Assembly (NCBI GenBank): GCA_050084515.1
Contig: CM114271.1
Coordinates: 36,518,001-36,582,000, forward strand
Reading direction: 5' to 3'
Length of the DNA: 64,000 nucleotides
Source of the DNA: Blasia pusilla
Taxonomy: Eukaryota
Shown: one piece after another, positions 1 to 64,000 of the stretch
Layout of the letters: the number at the start of each line of letters is the position of its first letter
Position numbering within the stretch: the first letter of the stretch is position 1
Program-made: the position numbers and the translations under genes
Notes under the pieces: generated by a model
Database searches by the model: none
The model's input: only the letters and a program-made list of their open reading frames with translations
What the model was told of the DNA's origin: nothing

Positions 1-515
1 CCAACTCGCACTGCATCCAACAACACCGTTGGTCCAATCCAAGACCGCACCTCATGAACACTCGCGATCATCCGGGTCCGAGTGTCACCCAACAATGGAA
101 CATTCTCCAGAATGTAAGTAAGAGCATGTGCCTGATGAACCTAAAGATGTCGTAACACCCATAACATCTCCCAAAACAATCGAGACCTAGGGTTGTGTAA
201 TCCCTCACCACGACCAGCACGTATATGACCCTAACATGGCCATCCAGCAATCACCAAATCCACAGGACCAACCCTCTCAAGGTTCGGCGCCCCCAACAAT
301 GCAATGTGTGACGGCAAAGCACGCTGGTACCCACGAATAGCTGATGGCGGCAACAACTCAAGATATCTCCATATCCACTGACCAATATGTCGGGATGAGA
401 CTCTCTGGGCCGTCTCATCTTGCTCCACATACACGTATCTCCGCACAGAAATACCGGCCTGCAACACTGTAGCCAAACCCGTGCTAATCCCACTAAAGAG
501 ATCTAACACACAAAT
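1..515 (-). pseudogene. C5 cytosine DNA methyltransferase catalytic domain within the retroelement ORF, with two in-frame TAG stops
   Basis: Manual in-frame translation: VLDLFSGI (motif I), VYVE (II), VDLVIAGWPC*G (IV, catalytic PC), PRSRLFWEM (V), YILENVP (VI), then LLDAVRV at the window edge. Stops at 231-233 and 141-143. Confidence 0.88.
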
Positions 516-2177
516 TCCCTCCGGCGGATACTGCCATACAATGGGTGTAGTATCCAAAGGGGATAACCCAACTGGACCAGAAGTAGGAGTCCTCCGTGGG
601 GCCTCCTCTTCCTCGTGAGGTATAACAGCCTCACACCAAGCCTCCTGCACTAGGCGATCAGCCTCCTGTCGTAGTGCACCGCCTGAACTCCAAAGTGGCA
701 CATCCAACGATGAGGATGCCACTGCTGCAAAACTAGGGACCTCCTCTACCTCCTCATGCACAGGAGAATCCATAGCAGAAAGATTACCCTCCAAAAAGTC
801 TCCTGGCCAAGTGACTACTCCACTAAAACCAGCCACAGATGCTAACACCGTTGGGGAAGACCCTCCTAGTCGAGCCCCATAAATAAATCTCACAGGAACG
901 TGGCTCATACGTCCATCCCTAGACTTCCAACCAGGTCTATAAGACGCTGTCTCAGTCCAGTAGTCCATCTGAAAACCCATAGGGTACAATATTGCTCCTC
1001 CAACTAGTACATCATACGACTCGGCTGATGTGACCACTACACCTGCTCCCAACCGGGAGCTATCAGTCGCATGATCTGGTCTCAACTGTACAAACAACTT
1101 CTCCCATGTCATGAATTGAGATCTATCATTGGCTCCTGCAAGTGATGTTTGAATCTGTAATGGGCAAGGCTCAAGCTCTGACCTCCGAATACCCAAACCA
1201 ATACATGCCGCCTTTCCCAACATCAAAGGTTGAGCACCAGAGTCTAACAAGACTCTATCTGGTCTATACACATGTCCTGTAGGACTCACCAATCGGAATA
1301 TCCCACTCCGATTGTCCAACATACATACACCAGGTATAAGCCTCTCACAATCAATGGCTGGTCGGACTGGTAATGCATCCATCTTTGCCGTTGCTGCGTG
1401 CCAAGTAGCACTGGTACTCAATACTACATCTGACATAGAGGGTCGCTCCACAGCAACACCCTCATCCACCTCAGCACGTGTAGCAGTAACACCCCCAAGT
1501 TCACACAACGTGGCTGCTAGCTGAAATATAGCAGCTAAGTCAACTCCTAAAGCCATCAGCTTCGTGGCCGAAAACAATGGGGATCCCAACACTGAAGTTT
1601 CCATCCGCAATACTGCACTGGATGCTGCATCCGTGTCTACTACACGCGATGTAGATGCCTCAGTCCCCATTGTCGGCTCAATAGGTTGCGTAGGAACCAT
1701 GGATGGAGTCCTAAGCATCTCAGACAACAAGAATGGCTGGGGAAGCCTAGCCTGCCTCCCAGCCTCACCCCTATGTGGGTCCAACTCCACAGTAGCACAA
1801 CGTGGCTCTGACGCTTGAGTGGCTCCTCTTGTAATTGCAGCTGATGCCTCAACCTGTGCTGCACTTGCCATATAAGAGAGATCATCCCCTCCATAAGAGG
1901 TGGAAGCCCCTGCTCCTGAACCTGATCTATGCTGGATACCAGCCATAGTAGCCACCTTCTGCTCCAACTGCTCAATCCTGGCAGCCATAGTTGACTCTGT
2001 CGTTGTGGTAGGGGTAGCCACCGTAGGCTCTCCAACCACTGGTCCACCTCTACCACCCCTACCACCTCTACCACCTCGGCCTCTCGGAGCTACTCCACCA
2101 CGGTCGCGGCCTGATCTCAACTCTGGATGAAGATCATTTCAACGCTCTCGAGGATGACATGGTCTCCCGCAATGATT
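1..2177 (-). mobile_element. Decayed LTR retrotransposon (probably Ty3/gypsy) polyprotein: gag zinc knuckle, RGG linker, aspartic protease, C5 DNA methyltransferase; runs off the left edge
   Basis: 629-aa ORF 231-2120 has the retropepsin motif VLLDSGA. The same frame upstream reads NHCGRPCHPRER*NDLHPEL (CCHC knuckle remnant, last Cys now TGA). Downstream it enters methyltransferase motifs. RT and integrase are not in view, so the superfamily is inferred. Confidence 0.8.
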
Positions 2178-5100
2178 AGGGTGTGGGATAGTATTTTCGC
2201 AGGCATATATGGGCCATATGAGCACTGAAAAAAAAGATGGATTTTTATGTGAGTCCAAGTTTTGACAAACATAACTTTTCATGTAACATAACACTAGATA
2301 CTTTGCAAGTTGAATGACCCCAATATATTGAGCTGACAATTATGTGAACTTGCAACATAAATCTAGAAATAGTTCCAACTTTAAAAAAATCTCCATCCCT
2401 TGTAGTGTGTGTACCCTTTGCATGCATAACACGAGTATTTTTCTCTCACATAAACATGCGTCTTGTTTTGTCACCGCTCATATGCATGGAGAAGGATGAA
2501 GTATATGGTAACTATAAAAAATAACATGCCATGACATCCTCACTCACTACCTCTATAAAATTGAACATTTTGCAGCTACCCATGTAAAAATGCACAACAC
2601 ATCTCATCCATGGGATGGTGAAGCAAAAACTTGGAAATTTGGGGTTGTCCAAGCATAGACTTTCAAAGTTGGGGGTGGTCAAGTAATAAGGGTGAAATAA
2701 AATTCCTATTTTGGAAAGAGGTGGCTAAAATTAAACACGAAAATCCAAATCCGAAAAGTGAAGTTTAAATCGGACCCTAACCTAACTCTCCTAATTGTAG
2801 GCTATAGGATCACCACAAACCTATGGATGGTAGAAAAAGAAGAAGAAGCGTCAAATGTACACTTTCTTTTTGGCATTTTTATTCAACACTCCGTTGAATA
2901 GAAAAGCTATATACAATAAACCCGGACTCCTTGGTCAATGGGAAGAGATGACGTTGAAGCACCCTCATTTATTTAACCATTAATTCATTAAAAGTATAAA
3001 CCTTTGGTCCGTTGGGGTACGTGAGCTATGCAAGAAAGTTCCTTGTCATAAGAGGATGAGAAACGAAAGATATTCTTCAAAATAGTTGAAAGGGTCTAAC
3101 TTTTCAAGTATTGATTTTTTATATTCTCCCCTCCCTTTTGTGGAACGTTTCTACTTTTCGGTTCTTTATTTATTCATTCATATGTCAGTCAAGAATTTCA
3201 AAAAAATTGGCTTCTTCTGACTTGGTAAAAGAGACGCGTAAGAATATCACCAAATAATAAGAAACCAACTCCCAATAATAACATAAACTAAGTTTACTTC
3301 TTCTCTTTTTAATTCGTTGTGTTGTCACCCCATTAAGAGGAGTGCTCGTACATTTGGAAAAATAAATAAATTTTGCAACCGTATTGAAACGACGTATTTG
3401 ACCATGGGAAGAGAGACGATGAAATGAGGGATCCGACTTTATTATTTATCTTTGTATCTCGTTGTAAAATAAATGTACGTGAGTGGAACAAAATAAATTT
3501 AATAAAAGTGACTTAGTTGGGGTTGTTTTAAGTTTGCTATTGGTAAGAAGGCGATTGACTTAGTGAGGAGTAGATTATCCACATTTTGACCTTATGGGGA
3601 AAGTCCTTCCATTGAGTATGTTGATGTCAATTACATGATAGCAATATTTTTTTAAAAGAATTTTTATATTTACTTGTTGATAACCTACCTGGAACATATT
3701 TCACAATGTATTGTTCCATGTGAGTTGTCTATACATGTTGATGGGATTATTTTAGTTAAATAAATTTGTCAGTAGTCCCTTTCACTTTAGTGCATTACAG
3801 CATTAATTTTGAAAAGCTTTTAGTGAGGAACTTGTAAAATAAATAAATAAATAATCAGTCACATTGATAATCTATATGAGGGATCATGTAACTGCATCTT
3901 CTTTTGCTTTACATTAACATTTAGGAATCTTCAGGTAGAATATTTCAAGAAGGTGTTAAGGAACAAAATATCCATGAGACTTATTTAGAGGTTGAGAAGC
4001 ATTTGTCATGCGCCCTCTTAAAAATTTTATAGCATGTGAGCTATTAATTCCTCATCTCCATAAGATTGAATGATTTTTTGTGTTGTAACAATGTAATATG
4101 AAGGACACTTATGATGTGTCAAAGGCTAAGACAACTTCTTTAGAAGTCGAGATAATTTTATCCTCTACTAGAGAAGGCTCATAAGAGATTTAATGTAGAA
4201 GTGACTTGTCCAACAAAGAGAATTTTCAATAAAAATGGCTTGCTTCATGTATGGAAGATTTCATGGTAGAGCCAATAGTCTGTGGGATACTTCAAATTTT
4301 TGGTTTCATATTTCCACTCATCTAAAAGAGAATCCATGATCACATATGCAATTCGACAAATCCTTCTTAAATCACAAAAAATGTGTCTTGTTGTAATATT
4401 TACGACTAGGGTAAGGAAATTTTTATAATAATTTTAATAATTTACACATTATATGTGAAATTACCAGTCAAAAATTATTTAATATATCTTTTTAATTCTC
4501 GTTTCATACATAATGTTGGTAAATCAATGTTTTGAAATAATAAAATTCCTAATTATAGAATATTTGTGAGAGAATAAATAGAAATGAAAAATGATAATAA
4601 CAAGAAATAACTTAATAAAAAATTTTCTCTTAGCATATAGTAGTCAATTGCATTGGAGCCCTAAAAGGTCCTTAAGAAAATGAAAGATTATAAGAGTATT
4701 CATAGTTTTTATTAAGTAAAAAAAACTTGTAAAATATTCCTAACCATGCAAATTTTCATTGAAATGGATACCCATCTAATTATGAATTTTAGTAAGTTCA
4801 TTAATGGTGAAAATTTATCTTTAGAGTGAGGTGCCATTATAACTTGAGTCACACTCAAGTTATAATGGCACCTCACTCTAGAAAGACGACAGAGGAAGAT
4901 GTTTGAATGTAGTAATCTACAAGCCATAATATTGGTATTCGAGCCACAATATTCGCAAGTGTATTCTCTCATAAGGTAAGATACTTACAAAGCAATAGCT
5001 AAAATTTGAGCATTTGGTCAACTATAGCCAATATATATATGCAAGAAATATATGGGGAGGTCTTCTTTCTTAATATATGCTTCAAGGTTTCTCAAGGATG

Positions 5101-7209
5101 CCCCTCTTACTAAGTGTCTTCCCACATGCTACTTATTGAGGCACCCAAATGTGGATCATCACTTACAACTTCCTATTGGCTTTTTAGGAATTCATGTCTT
5201 TGTATATTTTGGATATTTTTGGCTTTTTTTACTCCGCAAGCCCCAACATTCCTTTCCATATGCTATTTTTTTCATTTCATGACTACTTATCTCACAATAT
5301 ATTTTATTTTCATTCATCTCCCCCCATCCCCAACATGGGGGTTTTTGTAACTAGTCTCAAGGCATCAATTCCCATGTTGACTGCTCCAAAAGCTTCTTGC
5401 CCCGCTTGCCCTTAACTTGTGTCTTGACTCAAGGCTAGTGCTTCCCTACCCATTTGGTCTTTCCCAAAGTTCCTTTGAGTGGTTTCACATGTGCCTAAGA
5501 CATGTCTTATTACACCAAGGTCATGACTCACATTCCAAGTTCCCAGTACTGTATGCATCTCAAACTAAGCATTTATGAATGGCCCTGAGACAAGTATTTT
5601 TCAAAAGGGATGAAACCACTTTTAAAAAGAAGGGGTGATAACAGAGATTGAAATTTGACAAAAAAGATGAACCTTATATTGAGCTCTAAGCCAAGGGAAA
5701 ACAAGGTGAGAGACCATGAGTATTGGAGGTGTGCATGGGTCGCGATGCCTTTAGACTAGCTATGGGGAACAAACGGAAATAAAACCAACCATAAGATGGC
5801 AAGGCCATGAATCAAGATGTACGACTAGATATAAAATACAACAAGCTTAGGGGTAAGAGTTCCATGTCTTTTCGTGTCCCAAGTAATCATCTAAGATATT
5901 GAGTGGCTACACCTTGAGGACAAAGTTGTTGCTAATGCACTCTAATGAATGGTGAGCAATAAGAGGAGATTAGTTTGAAAAATAATAAAGGCAAGGGGAT
6001 ACCAAATGATGCAATACTAATCTCCAAATACTAGACCTTATGGGACACACTCGAGTTGAGTCACGTAGACCCACCACAAGTCTTTTGCTTTGCAAGGCTC
6101 AAAATGGATGGATCTTTGCAGGTTATCTAGGAAGGTGGAGAATGACTCTATGATGGGAGGAAGGAAGAGTGTACTATTTTACGTGTCATGTATTATATTC
6201 ACCCTTGGACCTGGATGGGGGCTGGACTATAAGCTAAGTTTTTTTTCTCTTTGCTCTTACCAAGTGGCATAAGTTCAATTTAAGACTTAATGGTGTAATT
6301 TAGGGTAGCCTCTTGTAACCAACATTTAGGATGAGACTTGTGGTAGTGATAGTAGAGGGCATGATGCCATATGAGAAAAAAAAGAAGTCAATTGAGAAAT
6401 CCGTAAATTTTAGCTTGAAAACTTCGATTTTCTTGCAAGTTTCTTAAAGTTACGAGTGAATAAAAACCAAGAGTTGCACTTTTAGGTAAGTCATAACTTG
6501 TAAATAAAATAATATATTAAATCCAAGCCAAAAATTTCCAATTATTACGACTTAATATAAAAATGATAAATATCATCATTTCTTCGGAAATTATTGGTTA
6601 TTAATTTTAAAATAAAAACTTTCGTCATTTATATTAATTAAAAATATTTTTATGAATTTCAATCTTTTAAATAATGATGATTTCCTTAATTTGTGAATAT
6701 ACTTATTAAATTTGTTACAAAAGATAATTGGAATTATTTTTTTATGTAACAAATTACTTCATTTCACTTCAAATGTATGTACATATCCGTTTGTTAGTCT
6801 TCAAAAACTAAGATTTTTATATTTTCTGTAAATTAAAATTTTCTCTTAAACTCGGTACTAGAGATCCATGAACAATCTAAAAATTTTGTATCTTGATCCA
6901 CTGGATAACAACCAAAGTCCTCTACGGGTGGTCCTTCTCAATAAGAATATAACTTGTATTGTTCAGTCCAATAATAATTGAGATTCTATTTTATTCTCTT
7001 TCTATCATTCTTACGAGATTGACTTCCATGTGCAAAGAGAGAAAAACTATTCCATGCAGAATTTCCTCAATTGTAAGGTTTTAGATTTGACATATCACAT
7101 GAGAGACTAACGTGATGATGGTTGACATTGTAGTTACAAATCCTACATGAGTGTTAGTTCCGATGCACGTGGTTGCATAAGGGAGATTGCTATAAGAAGT
7201 AGAGGTAAC

Positions 7210-7490
7210 TAAGGTTGCAATGGACAAAGTACGTGTATGTGGACATATCAATTTCCTTGGACTTAAGTCCGTCCTATAGAAGGACTTGTCCATGTGACCC
7301 CATCTCTCCCTTCGTGATCCGCACTTTCTCGTTTCTTCCTCCTCCTACCTTTATTTCATCCCCCTTATTGCCTCACCCACCCTTTCCTTGCCTTCCACCA
7401 AGAACTATAATTATGGGCCCCTCCTTTGCAATCCATGTCCATGGACATGTCCAAACTTGTCCGTCCATGTCCGTCCATGGCGGAGACGAT
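7210..7490 (+). mobile_element. Truncated copy of ~300-bp hAT-type MITE family
   Basis: Starts TAAGGTTGCA and shares GAAGGACTTGTCCATGT and GCAATCCATGTCC with the other copies. Right TIR not seen. Confidence 0.7.
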
Positions 7491-9153
7491 AGTGACAAGA
7501 AATGAGATCTATTGGGGCAAGAATAAGGAGGGGAGATGGGGTTTCTCAATTGAGAGATAGAGAGAGGTTGGGGGTCAGGGAACTTCAAACAACATTCTTT
7601 AAGGATCAAGATTCTTGGTGATTTAATTCATATGAGTGCTTCTCAAAACCATACAAAGCAAAACATATATTTAGAACATTTGGATCTAAGATTTGATACA
7701 ATTCCAAGTTCAATAATACCCCTCCTTAAGGTTAGAGAATATCTAAACACAAAGTCAAAGGAGATGGGAAGTAGGTTGTAATTCTCAATTATTTCATTGT
7801 CTTCGTTATAATATAAGGATTAGTGAAATAAAGAGAGTGGATTTTCTTCTACTCAAAAAATATATGTGAAGTATATCTACATCCATAATTATAATTCATG
7901 AAGGGAGGTTATTATGTGAGGAAATTTTTTAAAATACATTGAAATAAATAAATGAAATGTCATCATAGAATGAGGAGATATCTCTTGTCTTTTATAGAAT
8001 TGGGATAGGTTTATAGTAATTTCAGATGAATTGGTTTTTTTTAGAGTAGAAAATTCCTTAAGCCATTCTCTTTGTTCCACGAATCCTATTATCATTAGGA
8101 AGACAATGAAAAAAATGAGAATTGCATCAAATAGTGGAGCCATGTTCCAAATATGTGATTTTCTTTGTATGCTTTTGGGGAGCACTCACATTTAAAACAC
8201 CTCTAACAATCATGGTGCTTAAGAAAGAATGTACTAGCATCCCATTCATATATGGTTCATTTTTAGTGTGGTAGAAAAAATTTCACTTTTAGAATTACCT
8301 AAAGAAAATTATTTTGAGAAATAGTCTCAATTTTACAATAGACAAGAAAAATCTCATTATTTCATTATAGGGGTTTTTTATTATAGTTTCTACAACAAGT
8401 AATTAATTTCTTGGCTTTCAATTTGAGAGCGATGAGACTATAACGTGTTATATTTATTTACAACTATATGTAACCTAATGACGCACCTTATTTTGTAAAC
8501 ATAAGAGATAATATGATACATCATATTTCTCTTTCTTTTATTTCTTTTAGAATGACTTTCTTCACATAGTAATCAAAGTAAAAATTGAGGGAATCCAAGT
8601 CAATCTTGTACTCAAGCTCCAAAATTCTAGAAGAAGTGCTTCTCAGACTCGACATGATGAAGATGGCTCTTGGGATCCAATTCCTCACGATACATATCCT
8701 TAGGAAGAGCCAAACGAAGACAACCAAAAATAATAACCTCCATATATTTGTTACTTGGTTATCGTTAATCAAGTTACCATGTCATGTGATCAAAAAATAA
8801 ATAAAATTATATGAGTTTTATAGAATATATCTCTATGTAAAGACACAAAAATTTAAGCTCATATAATCGCATAGAACAAATATAGATCCAAAACGCCCAA
8901 TATCCTCTACTTAGTTGATGCGGTGGAACTATAAGAATTGATTAACTATGATGCGATAATTATCACGTGCATATACAATACTATAAGAAATCCATACCAC
9001 AAAAAGAAAGAAAATACTAATATTTACACAAAAAGTGTCAATCTTTTCATGTCATAGAAATATCTTTACACGCACATATACGTCAAGATCTCATATTTTT
9101 CCTCCCTAATTGGCCACTAGGTCTACTAACTCCAAGTAGTACTATCATATCCA

Positions 9154-9158
<5 letters not shown>

Positions 9159-9195
<37 letters not shown>

Positions 9196-9218
9196 TATAC
9201 ATACATACATACATACAT
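9159..9218. repeat. (TA)n/(TACA)n microsatellite
   Basis: Directly visible. Confidence 0.95.
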
Positions 9219-9249
9219 CTATGATACAACCATTATCTCCAAGGAACCC

Positions 9250-10660
9250 TATCAAAATGGAATATCAACCATAACAAATACCACCCTCTTGAATAAACTC
9301 ACAAACCAACATGATGGTTGCATCTTTGACAAACCTACACAATATTTGACCTCAAGCTCATAGGTAAAATTTCTATGCTTGTATCTAATCTAGCTCTCAT
9401 CTCCATTCGAAAGATGAAACAATGCATGTTGATGCAAATGATCCTTCTAAACCATACTATCCCAATCTTCAATACAAGGATTTCAATATGTTACACCTTA
9501 CATATATGTAAAATCAAGTGTCTTGCAAGAATATATAGTGTTGTTGGTGTTGTATTTTATAAGTTTCTTATGGACTGAACCTCCTAGTCCTTGGATGATA
9601 ACCAATGCCAAAAATATTTGTATACCTTAACGTGTTTCTATACTCATAAATTGGCAAGTTCTTAAATGCATGTACCTACAAAAACCTAGTATCTCATTGA
9701 GATAGGGGGTATAGTGCATTTTGGATCTATATTTGTCCTTATTAATCCATTAATCATATATGTTCAACCATCTTTGATTCCCATATCCATAACGTGTGTA
9801 TTCCTTCCGATATGCGATTCCAAACTATCTATAGGATCCAATTGTGCTTACTAGCACGCATTACGCTTAAAACGAACTCTATCAATCACTTCAATGGTTG
9901 ATGATCATCAATGGTTATGAAAGGATTGCAAAAAAAATAACACCTGAACTGTGCCACGACCTATATTATAGCCAAGAACTCTCCCTTGTATTAATTTTAC
10001 TTTGATTCTACAAGGAATAAACTCATATATGCCATAATGAACTCGTTTTCCTCATTATCTTACTAATTAAGCATGACTCCCAAGTCAAAAAAATATACTT
10101 CAGTTTGTGTGTAATTGGAAAGGATTCCCTATGAAATATCTAAAAAAATAGGCAAGGAAGGCAACATGTCCTTAAGCATTGGAAATCCTACGTCTTGATC
10201 ATCTCCCTACTGCCCAACATGATCAAGTCTCATTAGAAACTCTAAACATTCCATGATTGCACTAACCCCATAACATATCCTCGATATAAGTTTTTCTAAC
10301 CTAGAAATTCTTTGACTTGACTTACATGTATATGACATGTAATGCACACAATAACCCTCTATCTTAGTTTTTTTGAACACCTAATCCACATGGGTATATG
10401 ATATAATGCGAGCACTCTATTTAATCTTGGAAGAACGTGCGCCTTATTGCATTTCATGAAATAACAACCATGAAAACATGTTCTCCAAGTATTTCTCATT
10501 CTCCTCAATTTTAACACTCTAGCATACTAATATAAAGATCTCAGTCCGAGAGATTAAGAATTCCCCCTGAAACTTTTATCCCTCTTTATATACTCTTGAA
10601 TGATCCATTCCTTTTACACAAAAAACCAATGATGTTGAGTCTCTTCTTCATTCATCATAC
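9250..10660 (-). mobile_element. Heavily degraded Ty3/gypsy pol remnant (RT connection/RNase H region)
   Basis: Minus-strand fragments QVKEFLG, LGVML...EENEFIMAYMS and LAII*VVAQFRCY among many stops and frameshifts. Boundaries approximate. Confidence 0.55.
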
Positions 10661-10690
10661 AAATTTTTTTCCTTACATGTTTGCCACATG

Positions 10691-11008
10691 CAAGGTTGCA
10701 TACGTAAAAATTGCGTGTCTGCGGAAATATCCATGTCCGTGGACTTACGTTCGTTCTATGGAAGGACTTGTCCATGTAGGCTCCACCTTCCCCTTCTTTC
10801 TCATTCCCTCCACTTGCTTATGTGTTCCGTACTTTCTTGTTTCTTCCTCCCTCCATCCCCACTTCCTCCTCTTTTATTGCTCAACTTACCCTTCCCATAC
10901 CTTCCATCATGATCTATAAGTATGGGCCCCATCTCTTATAATCCATGTCTGAACTTGTCAGTCCATCTCAGTCCTAGGGACGGACTTATCGATTTTTGTG
11001 CAACCATT
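10691..11008 (+). mobile_element. hAT-type MITE
   Basis: Termini CAAGGTTGCA...TGCAACCATT; flanking 8-mers GCCACATG / CTCACATG (6/8 match). Confidence 0.8.
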
Positions 11009-11855
11009 CTCACATGTTTTCTTATTCATGTGCATTACCATGCTAAGCCTCACTCTTATTTAAGAACAAATATTCTCACTGAAATGTTATAGAACAAAGT
11101 ATTGAATCATTAATGATATATTAGCTAAGTGGTTTTAAGGTTCCAAGGTGGCTTCCTATAATCGATATCCCTTTTAATAAACTAATTTTTTATTGACTTG
11201 ATGGAAACCTTGTTGCCTTGTGCACGTATGTCAAATTTATTCCACTTATTATTCACTAATTCTATAAGTATTGATTGAAGTTGTTGATGAGTCATTGCAA
11301 ATAGTTAAGTCTATGACACCCATCCTAGCAGGGATCCAAGAAGCGATTCATGATTACGGGTAAAAGGAGGAAAGGTCTTGTTGAGATCCACCAAAGTTAA
11401 ACCTAGACTAGATAGTCACAAGACTACAAAGGATAGCAGAACCTATCGTGAGACTAATGCTAGTCAAGATAATTTTGTATTGAGACTAAGATTTGGATAG
11501 AAGGGGTATAACCTCTCACAAGGATGAGGGCGAAGCAAGAAAGATGAAGTTGAGCTTGGAGTCTAGGGCAAGTAGCAAAGAAGATGGGGTTACTCAAGAA
11601 GAGCAAGAGTCCATGAGACTTGTCAAGAAATACGAAGATTGGCAAGACAACCGTGAGACGCAAAATGGCACGAGTTGATACGCAAACTAGTTGGCCATAA
11701 GACACAAAAAAGTTGGTATGAGGTTCGAAGATGATTTTGGGGAAGTTAATATAGGTAAATTCTTCCAAGAGATTCATCCAAGTCATCTCGGGGGTTAATT
11801 TGTCAAAAGTGGCTTGCAAGACAAGCACCACGTTTGTGGTGTAGGCTAATATTGA

Positions 11856-12058
<203 letters not shown>

Positions 12059-12569
12059 GTGCATGGATGGTCCATGTTGGAGAGAGAGTATGCCTTGTGT
12101 GCCTTTCATGTGAGTGTGTGCATTGACCATACTCTCAGGTCAAGAATTTGTATAAAAAAAATTCGAGGCCTTCACTCAAAAACAAAATCTCCTCCGTGGG
12201 AACCCTACACAGAAAAAAATGAATATTAGAAATCTAGACGTGAAGGTATTAGTTGGATGTGATGTCAAATATCATATATGTGGAAGGGATCCCATAGGCC
12301 AATTAGGCTTCATATGGACTAAAAATCAACTCATTCACTCACTCTCTCTTTGCCACATGCTCTGGTTGGGGTAAATGACTTGGGTAGGCTTTTCAAGGTT
12401 GGAGAAGAGGATTTTTAAGTAGAAAGTTTACATCTTGGGGGATTTGGAATCGTTGAGTGCTTGGTGATTACTTGGCATGTCTATGGAAGGTACAATTGGT
12501 TGGAGCTTTGAGACTCAACCAATATCTATTTGGGGTTTTTATTAGAATTAGAGGTTGAAATCTATGATG

Positions 12570-12579
12570 TGGTATCAGA
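12570..12579 (+). promoter_or_regulatory. Possible tRNA-iMet primer-binding site of a decayed LTR element
   Basis: TGGTATCAGA followed by purine-rich, decayed retroelement-like sequence. No clean LTR CA end just upstream. Confidence 0.3.
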
Positions 12580-14751
12580 TAACACCACCAAATAGACCAC
12601 GATTAGTGGGTAATGTTTTTGGAGGCGATTACCATCACTTAGGAAAAAGACAAGCCTCAAAAGAGCGAGAAAAAGGCCATGGATCTCAATCCGCTCCAAC
12701 ATCAAGGAGGATCAAAGGATAGTGGGAATAAATCAAGAGGCCCAAATTTCCTACAAAGTTTTGAGCAAATGAAACATTCAATGAGGTAAACGATCAAGAT
12801 GAAGGATTTGGAGATAAAACGCCATTTGGCGAGATATTTTGTCCTAATATTCTTGGCAACTCATTGGAGAAGCTTGACCTTGGAGGGCCCAACATCCAAG
12901 TTGATGGGCCAAAGGAGTGTTATATCTACCTAATTTTATTTTTTAAGAATTAGGGTTCAAAATAGGAAATTAGGGTTAGAATGAGGATGATTAAAGTAAA
13001 TTATAAATTCATAAGATGGAAAATTTTGTGGAAATGTAAATATGAGTCAAGAAGATTCAGATTGGAAGTTAAGAAGATGGTGTATGAAATGGATTATTAG
13101 GATAGGACAAAGAGGTTGAAGAAGACGAGGACTTGTCCTAGAGGAAGGATGAAATTATTGGGTACAATCTTCAAGAAGATAGAAAAGGGAAGACAGAAAT
13201 GAAGATGAAGATACTTTATCTTCGTAATGAAGACACCTTAACGAGGACTAGTCTATTATGAAGACCAAGGGTCTTTGTAACAAAGATTGAAGACTTACTT
13301 AAAAATGAATATCCAGGTAGGAAAGAGGTAGTTAGGCTATCAAAAGACGCGTCCGTCGAGGGAGCTTTCAAGAGGGATACCGTTAGAGCCGATCCATTTG
13401 GTGGGATCAAGGTTGGACCAAGATAAACCTTGATTAGGTAGTTAGAAAGATCCCAGGGATAACCTAAGTACAAAATAATGCTTGACATCTAGAGGAAGGA
13501 CCCTATTGTGGTGTATTGAACAAGAACTCTGAGTAGAGGAAATCATCATCTTTGTAGTACGTTGAGAGGCTATTAGAGTGATACAAGCTTAAGAGGAGTT
13601 GATCCTTGATTTTTGTAGTCGTTTGAAGTTCCCATACATCTTTGATGAGATAATAAAGTGTTCCATGTCCTCATTGTGATGTGTGGAGATGACAGTCCTG
13701 ATTGGATCCGCAAAATACGATGAATGCATGCTTGTAAGTTATGTAGAGAAAGATTACAATGATTGAGACATATGAAATCTATTAGAAAGAGAGTAACATG
13801 TGAATACAGATTAAGTTATTATAGTAGGGTGAGCCGTCTCACTGCTGCGGAATCATCTTCATGATTCTTTCTTATAAGGCATAGTTAATGGTCATCAGAA
13901 ACACCTATTTATCGCACTTGAGAAGATGATGGAATGGGAATTTTTTTGTTCTTCTTGCATGGGTTGTAGATAGTGAATATGAAGAGTCCTGAGCTTTGGG
14001 GAAATAGATTATCAAATTAAAAATTTCCTTGATAGATATTTACTTCAGGAGAGAAATGTAATCTTCTTGGGGAACGAACTATATACATGATTATCAAAAC
14101 ATTGAATTCAAAAATTAATCAGGAATCAAGAGGAGTTATTTCCAATTAAGTAGAGGGTAAGTGGGGCTATCCAAAGAGGAGTCGTGGGATCTTACTGTTC
14201 GTGAGCTTTAGTAAGGTCCAACAGGCCATCTTCAAGGCAACACTTTTAAGGATAGACTATAAACCTAGATGGACTATGTAGTTGGGGAGACCATGAATGC
14301 TTGTAGTTGAACTTAGGTCTCATCGCTAAGGTACCAATTGGGAGATGTGAGGAAGAAGTTACACGTTTATAGGAGCAAGATGGATATCAAACGTCTCAAT
14401 CGATGGGCAATTAAGGTAGAGCACGTGTATAGAACTTACAATGTTCCTAAGGGTAGATCAAGAGTCAAAGCCTCCTTGAAGTTAGAGGCATAAGCACTCA
14501 CACGATATCAAGAATTTTAGAAGGATCAAAATACTAGTGATCTAGATTCAAGGCTAGATTGGGTATGTTCACATTTAAGGTGATGATTAGCACCCTAGGA
14601 TTAAGCACACTAAGCAAGGATGCGGTTGCAGCAGATGTAGTTGGAAGGCTCAATTATGAGTTTCATTGCACAAATTCAAGAGACATAAGAAGCGATCAAC
14701 ACAGCTTAGAAAGCTTAAGATGGACATTGATATTATGACTCACCTAATGGC

Positions 14752-15053
14752 CATGGTTGCACGAGAATGGACAAGTTTGTCCCTAAGACGGACATGGATT
14801 GCAAGATATGGGGCCCACACTTATAATTCATGGTGGAAGGCAGGGCCGAGGTGGGCAAGGCAATAAGGGTGAAGGGAGTGGATATATGTGGGGGGAGGAA
14901 GAAATGGGAAAGTATGGAATATAGAGGCAAGTTGGGGGAATGAGAAAGAAGGGGGAGGTGAGGCCTACATAGACAAGTCCTTCCATAGGACGGACTTTAG
15001 TCCTCGGACATGGGCATGTTTGCGGAAACAAAATTTTCCCATATTTAACCTTG
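14752..15053 (-). mobile_element. hAT-type MITE
   Basis: Termini CATGGTTGCA...TTTAACCTTG; 8-bp TSD CTAATGGC / CTAATGAC (7/8). Confidence 0.85.
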
Positions 15054-15289
15054 CTAATGACGTGTGACCCAAGTCTTGACATGAGAGACACATGGTCCCA
15101 ATTACAAATTCAAGAGCAGATTTGGTAGATAGACAAGAGGAAAACCAAAGAGATAATACCACGATGAGTTTTAGAACCCAAGGTGTTCAAAGCTTAGCAA
15201 GTGCATTATTCCAAGCTAAAGGGGCAATTACAAGAAAGGTTGGGTTGTTGGCGCCACAAAGAGTAAAATTAGTCATCCAATGAGAGGAT

Positions 15290-15631
15290 GTGGACCAGGT
15301 AAGAGGGTCTAGTGACTTAGCCTTAAGTGGGATTGATAGGGAGCCTTCGGGAAACAAGTTGAGGGAAGGTGACAAACCTTTACATGATACACCTACGGAT
15401 TCTATTGAATTCCAATTTATGATTGATGTACTTATTGGAGGAAAATTTGTGGTTTCTTTGATTAACACAAGTGTGCCATGTGATTTCCTAGATTATAAGG
15501 CAATTGAGAGGTTGGGAGTGCCAATAATCTACATGGAGAAATCCCAAGTTGTGATCTATGAGGACAGATGCTCGGGAACCATCTCGAGCCAAGCGTTTGA
15601 AATCAAGATGGTGATTCTAGATGGTAGTTGA
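15290..15631 (+). pseudogene. Degenerate retrotransposon aspartic protease
   Basis: IDVLIGGKFVVSLINTSVPCDFLDYKAIERLG resembles the retropepsin pattern (ALIDTGA..NF....A..LG) with the catalytic Asp mutated. Confidence 0.5.
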
Positions 15632-16545
15632 GTTAAGTGCTAGGGAAGATTTTCCAGTATGTAGCTTAGGTGGAATAGATGCAATTTTATCACGTATATT
15701 TTTAGTAGACATGCCCCGATAGTGATTAGATTTGTCACGTCTTCTATGATAGATCGATGAGATCTAGTAGAGCGTCTTTGCGACTAGTGGAATCTATGCT
15801 CAAGAGGTCAAGGATAACCTATTGAGGCCTCGGGAAACCTAAGAGAGCAGGTTTTCCCTTCGTTTCGGCTTATTGGAGCCATATTGAGGAACTTACTATT
15901 TTAGTTATGTACAGTTTTGAGTATATGGTCATTTTTCTATTTTTGGTAAGTATCCCTTGACCTCCTACATTAGGTCAAGAGCCAAGGAGATGACTTGGGA
16001 GCATAGGTTATCATGGAGAGAGCTTGGGAGAGGGGAAGGGTATACCTCAAGGAGAGAGAGCTTGAGAGCTCATTCTCTATTTGTTGAACCTTTTGGCATG
16101 AGGCGGCGGAGCTATGGTGTTTCTTGCCTTGTGTGTGTATAACCTAAGCCTCTCATTAGAAGAGTGGGTTTGGTTTGACATTGAGAGAGACATGTGAGAG
16201 TGCACACATTTGAGAGCTATGGTGTTGAGAGAGATTGGATCTTGATTTAATTGGAGATCTTTCGGTACTTCCTGTCTCGTTTTTTGGATGTCATGAGTAA
16301 GCATAGGATCGTGCGTGTTTGTGTGTGTGTTTGGTGATAGCGATGTATGTTGTGTAGCGATGTGTATGCGCATGACAAATCAACCAAAGATTTATTTTGC
16401 TTTGTGATGGAAATATCATGAGGATTCTTGAAATTCAAGGGAAATTTTCACATTCTTGTGAGTAGAAAAAATGTGACTAAATCACTAAAATATATTAGAA
16501 ATCTTAAAGATACAAAATTGTTTAGTTTTTTTATGTGCATATAGT

Positions 16546-16819
16546 AATGGTTGCTAAAAAATGAACAAATTCGTCCATAGGACCAACATGGACGGACACG
16601 TTTGGACATATCCACTAACATGGATTACAAAAGGTAAGGCCCATATTTATGTTTCATTGTGCAAGGTAGGGCAAGGGCGGACGGGGAAATAAGGGGGGAA
16701 GGAAGAAATGGGAATGTGCGGAACATGAAGGCAAGTGGGAGGGTGAGAAAGAAGCTGGAGTTGGGGCCCACACGGACAAGTCCTTTCATAGGAATGACGA
16801 AAGTCCATATGTAACCTTG
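16546..16819 (-). mobile_element. hAT-type MITE inside copia LTR
   Basis: Termini AATGGTTGC...TGTAACCTTG; reverse complement of the family core. Confidence 0.75.
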
Positions 16820-16840
16820 CCATCAAAGCTCTACTATGAG

Positions 16841-17169
16841 CAAGGTTGCATATGGAAAATTTCCATATTTACAGACATGTCAATGTCTATGGACTTACAT
16901 CCGTCGTATGGAAGGATTTGTCTATGTGGGCCCCATATCCATCTTCTTTCTTATCCCTCCATGTGCCTCTATGTTTCACACTTTCTCGTTTCTTCCTTCC
17001 CCCATCTCTATTCCCTCCCCTGTTATCGTCCCGCCCATCCCTACCTTGCCTTTCACTATGAGTTATAAGTGTGCGCCCCATCTCTTGCAATCCATGTCCG
17101 TGGAAATTTCCACTCTTTTCCGTCCATGTCCGCCCTAGGAACGGACTTGTTTGTCTTTCTACAACTATG
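16841..17169 (+). mobile_element. hAT-type MITE inside copia LTR, inverted relative to its neighbour
   Basis: Termini CAAGGTTGCA...TACAACTATG; family core present. Confidence 0.75.
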
Positions 17170-19774
17170 TTTCATGGAACTTGAATGTGGACATAAATCG
17201 GCATACGAGAATGCGCTACTATTGTGGCTCCCTTACTATTTGACTACTCGTAAAATTATGGTTTTGACCTATTTTCTTCATTTCTACTAATAGAAAAACA
17301 TAGCATGAAACTACCTCATATCTTGATGCAATAGAGGGTTAGATCATCCTACTCATGCTATTCCATAAACCATTTGTGTCATATTACTATAACTCCTTCG
17401 ATGTCTAAGTTGAAACCATCGATATGGGCTTCTTATCGTAGAAGTGGGCCGATTAAATTAATGGTGCACAATAAGAAATGTTGAAAATAAACATCCTCCC
17501 TCAATATCTACTCTCTTGGACTAATGCCAAGATCCTGCAAATGTTGCTGAAGTTGATCTCCACTCAAAGCTTTGATGAAGATGTCTGCAACGTAATCCTC
17601 TTTTGGACAATAGGCTACCTTCAACTCCTCCTTCCTGATCAACTTATAGAAAAAATGATATTGGGTCTCTATATGCTTTGTACGAGCCTAAAACATAAGA
17701 TTATGTGTTATGTCAATGTAACTCTGATTGTCATATCACATTACAATAATAATTTTTTGACGCTTCTCCTATATCCATCTTAACCATATTGCTTCTCTGC
17801 CTTGATAAAAGAAAGAGCGATTGTAGGTTGCTTTTGGTTGATCCATAATACCATACTTGATCCTATGAAGAAGCAATAATCCAAAACCTATATCTGAGAA
17901 TATGACTAACATGCCTAATCCAAGTCACAAAAGCATGTAATCTTTGTCCTTGCTCCATAGGTGATGATGTAGTCGATAGTTCCTTTAATTTACTTCAACA
18001 TGTGCATCCTTTCCTTCCAATGATTCTCACTAGGCTTAATTAGTTGAAAACCTACTCAAAACATCCACACTGAAACTAATGTCTGGTCTTGTGTCACACA
18101 AAAATATAAAAATGTCCACTATTCTTCTATACATCTTTTAACCTACCAATAGTGAAACATACTCCATTGAGAGTTTCAAATCTACCTCCAATTGCAAGGA
18201 AACTTCCTTACACTGGGTCATCTCAAATGCTTTCAAGATCCCTCTAGCATTGTTTTGTTAAGAAAGAAAAAATAGAATCTAACTGTTGCCAACTCTCGAG
18301 ATTGATAAAGTAATATAAAAGACCTAAATCTTACATTTCAAACCGAAATTTCAACACTTCCTTCATTACCTCTACTATGATCTCTTGTCATGATAAGATC
18401 ATCTACCTAAAGGATGCTCAACATATATATCCCATAAAACACGTACATATTTGCTTGTGAGGGACTTTTGGTGAGATCCATTTCTATGAGGAATGTGTCT
18501 ATTCGTTGATACCGTACCCTTGAGGCTTGCTTTAACCCATACAATGCTCGATGATGCATACATAATTTCTCTTTTAGTCCATGTGTCTCAAAACTTGGTG
18601 GTTGAGACATATATATATTTGCTTCTTCAGACTTCCATTCAAAAATATGTGCTTCACATCATACTGGTACACAAGCCACCATCTTGTTTCCATAACTGCT
18701 AGAAGAATTCAAATGGTTGTCAAATTCATCATGTGAAGCTTTTGTACCTTCTTTCCTATCTCATTCTCAACCAGCTTATGCCATCATTTAAATTTTTGAA
18801 AAGATCTTACCTTATCCCAAAGGAAATACACCCACACCTTCTTACTATGATCGTCTAAAACTAAAAGAAAGTGGGAAGAACTAAATAGTAGCACAATTCA
18901 TATTTTAACACATACGTCATCATGTATTAGCTCTAGAGAAGCCTTTGCTCTATTGCTTGACTATTGTGGGAATTTTTGTTAGTATTGCTTGCCCATCATA
19001 CAAGCTTCACATACATCCAACACTTTAAAATTTTTTTGGTAAATCAATAACCATGTCAGATGTTTGCATCTAACTAAGTAGGATAAAGCTTAAGTGATAA
19101 AATCTCTCATGCCATAACTTACCAAAACAAAACTTCGTACCTACATTTGTTGTCAAAATATAAAATCCATAAATATTTCCATGATAAATACCTTTACCAA
19201 CTATTTTTCCATTGGCATCCTTAATGACTGCTATAATTTGTTGAAGCGAACTTCTTAGTTATGGTCATATAATATTGCAATTGAAAGAAATTGTGGTATG
19301 TAAAGTATATTAATTAATTTCTTTTTAACTTATTTTTGTGAGACTAAAGAAATTATCCCTTTCCCTTCTACTCGGCACTTTGCATTATTCCCAACAGTAA
19401 TAAGGATGAGCTCTAAGAAAGGCTGTAAGGAGCTGTGCCAATCCCTCTCATTGGTCATATCCTTATATGTTCCACTATTGAGCATAGATGCATCTTCACT
19501 CTTTGACTTAGTGAAATATTCTTCCTATGTGAAAACTCTTCAATTGCTACCCAAACATCTACCTTATGATCTTTCAGTTCTACACAATTTCCACACTCCT
19601 TCCTAGGTCTTAAGAACCCATTCTGCTCATCTTGACTTCTGTTTCTACAATCGTTGAGAAGATGATCTATCTAACCACAATAGAAGCATTTAAAGGCTTT
19701 CTTTGGAAATTTCTTCTTGACATTTGAACTATAATCTTGATTCCTTTCTATCTGTATGTTGGCAATAAACGCAA

Positions 19775-19975
<201 letters not shown>

Positions 19976-20683
19976 GCTTTGAAGCGCGTTTCTTGTGCTA
20001 CCAACATTTCACTAAATTGCTCAAAAGTCAGCGGAATTGGTCTTACTCGAGTATTCAACACTATGCAAGTTTCTATATTTCTACGATAGTGATACAACGA
20101 GATCGATATCACTAGTTGATAATAAACATGCAAAATTCAAAAAATCTTGTGGACTCGAATCGATCCATATGGCCACCTCCTAAATCTCAAATGATTTGAG
20201 GACTCATTATGAAATTCCACAGTGTATAGTTAGACCCATCTAACTTCCCTTTACCAAGTGGAGAAGAGTGAACACGAACTGACAAAGAAGTAGCTATCTT
20301 TTAAGAATTTGTGCAAACACAATAGACCGCCAAATATGAAATTGTAGAAAATCTATGGCTATGATACTATGTGAGAATAAAAAAAATGACTAAATCATTA
20401 AAATATATTAACACTCTTAAAGATAAAAAATGGCCTTATCTATTTGTGCACTCACGGTACGTAGAGCTTCAATAGAATTTGAACATGGAGATGACTCAAC
20501 TTACGAGAATACCGATATTATTGTGACACCCAATTAATTGACTACTTGAGAAGCTAGGGTTTTGATACATTTTCTTCATTTATATTAATAAAAAAATTTA
20601 TGCATCTCCTTATACAAGAGGGCCGATCAAATTAATGATGCACAATGAGAAGTGGATGTTGAGAATCCAAAAATCCTCATATT

Positions 20684-20990
20684 TTGAAGGTAAATCAATT
20701 AAGTAAAACATGTTGCTCACTTTATTTTTGCTATACAATTTTGAGTCCTAAAAAATATGGATCTACACAATTGTGTGTGGATTACAAGGTGTTGAACAGA
20801 AATACTATCATGAATAAGTATTTGTTGTTTTTGGTACATAATCACTTGTTTGAGATGGTGGCGGGTTTGAAGTATTTTTACCAAGATAGATCTAACGCAA
20901 GGGTATTAGCAAATCCAGACCACAAAAGGGGATGAACACAAACAAGCATTTAAGATGAGATTCAAACCCTATGCATTCGAGTATATGGAA
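20684..20990 (+). pseudogene. Ty3/gypsy reverse transcriptase N-terminal fragment
   Basis: PKKYGSTQLCVDYKVLNRNTIMNKY matches the gypsy RT pattern KK.G..R.CVDYR.LN..T..N.YPLP; GDEHKQAF follows after a frameshift. Confidence 0.75.
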
Positions 20991-21224
20991 AAGATTTTTA
21001 GATATTAGATTTTGGGCCAAAGTACATGAATATATATAAGGCTTTATACACTAATTCAAACTTTGGCGCAAACACACGCTGGAGGTAACATTTAACTAAT
21101 AAAATACTTAAATCAAAATCTGGTTATCTTAATAAACAGGTTTTATTAAAAAACTAATGCTAACACAGTTGTATTTTTTTATAACTTTAGTTTGCTAAAG
21201 TTTTTTACATTAAAGAAAACTTGG

Positions 21225-21270
21225 TTCATGATTCGGAACCATGAGCTCTAATCCACTGAGCTACAAACCC
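21225..21270 (-). pseudogene. trnR-CCG: 5' two-thirds of a tRNA-Arg(CCG), plastid trnR-CCG-like, lacking T arm and 3' acceptor strand (probable NUPT)
   Basis: Minus strand reads GGGTTTGTAGCTCAGTGGATTAGAGCTCATGGTTCCGAATCATGAA: D stem GCTC/GAGC, anticodon stem CATGG/TCATG, loop TT-CCG-AA. Plastid assignment is from memory of bryophyte plastome sequences. Confidence 0.8.
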
Positions 21271-21369
21271 TTAAGATATTTTTTCAATTTTCTTTTTTTG
21301 ATCTTATTTACATGCTCTATGATTATTCAATTTTAATTATCTAATTCATTGAAAATTTAGGGGGAAGGA

Positions 21370-22050
21370 TAAGAACCTTGATTTTACTAGCTTACAGTCT
21401 TTGATTTTCATTCTAAGATCTTATCGTGAGTAAAAGAAATGACCTTTAGAGTCAGAAGTGTAGAGTATGGCATCTTCCCTGAAAATCTAGGGAAACCTAT
21501 AGAAACTAAAACTTACTATCATACGAAATTTTCATCTTAATTTTTTTCTTAGTCCAAGTAGGAGATCCAAACCTAAGTTTTCATGAAAAGATCTTATAGG
21601 ACGTCGAAGAAATGACCTTAAGATTTTTAGAGAAATATGTCAATATTTATGGTGGACTAGGCTACCAACTCTCAACCCAACTAGAGGTTCTTGGTTTAAG
21701 TGAAAAATCATAATCTTTAATTTTCATTTTAAGGTTTCATCGCACATCAAAGAAATAACCTTGGAGATTTGGAATTCCAAGTGTAGAGGATTATTCCTTT
21801 AAAATTTAGGGCAAGGTGTAAAAAGCTAAGATATACTAGCCTACCAAGTTTTAGTTCAAATGGATGTTCTCGGTTGAAGAGAAAAATCCCAAATTGTAAT
21901 TTCATTAAAAAAGTCTCATTCTATGTTGAAGAAATCATCTCAGAATTTTTGGAGTCCAAGATTTTTGTGAGGTTATTTTCCTTGAAAATTTTAAATAAGG
22001 TGTACATAAATAAAATTGATTAGCCTAATATCCTTTTCTTCGAACTCTAT
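21370..22050. repeat. Degenerate tandem repeat, unit ~145-180 bp
   Basis: GAAATGACCTT-like anchor recurs at 21436, 21609, 21752 and 21931 with similar flanks. Confidence 0.55.
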
Positions 22051-22169
22051 GAACTCTTCCATTAAAACAACATTCTTCTTTTTAATGTACAATGAGCATT
22101 CCTTGATTACTTCTAATCTCACTTGAAGAGAAAAACTTCCAATAAAATCGAAAAAGATAGCAATAGTTA

Positions 22170-22740
22170 ATGAGTTGGTGGATAAAATTTAAAAAAGAGT
22201 TTAGCTTGTTAAGGAGAAGTTATATATTGCCCAAAATTGACTCAAAAAAATGTGGAAATGCTCAACGTCAAGATGTAGACTTTTATGAGGGGAAAAAAGT
22301 TTGGTTAGCAGCAACCAATTTATCATTAATAGATGTTTGTAAGCTTAATCCCCACTACATTGAACTTTTTTTCATTCTATATAAAATGGGCACCGTGACG
22401 TATAAGTTAGATCTATCAATGCAAATGAAAATCCATCATGTGTTTCATGTCTCTATTTTTCAACCATATTTTCTTATTCTATAATATTTAAGGATAATAT
22501 TTGTCCTCCATTATCTCAAATGATAGAAGATAATGAAGAATTTGAAGGAGGACATATCTTAAAGAAACGCGTTCGAGGAGCTCATCATCAAGAAGTTGAA
22601 AATTTGGTCCAATAGAAAAGAGGTCTATTAGTTGAGGCCATATAGAAACCATTAACCAACTTGGCTAATATACCATTCATAGTGCATTACTTTGAAAGCT
22701 CTCATAAAGAGGAGGTTTTCTCTTACATGGGGCAAGGTTT
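22170..22740 (+). pseudogene. Ty3/gypsy (chromovirus-like) integrase C-terminus with decayed chromodomain, then a PPT-like tract
   Basis: GKKVWL...VTYKLDLSMQMKIHHVFHVS, then EEFEGGHILKKR...LVQ* in another frame; GGGGCAAGG precedes TGTAACC at ~22740. Confidence 0.7.
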
Positions 22741-25185
22741 GTAACCATCAATTATTACTCATGGTTAAGTTAGAATCTATACGATATGGTGCGTAAGTGA
22801 GAAAGAACCCAAAAAAAAAGAGAAAAATAATAATATATGATAATGATGAGAGTGGACTCATAGGTTGGTAAAAATTGAGATAAGATGAGATTATGGATAG
22901 ATATGATAAAATGAGACAAGGACAATAGATTTTAAAGAAGATCCTCTCATGTTAGGGGAAGAGGCCACATGAGATAAGGATGGGTAGAGCTAATTTTTCT
23001 TCATTATACATATCTCTAAGTATATAAAAGAAGAGAAGAGGCCTTGAAGGACATTCTACCTTTGTGTAATTCTAGAGTGGTCTTATAAAGTGGAGAGTTA
23101 CACATATGATGGATTTAGAATTTAGCATTGGGATTTTGATACCAAGTCAAGATCTAGTCTAGTTTTGGATGCTCATCTTGGATCTTTACATAGATATTGA
23201 GTTTTGATTAGAGATTTATTCAAGATCCGTCGGGTAGTTGGGATCACCAAATACACTAGCATTGTTTCAATTCCCTAAGTATTAAGGAAATCTCTCCCAA
23301 GTCTTGAATGACTTTCTTATGTTGGAGGATAAGAGTTTAGGTTTACATTGACCATGTCTACAATTTTTTGAGCTTGATGAGTGATTTAAGACCTATATTT
23401 GGGAGATGCAAGGTTCGTTGATCCAAATCAGGAATAATGTGATTTTTTTGGATAAAGATCAATGAGGAGAGTGTGACTTGGCAAACACAAGCTTTCGCAA
23501 CACACAAGACCAATGTTAAAGGGAGTAGATGAATGACACTTCCTCCAACCATCCCCCCTTCCCCTCCGAACTATCCCCCCAAATAAAAATCCTAGATTTC
23601 TCATAATAATAGAGCCTATCCCATAACTCAAAATTTACTGAATTTACTCTTCACCAAACCAAGGAATTTTTGTTGTGTAATTGCTTGACTATATCAACTG
23701 CTACCAACTCAATTACTACCCATGCATGGCTAAGAGGGACTCTTGAAGCATGATCTACCATTTGGAGTTGATGTGGCTATAATTTCAATGAATATGCACG
23801 CTCTTGATTGAGGAAAGAAAATGATCAATGTGACCAATATGGATATGTTTAAAGAGAGAAAAAAATTCCTTAAACAAAAATTAGCCAAGTGGAAAAATAT
23901 GCAAAAAATAGATCACAAATACCAAGATATTCACAAAAGACTGAAAAGGGCATATCAACTACTCTTGGATTAAAACTTGCAGTCACTAGTGAGAGTTCAA
24001 AAGTTGGAGATGATAGCGGTGGTAGAAATAATTCATGTTTAAGGCAAGATTTAAGGATACCTTGATGTTCTCACATTAGAGGGTAAATCCATACATATTA
24101 TGAATCAAGTGGACATAGATGCGTATTCTGAGTCTGATTGGCAATTTATCATGATTTTAGATCGTAACTTTCTTGAGACTAGGTGGTAAACATGTATAGC
24201 ATATCTTGAGAATATTTGATTGATTTTACATGCTATAATTGGAATGTATTATATTTTCTTTTCTTTTGGGAATATGGATCTTGATCGCTGAAGTGTGTCT
24301 ATCAAGTACCATTCCCAAACAAGTTCTACAAAGACTTTGCGAGACAAAGCCATGAAGTTCCATTGTCCCATTGATTAGTTGATGCATAACTTGCTAGTTC
24401 AACTTGACGTTGACAAAAACCTTCTCAGTGTATGCCTAGTTAATGAATAAAATAATTTTAACCATCCTACATCTTGATGGTGGAAAAATACTACCATGTC
24501 CATTCCAAATTTTACCCAACTTAGAAATGTATATAGAGAACTACTTTTAGGAGAAGAGTTCGATAAGGTTGTGGATAAAATGGTTTTAAGATAAGAAGTA
24601 CTATGTTCTATCCAATCCTAGGTCATGAATGGTGGAGAAACCTTTAAATGATTTAGTGGAATCATATGATTGGAGGATTATTCTTTCATAACATCACCAT
24701 CATAATCTAGAAAGGAATGCAACAATTAGAGGAAGTATTATAGGTTCACATAGATTTACAAATTTTCCAATAACCATTTTATCGATTGTGTGAATGTTGT
24801 TTCTTTGCTTCTAAGAGGAAATGGTCAACCTTAAGACATATATTTTCCTTTATTAGAAAAACAACCAATTGTCTAACAAACTTGTGTTGTTAAAGATATA
24901 GAATTCACATTAATACACATGGTAATTTTTTAAAAATAACATTTGAAATTAAAAAATATTTTTCTTTATAAATGGATAGACATATATCACTGAAGAGTTA
25001 GAATTATATGGTCTATTCCACAGTGGTTCTAGAATGGAATTGAAACAAAAATTACATTCATAATATTAGAAATCTTAACAATCTCATTTAAAATGCTACA
25101 AATGTTTCAAAAATCTCCTCAAAATTACGTCATAATACTTTGTGAAGGATTAATCTTCCAAAATGCTCAAAGCATTCATGCCAAA

Positions 25186-26102
25186 AAATGGATTTTTTTT
25201 CTAACTTGGGACGTATGGATGGACCAAGATCAGGTTCTAAGTGAGGAAATCAAATGGAGCCAACCAATCATGCTTTCTTGAATATCTATGTAAAGATCTT
25301 TCTACAAGAAGAATTGGGTGTAAGAAACCAAACTCCGTATGCTATTCTTCTTGCGGAAACAAGTTTTCTTCCTCTAGAAGCTGAAGCTCTTTACTTGACC
25401 ATCACTTACATCGCAAGGGTGAGATCTCTTGATGTTTCTCGCCTCCCTCATCAAGCTTTGCGAGCCACACGTTCCATAGGGTGGATGACGGATGTGGTGA
25501 CTTGGTCTTCAAAGTGGAATGTGGCGGAACGCGATTGGGACTTGAAACCGATGGCCCTCCGTGAGCATCTACAGAAGCAATCTCTCAACATCATTTGGAG
25601 CAATCCGGGCACCAAAATGGAGTTTTATCAACTTCATGTTAATCCTATGCTTGTATATTATGAACAAGGATATCTACTTGCAGGGATCTCCACGTTCTTA
25701 CGACATATTATCGCAGGTCATAGAACTGGGTCTCATAGGCTAGGAATTGAGGAAGGACGATGGTTTAAAATTGATAGAAGTAAACGAATTTGTAGGTTAT
25801 GTGAGCGAGAAAATATTGAGGATGAAGAGCATGTGTTTGTTACATGTCCAAGGTATGAAGAGATAAGACTAGCTCATAAAATAGATGTGGAGAATTTATA
25901 TTCTTTACTACAGCTAGTGCCTTATGATTTAGGTTGTTATATTAGGGACGTCATCATTCATCGCTCAAGTGCTCTAGGCTGTAGCTAGGAGAAGGTCTTA
26001 AGGATCTTTTTCAAGGTCAGTGAATGAATGACTTGTAATGTGTTTTTCAGCCTTTTGACCCTTTGGATCCCACGGGCTTGATCTATTTACCATTTACCAT
26101 TT
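25186..26102 (+). mobile_element. 5'-truncated non-LTR retrotransposon (LINE): ORF2 C-terminus, 3' UTR and short-repeat tail
   Basis: 244-aa ORF 25254-25988 with RTGSHRLGIEEGRW...RICRLC...IEDEEHVF..CPRY (LINE C-terminal zinc-binding region). Tail ATTTACC repeated at ~26085-26100; candidate TSD ATGCCAAA at 25178-25185 and 26103-26110. Confidence 0.8.
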
Positions 26103-26618
26103 ATGCCAAACCAAAATTAATAATCTCAAAAAATACTAAGGTTGGCCTAGAGTCTGAAGATTAATCCTTTTGGTGAAAATCTAAATCTAGAAAATTTAAC
26201 AATATTATATGAGTGTAGAGATCCATGTGCACTCAACCATGGTCATGAAATTAGGTAAGTTTCTCAAGAAGGTAAAAAGACATGCCAACTCTTCTCATCA
26301 TGAAATTTTGATATTCCTACAATACAAGGCTATCTAAAGCAAACTCCTTCCAATATTCTGCTCTCCATCCTTTCCAACATACTATAGGAATTTCCACCAT
26401 TCTATAGGGAAAAATGTAGCGTGGGAGTGCTTCAAATGGGAAGAGTTACAAGTGAAAGAATAATACATACGTGTTTTCTATGCCATGCAACCATATCCCT
26501 TTTCAACTCACTTAAACCCGAATTGTAAACTAAATCTTGGTCCTACATCTTCAATCCTTAAATACTTTTGCATTATTGGCTAATGGATCTCCCATCAATT
26601 AATTGTACAAGTTTGGGT

Positions 26619-27060
26619 TGTGAGAAAACAAAAAGTGACAAAATCTATGAAATCTTTACAAAACTTAGAGATACAAAGTGGCCTAGTCCGTTTGTGCCCT
26701 CACAGAAGAGCTTCGATAGAATCTGAACATGGAGATAACTTGTCATACGAGAATGCGCTACCGCTGCGGCTCCCGACTATTTCACTACTCGGGAAACTAA
26801 GGGTTTTTACCTAATTTTCTTCATTTTTATTAATAGAAAAAACGAGGGATTATCTAACCCTATATTGCATCAAGGTGCGGGGCACCCTGATGCAATATAG
26901 GGTTAGATAATCCTAGTAACGCTACTCTTGAAACCACCTACGTCATATTACTATGACTCCTTCGACGTCTAAGTCGGAACCATCAATCTAGGCTTCTCCT
27001 CATACAAGGGGGCTGATGAGATTAATGGTGCTAAAAGAAGTGGATGTTGAGAATCCAACA
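26619..27060 (-). repeat. 3' LTR (442 bp)
   Basis: TGTGAG...CCAACA on the + strand; 26683-27060 matches 31218-31593. Confidence 0.95.
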
Positions 27061-27088
27061 CACCCCCTCAATATCACTCTCATATGGA

Positions 27089-30000
27089 CTACTGTCTTGG
27101 ACCTATGCCAAGACCCTTCAGATGTCGGTGAAGCTGATCTCCGCTAAAAGCTTTCGTGAAGATGTCTGCACGGTTATCCTCTGTTGGACAATAATCTAAC
27201 TTCAAAACCTCTCTCTCGATCAATTCACAAAGAAAATGATACTGGATCTCTGTGTGCTTTGTACGAGCATGAAACACATGATTATGTGCTATGGCAATGC
27301 AACTTTGATTATCACACCACATTATAGTAGCACTTTCTGGTGCTTCTCCTATGTCCTCCAATATCCATCTTAACCATATTGCTTTACAAGAAGCATAACA
27401 AGCCGCCTTGTACTCTACCTCGGTAGAAGAAAGAGCCACTGTAGGTTGCTTCTTGCTGACCCATGACACCACACCTGATCCTACCAAGAAGCAATAACCC
27501 AAAACTGATCTTCAAGAATCTGAATCTCCTATCCAATCCGAGTCACAAAAAGCTGTCATTTCTGTCCTTGCTCCATAGGTGATGCCGTACTCGATAGTGC
27601 CTTTGATGTAATTCAACACATGCATCCTTGCCTTCCAATGGTTCTCACGAGGCTTAGTTGAGAACCTACTCAACACTCCCACAGCGAAGCTAATGTCTGG
27701 TCTAGTGTTACACAAAAATATCAAACTGCCCGCAAGCTTTATGTACAACTTTTCATCTACCAATGGTGAAACATCCTCCATCGAGAGTTTCAACTCTACC
27801 TCTATTGGCGAGACCACTGCCTTACACTCGATCATCCCGAATGCCTTCAAGATTTCTCTGGCATACTTTTGCTGAGAGAGAAAAATAGAATCTGACTGTT
27901 GCCAAATCTCCAACCCAATAAAGTAGTGCAAAAAACCTAAATCTGATATTTCAAACTTGGATTTCAACACTCCCTTCATTTCCTCTATTTTCTTATTGTG
28001 GTCTCCTGTGATGATAAGATCATCCACATATAGGACTATCAACATATACATCCCATCTTCGCAAAACACATACAAATTTTGCTTCTGAAGGACTCTTGAT
28101 GAGACCCTTTTCTCGGAAGAATGTATCTATTCGTTGATACCATACCCTTGGGGCTTGCTTAAACCCATACAATGCTTGATGAAGTAACCACACTTTCTCT
28201 TCTGATCCGGATATCTCAAAACCTGGTGGTTGAGATACATATACCTCCTCCTTGAGACTCCCGTTCAGAAAGGCAGACTTCACATCATATTGGTATACAT
28301 GCCAACGTCGTGTTCCTGCAACCACTAGAATAATTTGAATGGTTGTCATCCTTGCAGTAGGAGCAAAAGTCTTATAGTAGTCAAAACCTTTGATTTATGA
28401 GCATCCTTGTGCAACCAACCTCGCTTTGAATTTATCCAATGTACCGTCCGACTTGTACTTGGTCTTGTACATCCACTTGGTGCGTATTATCTTCCTCTCT
28501 TTTGGCTTCTCAACCAAAGTCCAAGTTTCATTTCTCAGAATAGCGTCCATCTCCATCTGCATGGCCTCTATCCATTGAGGATGAGAAAGGGCCTCATCCA
28601 AGCATGATGGCTCTTCCACCTTCAAGACCTCTATCATCAAGGCCATGTTGACAAGATGTGCGGAAGCTCTATTCTGCTCCTCTAGTCTCTTGGATATCCT
28701 TGGATGTGTAACAACTTCATCAGTTGCTGGTGGATCCTTACCATCCAAGAGCTGCTTTATCTACTTAGGATATGACGACCGTAGTGGAAGAGCAGGATGC
28801 TCTTTGTAATCATCACCAAATTCTTCTTCTTGATGATCTGGTGAAAACATTGGTGGTGTGCTCTGGTGGGTTATCTCTTCGTTTGATGATAATGTGGACG
28901 GACCACTGATATCCGCCATTTGACAAGGCTGTTCTTGGAACACCACATCCTGACTCACAAGCATCTTCTTTGCCTCAGGACACCATAGGCGATAAGCCTT
29001 AGACTCATCAATGTATCCCATAAAGATGCACTTCCTGCTCTTGGAGTCCAGCTTGGTCTTGGATGCTTCAGGAATATGTTCAAAGCACTCACTACCAAAA
29101 GTCCTGAAATGCTAGACTGATAGTACCTTACTTGGGTATGATTGATGAGGAGTCATCCCTTGCACTGACTTGGTAGCACTTCTATTTACAATGTAAACGG
29201 CAGTATTAACAACTTCAGCTCAAAATCCTTCTGTCAAACCTTTTGCTTTTGTCATACATCTTGCCATCTCCACCACTGTATGGTTTCGACGCTCAACACC
29301 TCCATTTTTTTGTGATGTATGTGTTGTGGTTAATTGTCGCTTGATTCCATGCTCCCCTAAATATTTGTTGAATTCTGTTGATAAGAATTCTCCTCCTCGA
29401 TCGGTGCGAAGCTTTTGTACCTTCTTTCCTGTCTCATTCTCAACTAGCTTGTGCCATACTTTAAATTTCCAAAAGCACTTGCCTTATCACGAAGGAAATA
29501 CACCCACATCTTCCTACTATAATCGTCGACGACTAAAAAGAAGTAGGAAGAACAAGCTAATGCCAATGTTCTCATTTTACCACAAAGGTCAACATGAATC
29601 AGCTCTAGAGGAGCCTTTGCTCTATTGCTGGACTCTTGTGGAAATGGTTGTCGGTATTGCTTTCCCATCATACAAGCTTCACATGTATCCAACACTCCAG
29701 AAATTATTGGTAAATCAATAACCATGCCAGATTTATGCATCTGACTTAGTAAGGGAAAGCTTAGGTGACCAAATCTTTCATGCCACAACTGACTGCTACT
29801 AAGATCAGTACCTACAGTTGTCGTGAAAGCATGCTCGTAGATATTTCCACGTCGTATACCTTCACCTACTACTTTCCCATTGGCATCCTCAATGAATGCT
29901 CCAGTTTTCTTGAAACAAGCTTCTAGGTCACAATCACATAATATCGCTACCGAAATCAAATTTCGCTTCAACTCTAGTACGTACAGTACATCAGTAAACT

Positions 30001-30988
30001 TCTTTTCATCTCTTTTTTGTGAGACTAAAGAAATTGTGCCTTTCCCTTCTATAGGGCACTTTGCATTATTCCCAACAATAACAACGATAGGCTCTTGTAG
30101 AGGCTTTAAGGAGCTATACCAATCCTTATGATTAGTCATATGCCTAGATGCTCCACTATCAAGCACCCATGCATCTTCACTCTTTGACTTAGTGGAATGT
30201 TCTGCCTGTGTGCAAAACTCTTCGATTGCTACCCAAGCATCTACTTCATGTTCTCCTAGTTCTACAGAATTTCCAGACTCTTTCTTAGGTCTTAAACAAC
30301 CGTTCTTCTCATCATGACTCCTCTTTCTACAATCTTTGATAAGATGACCTAGCTTACCACAATAAGAGCATTTGAAGGCTTTCCTTGGAAATTTCTTCTT
30401 GACATTTGAACTGTAATCCTGATTTCTACCTTTCAGTACGTTGGCAGTAAATGCTCCATCACTTCCCTCTCTTGCTTTGAAGTGCGTTTCCTCTTCTACC
30501 AACACTGCACTAAATTGTTCAAAAGTAAGCGGCGTGGATCTTACTTGAGTATTGAATGCAGTGACCAAACTGTCATACCTTGGAGGCAAAATCCTTATGC
30601 ATCGACATGCCAAATCTTTGCTAGACTTTGAAATTCCTACGGACGCCATCTGATCTTGAAGATTCTTGATCCTTGTAAAAAATTGCTCCCCGCTTTCTCT
30701 TTCTGAAAATTTCTCGGACGTAAGCTCATTCTCCAGATTCTGAATCAGAGTCTCATTCCTCGTTTCATACTGATTCTTCAAAATGTTCCACGCCTCAGCA
30801 GTAGTGGTTGTATGTTGAATGAGAGTCATGACAGAATCAGTTACATTCGTGACAATCGCATATAGAGCATCTGCGTTTCTGCGTTTCCATGCCAGCAATA
30901 CAACAGGATCGATATCCCCAGATGAAGATGAACATGCAGAACTCAAAGTAGCTTGTGGATTCAAATTGACCCGTGTGGCCGTCTCCAT
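27089..30988 (-). pseudogene. Copia gag-pol polyprotein broken by frameshifts and stops
   Basis: CSYCGKLGHLIKDC (knuckle), WVLDSGAS (protease), WHERFGH..CEAC and LELIHVDLCG..VDDYSRK (integrase), DVKSAFLNG and LYVDDL (RT), SSTEVEY..CDNQS..ADIFTK (RNase H), spread over several ORFs. Confidence 0.95.
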
Positions 30989-30991
30989 CTA

Positions 30992-31593
30992 CTTTTTTCT
31001 ATTAATAGAAACAAAGAAAAATAGGTAAAAACCCTAGTTTTCCCGAGTAGTGAAATAGTCGAGAGCCGCAGCGGTAGCGCATTCTCGTATGTCGAATTAT
31101 CTCCATGTTTAGGTTCGATCGAAGCTCTTCTGTGAGCGCACGGACTGACTAGGCCACTTTGTATCCCTAAGTTATATAAAGATTTCAGTGATTTCGTCAC
31201 TTTCTGTTTTCTCACACCTAGTCCGTCCGTGCGCTCACAGAAGAGCTTTGATGGAATCTGAACATGAAGATAACTCGACATACGAGAATGCGCTACCGCT
31301 GCGGCTCCCGACTATTTCACTACTCGGGAAACTAAGGGTTTTACCTAATTTTCTTCATTTCTATTAATAGAAAAATGAGGGATTATCTAACCCTATATTG
31401 CATCAAGGTGCGGGGCACCCTGATGCAATATAGGGTTAGATAATCCTAGTAACGCTACTCCTGAAACCACCTACGTCATATTACTATGACTCCTTCGACG
31501 TCTAAGTCGGAACCATCAATCTAGGCTTCTCCTCATACAAGGGGGCTGATGAGATTAATGATGCTCAAAGAAGTGGATGTTGAGAATCCAACA
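30992..31593 (-). repeat. Rearranged 5' LTR plus leader: LTR body 31218-31593 and an inverted copy of LTR segment 26619-26841 at ~30992-31216
   Basis: Reverse complement of 30992-31216 begins TGTGAGAAAACAGAAAGTGACG and tracks 26619-26841. It ends a few bases before the gag ATG at 30988. Confidence 0.9.
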
Positions 31594-32699
31594 TGGGTCT
31601 CAAGAATTTGCATAGAAATACCATCCCTCCTACTCCTTTAGCAACAAAATATTTTCTCATATTTACCCTTCAATACATTCCAAAAAATAAATCGTCTTTG
31701 CACTAATTGATTCTAAGTCATGCTTTGAAAAAATAATGGAAAGATGTCAAGATCCCATCGAATGGTGATGATATCATTTTTCCCACTGTACATTTCAATT
31801 AGCGAGCAATTTCCAAGTGAGTTGAATTGTTTGAGTCAAAAATTTGAGTGACCAATCTATCATGCAATCTAGTTGTAATTCATTTCTTGCAGTTCTCTCC
31901 TTAGATCTACTTGAGAAAAGAAGAAACTTCCCTCCATCCAACGCACCTTGGCAAGCCATCAGCCAACAATTTCTCTGCCCATCTCTGACAACATCATCAA
32001 TAATCCTTCCAATATCACAAGCTCCAACATCCATCTTGGGTTCCTTCAACTTCCTTGGATGAAATATGCCTAAACTATGAAGGTCTTGTGGAAATCTAAT
32101 TTTATTGCACATTGTGATTTCATTTTATGGGATATATTTTTCAATCAACTCCCATTGACTTAATTATTTTATGCACTAACCCTTTGTCTTTGTGGTGTTC
32201 ATGTAGGCATTTTGATGTTACACCATCAGGGTATGCATTTCGACCTATCACATTCTTCTTTTTGCATTGGGAGATAAACTCATATTTTTAAACATTTTTT
32301 AAAGGTTATGAATTATATATGTCTTATGCTTTCTATATGTAAAGATAAACCAATGATCTCAACCATGCATGTTAGTAACTAATATAGGTTTTGCAATCTA
32401 CTAAGGTAATATGAAAGAATCTTTTTACAAGGAAGGTGAAATATGTGAAGTAGCTAATCTTTCTACTACAAGTGTAGAACAAAGTCAGAATAAGAGGCGG
32501 AGGATTGCGAGGAATGAGCCCATGGTGGGGGTAGAAGCCCATGATTCGGAGGAAAAAATAGGAATCAGTGGTAAAAGGGCCTTGCTTAGTGCCATGGTCT
32601 ATGCAGGGAAGATGGATACCCTTTTTTTGGTGAAAATTTCAAAAAAAGAATTAAAAAATCTAACCCAAATCTTGGTGGGCATGGAACCTCGATCTCAAC

Positions 32700-33050
32700 A
32701 GTATGTAATGTAAGGTACACTACTAAGAAGGACTTAGAAGAGTCCATGGTTTGATTTACCAACGGTATCAAACTTTCAAGCATCGTTTGTGATGAGGATA
32801 TTGTCACCTGGTTCAAACATTCCATTGATGAATTATTATGTGGGTAGATACATACATTGCTTGATGATATCAACACATGGAATGATTTTAAAATGGGGTT
32901 TCTAGTGAAATTTCTGAAAAATTGAAAGGCAAAAAAAGTCATGAGCACATGAGAGTCTTAAGGCAAGAACTTGGCTAGTCAATTCCACATTATGGAACTC
33001 GTGCAAGAACTTTGAATACGCAACATCTTTGAGACAAGAAGAAATATTCT
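32700..33050 (+). pseudogene. Degenerate retrotransposon gag (capsid-like) fragment
   Basis: DINTWNDFKMGFLVKF resembles the gag 'TW..FK..FL..F' pattern; many stops. Confidence 0.45.
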
Positions 33051-36000
33051 ATACAATTACATTAATAGTTTGGAACCAAGTTTTTCTGTACAAGGAAATG
33101 GCGGTTTAGATTGCAAGTCGACAAGGTTGGAAGAACAACAAACCAAAAAACCATGGAGTAACGTACCAAAACCGGTTCGGGAAAATGTACCTTCCAATTT
33201 AGAGCACTCTTCATCATTATAACCCCTACAAGCACCCGTACTTTTTTTTATTTCTCCATCTAGCCTATCCATGTGTCCTCCACTTGCGAGTAATAATTAA
33301 ATTCCCCCCATCTTAAAGGGCCGCTAACTGTTTGGATAAAGAGTAATTGCCAAAATTTACACGGAAGAAAAGTATAAAAATTAGGAAGAAGGAACTCAAG
33401 GGTGGGAACATAGTAGCAAAGGATGTTAACACAAGGAGATACCAAGCTAAGCATGATAACACAAGATGATACTACTAAGATGTGCTATTTATATAATTAA
33501 AAGAGGATGGGGGCTTTAGGAAACCCTCCTCTAGTGTTGACACCTATTGTCTAAAGTGCGAGTGGTGTTGACACATGTCAAAGGAGTTCAATGAAGAGGA
33601 GACCATGTCAAAGGAACGGAGAAGACAATTAAATGGATAAAAGAGGAACATAGGGTTTTTAAAAATTGAAGAAACCCTCTAGTAGAAATCCTCATATTCT
33701 TTTTATTTTATTCTTTTCATTACGTCCCGTATATTAATACTCGTCAAAAGACACATGAGTCGTCTTTGAATCTGCGCAGCCACCCGTCGTATGTTCCTAA
33801 CGTCCCGCCAATGGATGGACTGCCGAACCTGAGGTCGGAGCCTACGCTTGTGAAAGATTAGCGAAGCTCGCGCGACCCCATCCTTGTTAAGGACCAGCGA
33901 AGCTTGCGCGAATACGTGGTCTGGGAACGTGCTACGTAAGTAGAAAAAAACAATGTGGGCATGTGGGTACATGGAGGAATAGGGAGTCCCCACCAAAGTA
34001 GCTCGATGCGAAGAAAGAAAGAAAGAAGGAAGGAAGTAAAGAAGGACTCGGACGGGTCTATGGCGTGCCGCGTTTTCCCGTTGTCCAGCCATACGTCAGA
34101 GTAGAGGTACCCCCAACGCGTGTCACGGAGCATTGACTGCGGGAGCCACAGGGTAAGGACGGAAGGACTCGGCCATATGGAATTTAGCCGAAAGTAAATA
34201 CGGTAGTTTAAAAAAAAATTATTCAACGGAGGCTACCTGTCCGCCTTCGGACTGCCGCTTGTCGGGACGTCGAAAGGTCTGGGACCCTGGGTCCTGGGTC
34301 GTCTGCATTTGAATATAAAATAAAAGAAAGAACCCATTAATACAGCACATATTCCGGGCGTAATTACGGAACTGTAGATTTTTCGACGCGATGAAAGTGG
34401 CAAGGTTCTCGGTCGTGCTAAATAAAATAGTCCGGGATTGCCGGTAAGCTAGGTGAAGATGTCAGAAGGAGATACCAGAAAAGATTTAGAAGTGGGTCCC
34501 CATAGTGTTGTATTCGTGAAAAAGATGAAAACCATTTCGTGGGCTCCACAAGAAGGGGCGTATATTTTAATAAGAAGTAATCCCAGACAAAGTGGTCGTG
34601 TGTGTGTGTGTGGGGCCCAGTAGAGTTCACAGCAGTATCCTGTAACATAGCATAAGGACGTACGTTTCAAGTTTGATGCACGTGTGTGACACGGGAAATT
34701 TATTTTCATAACCGGATTTAATAGATAAATAAAAAATTGAGAAGGTATGTTTTCACCACTTTATACGATACCATCTGAGTTTCTTAATAAAACTGGAAAA
34801 AAGGGCACAATTTCAAACATCGAAAACTCTTTCTAACCAAAAGCACATTCCGTAACTTTAAATCAAAAAGAATACCGCACACCAGCAGCAAAATAGTTTA
34901 GCGATGTAAAATTTTCAGCAGATCGTAGGTTTTCACGAGACAAGTATCCGTATTTCGAACTTTCTAAAAAAGCGTCTTGCGAATCGCTAGTATGATGTAA
35001 GTTTGGGGGTGGTAAAAGGAAGGATGTAGTGGTGTATGGCGTATCAGTTTGTAGGAGAGGATGAGAAGAACCTGTCGGGACCCGCACCCTTAGCGTCCCA
35101 CTCCAGCCTTTCGTTGCTTAGCACCTTTCCGTTCTTTGATGCAACTCGCACCAAGAGCTTCTATGGGGTGGCTAATAGCCCCGAGTTCTTTATTGGGAGG
35201 GGATGCAGTATTCCACACATCAAGGACAACGATGAAGGGCTCGGATCAAATCCAAACTGGCCACAAATGGGATCCTATTGGGGAGGGGGGGGCAAGGGGC
35301 CAGGGGCTCTCCAAATAAAACTGCCCCACCCTAACACGAGACCTTATTATGGTATGCTAAGGCGGGTCCCCAGATCATGCATTAAAAATGGATTTTGTCA
35401 CGAGATAGCCACTTGTGGTCGATATAATCTATATACTAATCGGAAGATGTAAAGTTTTTCATCCGTGTCACTAAATTTCTTTCAAAAATACTTTTGGCCT
35501 CGTTAATTGGGGTCATGTACAGAGACAGGCAAGAAAAATGACATTGAAACAAGAATTATTAACAGGGATCCGTGCATCCCACGGTCCCTCAGGGGTCCTT
35601 ACTAATTTACACTAGTTTGCGTTTGGAGATATCTCGTCCTCATGCTTATCGGTCGTGTCATTTGTGATTAAATTAAGAAAAAAAAACTAGCTCGCAACAT
35701 CTCACGAATGGGACATCGTATTTCTTGCAAGGGCCGTGTCCTCGTTCTCAACCGTCACTGCTCTTGGAATTTCCTGGCTTTTCTCGATTACAATCCCACC
35801 ATTGATGCTTTTATCTTCTTGAAATGGTCGAGTTAAGAGTAAGGCTCGGTAGTCCGAAATCGAGGCACCACCTATCCAGCTTTGAGCGATCGGTGACTCT
35901 ATGACGGACGGAGGCTTACGAGGTTTTAGGCGACGTAGTATGAAGTGGTGAGCTTGTTATTGTCACGGACTTCCTTCTTCTCCTCCTCCCCGTAGAATGT

Positions 36001-38243
36001 TGTTGTCAACTTTTCATTTGCTGCTATTCCTTGAGAAATCGTGGGTCTCAGAGTGTTAAACGTGTGTTGGTATCATGGCGAGGGCGTTTTAACTTGGTAT
36101 GGTCGAGAATTTGCCCATACTACGTAGGGTGTGCCCACGTGTCCGTTCTAAATCAAAATCCTCATTCTTCACTTATCCTACACATCAAATACAAGAACAC
36201 GAGGTTGGTGTCGGGTTGTCGATAGCTACTTGGACGAAAGCAGAAGAGATAGAGCTTGAGGCTACGACGGTAGCTCTCATTTTTATTTTTAGACTCGATT
36301 TGCTCTATCTTCACAAATTCTTGCGAGGAAAGGATGACGGAAACTTTCGCTAGTCCCTTTTTCGCCGGTGAATCGCTCCTGACTCGCCGTTGCATGAATG
36401 ATGTGGATGAATCGTGGAGGCCACTGGACGCTAGTGCATGTGAGTTCATACAATCAATCAATCACACATCATGACACTCCCTCCGGGTTATTTCTTGGAT
36501 TGCTTGCGGCTTGACATGCATGAGGAGTGAAGAAAGAGCAAGCCAGCCATCCGTGAAGAAGTCAGACGAGGGGGGCAACCGGCGGTGAGCCAAAAACCCG
36601 CCACATGAGGCTCTATTCTGGCGGAGGCTTTTCCCCGTTTCGAGCCTATATATACCGCCCAAGTCCAGCTAAAATGAGGCTCTATTTTGGCGGATCACCA
36701 CGCTTGAGCTCGCGGAAGATTGCAGCCGGTTTGTCATATTAGCCGACGCAGGGAACACGCTGTGAGTGGCAGAGGTCTAAATGCTACACGCGCGGCTGTG
36801 CGATTGGTCGAAACCTGGAGACAGAAGTGTATCTCGGCAATTTCTGGCTACAAGACGTGGTTGGAAGGACGACTATGAGCACAGTAGTAATCAACCGAGG
36901 CCGCATGGTTTTCAAAATAACTACGTGTTGCGCCCACAGGACTATCCTGGTTCCACGCGGAGTAAGGCTATGCTAATGACTACCTGGTTACTGAGTGAGG
37001 GATTCGATGAGATCTACGTGGTGGGGTCTACTTACCGGCCGTATTTGGACAAACTCGGGTCGTTTTGGAATCCGGATCTCTCACAGAAGATGCTAGAAAC
37101 TACCCATGTTTCCCCGGCGTCTGACCCGACGGCCGTGCTGCATATCGTAGGAGGAGCGTCTTCGACAGTTCCTGGGACGATGGTCGTACGCGCCGGACGG
37201 TGCCACGATGGAGGGAGATGCCTGAGATGCGACGGAGCCGGGGACGGGGGATGCCGGACGGAGTTTTGGCGCGGGGGATGTCGCATCTATTTCCCCGGTT
37301 AGGGAATTCTTGAACTGGTTCGGTCTGTCTAGACGGGCAGGGCACCTTCAGAGTCGGGCAGTTCTGGGCAGGGAGAAGACGAACGCATTGATACAAGCCA
37401 CGCGCCGGGGCTCCCTTAAGTGAACGACGGGTGAGGAGCAGAGAGCGCCGCGCCTGGATCTCAAGAGAACTCAATTGCTCGTCTCGACATACGCCTCGAA
37501 GTCGAAGCTTCAGGAGCCAACGAAGAGGAGCGAAGACGAAGGACGAGAAGTGGAGAGCAGGACGTTGCCTCACCGGATCCATCGCGTAGGGATATCGGCC
37601 CGGGCCATCCATCAATCTCAGCAGAACGCATTGGCATGCCTCTTGGCTCCAACCCCTCGGCTCCTCCTCTGTGGCTGGTGTTTGTAAACGCACATCCCCG
37701 TCCCAGAACCCCCATTCCGTCCCGCTCTTTCTGCCGTGATATGTATTTACCATCTCCGATTCTCTCTCTCCTAGCGGATCCGATCGCCCCTGACCTTAAG
37801 CTCTAGCCTTGATTGTCCGGCTGATTCTTTTCTTCTTTCCTGTGCTCTTTTGCTTCTGCCTTTACCCTCTTCTTTGCCTCATCTTCTCCCTTGGTTGTGG
37901 ACACAATCGTCTTTCTTGCCACCCTCATCTTCCACCATAGAGTCTCACAACCCGCGCACACTTCATCTCTTTCGTGGACGTGTCTAGGCATTCACGGCGA
38001 CCAGTATTACGCGTCCCGCCAGAGTGCGAATTTCCGCTCCCGAAGTCTAGGCCAGATTCTGTTCCTTTCATCGGCAGCCCTTGTATCTGAGGGCTTCGAT
38101 TGGAATAGGGTGCATCCCTATCACTTCGATTTGATACACTGGTGTGTGGGATGTGGCTCCTTGCTGCGAGCCTCGGTTTATCATCAACGTTCAGAGCAAG
38201 GAACGCTTTGCGGTTCGGGATCCATGTGTGTGTGTGAGAGGAG

Positions 38244-38484
38244 GTAAGTTCAATTGGCTTTGACGTTGCCATTGCTCTGAAAATTAGGACGTCATATTTT
38301 TTCACCGTAGAGGGAATTTCTTTGAGAAATTGCTATTTTTCCTACGCTCATTGCTGCGTGAGAGGAGCGGCTGTCTGCGAGGACTCAATGCTATCTGCTT
38401 CTCTTGACGAACGAGAGAGTTCAGGAGCAGTCTCTATCATCATGCGCTGACATCATTGATGTGGTACGCGTGTTTTAATCGCAG
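38244..38484 (+). other. Putative 5'-UTR intron of the kinase gene
   Basis: GAG|GTAAGT donor and TGTTTTAATCGCAG| acceptor, after a CT-rich leader and 59 nt before the ATG. Confidence 0.6.
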
Positions 38485-38543
38485 GGTCGCTTGCGTGCGG
38501 GGCATCACATATCATGGTGGAGACAACGCTGGATTAGTTAGTT

Positions 38544-41500
38544 ATGGTCGTGAGAGTAAGCCAAGCAATGATAGTTCCACTATCACTTCAGGGAGGAGTA
38601 AATGGTTGTTCTTTAGCGAACAAATTTCACAGTAGTAGGGATCTGTGCTTGCAGTCCGTGCCGATGGAGCAGAAATCGAAAGGCGGTGTTGAGAATTGCA
38701 ATCAAGGAGGGCATGATAATATGTTGGCATGGCAGAGGACTGCTTCGGAGGGTTCGATATCATCCATTGACAGCTTACCTGGTGCAGAACCTGGGGTTTT
38801 CTCCCCCTCTGACCTGCAGCAGTCCATATTTCGTAAGGCAAGGCTCAGCGTATCGGAATCGGACGACGAGTCCTTTCTCGAATTAATGCAGGAGGAATAC
38901 TCTCTCAAAAAACTGAAGCGTCCAATCACTGGGGCCTCTGTGCAGCCTCATTCTGCAATGGCTCAGGCCATGGATGAAGGTGATCCTGAGGCAGGCCTTG
39001 TCACCACTAGAAGTTCTCCTGTAGGTTCTGAAGAAGGAAGGCTATTCAGATTAGGAGGTAGTCCACCTTGGTGTTCGTCTTCTAGGTTTAATTGTTCTCG
39101 TCTGGATAAATTCATTGACTGCTTGGGGTCCGCAGATGCTTTCGTACCTAGAAGATACGTTTCTTCCAAACTAGCGGGGGGTTTCTCTTCTTGCAAGGCT
39201 CTGTCTGATGCGGAGTCGTTGTCTAACACTCGAAATCAGTCCGAGTCTCACCTTGGCTCTTGTTCTGTGGGAATGGGGTCAGCGGCGCAAGATCATAGCT
39301 CTACCCCGTCCGACGATGGGAAGGACTTCCCGTCTTCAAGAGTGAAGTTTATGTGCAGCTTTGGCGGGAAGATTTTACCAAGGCCTTCGGATGGCAAACT
39401 GCGCTACGTTGGGGGAGAGACACGCATTATTGCTATCCACCGGGATATCAACTTCGCCGATCTGAAGGCGAAAATGAAAGATGTCTATGGCCAAGCTCTG
39501 ACATTCAAGTACCAGGCGCCCGACGAGGATCTTGATGCCCTCATCTCTGTCTCATCCGATGATGATCTGGAAATCATGATGGAAGAGTACGACAAGTTGG
39601 AGGCTGAGGGATCGTCGAGGCTACGTGTATTTCTCTTTTCTGGTGACTCTGAATCTGGATTTTTTCATAAAGATTCAGGCGGGGATTTAAGGAATTCGGA
39701 GCAACGCTATGTAGATGCAGTGAATGGCATTCCGGAAGTTGTTAGCAGAAGGCAATCGGACTCGGCTGGAGGGTCAGCCCCGTTGTCCTTGGATCTCCTC
39801 GGGCTCGAAATGGCGGAATCTTGGCCGCACGGCGCAGACACGGTTCCTATGGCCTTAATAGCTCCCCATTTATCTCACGATCCATCCATGATTCAAGTAC
39901 CGGTAGCTCTCCCTGTTTCCAACATTCAGAGCAGGTCCAATGCTCCCTCTGCCCCGTCTTCTGCACCGTCATCCCCTCCTCTCCTTTCTCGCCCCGCTCA
40001 TGGGAAATTGGCCATGGCATCAGACTTGCATCTTCAGTATCTCCAGGACTCACACTTGAAGGTCGGTGGACCGCAGTATAACGTCATGGCTTCCGAGGGT
40101 GCTTATCAAGATAATGAGAGCTATGGAGGTTCAGGAGCATCGTCAGGTGCAAGTCAACATGAGATGCTGTATCGAAGTTCGGATTCCAGGAGAGGACCTG
40201 AATCACCCCCAAAGAAGTACCACGAGGTTTTGCATCCTGACCATCCTATAGCAGTCGATCAAAGACGTCTGTCGGGAACGAAGATGCCTCGGGTTAGCTC
40301 ACATGGGAAATTGACGCGGTTGCCTGAGCATGTGGAATTAGCCCCCTCTTCCAGGGTTGATTCCCAGCTGTTCCCGGATGTACACTTGGCTCCAGTCGAA
40401 ATTCAAAGGCTACTCCATCAACAGCCCTCACTGCAACAAAATGTCTGGCAGCACCCCCTGGATCCATCGCAAGACGGTTACAGGAGGCCCGAATTGCTTC
40501 AATCCACAGTGGCACAGGCGAGTCAGCAGCAGCAGGGTTACCCGCAGCAGCAAATCCAGTCAATCTTATATCGTTCTGGACTCTCTCAAACCGGAGGTGG
40601 ACATGAAGGTGCCTACAGGCAGGGTGATCAGCAATCGCAGCAACCCCAACAATTCCAGGAAGATCTGTTGCACTCTACGAACTTCATACCGAGGACAGTA
40701 TCGTCGCAAGCTATAGCGTCTGGTGTCGCACCTGGTCAATCTACTTCTTATCATGTTGGTTCCGCCCCATCTTCTCCTCGACCTGGTTTTAGGGAGGTGC
40801 CCCCAAGACATCTAGCAGGTGCACAGCAGTTGCAGATGCACTGGCCGTTCAATAATGCTGCCTACGTCGAGCAACAGCCACAATTTGGGAGGAGGGTGTC
40901 GAACTACGGGGATCAGTCGAACAGAACTTACCGCCAGTCAAGTTCTCCTCCTCGTTATCGTGATCACCTGGCCCACGCAGATGAAAGGTTGCTGAGGCAG
41001 ACGCAGCAGGTACCCGAGGCCTTGCATCATGATCAAGTTTCCAGTTCTGCTCAGCTCCTGTTCGAAACGAGCGGTGTCTCCCAAGCGCAGTATGACTTGC
41101 TATCTAGACCACAAGTGCCACAATACAAGGGACACAATCCTTTTCAGGATAAACTCGTTCCATACCAGGATCACTCTGATATCAGCGAATCCAGGCGCCA
41201 CATTCTGCAGCAGGGGAAAGAGAGTCAATTATCTGGCCAACAGCACTTGCACCAGTTGCATACGAATCAGAGGATAGACTTTCAAGATTCGTTGTTACAG
41301 CCTGTGGAATCCATGCATTCCCTGTATCCAGAGAATCAAGAAAAGGCCGGAGAGTGGATGGTACAAGATCGCGAGCGTGCTCAGGAAGATGAGAATGCCC
41401 GAGCGAGACTTCTTGCAAAGTTTAGGGAAGAGGAAATGTCTGTGGAATCTGGGGTTGCGCACCCCAACGAATCTCAGCAAGGAATCTACCCTGGTCTACA

Positions 41501-44500
41501 CCTACCCGAGACGTCAGAAGATCTGCTCACACAATCTTTAGGAGAGTACGCGGGAGGAAGTCGCAGGAATGAGCGACATGGATCACCAAGTGCTTTCCAA
41601 TTTCGACATGGCATGCTCCCACCCAGTACACTAGCAGGCTACTCAGGTTCCAGATCTAGATCCAATTTGACAGATACTTCTCACGGGGCCCAGCATTTGA
41701 GCAGGTTAAATGATGCTGACTATCTAGCGGTTGCAGGTCTGAGAGGCGGAGTTACTGGTCAGGATCTAAGAGCCCCAGGCTTGTTTGAGATCAATGGTCA
41801 CCAGCATGTGTCCTCGCAGATGAGGTCTGGTCCTCACCGTTTGGCGGATGAAAGGACAGTGGCTTCTGCATTCAATCCCATGACACAACTACACAATTTG
41901 AGAATCAACGATAATATGGCTCTGAATAGTGATTTGCGATGGGGTGGAGGTCCTGGATCCGAGGACCTGAGAAATGAGGTCCAATCTCATGGTAGAGACC
42001 GAGTTGGGAATCTTTTTGAAGATCGTCTCCAGGGACTTGCCGGTCTGGCCATGGGCAGGGTTGGTGGCAAGCTTAGCAGGCCTTCAAGTTCTACCAATGT
42101 CCCAAGTCTCATTGATGAGCAGGGAGAAGCGCCTCATTTACTCCACGTGAACACTTACAGTACTCAAAACTATGGTACCAGCTTTACTGATGAGGATCAT
42201 CTTTCTTCGCATATAACCCAGAATATTCAGGCAATTGATAATCCCCTGTACTCTTCAAGTGTATCATATGGCACAACTCCCTCAATTCCTTTGGACCCAT
42301 CACTTGGAACTTCAACAGGAATGATGCAGGTGCGCTTTGATTCGTCTCTTGCTGGTTCGTCTATCTCAGATTTTCAAAAGGCCCAGGATGATTTGCCAAA
42401 CATCAAAACTACTGCGACTCAAATTCCATCAATAGGGGATCATGATTCTGCAGGGTCGCGAAGCAGTGGAGGAAGATCAGATAATTCAAGACTTGGAACT
42501 GACGAAGTTCTGGGTGGGCAACCGACCATGGATCAACGCACAATAGACATGGTAGTTGCTGCCCTGGAGATGGATCAGAATGGATCCAATGCAAACCGTT
42601 TTGATGCATCTCTCATCAAAACTTCATCGCAATTAGAGCTGAAAGGAGGCCAAAGTCATGGAGACAGCGAAGAAGAGGTGCTGAAAGATGGGGAGCAAAC
42701 AGACCATGGCCTGGACTCTGCTCCAACTTTCTCTGAGTTTCTTTTGGACTTGAAACTTGGTGATGCGGAAATGACTAGGGAACAAATTTCCTTGGACACA
42801 GAGGGAAATAGGGATTCTTCCAAATATGACCATGCTGCTGTAGAGTATATTGAAACAATTACCAGCACACATGATGGAGAACCTCATGAGGTACAAAATA
42901 ATTTCTCCACTCCAATGATTGCTCGGAGGTTTAACCTGGCTGTAATCTACATCAAGCTGAAAATGTTGAGTTGCTCTTGAGTGCAAGTCAACTGCTGTAT
43001 TTTTGTAGTTCACTGAGGAAAGTCGGCCCATTGTACTTTTCAGGACGCCCAGATTAGGTCTCCTGAGGAGGAAGATGATGATCAGAAGGTCAGCAGTACA
43101 GGCTTGATTTCTGATCCAGCTACTAAAGCCATGAAAAAGGGCTTACAGGTGAACAATGATTGCAACTCTAATCCTGGCCGAGTGTATTTCCTGGGCTGCT
43201 TGTCATGTCAACGTCTTCTTTAAATTTATGTGAACATTCGCTGTAGTTGAAATCTGATATAAGATTTTTGGTGGGATTTGAATTGCAGACAATAAAGAAT
43301 GCAGATCTTGAGGAGTTGCGGGAGTTAGGTTCAGGCACCTTTGGAACAGTTTACCATGGGAAATGGAGGGGTACCGATGTGGCCATTAAGCGTATCAAAG
43401 CAAGCTGTTTTGCTGGAAGGCCATCTGAACAAGAGCGCCTGGTAAGACCAGATTTGGACCAGAGAGATTGCCTCTTTAATCTCAACCATAAAGAAGTGAT
43501 AGTCCTGCCCAATATGTGTTGCAGAAAACTTGTTTACTGATATTGTTCTATGCCCTATGTGTTGATGGATCACAGATAGAAGACTTTTGGAGGGAAGCCT
43601 GCAACTTGGGGGGTTTACATCACCCGAATGTAGTGGCTTTTTATGGTGTAGTTGCTGATGGTCCTGGAGGGACATTAGCAACTGTTACTGAATATATGGT
43701 GAATGGTTCTCTGAAACAAGTTTTGCAGAAAAAGGACAGGTAAGGAAGCTGTGGTCATAATGTTCATTTTAGAGACTCAGAGGGGTGACTTGGATGGTGT
43801 ACTTGAAGGATATTAGTTTGCTGATCATGGCTTTTGTATTAACCTGATATTGTTTATCTGAATGGCAAAAAACTAGAATAACATTGGTGAGACTTAACCA
43901 TGTGCCCATGATTTTGTCCTGTGCAGAACAATTGATCGTCGCAAAAGATTATTGATTGCTATGGATGCTGCCTTTGGGATGGAGTACTTGCATGGAAAGA
44001 ACATAGTACATTTTGACTTGAAGTGTGAGAATCTGCTTGTGAACATGAGAGATCCCCATCGACCAATTTGTAAGGTAGCTAGTCCTTTTTATGTTGGCTT
44101 TTTTGGGGCCTTGTTATGCTTCTGCGACTTATTAGTGGTCAGCTTATTGGTGACATCAGAAGAACAGTGTTTTCTCTCTCTTTGAAGTTCATAGCTTTAT
44201 GAGGGTATGATACCTATGGATACAGAACGACATGTTATCTCATGTTGATGAGTCCACTGTTTGTTTAGGATATGCTTTCATGAAAACTCATTCTGTGATC
44301 ATGGGTTTGCACTCAGGTGGGTGATTTAGGTTTATCCAAGGTGAAACATCAAACAATGGTCTCTGGTGGTGTTCGTGGAACCCTTCCGTGGATGGCACCA
44401 GAGCTGCTGAACGGCTGTAGCAGTCTTGTGACAGAGAAGGTAATGGGCCTTGTCTCGAAAACTTGTTTCATGTAGATGTACAAAATCAAGTCGTCTGATC

Positions 44501-45284
44501 AGTAAATGGGATTTTTGCTGCCAACCATCTTGCCTTTTGTCATGCATGTGAAGGAGGTTGGATTTGCCCAGTCAATTTCGCTATTTGTGTTGGAGATTTT
44601 CAGAGTATTTGCAGCTCACAGCAACATTTTGGTTTTCCATGCTTCAGGTGGATGTTTTCTCTTTCGGTATAGTGATGTGGGAGCTTTTAACAGGAGAGGA
44701 GCCCTATGATAAGATGCATTATGGGGCAATCATAGGTAAGGACTAATTACTTTTTAGTATGGGGCGTGCCTGATACTTGCCGATGGTTGCCAATCATTTA
44801 TGATTTGAAGATGGACTCTCGAGTTCTTTTCGTATGAGAGGGTGCCCTGAATCGGCATTCTCTCATAATGCACTATCTCATGTGAAAAGAACTCTCAAAT
44901 GCATTTCTCTCACTAACATTTTATACATGTAAGCATAATGTTCCGCATGGAAATATGCCTCTTTCCAGTTTTTTTTCATGAGGAAGTGCCCTGTCATTGG
45001 TAGCTTCTAGTATGAAAGTTTTATGATGTTTGCTAAGAGTGATGCTTTTGTATGTTGCAGGTGGGATTGTAAATAATACACTGCGGCCACCTATTCCAAA
45101 ATGGTGTGACCCTGCGTGGCGCTCTCTGATGGAGAGGTGTTGGGCAAATGAACCAGCTAGCAGACCATCTTTCTCAGAAATAGCAAGTGAATTGCGGACT
45201 ATGGCTGCAGCCCTGCAACCGAGGGCACAGGGACAGGCACAAGGGCAATCAAATTCACAGCCACCAATGCCAGTTCATGCCTAG
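38544..45284 (+). CDS. Raf-like MAPKKK, B4 subgroup (PB1 domain + C-terminal kinase), ~1783 aa; exons 38544-42890, 43044-43148, 43289-43441, 43576-43739, 43927-44074, 44317-44439, 44648-44735, 45061-45284
   Basis: PB1 signature [31 protein letters not shown]; kinase motifs [45 protein letters not shown]. All introns GT-AG; joined exons total 5352 nt in frame. Start codon less certain. Confidence 0.95.
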
Positions 45285-48200
45285 AAGCAGCTTCTGTCAT
45301 AGATTTCACCGGTGCCCAGATATGCTGGGTAGGTCTATCGACGCGTTGCTAGCTTGAACTCTTAGATCAAGGTCTTTGCTTGGGTTAGCAGGCCTTTGTA
45401 CATCAGCGTGATTGTATTTGGAAACAGACAAGTGATTTGTCTACCCTCAAATCGGCATTTCCATGTGGAACATTTATGCTTACATGTATAAAATGTTGAG
45501 TCGCCTTGTATATGGCGGGGGTTAGATCAGCAGGCACGGAGCACTGCTAGAGGATTGGTTGCCTTTTCCTGCAGCCCTTGATGGTTATAACAGACATGAC
45601 TTGATGGGGTGAATTTTTTGAGTGGATATTCTGCTATAGCCATACACGTAGTGATCCATGGTGTTCAGATCCAGCTTGTTTACTTCGCCTCCATATGAAA
45701 AGGCCTTATAGGATATGTGTACAATATAAGCTCAAGAGGCTCAACTGAATTTGACGTAGAGCAGACTTTTGCTCTCTGCAGTGAGAAATTTGTACAACTG
45801 CTTTCAAGGGAACCGTTCTGCTACAGGTAGAGATTGACCCTCTAAGCATCCCTCGTGGGTTTTTTCCACAATATTCTCACGAAATGCTGAAATGAAAAGT
45901 TTAAGCCTTGGGAAGTAAGATATTAGAAGTACTACGTCCCTAAAATTTTTGTAAAGCTATGGCACAAGAGTTTACAGATCTTAGAAAGGTAGGCAGAGAA
46001 CTTTAATTTTTGAATGTAGCTTGGACGCAGAAATCTCGTTTTTTATTTGATTTGAGGCCGAGAAAGTCATGATATATTGTCCCATGGTAGGCGCAAGGTG
46101 ATGTGTAGATCTTCCTTTCATTCAAGTGATAGCTTCTAAACTGTAAATATTAATCTTGTGGTTACATTGCTTTTGGCAAATGCAGGTAAGCATGACGTGA
46201 GAGAATCTCAGACAAGCGGGAAGCTTGGTTGGAGGTCGATTTAATGCTCTTAGTCGACAAGCTATGATGCAGTCATACACATCGCACGGGTCTTTGAGGG
46301 GGAGCTGCATTTTTCAATCGATAGAAATTTTCATCTGGTCATTGAGCAAATGCGACGACAGTTACTGAGTCATTTGCATGAAGCAATACTGGGGAGGCAC
46401 AGCTGTGCAGTGAGCAGCGGATCAGGGCGGCGGTACCGATTTGTAAAGCAAAGAGATCCATTGTGTAAAATAGTACGTGACAGTAGTTAAGGGTGTCTGG
46501 TACGTACATATTTGAGTAGGTAGATTAACCATGATCACCAAGAAACTGGCCCATTCAATTGGGCAAGTTTTTTTGACCACCATTATTTTGTTCACCCCAC
46601 GATCTGGGTTGATGTTATTCTTTTGGGGAGTAAACCACCTGGTTGTCCGTGTCTCCTCCTGAGTACAATGTTGAATGTTCGGTCAAATGGAGATTTTCCG
46701 GTGGTATCGAGACGCAAGTATCGTTATTCAATCCATGCTTACTTTGAGAGGATATCGTAAATCTTATGCAGCTCCGCTGATGGTTGGGCTTTCAATTACC
46801 GGAACCATTTGTACGCTTGCAGATTCGGTTTTGGGATTCTTGGGGAAGAATATGCCTTCTCGACGCGATGAAGCAGTTACCGACTTCTCTGGGAGACAGT
46901 ATTATCGCTGCCTGCGCACATTGAACACGACGCTCCTGGGGTATGAAGCGCGCGTACTTCTGGGCCTCGGTATACTGTACCACACATTACACTCACTATA
47001 TGAAGTCAGCAAAAGACCTAAGCGTCGCGTTTGTATGGTTGTATTTTTAGCTGTCAGGTTTTTGGTTCCGAAAGCCTTTTACGTCTGCAGCTCATCCGGG
47101 CCACGCTACTCGCGTCAAACTATCATGGATCCTGACACGATTGACGAGTTTCCGAAGGAAACTTCGTTAAATTGTGAGTTTGAGGTGCTGGGAAGTTAAG
47201 ATTAGTCATTAAACCTTACTAACATAAGTTATTAAACTGTAGTATATTCTAAGATTTCAGATTTTCCCAGGGGTTTACTGACTTAACTGTCTTTCCCTCA
47301 TGGACTTGGCTTCTAAGCGAAGGGACCTAAGCATGAAGTTTGCCCACCACTATGACTCCCTGTTTCACTTGCCTAGCTTTGGATAACGGGTCGCATCTGT
47401 TTTGTGGTTGGGTCATCCGTCTCCTTTTGAAGGCCACGACCCGATGGGAATCCTCCACACGTTCTCCTTCACAGCTGGAATTTATGCGCTCATGGGATTT
47501 CTAAATTTCAAATCTTTGAGTGTGCAGCCAATCTGGAGAACTTAGCATTTACTCCCTCATTGGCCCTTTCATTTGGCCCTTTTTAGAAGCTTCTGAGCCA
47601 GCCAAAAGCTTGATTTGTATTGTAGATATGAGCAGAGCAAAATAGAGTGATGCAATCGGATGGGATATGGAATCGTTGGGAAAGCATTCAACAGGACCAA
47701 ATTCTCATAAATAATCTGACAGTTGTACACAGGTGCCGTGCAAACGTATTTCTGGGTCACTGGAGGTAACGGATGCGGTCAAAGTGAGAATCTGCGACCT
47801 TGAAATCGGATCAGAGTACGCAGACGATGGCATCCCGTAACTCCAGGGAGAGTCGTGTCTCTCATGAGAAAGACACATGAGACCCACGATTGATGGTCAG
47901 CCGAGTCAAGTCTGCCGACTCAGCCATAGTCCTGATGAAATGGTTGATACGTATTGGTGCAGAAGACCTAGACGTCTCGAGTATAGCGGTCCCTTCAATC
48001 AATACCATACGGTGCAGTCGAGCGGATACAGTACCTGTGGTGCATCATTATGAGCATATGTGCAAAGGACAGATCACCGCAGCACCCTAAATGCCGATAT
48101 TCCTTCCTATGCTTTACATTTCCAGGCGAGGAAATCGTAGTCGGTGTTGCCTTCTGAGTGGGGCAAAACCACCATGTGTAATATTATCCAGGTCTATTCA

Positions 48201-48861
48201 ACATATATTAGGAGGATTCAACAAATTTAGGGAAATAGACTCGGAGTTTAGAGGTGCCTGTCTTTCTTTACGAAATTACTTCTTATGTAAATTGTATTTT
48301 CCTTTTGGCAACAGATTTGTAGTAAAAATAGTTGACATTCTATCTAGACCTACCCATTTTCCTATCTCAACATTTATCTGATAGGGGACCCCCTTATCTT
48401 TGGCACGCCTCATTGTGATGGGTTGTTTCCTAGGTGGAGGTGAAATTGTTTCCAATTTGGTTCTTAAAAGGGAGGCTTGGTGACAATCTAGATCTCTTAG
48501 TGATCTTACCATGGGATGCACATTTCCGAGTCGTTGTCATATCTCTATAGAGTGAGGACATTATTTTTTAAACGTAATGTAAGGTGCGTTCACATGGGAC
48601 TTGAAACATGTGGATGGTCTTAGAAGGATCAATAATTTTCATGGTGCACATGGTATTGGCTCTTCTTATTTTAAGAGTGGATCCTCAAGTCTTATGTGTA
48701 AAGTTTGGGAAGTGAAAACTTCTTTTTGAGATTTATGTAAGAGGAATTTGTAGGGGATTTATTACGTGGGGATCTCCTTATGAGCATTTGTAAACTTCAT
48801 GATGCTTCTCGTGTCTTTTTTTTCTTGTTCTTTTATAAAAGTGACCTTAGAGTCTTTAGTG

Positions 48862-49169
48862 CAATGTCGTACATAAATAGAAAAGTCCAAACATGTCAAC
48901 GGATATGCCCAACGGGACCCCCGCCCGCACCTGAGCGCACCCCTGAACCCGTCGAGCCCGTAACGTAGTCCGGGGCTTGTCCAACCCGCACCCATTTTGT
49001 GGCCCGCGCTCGGGCTTCATGCAGGCTACAAAATGGGTACGGGTTGGCGGAGCCTGGGTCTACTTTAGTGATGTTATAGGCTCGGTGGGCTCAGGGGTGG
49101 GCCGCTGGTTTCCAAGCCCCCACAGACATGTCCATGTCAACACACAAGCCTTGTCCGTGTGCAACCTTG
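48862..49169. mobile_element. GC-rich hAT-type MITE with family-like termini and a different core
   Basis: CAATGTCGTA...TGCAACCTTG flanked by perfect 8-bp TSD CTTTAGTG (48854-48861, 49170-49177); internal inverted repeat ACCCGCACCCATTTTGT / ACAAAATGGGTACGGGT. Confidence 0.8.
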
Positions 49170-50449
49170 CTTTAGTGCAATAATGGGGAGGGAAGACTTA
49201 TATGAGGGGCTTATTTTGAAGTTATTCATAGAGAGCTTGCTCAAGGATGGGTGGTCTTCATGTTGAGTTTGGTATTCTCTTTACTTGTTTTATGGAATAC
49301 TAAGTCCATTATATTTTGTATAGGAATCATCGCAAACCATACAAAAGTTGAAAATCATTCTCATGTAATCATACAAGAGAATGATTATTCCTTAGGCTCT
49401 CACAATATCTCAATTCTATTTAGGTAAGGTTCATATAGTTGCATATATCATGTATATCTACCTCACACTAATTAAAGAAGATGATTCATGGATAGTTCAT
49501 GATTCATCTTACATTTTTTGCAAGCCTACTTTCATTTTTTGGAAGATCTTCTTCTCCACCAACATATTAGATTTGTATTGTGCAATGAGGAAATAATTTT
49601 AAGTGTCCCTTCTATCCTAGTTGGAGATACAAACACGAATATTGTTATTGAGTTTATGTAGGTAGTAGAGTTGGACAAAATGCATCATTTTGTAGGCCTA
49701 CTAGTGTAGAAATATCAAAATGTCATGTACTAGGGTGATAGTATGTTGCACTTTCATGGTAGTCTCTGTTGGTTGTCTTGTTGGTCTTGCCTTGAAGGGG
49801 ATGCCCAACTTGGTTTAACTTCTTTTTATGATTCACTAGTGCTCTCAATGAGTATTTTTTTTATGAGTGGTAAGCTCAAATTACCAAATAGAGTCTCTAA
49901 CGTAGTCTTGTTGTACGATATCAAGGAAGTAACTAGGCTATGAGTTCTTTTATGGATATAGCTTCCGGATTAGAAGTGAACCACATGAATTTCTTGAAAA
50001 AAGTATGATTTTCCAATTATAGATTCTATGCATGTCCGAATCATATTTTCTTCAAAAATTAATATTAGAGCGTGGGATGGAGACAAGACACAATGGTAGC
50101 AAAGATCTCAAATGTAAAATTTGAAGTGAAGAAATTCGAGGGGAGTGGAAATTTTGGATTGTGATGGCTGAAAGTGAGAGCTCTCTAGTGTCCTTGGTGC
50201 AAAAATGACTACATAAGGCATTAGGGAAGAAGCCCATAGAAAAATCTGATGAAGAGTGGGAGTAAATTAGATTGAGGGTTGCAAGCAAAATCCAATTATG
50301 TCCTTTTATGGGATATTCTACAATGTGATGAATGAGAACAAGCCATCTAAGTTGGGTCAAAGATGAAGAGATTTTAAATGCTAAGTTCATTGACAATCCG
50401 ATCATACTTGAAGAAATAGTTGCACACTCTATGTATGAAGAAGAGCACT

Positions 50450-53400
50450 AGTATAATGGAGCACGTGAACATCGTCAATAAGATACTTTGTAAGTTATCT
50501 CTTAAGATGTCAAACTAGAGTATGAGGATAATACCTTCATCTTATTAAGGGCATTGCACCTATCATGTGAGCATTTGGTCAAGGCTCTATTCTACGAAAA
50601 GGTTACAACAGAGCTTGAGTAGGTTATTGCAACCCTTTTGTCAAATGAGATGAGGAGAAATAATGAGAAGCATTGATTGTTAGAGATATGTCATTGGATA
50701 GTGACATAATAGGAAAATCAAGACCAAAAATTCATATATGGTTTTACTTAACAGAAGTTGAGAAATAGTGAGATGATATGAATGTGGTAAGATAGATCAT
50801 TTCCAGAATAAATACATAAATTAGAAAGAAGATTCAAACAAGAACATAATATAATCTTTTGATTAGGTTCTCTCATTGCCTACACTATTAAAATTGCATT
50901 CAAATTTCGAGTCCCAAGAGTTGCAAACTACCCACAATTGACTCACAATGAAGTTGCAAGCTTTCGAGTCCAACACTCGCAAAGTAGTTGCAAAGGAGAT
51001 AAATCCAACTTTTTGCAATTTTGCGAGTCGATTGTGGGATTTTGCAAGTCTACATAATCATTTTGATTATTTGCAATTGACCCAACTAACTCATAAAAGG
51101 CTAATAGAAAAGGTGGCAAATAATCATAAGGAAATTGTAAAAACTCTACAAAAAAAAAACCAAGTCCAAGTAGCGGCTTTCTTGCAATTGACCGCTACTT
51201 GGACTTGGTTTTACTAGTAGTACTAGTATACTACTACTCCTCAACCCTAGTAGTACTAGTATAGTAGACTTGAATGGGGATGTTAAGAATTTTCTTTGAT
51301 TGACTTTTGGAAATGATCAACTTTTCAGTATGTAGATTCTTGACTTTGGTTGCTCATACCATGTGTGCGCATCGGAAAGACTAGTTTTACACCTATGATT
51401 CAATTGGCACAATCCAAATCATGATGTTTTTTGTCAGAATATTAACACATGTTCGACATGTTCCCAAGTTGCGCAAGAATATAGTTTTCTAGGGCATATT
51501 AGACTCAAAAACTTGTAAGTAGGTACCAAAGGTGGGGTTATCAAGATTGCCAAAGGAACTCTTGTTGTGATAAAGAATAAGAAGGTTAGAAACCTAAATG
51601 AGCTAGTACGGAGGATTGTTATAAGTGGAGTAACTACAACATCTAATCAAGAAGGTAGATGAGTAGATCGATGTGACTCAATTAGGGCATGCTTGGTTGG
51701 GTCATATGAATGAATGTTGATTTGTTTTTTGGGGCATTGTATGTTGTTGCATTTTTTTATGACTAATCTAGAAAAGTGTAGATATAAATAATGAGGCAAA
51801 AGTTTAAAGTATTCAGGATCTTCTTCAAACAATGAAAGATCATGATGGGAAAGTAAACAAGAAGGACTTGAAAGCGCTTGAGATATGATAATAGAGAAGA
51901 GTACGACTAATATGAGCTCAATAAGTTATGCAAGGATAAAGGGATTATTAATTATTTTAGTACTTTGGGTAAAATTTTTTTCTTAACAAAGCGGATAAAT
52001 CATTAAAATCAAACATTGTCGAAGAGAGCTAGAAGTATGATAAGAACATTGGATTAGAGAAGAGATTTTGGGCAGAAGTAGTAAATATTTATATTTTGTG
52101 CTCAAGGTTGCATTTGGAAAAAGTCCGTGTCTGTTGACTCACGTCCATCTTATGGAAGGACTTGTCCATGTGGGCCCCACCTTTCCCTTATTTCTTATTC
52201 CCCCCACTTGCCTAAGTGTTCCATACATTCCCATTTCTTCCTCCCTTCACCCTCGCTTTCTCCTTCCTTATTTCCCCACTCGCCTTTGCCCTACCTTCCA
52301 TCATTAATTAAAAGTATGGGCCACACCTCTTGCAATCCATGTCTGTGGGTAGGTCCAGACTTATCCCTCCATGTCCGTTCATGTGCAACCATGTTTGCGG
52401 TAAATCTTTCACCCTACATTACTATTGAGTGCAAAAATCTTGAGGAGATATGATCTAGTAAAGTTATAGATAACTTTGTACTCAAAGTATTTAGTGTTTT
52501 ATAGATGTCCATACGTTGCGAGACCATAGATCAAAGTTGGATCCAAAATCAAGGAAATATATCTTTCTTGGATATGAGAGATTTTGAAAGGGTAATTGAT
52601 GTGGGATTTAAGTGTACATTGGATTGTTGTGAGAAGAGATAAGATTTGATGAAAATTGTGTAAGGTGTTATTTGTTGATTACGTTGATTTCCTCAATACA
52701 TACTTCAGACATTAACAGATTAAAAGTGGATGTTAGCAAAGATTTTGATAGGAAGGACCTAGCTTGCATACAAAGGCTTCTACGGATAAATGTTCATAGG
52801 GATAGGAAGCTTGAAGAAGCATATATTGTGGATGTCTAAAAGGAAGAATATTGAGAAGGTGTTGGAAACTTGGCATGGTTTGGCATGGGTGATGAAAAGT
52901 TAGTGAGCATTCCTTTGGCTTCTCATTCAAGTTCTCTACGACACAATTTCCTCCCAACACATGTACATTATCCCTTATGCAAGTGTGGTGGGAACGTTGA
53001 TGTATGCAATAGGGTATACTAGACGGCACATCTTATACATTATGAGTGTGATCAAGAAATATATGATAGACCTAGGGAAGAAGCATTAGGAGGTTGTGAA
53101 GTGGCTTCTTTAATATTTTAAGGGAGTTATGGTTTTTAGTTGGTATTATGTTTCATGAAGAACATGAGAGAAAAGAAAATATGATCGCATTTTTGGATTT
53201 TCATTTTGCTATAGACTTGGATAAGAGGATGTCCACTTCACGTTATGTGTTCATATTGGTAGGTGGTCTTGTAAGCTTGAAGTATACATCAATCCAATTT
53301 TGGTCTCCCCATTATAGAGGAAGAGTATATTGCAACTACGTAGGTAGCTAGGAGGCCATATGGCTAAACTCATTAGTGAGCTTGAATTAACTCAAGACCA

Positions 53401-53600
53401 AGTTCTATGTCATTGTGGTAGCTAAAAACCAAGTGTTTTATTCAAGAATGGAACATAATGATGTTAGTTATTACTCCGTTCATGCAGTTTAGGCTCATAG
53501 GAAAGCCTATGAATAAAAGATAGGTACATACTATAAATGCGGCCAACCTGTTAACCAAGCCCATGTTTGTGGATAAGTTTAAGCTTTGCTTAAATGTATC
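50450..53600 (+). mobile_element. Highly degraded Ty1/copia of a second family, with nested insertions
   Basis: ILDFGCSYHMC (protease, ~51335), IPYASVVGTLMYA (RT, ~52970), DLDKRMSTSRYVF (RNase H, ~53200). Boundaries approximate. Confidence 0.75.
52103..52393 (+). mobile_element. hAT-type MITE
   Basis: Termini CAAGGTTGCA...TGCAACCATG; flanks TTTGTGCT / TTTGCGGT (6/8). Confidence 0.8.
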
Positions 53601-54626
53601 ACCTCCATTCTTGATGAACTCCACACCAAGAAAGTACTTGCGCTCCTTGAAGTCTTTTAACTCAAACTTTCCATACAATTGAATTTTGATCTTATGTATC
53701 ATTTACTCGATGCTACTAGTCACAATGAAATCATTTTCTCATCTTATTCTTTTGCGTCGACGACATAGAGAGTCAGCGGGCTGTTCGGATGTAACTTTGT
53801 CTCGAGATGTCGGATGAGGTTGGCGATAGATCCGTTGGGTTGGGAACATCATTTATGACGATTTCCCTTTTTTGGTTTTAGTCCGTCAGGTGACCCGTTG
53901 ATCGAGTCAACGATCATCCGATAACTGTGCACGTAGGTTATCATTGGTAGTGTTATAAGAGTGAGAGAGATGGCTTTCTCAAGCCCTCTTTCTCATATTG
54001 AGCCTTAGGAGCGCCTCTCTTGCATAGACGTGTGTGGGTGTGTAGGGGTTAGGATGCTAGTGTCCGGATTCCCTCATAGCGGAGGATGGATGTGGTTCAA
54101 TATGCCGATGTAGATTCATGAGTGGAGTTTTAGGCTCGATGAGCCATTTTTACTACTCTTGATTTTACATGAGAAAGATGCGAGGGGTCAGGGAATTGGT
54201 TGTTTGCAGGTAGGCAAGCGAGTTTCCTTGGTGGGGAGCCCATGGAGACATGTGTGTGATGTTTGTTTGTCATTTTTATGTTCAGGAGGACGTGTGCGGA
54301 AGTGCTGTCCATTTTTCTCATATTTTGCTTGTCGTGCGCATACATATCGCTTTCGACAAACATACATACAAACACGCACGATCCCATGCTAACTCATGGC
54401 ATCCAAACAACGAGATAAGAAGTACCAAAATATCTCCAATTGCCCCCCTAGTTGGTGGTTAGGTCCCCCTAACTCCAGATAGCCATCTATCCCTACCTAC
54501 CATGACATACATCTCTTGGACGCTAAGAGCAAAAAGGTCGGGTGCTCATGTGGTCCCATCGTTAGTGGCCTTCTTGTCATCCATGTCACAGCCACAAGTC
54601 AAAATCTAGAACTACCTACTCTATGT

Positions 54627-55630
54627 ATATCTGGGACACATCCATCATCCCTCAAGAACCCTAGTGAGAGGTGGCCTTAGACATGCCATATGCCATCCTC
54701 TCGAGCATCCATCACACACTAGCATAGTGGCTGCACCATGGGCAAAACCACACAACATACACCGTAAGCCGGCAAGAACTACTGCTAAGCTCGGATCAAC
54801 TGTATCGTCAATGTTCAGAAGATGACATGACGCACAGTTACGCTCATGGTCCTTCCAAACCATACCATCGCGTCCCTCCAATAAGAAAAAACCGGATGGC
54901 AAAACCTCACGCACTCTCAAGATGGTGCGCCCTGCAGTCACATCCAAGGTCGTGGGTGCCGTTTGCTGCAAGTAGACATAGTCTCCTTGATGAAACCTCC
55001 GGATAGTAGGTTGATAAACACCTCCCCGAATAATCGCATACCTCAATGTATCCCGATGCTGCGCAATCGCCAAGTTCTCAAATGCCATGGGCATCACTCT
55101 CTAAAACAACTCACCCCTCTAAGAACATGCTCGCATCCATACATCAGGGTCATCAAGGTTCAATACCTCACCAACTTCTCGATGAATGGCCATAGGTAAA
55201 TCTGGCTCTCGGCCATAAAGTAGTAAGTACGATGAGAAAGACGCTAAGGATGCTTGCATGCTGAATCTGTATCCCATCGCCAACCACGGCAAGTGGAGGT
55301 CCCAATCTCCTAGGTGACCTCTCTGCAATCCATACTTGCACAATCCTCTCTTCACCGTTTGCACAACCCGCTCCGCTAGTCCATCCGCCTCAAGATGATC
55401 TCGCGAAGAAGTGCGGTAGTCGATCAACGCCTAATCGCACAAGGCCTGAAACTCCCCGCAAAACTCTATACGCTGGTATGTCAACACTTCAACTGGTGCA
55501 CCGTAATGACTCGACACTTGATCTAGGAAGGCATACGCTATTCCCTCACTCGCTTTGTCAGGAAATGCAACCAACTCACTTTGAGAAGTACTCGACCATA
55601 ACCAACACATAACGACTTTGACCAAGTGTA
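54627..55630 (-). pseudogene. Ty3/gypsy integrase core and C-terminus fused to a PHD finger
   Basis: Integrase: RYVLVMVEYFS, HYGAPVEVLT, ADGLAERVVQTVKRGL, WDLHLPW, LLYGREP, GDYVYL. PHD: CMLC...CDGC...WHMAC...EG*WMCPRY (C4HC3 with a stop and final C>Y). Confidence 0.88.
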
Positions 55631-56499
55631 CTCCATTCAGTTATAGTTGGCAACTCATGTAGTCAATTTATTTTATTGAAATGTTGGTATGGACTCATGT
55701 AGTCATGTACTATGACTAGAAGAGTAGAGTTACATGACTACTATAAAAGCATACACAATGAGTTTAGTCACGAAGATATGACTATGTGAGTAGCGGAAAT
55801 TATGTAGTCATTGCAACAGAACTGCATGAGTCATACAATTATGACTAGAGAGAACTTGAAGCTTACTACTTTAGTTTTTGAACCGTACTGTGCTAGTTAT
55901 ATTGATATGACTAGTGGGAATATAAATTTTGGATATTTTGGAATGTTTATTATGCCTTTTGAACGTGCAAGAATTAATGGATCTGAATTATTGAAACCCT
56001 CTTTTCCATTTATATGGTGAACACTTAAGCGTTCACCTTAACACATAGTATAATTTTGAAAAAAGCGCACATAACTAAAACAACATCATATATCCAGAAA
56101 CATGTCAACTCAACTATATAGAAGTAGCACATGAGCACTAAGTTGTTACATTGAGTAGTGGCATCTTGATGTAATCAAGAAACTACATGAATTTTCTCTG
56201 AGTTTAGAAAGAGATGTAATAAGAATATCTTGCTACAAACGAAACATACACAAGCAATTAACCAAGCAAATAATGAAAACCTACTCTTGAAACAGATTTT
56301 GAGGGGTGGAATGTCACTAAAGAGTAGCTTCCATACACCAAATTACAAAATGAATCATTATTACATGGGGTTATAATCCAAATAGATAAAAAAAATAAAG
56401 ATCAAATATAGTAGGGTTTATGATCTCATCTTGAAAGAGCAAGAGAGATTATGTCATCCATGAAAATAAAGTTATTGCACCTTAGATAGTTGGGTGCCA

Positions 56500-59400
56500 A
56501 AAGAAAAGACTACTCTACTGAATCACCTTTCTCATATGCATCTCTGGCCAGAGCATGCTTGAGCCAAGAGCATCACCAAATGTTTCTTGTGCAGGTTCGT
56601 CTATCAAATTCAGCATCCACAAAGCATGTTCTGGTTCGAACACCTCGTTTAGATCAACCCTCACCATGCCTAAGGGGATGTCTTTGGCATGGAACTTGTC
56701 TCTTCCACCAAAAGCTGATATAACTCTTGACCCAAGCACCATCCTACTCAACAATTACATATTACTCACCAATTACATTCGTGAGTAATATGTAATTGGT
56801 GATCACATATTACTCACGAATGAGTAATATGTGATCACCAATTCGTAGCTAAAAAAATACACAGGCATTTAGTTAGTATCAATTCAAATTCTTTCCACAT
56901 ACATTTGCACCATTAATCTGAAAATAAAAAATTGCTAGGATATACCTGTTTGAAAGACCATCCCCATTTCGGAAGATGATGCAAAAAGTTCACAAGTCCT
57001 AGACGACCATTTGACTGTCCACAACAAGAAATATCAGTGTCATCATATAAACCTTGAATAGAAGAGGCCATTATAGATGAGATAAATTACCTTAGTTATT
57101 TTCTTAGACGAGCCTGATCTGATTTCACTTTCCTGCTCATTCAAACCATCACATTGTAGCCTAGACTTGTGTCTTTTGGCTGGTGATGATTTGGCTTGGC
57201 TATCCATACTCACGTTTTCTGCACATTATGCACGACAAAGTCCATTGAACGTTGTAGGAAGAAATGAGTATTGTTCTGTGGATAGGTTGAAAACTACGCC
57301 ACAGATAAATTCATTATGCCATGGATGATATACTTACAAGTGATTCGAGTATCATCATCTACACTTTATGTGGAACTTCTCCTTTTGTTGCTCGGTTCTG
57401 GCACTTCTACAAACAACCCAAGTATTGAGAAATGAATTGTAAAACCAGATTCTTCACTTCAACAAGTAATTATATTATAAGACCCTACATCTAGTGAAGC
57501 TAAACTCTCTACTTACCACCAGATTATGTAGTTGCCATTGCCTCTTTTTGTGTGGAGATCTTCCTCTTCCCTAATTGTCCGGCTGTAGACGTTGGTATAG
57601 GTTCAACAGTGATTGTAAGTTACTCAAAACAAAGAAAGTCAATTGTGAAATACTCATGATGGAAAGGACAAGTAGTTATAACCATTGAAAATCGAGGGCG
57701 GAAGAATGAGAACGGGCTACCTTATGTGAGCTTCTCATCCGTTGTTGCATATGGTTGAGAATTGGATGGCGGGGAACTAGAAATCTAGTGTGGTGTTGAA
57801 GACACATCCTTTGAAGTAAGTTTGGACACCATTTCCATGAGTACACTTAATGCTTTGTTATGCCGTTCCATCTACAACTTCACATCATCCAAATCTACGC
57901 TCCACTTCTTTTCCACTTCTTCCAATTGAATAGTGACTCTAGATTCCACACTCTGCATATATAATCCAACAATCAATTAGGTACCAAAAAACAATGGTTT
58001 TGAAATTACACACTCAGATACAACCATGATACTAACACCATAATTCAACCTGATTAAGGATATGATAGTAACTCCATGACCCAATCAGATGAAGGTCATA
58101 ATACTAGCCATGTCAAGCCAATGGGTAAGAAAAGAGTTATGCATTTACATTTACCGATGAACTCAATTGTGTGAAACGTAGTTGCTTAGGCAACTCGTTT
58201 CTCTCCATACATTCTAGCCCCATGCCCAAGGACTCCTTTGAGGTACGTTGTTGCATCTGCACATGCTCCTTAAATACATAAATTATGAAATTCATGCATG
58301 CGAAAGGATTCAATGCAAATATGGAAATGAAGCAATAATGGAAGTTTTCTACCATTATATAACTTTAGCAAGAAAACTAGGGAATGCCAAGATGACCTAC
58401 ATCAAGTCCATCTAAACCTGCAGGGTCGGAGAAATTTAAAGTCTAGAGCTTGGCCCTTGCTCGAGCCATCTTTTCTGCCTTCATTTTGCCCTCCTCGGAG
58501 ATCAAATAATCTACTAATCTATTCCATGACTCCTCATTGGTATCAGTGTGACACGGGACTGTGCGATGAGCCCCATGTAATGTCCAATAGTTCTTGACAT
58601 TGGATCGCTCAGTTTTCAATAGTTGTGCTATTTTTTTCTTCATGAAATCAAGCAAAAGAGATTATGCATCCACATATGTGTATGCCTCAAGGATATGATT
58701 CTGAACAGCAGCCATGCTGATAGAATTCTGTTTACTAATCTCAATGCATGATAAGTCCAAGTACCTCATCACCCATACCTTTAATTCATTTAGCCAAGGC
58801 TCATAACTTGGAACTCTAGGAGACGGAATACCATTTGGCATGAGCGCACATCTAGGTTTTAAGTTCTGCTCCTTTCGAATGGAGACATCACGAGTCCACA
58901 AATCACGCTTTGTGCGACTCTGCCATTCTCCTATAAATATACCACCATCCCAATTCTTAGATGTCAAAAATGTAGGGCCGACTATTACAAACTCACCAAA
59001 TCATAATTATGTTGAACTATATTAACTATAAGACCAACTTATACTAATAACAGTTTCACACCTTTCATAATACAACAACCTATTCAATATAAATTTGCAA
59101 ACTCGGAGAGAAGTTACCTTTAGATGCACCTGCTTGCGCGGTCAAATTTTCTGATGAGCTTGGTGTTGCGTAAGATTGAGACCTACTACGGTATAATTTG
59201 ACGTCCGTATTCCCGTTGGCCAATGGAAGTGCCAACGATGTTGGGGGCGGCGGTTGGGATGGCCCATGTCCGTTGTGTCTGCAAAAGAAGTACAATTAGC
59301 TAGTTAGACTTCCAATTAATTGAATTCCCGTGTGCAAAACAAGAAAGGGCAGAATAGTAAGCCTACTTACCCAAGGGGATGGGATGGTCATAGATGATTG

Positions 59401-60470
59401 AGCTCCATTGGTCCATGGTGGCTGAATTGACTTCCATAACCCATCGGTGATTGCATCATCATAGATACCCACCACAACATTTGGCTTTGTGCCCATGGGG
59501 GTGGAGGAGGAGGATATGCTTGCAAAGGCATTACGGGTTGTGATGGAGTTCCATCCATGGGTTGCACATGTAAGTAAATTTGTTCGTAAACTAAACTAGA
59601 GACCATTTGATGAATAAAGATTAGTGAAGTCATAATGACACGCTTCTACCACTCAATTTATTACATACCAATCATACATATAGAGATAGTTGAATATTCC
59701 TCCATGTCTACAATTACATTACCGCATCGTTTGTATTGGTGGAATTTCGTACATTTCCCTGTTTGGATGGTTTGACAGGACGCTCCTTTGCTTGAGGCTA
59801 TTCAAAACAGACATCTCATTGTGAGTTAACACAGTATTCATAATTCTAAAATCTGAAGAGAGTAGAAAAAAAACAAGATGTAAAGAGAAAGTACCCTCCT
59901 ATCCTCCAGCCACAAGTCGTCATCCTCTTCAGCCCCAAAGAAGCCCGTCTCAAGGAGTGGATTATAATAGGAGTCTTTGGAATCACTATCTGAACAATCT
60001 TGTCGAGTCTCCTCAGGGATTACACTTTGGTTAGTGGCCTTCTCCTCCAATCGTAAGCTGCGTCTTTGTGGAAAAGAAGGATTCCAAAATGGCAAAGGCT
60101 TGCGCTCCTTCACAACCCTCGGAGCAACAAACCTTCAAAATATGATCACACAAATTGTGTCATATTTCCTAATTTACAACCACTATATGAACATGATACA
60201 TGACCAAATAAAGCAAAAAAAAAAGGTTATCCAAGATCATACTTACCAATCCTTTAACCCACCAAACAACTCCACCTCTTTGGCCTTTCTCTCTCTCACT
60301 CTCCGATTCCTTTCTTCTTCGTATGGATTAGGACTTTGTTGAACATTATCTATACCATCCCAAGATGAACTCTGATGGGATTCCACATTCTCATCAGTCA
60401 TATCAGGTACACCGTTCCAAGCGCCTCCCTCCCTCTGTAGACAACAAGTTAGCAAGAATAACACCTAACT
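56500..60470 (-). pseudogene. Possible second CACTA gene (TnpA-like), many short exons
   Basis: Short minus-strand coding-like blocks (NPYEEERNRRVRE; RRSLRL; ESWNRLVDYLISEEGKMKAEKMARAR) separated by AT-rich intron-like gaps, downstream of TnpD. Confidence 0.45.
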
Positions 60471-60870
60471 TGATGGCAATTTGAGAGTTCTACTTGTTGC
60501 CGTAGAGTTTCATCCATTACGCCCAACAACACCAGAATTCACTTACATCCTTGTAATAGAAATCAATTATTTGAATCATACCAAAAAAAACACAATGGTG
60601 AGTACCAAAGATACAACTATGAATTAATCTAATTTGATTCTGAGTTATAAGAGTGTGAATCAACGTCTTCTATCATATCGCATACATGGATTATTGGCAC
60701 ATGCTGCACATCCACCCTAGCAGCTTCCATTTATGCATCACTTAGGACTCTAGCTCTAAGGTACTTGCATCTGGTAGATTCCCTGGTTCCATGCATGTGG
60801 CATGGAAGGTGGGCAAAGCATTACAAGCTCCATCTAGTGACTCTAAGTCATCAAAATAAACTCTTTGAGC

Positions 60871-63800
60871 TCAAGCTTCCTTCCTCATTACCACTTTCCA
60901 TCCTCCACCCTCATCGGCATCTCCATAAAACACTTGTTGCACTTGTGATGGGAAAACAACTGGCTGGTGATCTAATGGCTCGCATGACCTCAAGTTGGCC
61001 AACAGAAAACCCTCCTTATTTAATTTCATGGACCCTACTCTCGAATCCCAATGTGCTTTAACCCACCGCCCTTGCATTAGTATTATGGGTTGTTCTACAA
61101 TCCCATAATCAAGTAAGAGAATATCAACCAACACCCCAACATATGAGTATAAACAATTATAGTTGGAACTTTTTTCATCAACAAATATTGCACCTATTCC
61201 ACTATCATAAGTGGAGAAGGGTGTTGCACCACTTGGCCCTTCTACCCTGAAGTGGTTTCTGTAGGCTTTCATACTCTTGAATGACAAAACCCTACTATTA
61301 GGAGGTATAGATAATGATAGTAGGTGAGCATCAGGATCTTTTGAGTTGTCAATTGCATCCTGTGTAATGGCAAGGCGAATCCACTTTTCAAAAGGAATGT
61401 CTCTCGAACATGACTGATATTTCGTGTTCAATAACAATGTTAATGGTATTAGTACATTATTTTGTATTTAATGTGTCAATACCAAAATAATATACACTTT
61501 GAGAGTCCGAACCGTAATTAACATAACTATAACCTTGAAAAGCATATATTGGAGAGTTTTACTTTTTCCAATCAACCATGACCTCTGTATTATGCAAAAC
61601 ATAATGATGTGCTAAGTTGATCATTTCTCTCAAAAGTTGAATTGGAGTGCCCGCACCTTCTAGCTCCTCACCAGCGACCCCCTCTTCCTCCCCATCATCC
61701 CACACTCGCGTCCGCACGTCTTCAAACCTTTTCATATACTCTGTCACAAACCCTAATGCCTCGTCCTTCACATACCCTTCTGCCATACACCCCTCTGGCC
61801 TAGCTTTAGACCGTACATATTTCTTCATGTACCCCATATACCACTCCATTAGATACATCCACCGCTCCATTGGATACATCCATCAACATGCTACTGGCCC
61901 ACACATGTCCAATTCTTCTACGACATGAATGAACAAATGTGTCATCACGTTGAAGAAAGATGGAGGGAAATGCATTTCAAAGAGACAAAGGGTTATGGCA
62001 GTCTCTTCCAAGAGTTTGTTGAATAAAGCTGGATCATATACCTTTGTACACACCATTCTAAAAATTCCAGATAATCTAATAACCACCATTCTCACATAGT
62101 CCTTCAGAAGACCACGAATGCAATAAGGAAGGACTTGCTGAATGAAGACATGCTAATCATGTGATTTCATATTGCCCAATTTTTTATTAACCACATGCTT
62201 GGAGAGTTCTCCACAATATCCAGATGGCACCTTCAAGTTTTGAATCCTCGAAAGGAAAGTGTTCAAGTCATGGGGAGAAAGAAAATAATCGGAAACTGGT
62301 TTAAGCAAAACTTGGGGTTTACTAGGATGGGATTGCAACCACAAATGGGATCGAATCCCACAGGCCTCCAAATCTCTCCTTACTTTCATAGTATCTTCAC
62401 TCCAAATAAGGTCTTGACTAGATTCTCAACGATATTCTTCTCAACGTGCATTACATCTAACATATGACGTATAAGCAAATTCTGATTGTATCGTCAAGGA
62501 AGCATGGACATCTCACAACTTGAACATAGTAGCTAATATCCACAATCAAATCAAACAAAAGCTATCCTCCTCTATAGCCACTATTTCATAACATAAAGAA
62601 TAGATAATATAGAGAGGAAGCAGGATACTGGCCAGTAAGGAAACGAATATAGTATACTCAGCCTTTTCACCCCAGTTCTCTTGTAGGGATCAGTAGGGCT
62701 GTCTTCTCGACCCCCACTCTCATCATATGTATGTTTTTCATTTGCCCATCCAATAATCTCTCCGAAAAGTAGTCTAGGCACGCGTGGTCTAAGTTCTGCA
62801 CTCCCGTTGAAATGAGATCCATACCTACGGGTCCTCCATGGATGGCTCAATGGGAGATATCGACGATGACAACCGTATATGGGCTTGCCAAAAGACTTTG
62901 AAAAATCAGAATCCACTCGAGGCCCGCATATAGGACATCCTAGTTTTCCACCGTGGCTCTGCCCAACTACAGTTCTGTATGCCGGGTCATCATTTATGGT
63001 CCATAGTAAGGTAGCCCTGAACATGAAGTTCCAACTTACGCCTACCTTCTGAACGTCATGAAATTGAACCCCTTTCCACATTTCTTGGAACTCTTCCACT
63101 GGAGGAAGCAAGTATGTGTCTATGTTTTTCCCATTTACACTCTCCTTTCCTGGTATGATCCAAGAGAGCATCACAAAGAATTTTTTTGGCTGGAGCCAGT
63201 AAGGCAAGTTATAATTAACAAGAAGCACGGGCCATGTTGACCACAAACTCGACTTGTCTGAAAATGGATCCACTCCGTCCAAAGCTAGTCCAAACCTGAA
63301 ATTCCTCTTCTCCTCGGCAAAGTCTGGATATAAGTTGTCCATGTGGCGCCATGCCTTGCAATCAGCTGTATGCCTTACTAAGCCATCCTTGCTCTGATTC
63401 AAGGGGGCCCAGGTTAACAATTCAGACAACGTCCTGCATCTAAACATACGTCTCATCCGAGGTATGATAGGAAAATGCCTTAATACCTTACATGGTACCA
63501 ACGTTCTACCCACTTTCCGGAACCTTGGTTTCCCACATAATGGACAGATCTCAGCTTCATCCAAATCACCCCAGAGTAAAACACATCCAGCCAAACACGC
63601 ATGGATACTGTTGTAACCTAAGCCTAGTTTACCAATGAGTTTTTTTGCTACATAATAACTCGGTGGCGCCATGTTCCCTGTTGGTAGGACCAACTTACAA
63701 AGGAGTTTCAAAAATTCGTCAATAGCTACATTTGGGACGCCATGGGTGGTTTGAATGTTGAATAGTAACATGAAAAAAGCTAAAACATATGTTTTTGCTG

Positions 63801-63987
63801 TAGGGAACAAGGGTTTAGGGTAGAGGAGCTTGCAAGCTTCAGCAAGCTCCTCATATTCATCTCCATGATTGAATAGTGGTTCTTTGTTTGATATTCCCGG
63901 TTCAGGTAATTCATCAGATGGGAGAGATGTCTCTTCAGTCTCATCCTCATGTATATGGTCGTATTTCTGGAAAATATCATTGAGCAT
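60871..63987 (-). pseudogene. CACTA TnpD-like transposase (Transposase_21 core plus DUF4218/DUF4216-like regions), intron-containing, with stops
   Basis: IHACLAGCVL..CPLCG, LRHFPIIPR, FGLALDGVDPF, WSTWPV, NMKSHD, FPPSFFNVMTHL, WMYLMEWYMG..K.YVRSKARPEGCMAEGY, PVVFPSQVQQVFY. Confidence 0.92.
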
Positions 63988-64000
63988 TTTATGAACGTCA

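Follow-up and report, generated by a model that had tools for sequence, protein, structure and literature searches.

Gypsy-type retroelements with a DNA methyltransferase were described in 2018 from one alga. The closest described relative of the locus analysed here is KnitGypsy-Dnmt3 of Klebsormidium nitens, presented in the text of its 2018 description as a Gypsy-type Pol with a Dnmt3-like DNMT in the polyprotein (de Mendoza 2018, PMC5890265). A figure legend of that paper states that the element combines DIRS-type repeat structure and Gypsy domains, and in the text the DNMT is regarded as a gain peculiar to the lineage of K. nitens. A PHD finger is not mentioned in the text or in the three supplements, figures aside. 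The part of a 2025 survey that deals with the subject only repeats the Klebsormidium Dnmt3-Gypsy report (PMC12344493).

Fusions of PHD and chromo domains to transposon proteins are known generally, and chromoviruses such as MAGGY are Ty3/gypsy elements whose integrase has a C-terminal chromodomain, according to the relevant sections of one preprint (bioRxiv 10.1101/2021.11.30.470311). Gypsy-7a_cRei of Chlamydomonas reinhardtii has a Gag-Pol with a PHD finger, LTRs drawn with sub-parts and a suspected targeted insertion, as given in the pertinent part of PMC9940879. Compared by description only, this element and the family reported here are both green-lineage Gypsy elements with a PHD finger, and no methyltransferase is reported for Gypsy-7a_cRei in that part of the paper. 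Outside figures and subscription journals, no literature on the present family in land plants or on its PHD finger was found.

The window is the whole stretch of DNA that was analysed, 64,000 nucleotides of Blasia pusilla (contig CM114271.1, positions 36,518,001 to 36,582,000). Its segment 54330-55640 on the minus strand is very probably the dead 3' end of one Ty3/gypsy-type copy, from a family whose intact members encode gag-PR-DNMT-RT-RH-INT-PHD and have DIRS-like split direct repeat ends. The Dnmt3-bearing Gypsy kind is already in print from Klebsormidium, by the text of PMC5890265, and the window copy is a dead relative of that kind. As far as seen, the points beyond the print record are that the family is more widely spread, has a PHD finger, occurs in two domain orders and is transcribed in Blasia. 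The features of the window and of one colinear relative, the metagenome locus L001, are collected in Table 1.

Table 1. Coordinates of the family remnants and neighbouring features in the window, and of the colinear element in metagenome locus L001.
Sequence	Feature	Positions	Strand	Basis or remark
Window	Fragment A (P0074): end of gag, aspartic protease, Dnmt3-like DNMT motifs I, IV, VI	3..2177	-	translation and homology
Window	third family copy, AT-rich, heavily decayed, internally deleted	9215..10308	-	RNase H, then AFKNLPIYEYRNTLRY motif and PHD remnant
Window	second B repeat, B2-like, without polypurine tract	16249..16377	+	after TATA-containing stretch
Window	terminal repeat unit B1 (112 nt) of split direct repeat	54330..54441	-	alignment with L031 10988-11244 (E=7e-21), also with B2 of L031
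Window	polypurine-tract-like CTAGGGGGG	54443..54451	-	sequence; identical to the tract of L031
Window	3' untranslated region	54452..54620	-	blastn to metagenome loci
Window	TAG where relatives' polyproteins end (2-5 residues past last Cys)	54621-54623	-	translation and alignment
Window	PHD finger, C4HC3	54627..54761	-	Pfam PF00628, 38.2 bits, E=1.5e-9, residues 294-337
Window	TGA stop inside PHD finger	54645-54647	-	translation
Window	integrase C-terminal region	54762..55340	-	helical stretch with IAQHRDTLRYA, then small beta-barrel (GDYVYL...ILRV...); invariant alignment columns
Window	internal in-frame TAG stops	55431-55433, 55119-55121, 55101-55103	-	translation
Window	integrase catalytic core, C-terminal half	55341..55577	-	alignment; region is PF00665 rve in relatives
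Window	scrambled integrase core remnant upstream of indel	55578..55640	-	translation; family motif VMVE.FSK partly readable, other frame
Window	CACTA-type transposon genes	61562..63999	-	Pfam Transposase_21 (tnp2) E=1.4e-55, DUF4218 E=1.2e-15
L001	P0075 gag-PR-DNMT	4000-7772		
L001	Fragment A match	4954-7152		64.5% identity
L001	P0005 RT-RH-INT-PHD	7881-10948		
L001	integrase-PHD fragment match	9998-10951		74.2% identity

Translated on the minus strand with X at stops, window 54613-55640 gives 342 residues in one frame (P0001). The coding remnant itself, 54627-55577, consists of the C-terminal half of the integrase core, the C-terminal region and the PHD finger. Colinear homology runs from residue 22 (55577) on. 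An indel lies near that point, and upstream of it some 30 nt of further homology stand in a different frame; paralog DNA and RNA reads depart from the window exactly at 55577 and continue with the family motif. The alignments of two relatives (L028 and L029) to the fragment begin at residue 4. An earlier note on this DNA, made from the letters alone, had called the copy mildly decayed. This was an understatement, since it has four internal in-frame stops, the indel, and Tyr both at a catalytic Asp and at the last zinc ligand.

The integrase assignment rests on homology to rve proteins. Pfam rve itself was silent, with no match on the window fragment even at E<=1. The fragment is 65-73% identical to proteins that have PF00665 rve at this place, preceded there by PF17921 Integrase_H2C2. 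The second catalytic Asp position is Tyr in the window copy (55476-55478), and the catalytic Glu of the DGLAER motif is retained (55371-55373). The positions of the first catalytic Asp and of the H2C2 finger lie beyond the truncation. Of the two domains that the earlier note had proposed to check by HMMER, Pfam matched PHD and did not match rve. With the Pfam PHD match and the homology to gypsy-type integrases, the integrase-PHD fragment that it had read from the letters is real.

In the C-terminal region, IAQHRDTLRYA is a family-specific motif. A structure was predicted for the integrase C-terminus and PHD finger of a relative (L011), and it was poor overall (mean pLDDT 59.2, pTM 0.31). In 10-residue blocks, the model reached pLDDT 76-83 over the barrel strands (residues 219-251) and 77-86 over the PHD finger, against 46-53 over residues 201-220. 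The Foldseek matches of this model (TM 0.14-0.26) were CCD-CTD chains of retroviral and Ty3 integrases, together with Tudor-PHD cassettes. These low-TM matches to a predicted model agree with the domain calls and add little.

The PHD finger occupies the last 45 residues and scored above the curated PF00628 cut-off of 24 bits when the window copy was read with X at the TGA. Its pattern is CMLC, 10 residues, VCDGC, SRG, WHMAC, 14 residues including one TGA, and WMCPRY. The pattern and the readthrough of one TGA had been recognised in the earlier note; its count of nine residues after CMLC was one too low. Seven of the eight zinc ligands are kept in the window copy, the eighth being Tyr. The seven kept ligand positions are invariant across 13 aligned relatives, and all eight ligands are present in 12 of 12. 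The family therefore has a true PHD finger, which is broken in the window copy. Its position is constant: it always stands right behind the small beta-barrel at the integrase end.

Metagenome contigs were scanned with the integrase-PHD alignment. At least 596 stretches matched, at least 450 of them encode a relative, and 80 loci were kept. The PHD region is held by 68 of the 80, and the other 12 are cut by contig ends. Among these 68, a single frame holds all eight ligands in 40, with an in-frame stop inside in 13 of the 40, and the finger is damaged in the remaining 28. Only 10 of the 80 loci are open across the integrase C-terminus and PHD finger. From the 28 damaged fingers and the 10 open loci it follows that most sampled copies are dead.

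A sequence search against the PDB gave, as the nearest solved fingers, those of CHD4, DPF3 (PHD2), PHF12, KMT2C/D, ATXR5, KDM5A/B (PHD1), PHF21A, BAZ2A/B, UHRF1 and AIRE. The best matches were CHD4, DPF3, KDM5A/B, PHF21A, BAZ2A/B and AIRE (E 1e-19 to 1e-8), and these fingers have in common with the family PHD the motif LLxCDxCxxxaromatic-HxxCLxPPLxxxPxGxWxCPxC. No ING, BPTF or TAF3 finger was among the 60 solved-chain matches listed. Most of the nearest fingers named above are readers of the unmodified H3 N-terminus, without K4 or R2 methylation; the PHD fingers of ING, BPTF and TAF3 are H3K4me3 readers. The matched fingers belong to host chromatin proteins, and many have acidic residues ahead of the third Cys. 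The window's clade is without such a run (DDAD and the like), whereas a distant clade of the family has it. By its sequence relatives, the PHD finger of live copies may read the H3 tail without K4 methylation. We hold this reading at slightly less than even weight because it rests on similarity to solved fingers and the acidic run is missing in the window's clade.

The fragment has 72 longer relatives (E<=1e-3, 3161 candidates), and nearly all of them show RVT_1, RT_RNaseH, Integrase_H2C2, rve and PHD in this order. The Pol order of RT, RNase H and integrase is thus present in relatives, and the window copy retains the integrase end only, as the earlier note had proposed for a gypsy-type polyprotein. 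Named relatives come from Marchantia polymorpha (Mp_7g09570, 73% identity), Calypogeia fissa, Haematococcus lacustris and Klebsormidium nitens (KFL_009030040). The order PR-DNMT-RT-RH-INT is found in K. nitens (KFL_009030040; P0057), and P0057 matches the window fragment at E=2.4e-62 with 51% identity over 73% of the query. P0057 and P0062 end before the PHD position. Compared with KnitGypsy-Dnmt3, the nearest named relatives of the window fragment are liverwort proteins, from Marchantia and Calypogeia; a Dnmt3-like DNMT inside the polyprotein is common to both.

Chromoviruses and the present family are alike in having a histone-reader module at the integrase end, presumed to tether integration to a chromatin state. 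They differ in that the family has a PHD finger in the place of the chromodomain. Pfam matched no chromodomain in the window copy. Both a chromodomain and a PHD finger are listed for P0065, a distant relative.

The methyltransferase was traced through Fragment A, at the other end of the window. Fragment A is a separate copy that is truncated at its 5' side and by the window, running off the left window edge. Over its whole length it is 59-66% identical to three Marchantia proteins (P0075-77), with 66% to Mp_4g09160. Its Pfam DNA_methylase match (E=3e-4, 20.8 bits) is below the 22-bit cut-off; the Marchantia relative P0075, a gag(CCHC)-PR-DNMT protein, is above threshold, and P0076 extends into the start of RT. 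Among solved relatives of the DNMT domain, 25 of 27 matches were DNMT3A/B/C.

Both window fragments are present in one Marchantia protein, P0004. Its residues 1-258 correspond to Fragment A (window 240-1037, 61.7% identity) and its residues 333-608 to the integrase-PHD fragment (window 54624-55451, 72.8% identity). Both window fragments and two intact relatives were also compared by tblastn with the 80 metagenome loci. L001 is one colinear gag-PR-DNMT-RT-RH-INT-PHD element that holds matches to both fragments, and the fragments are likewise colinear in L017, L018, L023, L028, L029 and L031. In 27 loci the sequence ahead of the integrase-PHD match is 5 kb or longer, and in 23 of these 27 it contains a Dnmt3-like domain on the strand of the integrase. 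The gag-PR-DNMT-RT-RH-INT-PHD family that the earlier note had conjectured therefore exists. Its remark that the window does not show the link was also correct, as the link comes from relatives outside the window. The family has two domain orders: the DNMT stands either ahead of RT or, as in Haematococcus, behind RNase H and ahead of the integrase.

The 3' end of the element follows directly on the coding remnant. The block 54442-54584 has 72-77% DNA identity full-length, and partial identity up to 87%, to the sequence that immediately follows the stop codon of the PHD finger in 18 of the 80 loci (blastn). The terminal unit B1 is 85% identical to window 16249-16349. By blastn, no A repeat of L031, second B unit or A2/B2 was recognisable next to B1, left of 54330, and family homology ends there.

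Self-comparison of 23 loci showed the complete A1...B1-A2-B2 arrangement in L031 and L051 and a B1/B2 pair in four more. The other 17 had none, many of these being truncated or decayed. The layout in relatives is therefore not that of two identical LTRs flanking an element, and the window has B1 only. A search for loci with both fragments colinear between two LTRs had been suggested in the earlier note; colinear loci were found, but the ends of L031 and L051 are split direct repeats. These DIRS-like repeats are a further likeness to KnitGypsy-Dnmt3.

The same A1 ... B1-A2-B2 split direct repeats are found in PAT-like DIRS and Ngaro elements, which have a tyrosine recombinase. The terminal layout is alike, but the integrase of the present family is of the DDE type and is combined with an H2C2 finger. 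If this reading is true, a DDE integrase that works with split-repeat ends would imply that replication or integration takes another course than in textbook LTR elements.

Right of 55640, tblastn found no further family match in window 55641-64000. The AT-rich sequence from about 55641 rightwards is a CACTA or other insertion truncating the integrase. The integrase-PHD copy is thus cut on the right, in or beside a CACTA-type insertion, and its left limit is after the first terminal repeat unit.

For live copies, analogy with chromoviruses, whose chromodomains do likewise, makes it fairly probable that the PHD finger behind the small C-terminal barrel acts as a tether between nucleosomes and the integration complex. 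If the finger does read H3 without K4 methylation, as its sequence tentatively suggests, it might steer insertions away from active promoters, a consequence to which we give a little less than even weight. The Dnmt3 domain could in turn methylate the element's own new DNA; the 2018 description reportedly proposed that it methylates new element copies, and the algal elements were reportedly assayed there for de novo CG methylation.

The finger may instead serve the methyltransferase, sensing the unmethylated H3K4 tail and licensing or directing the Dnmt3 domain while integration is untargeted. The ADD domain of animal DNMT3 enzymes senses this same tail. Reader and writer co-occur in the 23 of 27 testable loci given above and stay together in both domain orders, and the finger's nearest solved relatives are mostly readers of unmodified H3. 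However, the PHD finger is always fused directly behind the integrase barrel, and in the window's clade over 1,100 residues separate it from the DNMT. If the protease cuts the polyprotein, as is usual, the finger would stay on the integrase, and accessory readers at integrase C-termini, such as chromodomains, are established to act in targeting. We consider this role unlikely, and it is compatible with tethering of the integration complex.

A less probable alternative concerns the two GC-rich fragments, which could come from different families: an integrase-PHD lineage without methyltransferase, and Fragment A with another integrase. The fragments have no overlap and are separated by 52 kb, and the Marchantia DNMT segment was found by BLAST in 29 of 73 related proteins, leaving 44 without it. 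However, nearly all of these 44 are short open frames beginning at or after RT, and the single one in which 400 or more residues precede RT is a distant match without PHD. Upstream DNA is long enough in 15 loci of close relatives (60% identity or more) and in 12 of distant ones, and 13 of the former and 10 of the latter have an upstream DNMT. The four loci without it (L005, L009, L062 and L074), which include the other two close relatives, are 5'-truncated within RT or at its start. No intact, full-length element with this integrase but without the DNMT was present among the loci examined, a combination that the earlier note had named as contrary to its proposal. The best matches of both fragments are also the same loci and the same Marchantia family. 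An origin from two families is therefore very improbable. That both fragments belong to one family, as the earlier note had suggested, agrees with the colinear loci and with Marchantia; their membership of one subfamily is beyond what the window can prove because they do not overlap.

Base composition and mild decay had led to this pairing in the earlier note, and both fragments are GC-rich as it said. GC is 0.48 in the 1-kb bin 54001-55000, which contains much of the integrase-PHD fragment, and 0.50-0.51 in 1-2000, compared with 0.29-0.41 in most neighbouring bins. Its statement that the two differ from the other remnants was not quite right, as the AT-rich, heavily decayed copy at 9215-10308 belongs to the same family. 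In tblastn with P0002 and P0005, this third copy matched at RNase H (E=9e-17) and at the integrase C-terminus and PHD (E=1.9e-7). The 64-kb stretch is a transposon nest with at least three family remnants and an extra B repeat, and three copies are no statistic. The TATA-containing stretch ahead of that extra repeat is a possible A repeat.

Reads from a DNA run and from three RNA-seq runs, all of this organism, were mapped to window 53800-56000. The DNA run gave 1201 mapped reads, only 43 of which were at least 99% alike, a number that fits a single-copy depth near 3.5. The depth was about 480 on the B repeat (54330..54441), about 100 on the 3' UTR and about 3.5 at 53800-53947. At the start of B, most of the genomic reads that cross it have the upstream flank of the 16249..16377 copy: 411 reads had loose ends, compared with a depth of about 135 that continues into the 3' UTR.

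The three RNA-seq runs gave 63, 103 and 65 reads, with 0, 7 and 5 at least 99% alike. In all three, reads with 95-99% identity fell on 54318-54539, 54836-55131 and 55502-55649, and their differences from the window were consistent. Because the RNA reads differ consistently from the window, paralogs are transcribed and not the window locus. First mates were almost all on the plus strand, and the paralog transcripts are in the element's sense if the libraries follow the usual strand convention. A domesticated host gene for an integrase-PHD protein can practically be dismissed: although the Marchantia annotation has a related gene model with a PHD-type domain and RNA reads map to the region, these reads are paralog-derived, the frame has the stops, indel and substituted catalytic Asp and zinc-ligand positions described above, and behind it stand the 3' UTR, the polypurine tract and a terminal repeat of a retroelement.

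The known range of such elements, one alga in the 2018 description, now also includes Blasia pusilla, Marchantia protein models, Haematococcus and the metagenome stretches that encode a relative. The family is one of few cases of a transposon carrying its host's own silencing enzyme. Among the models labelled 'DNMT' and 'PHD-type' in the gene sets of land plants, there are some that represent parts of transposons. The conserved PHD finger at the integrase tip makes it testable which chromatin is chosen by the elements and why a transposon methylates DNA. The most extended form of our reading is one integrase clade with PHD reader, Dnmt3 writer and split repeats that is no peculiarity of Klebsormidium, extends over chlorophytes (Haematococcus), charophytes and land plants, abounds among eukaryotes from the environment, occurs in two orders and is still transcribed here, and whose PHD finger would read H3K4-unmethylated nucleosomes and couple insertion into silent chromatin with self-methylation. 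Taken together, this is speculative and rather unlikely.

Distant relatives have an extension of about 300 residues behind the PHD finger. It gave nothing meaningful against the PDB, and in Pfam it gave a sub-threshold match to D12 N6-adenine methylase (E 0.06-0.11).

The split direct repeats, A1 ... B1-A2-B2, were found on a DDE-integrase element at two metagenome loci, L031 and L051. The A unit of these repeats carries a TATA box and TG...CA-like ends, and the polypurine tract precedes B1, not A2. An additional terminal B repeat was located in the window, preceded by a TATA-containing stretch in place of the polypurine tract. Together with its upstream stretch, this repeat resembles the A2-B2 terminus of another copy, or a solo end. 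In one DNA run, the B repeat reached a depth of ~480 compared to ~3.5 on nearby sequence, which indicates a repeat copy number of the order of 100.

A third copy of the family, counted after the fragment at 3-2177 and the remnant at 54330-55640, retains RNase H, a remnant of the PHD finger and the family motif located 3' of the integrase core. Since this copy is AT-rich, membership of the family goes beyond the GC-rich remnants.

Coordinates and members of the features described; L, metagenome loci; P, related proteins
Feature	Sequence	Position	Strand	Basis or remark
Third copy of family	window	9215-10308	-	AT-rich, strongly decayed, internal deletion
Additional terminal B repeat	window	16249-16377 (upstream stretch 15950-16248)	+	repeat match
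CACTA-type transposon genes	window	61562-63999	-	tnp2 E=1.4e-55; DUF4218
Split direct repeats A1 ... B1-A2-B2	L031	2484-2827 / 11130-11698		
Split direct repeats A1 ... B1-A2-B2	L051	1481-1787 / 11021-11681		
Deletion derivative	L006	1545-6351		
Deletion derivative	L007	6131-10936		
Deletion derivative	L026	6430-10624		
RT-RH-DNMT-INT-PHD proteins	P0029, P0032, P0036, P0038, P0043, P0045, P0047, P0049, P0052, P0054, P0056, P0060, P0068, P0078			
RT-RH-DNMT-INT-PHD loci	L061, L069			
Post-PHD extension, ~300 residues	L061	10350-11405		

Two domain orders were observed. The clade of the window is arranged as gag-PR-DNMT-RT-RH-INT-PHD, and more distant relatives, including P0049 of Haematococcus lacustris, as RT-RH-DNMT-INT-PHD. 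The DNMT segments of the two orders share 35-41% identity with each other. BLAST detected the DNMT in 29 of 73 proteins compared to 6 of 72 by precomputed Pfam; thus, domain tables undercount it.

Furthermore, gag-PR-DNMT was fused straight to the integrase C-terminus and PHD finger in three internally deleted derivatives (L006, L007 and L026), which are devoid of RT, RNase H and the integrase N-terminus. The deletion junction was common to L006 and L007. The Marchantia polymorpha 'gene' Mp_7g09570 (P0004) has the same look as these derivatives.

The distant relatives P0039, P0059, P0044, P0025 and P0036 continue for ~300 residues beyond the PHD finger. This extension contains motifs (DPxxGxG ... 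SSPPF) resembling those of amino-methyltransferases; Pfam gave a D12 N6-adenine methylase at sub-threshold level only (E 0.06-0.11), and a PDB search with the extension returned no meaningful matches. A methyltransferase-like domain is also reported for DIRS elements (PMC9940879), so the extension could be a second link to DIRS.

To the right, the long open frame of the CACTA-type genes continues past the window's edge. The sequence at 53948-54200 lies a short way to the left of where the 54330-55640 element is last recognisable. It is moderately repeated in the genome, with a depth of ~34 compared to 3.5, and is covered by RNA reads that differ consistently from the window sequence.
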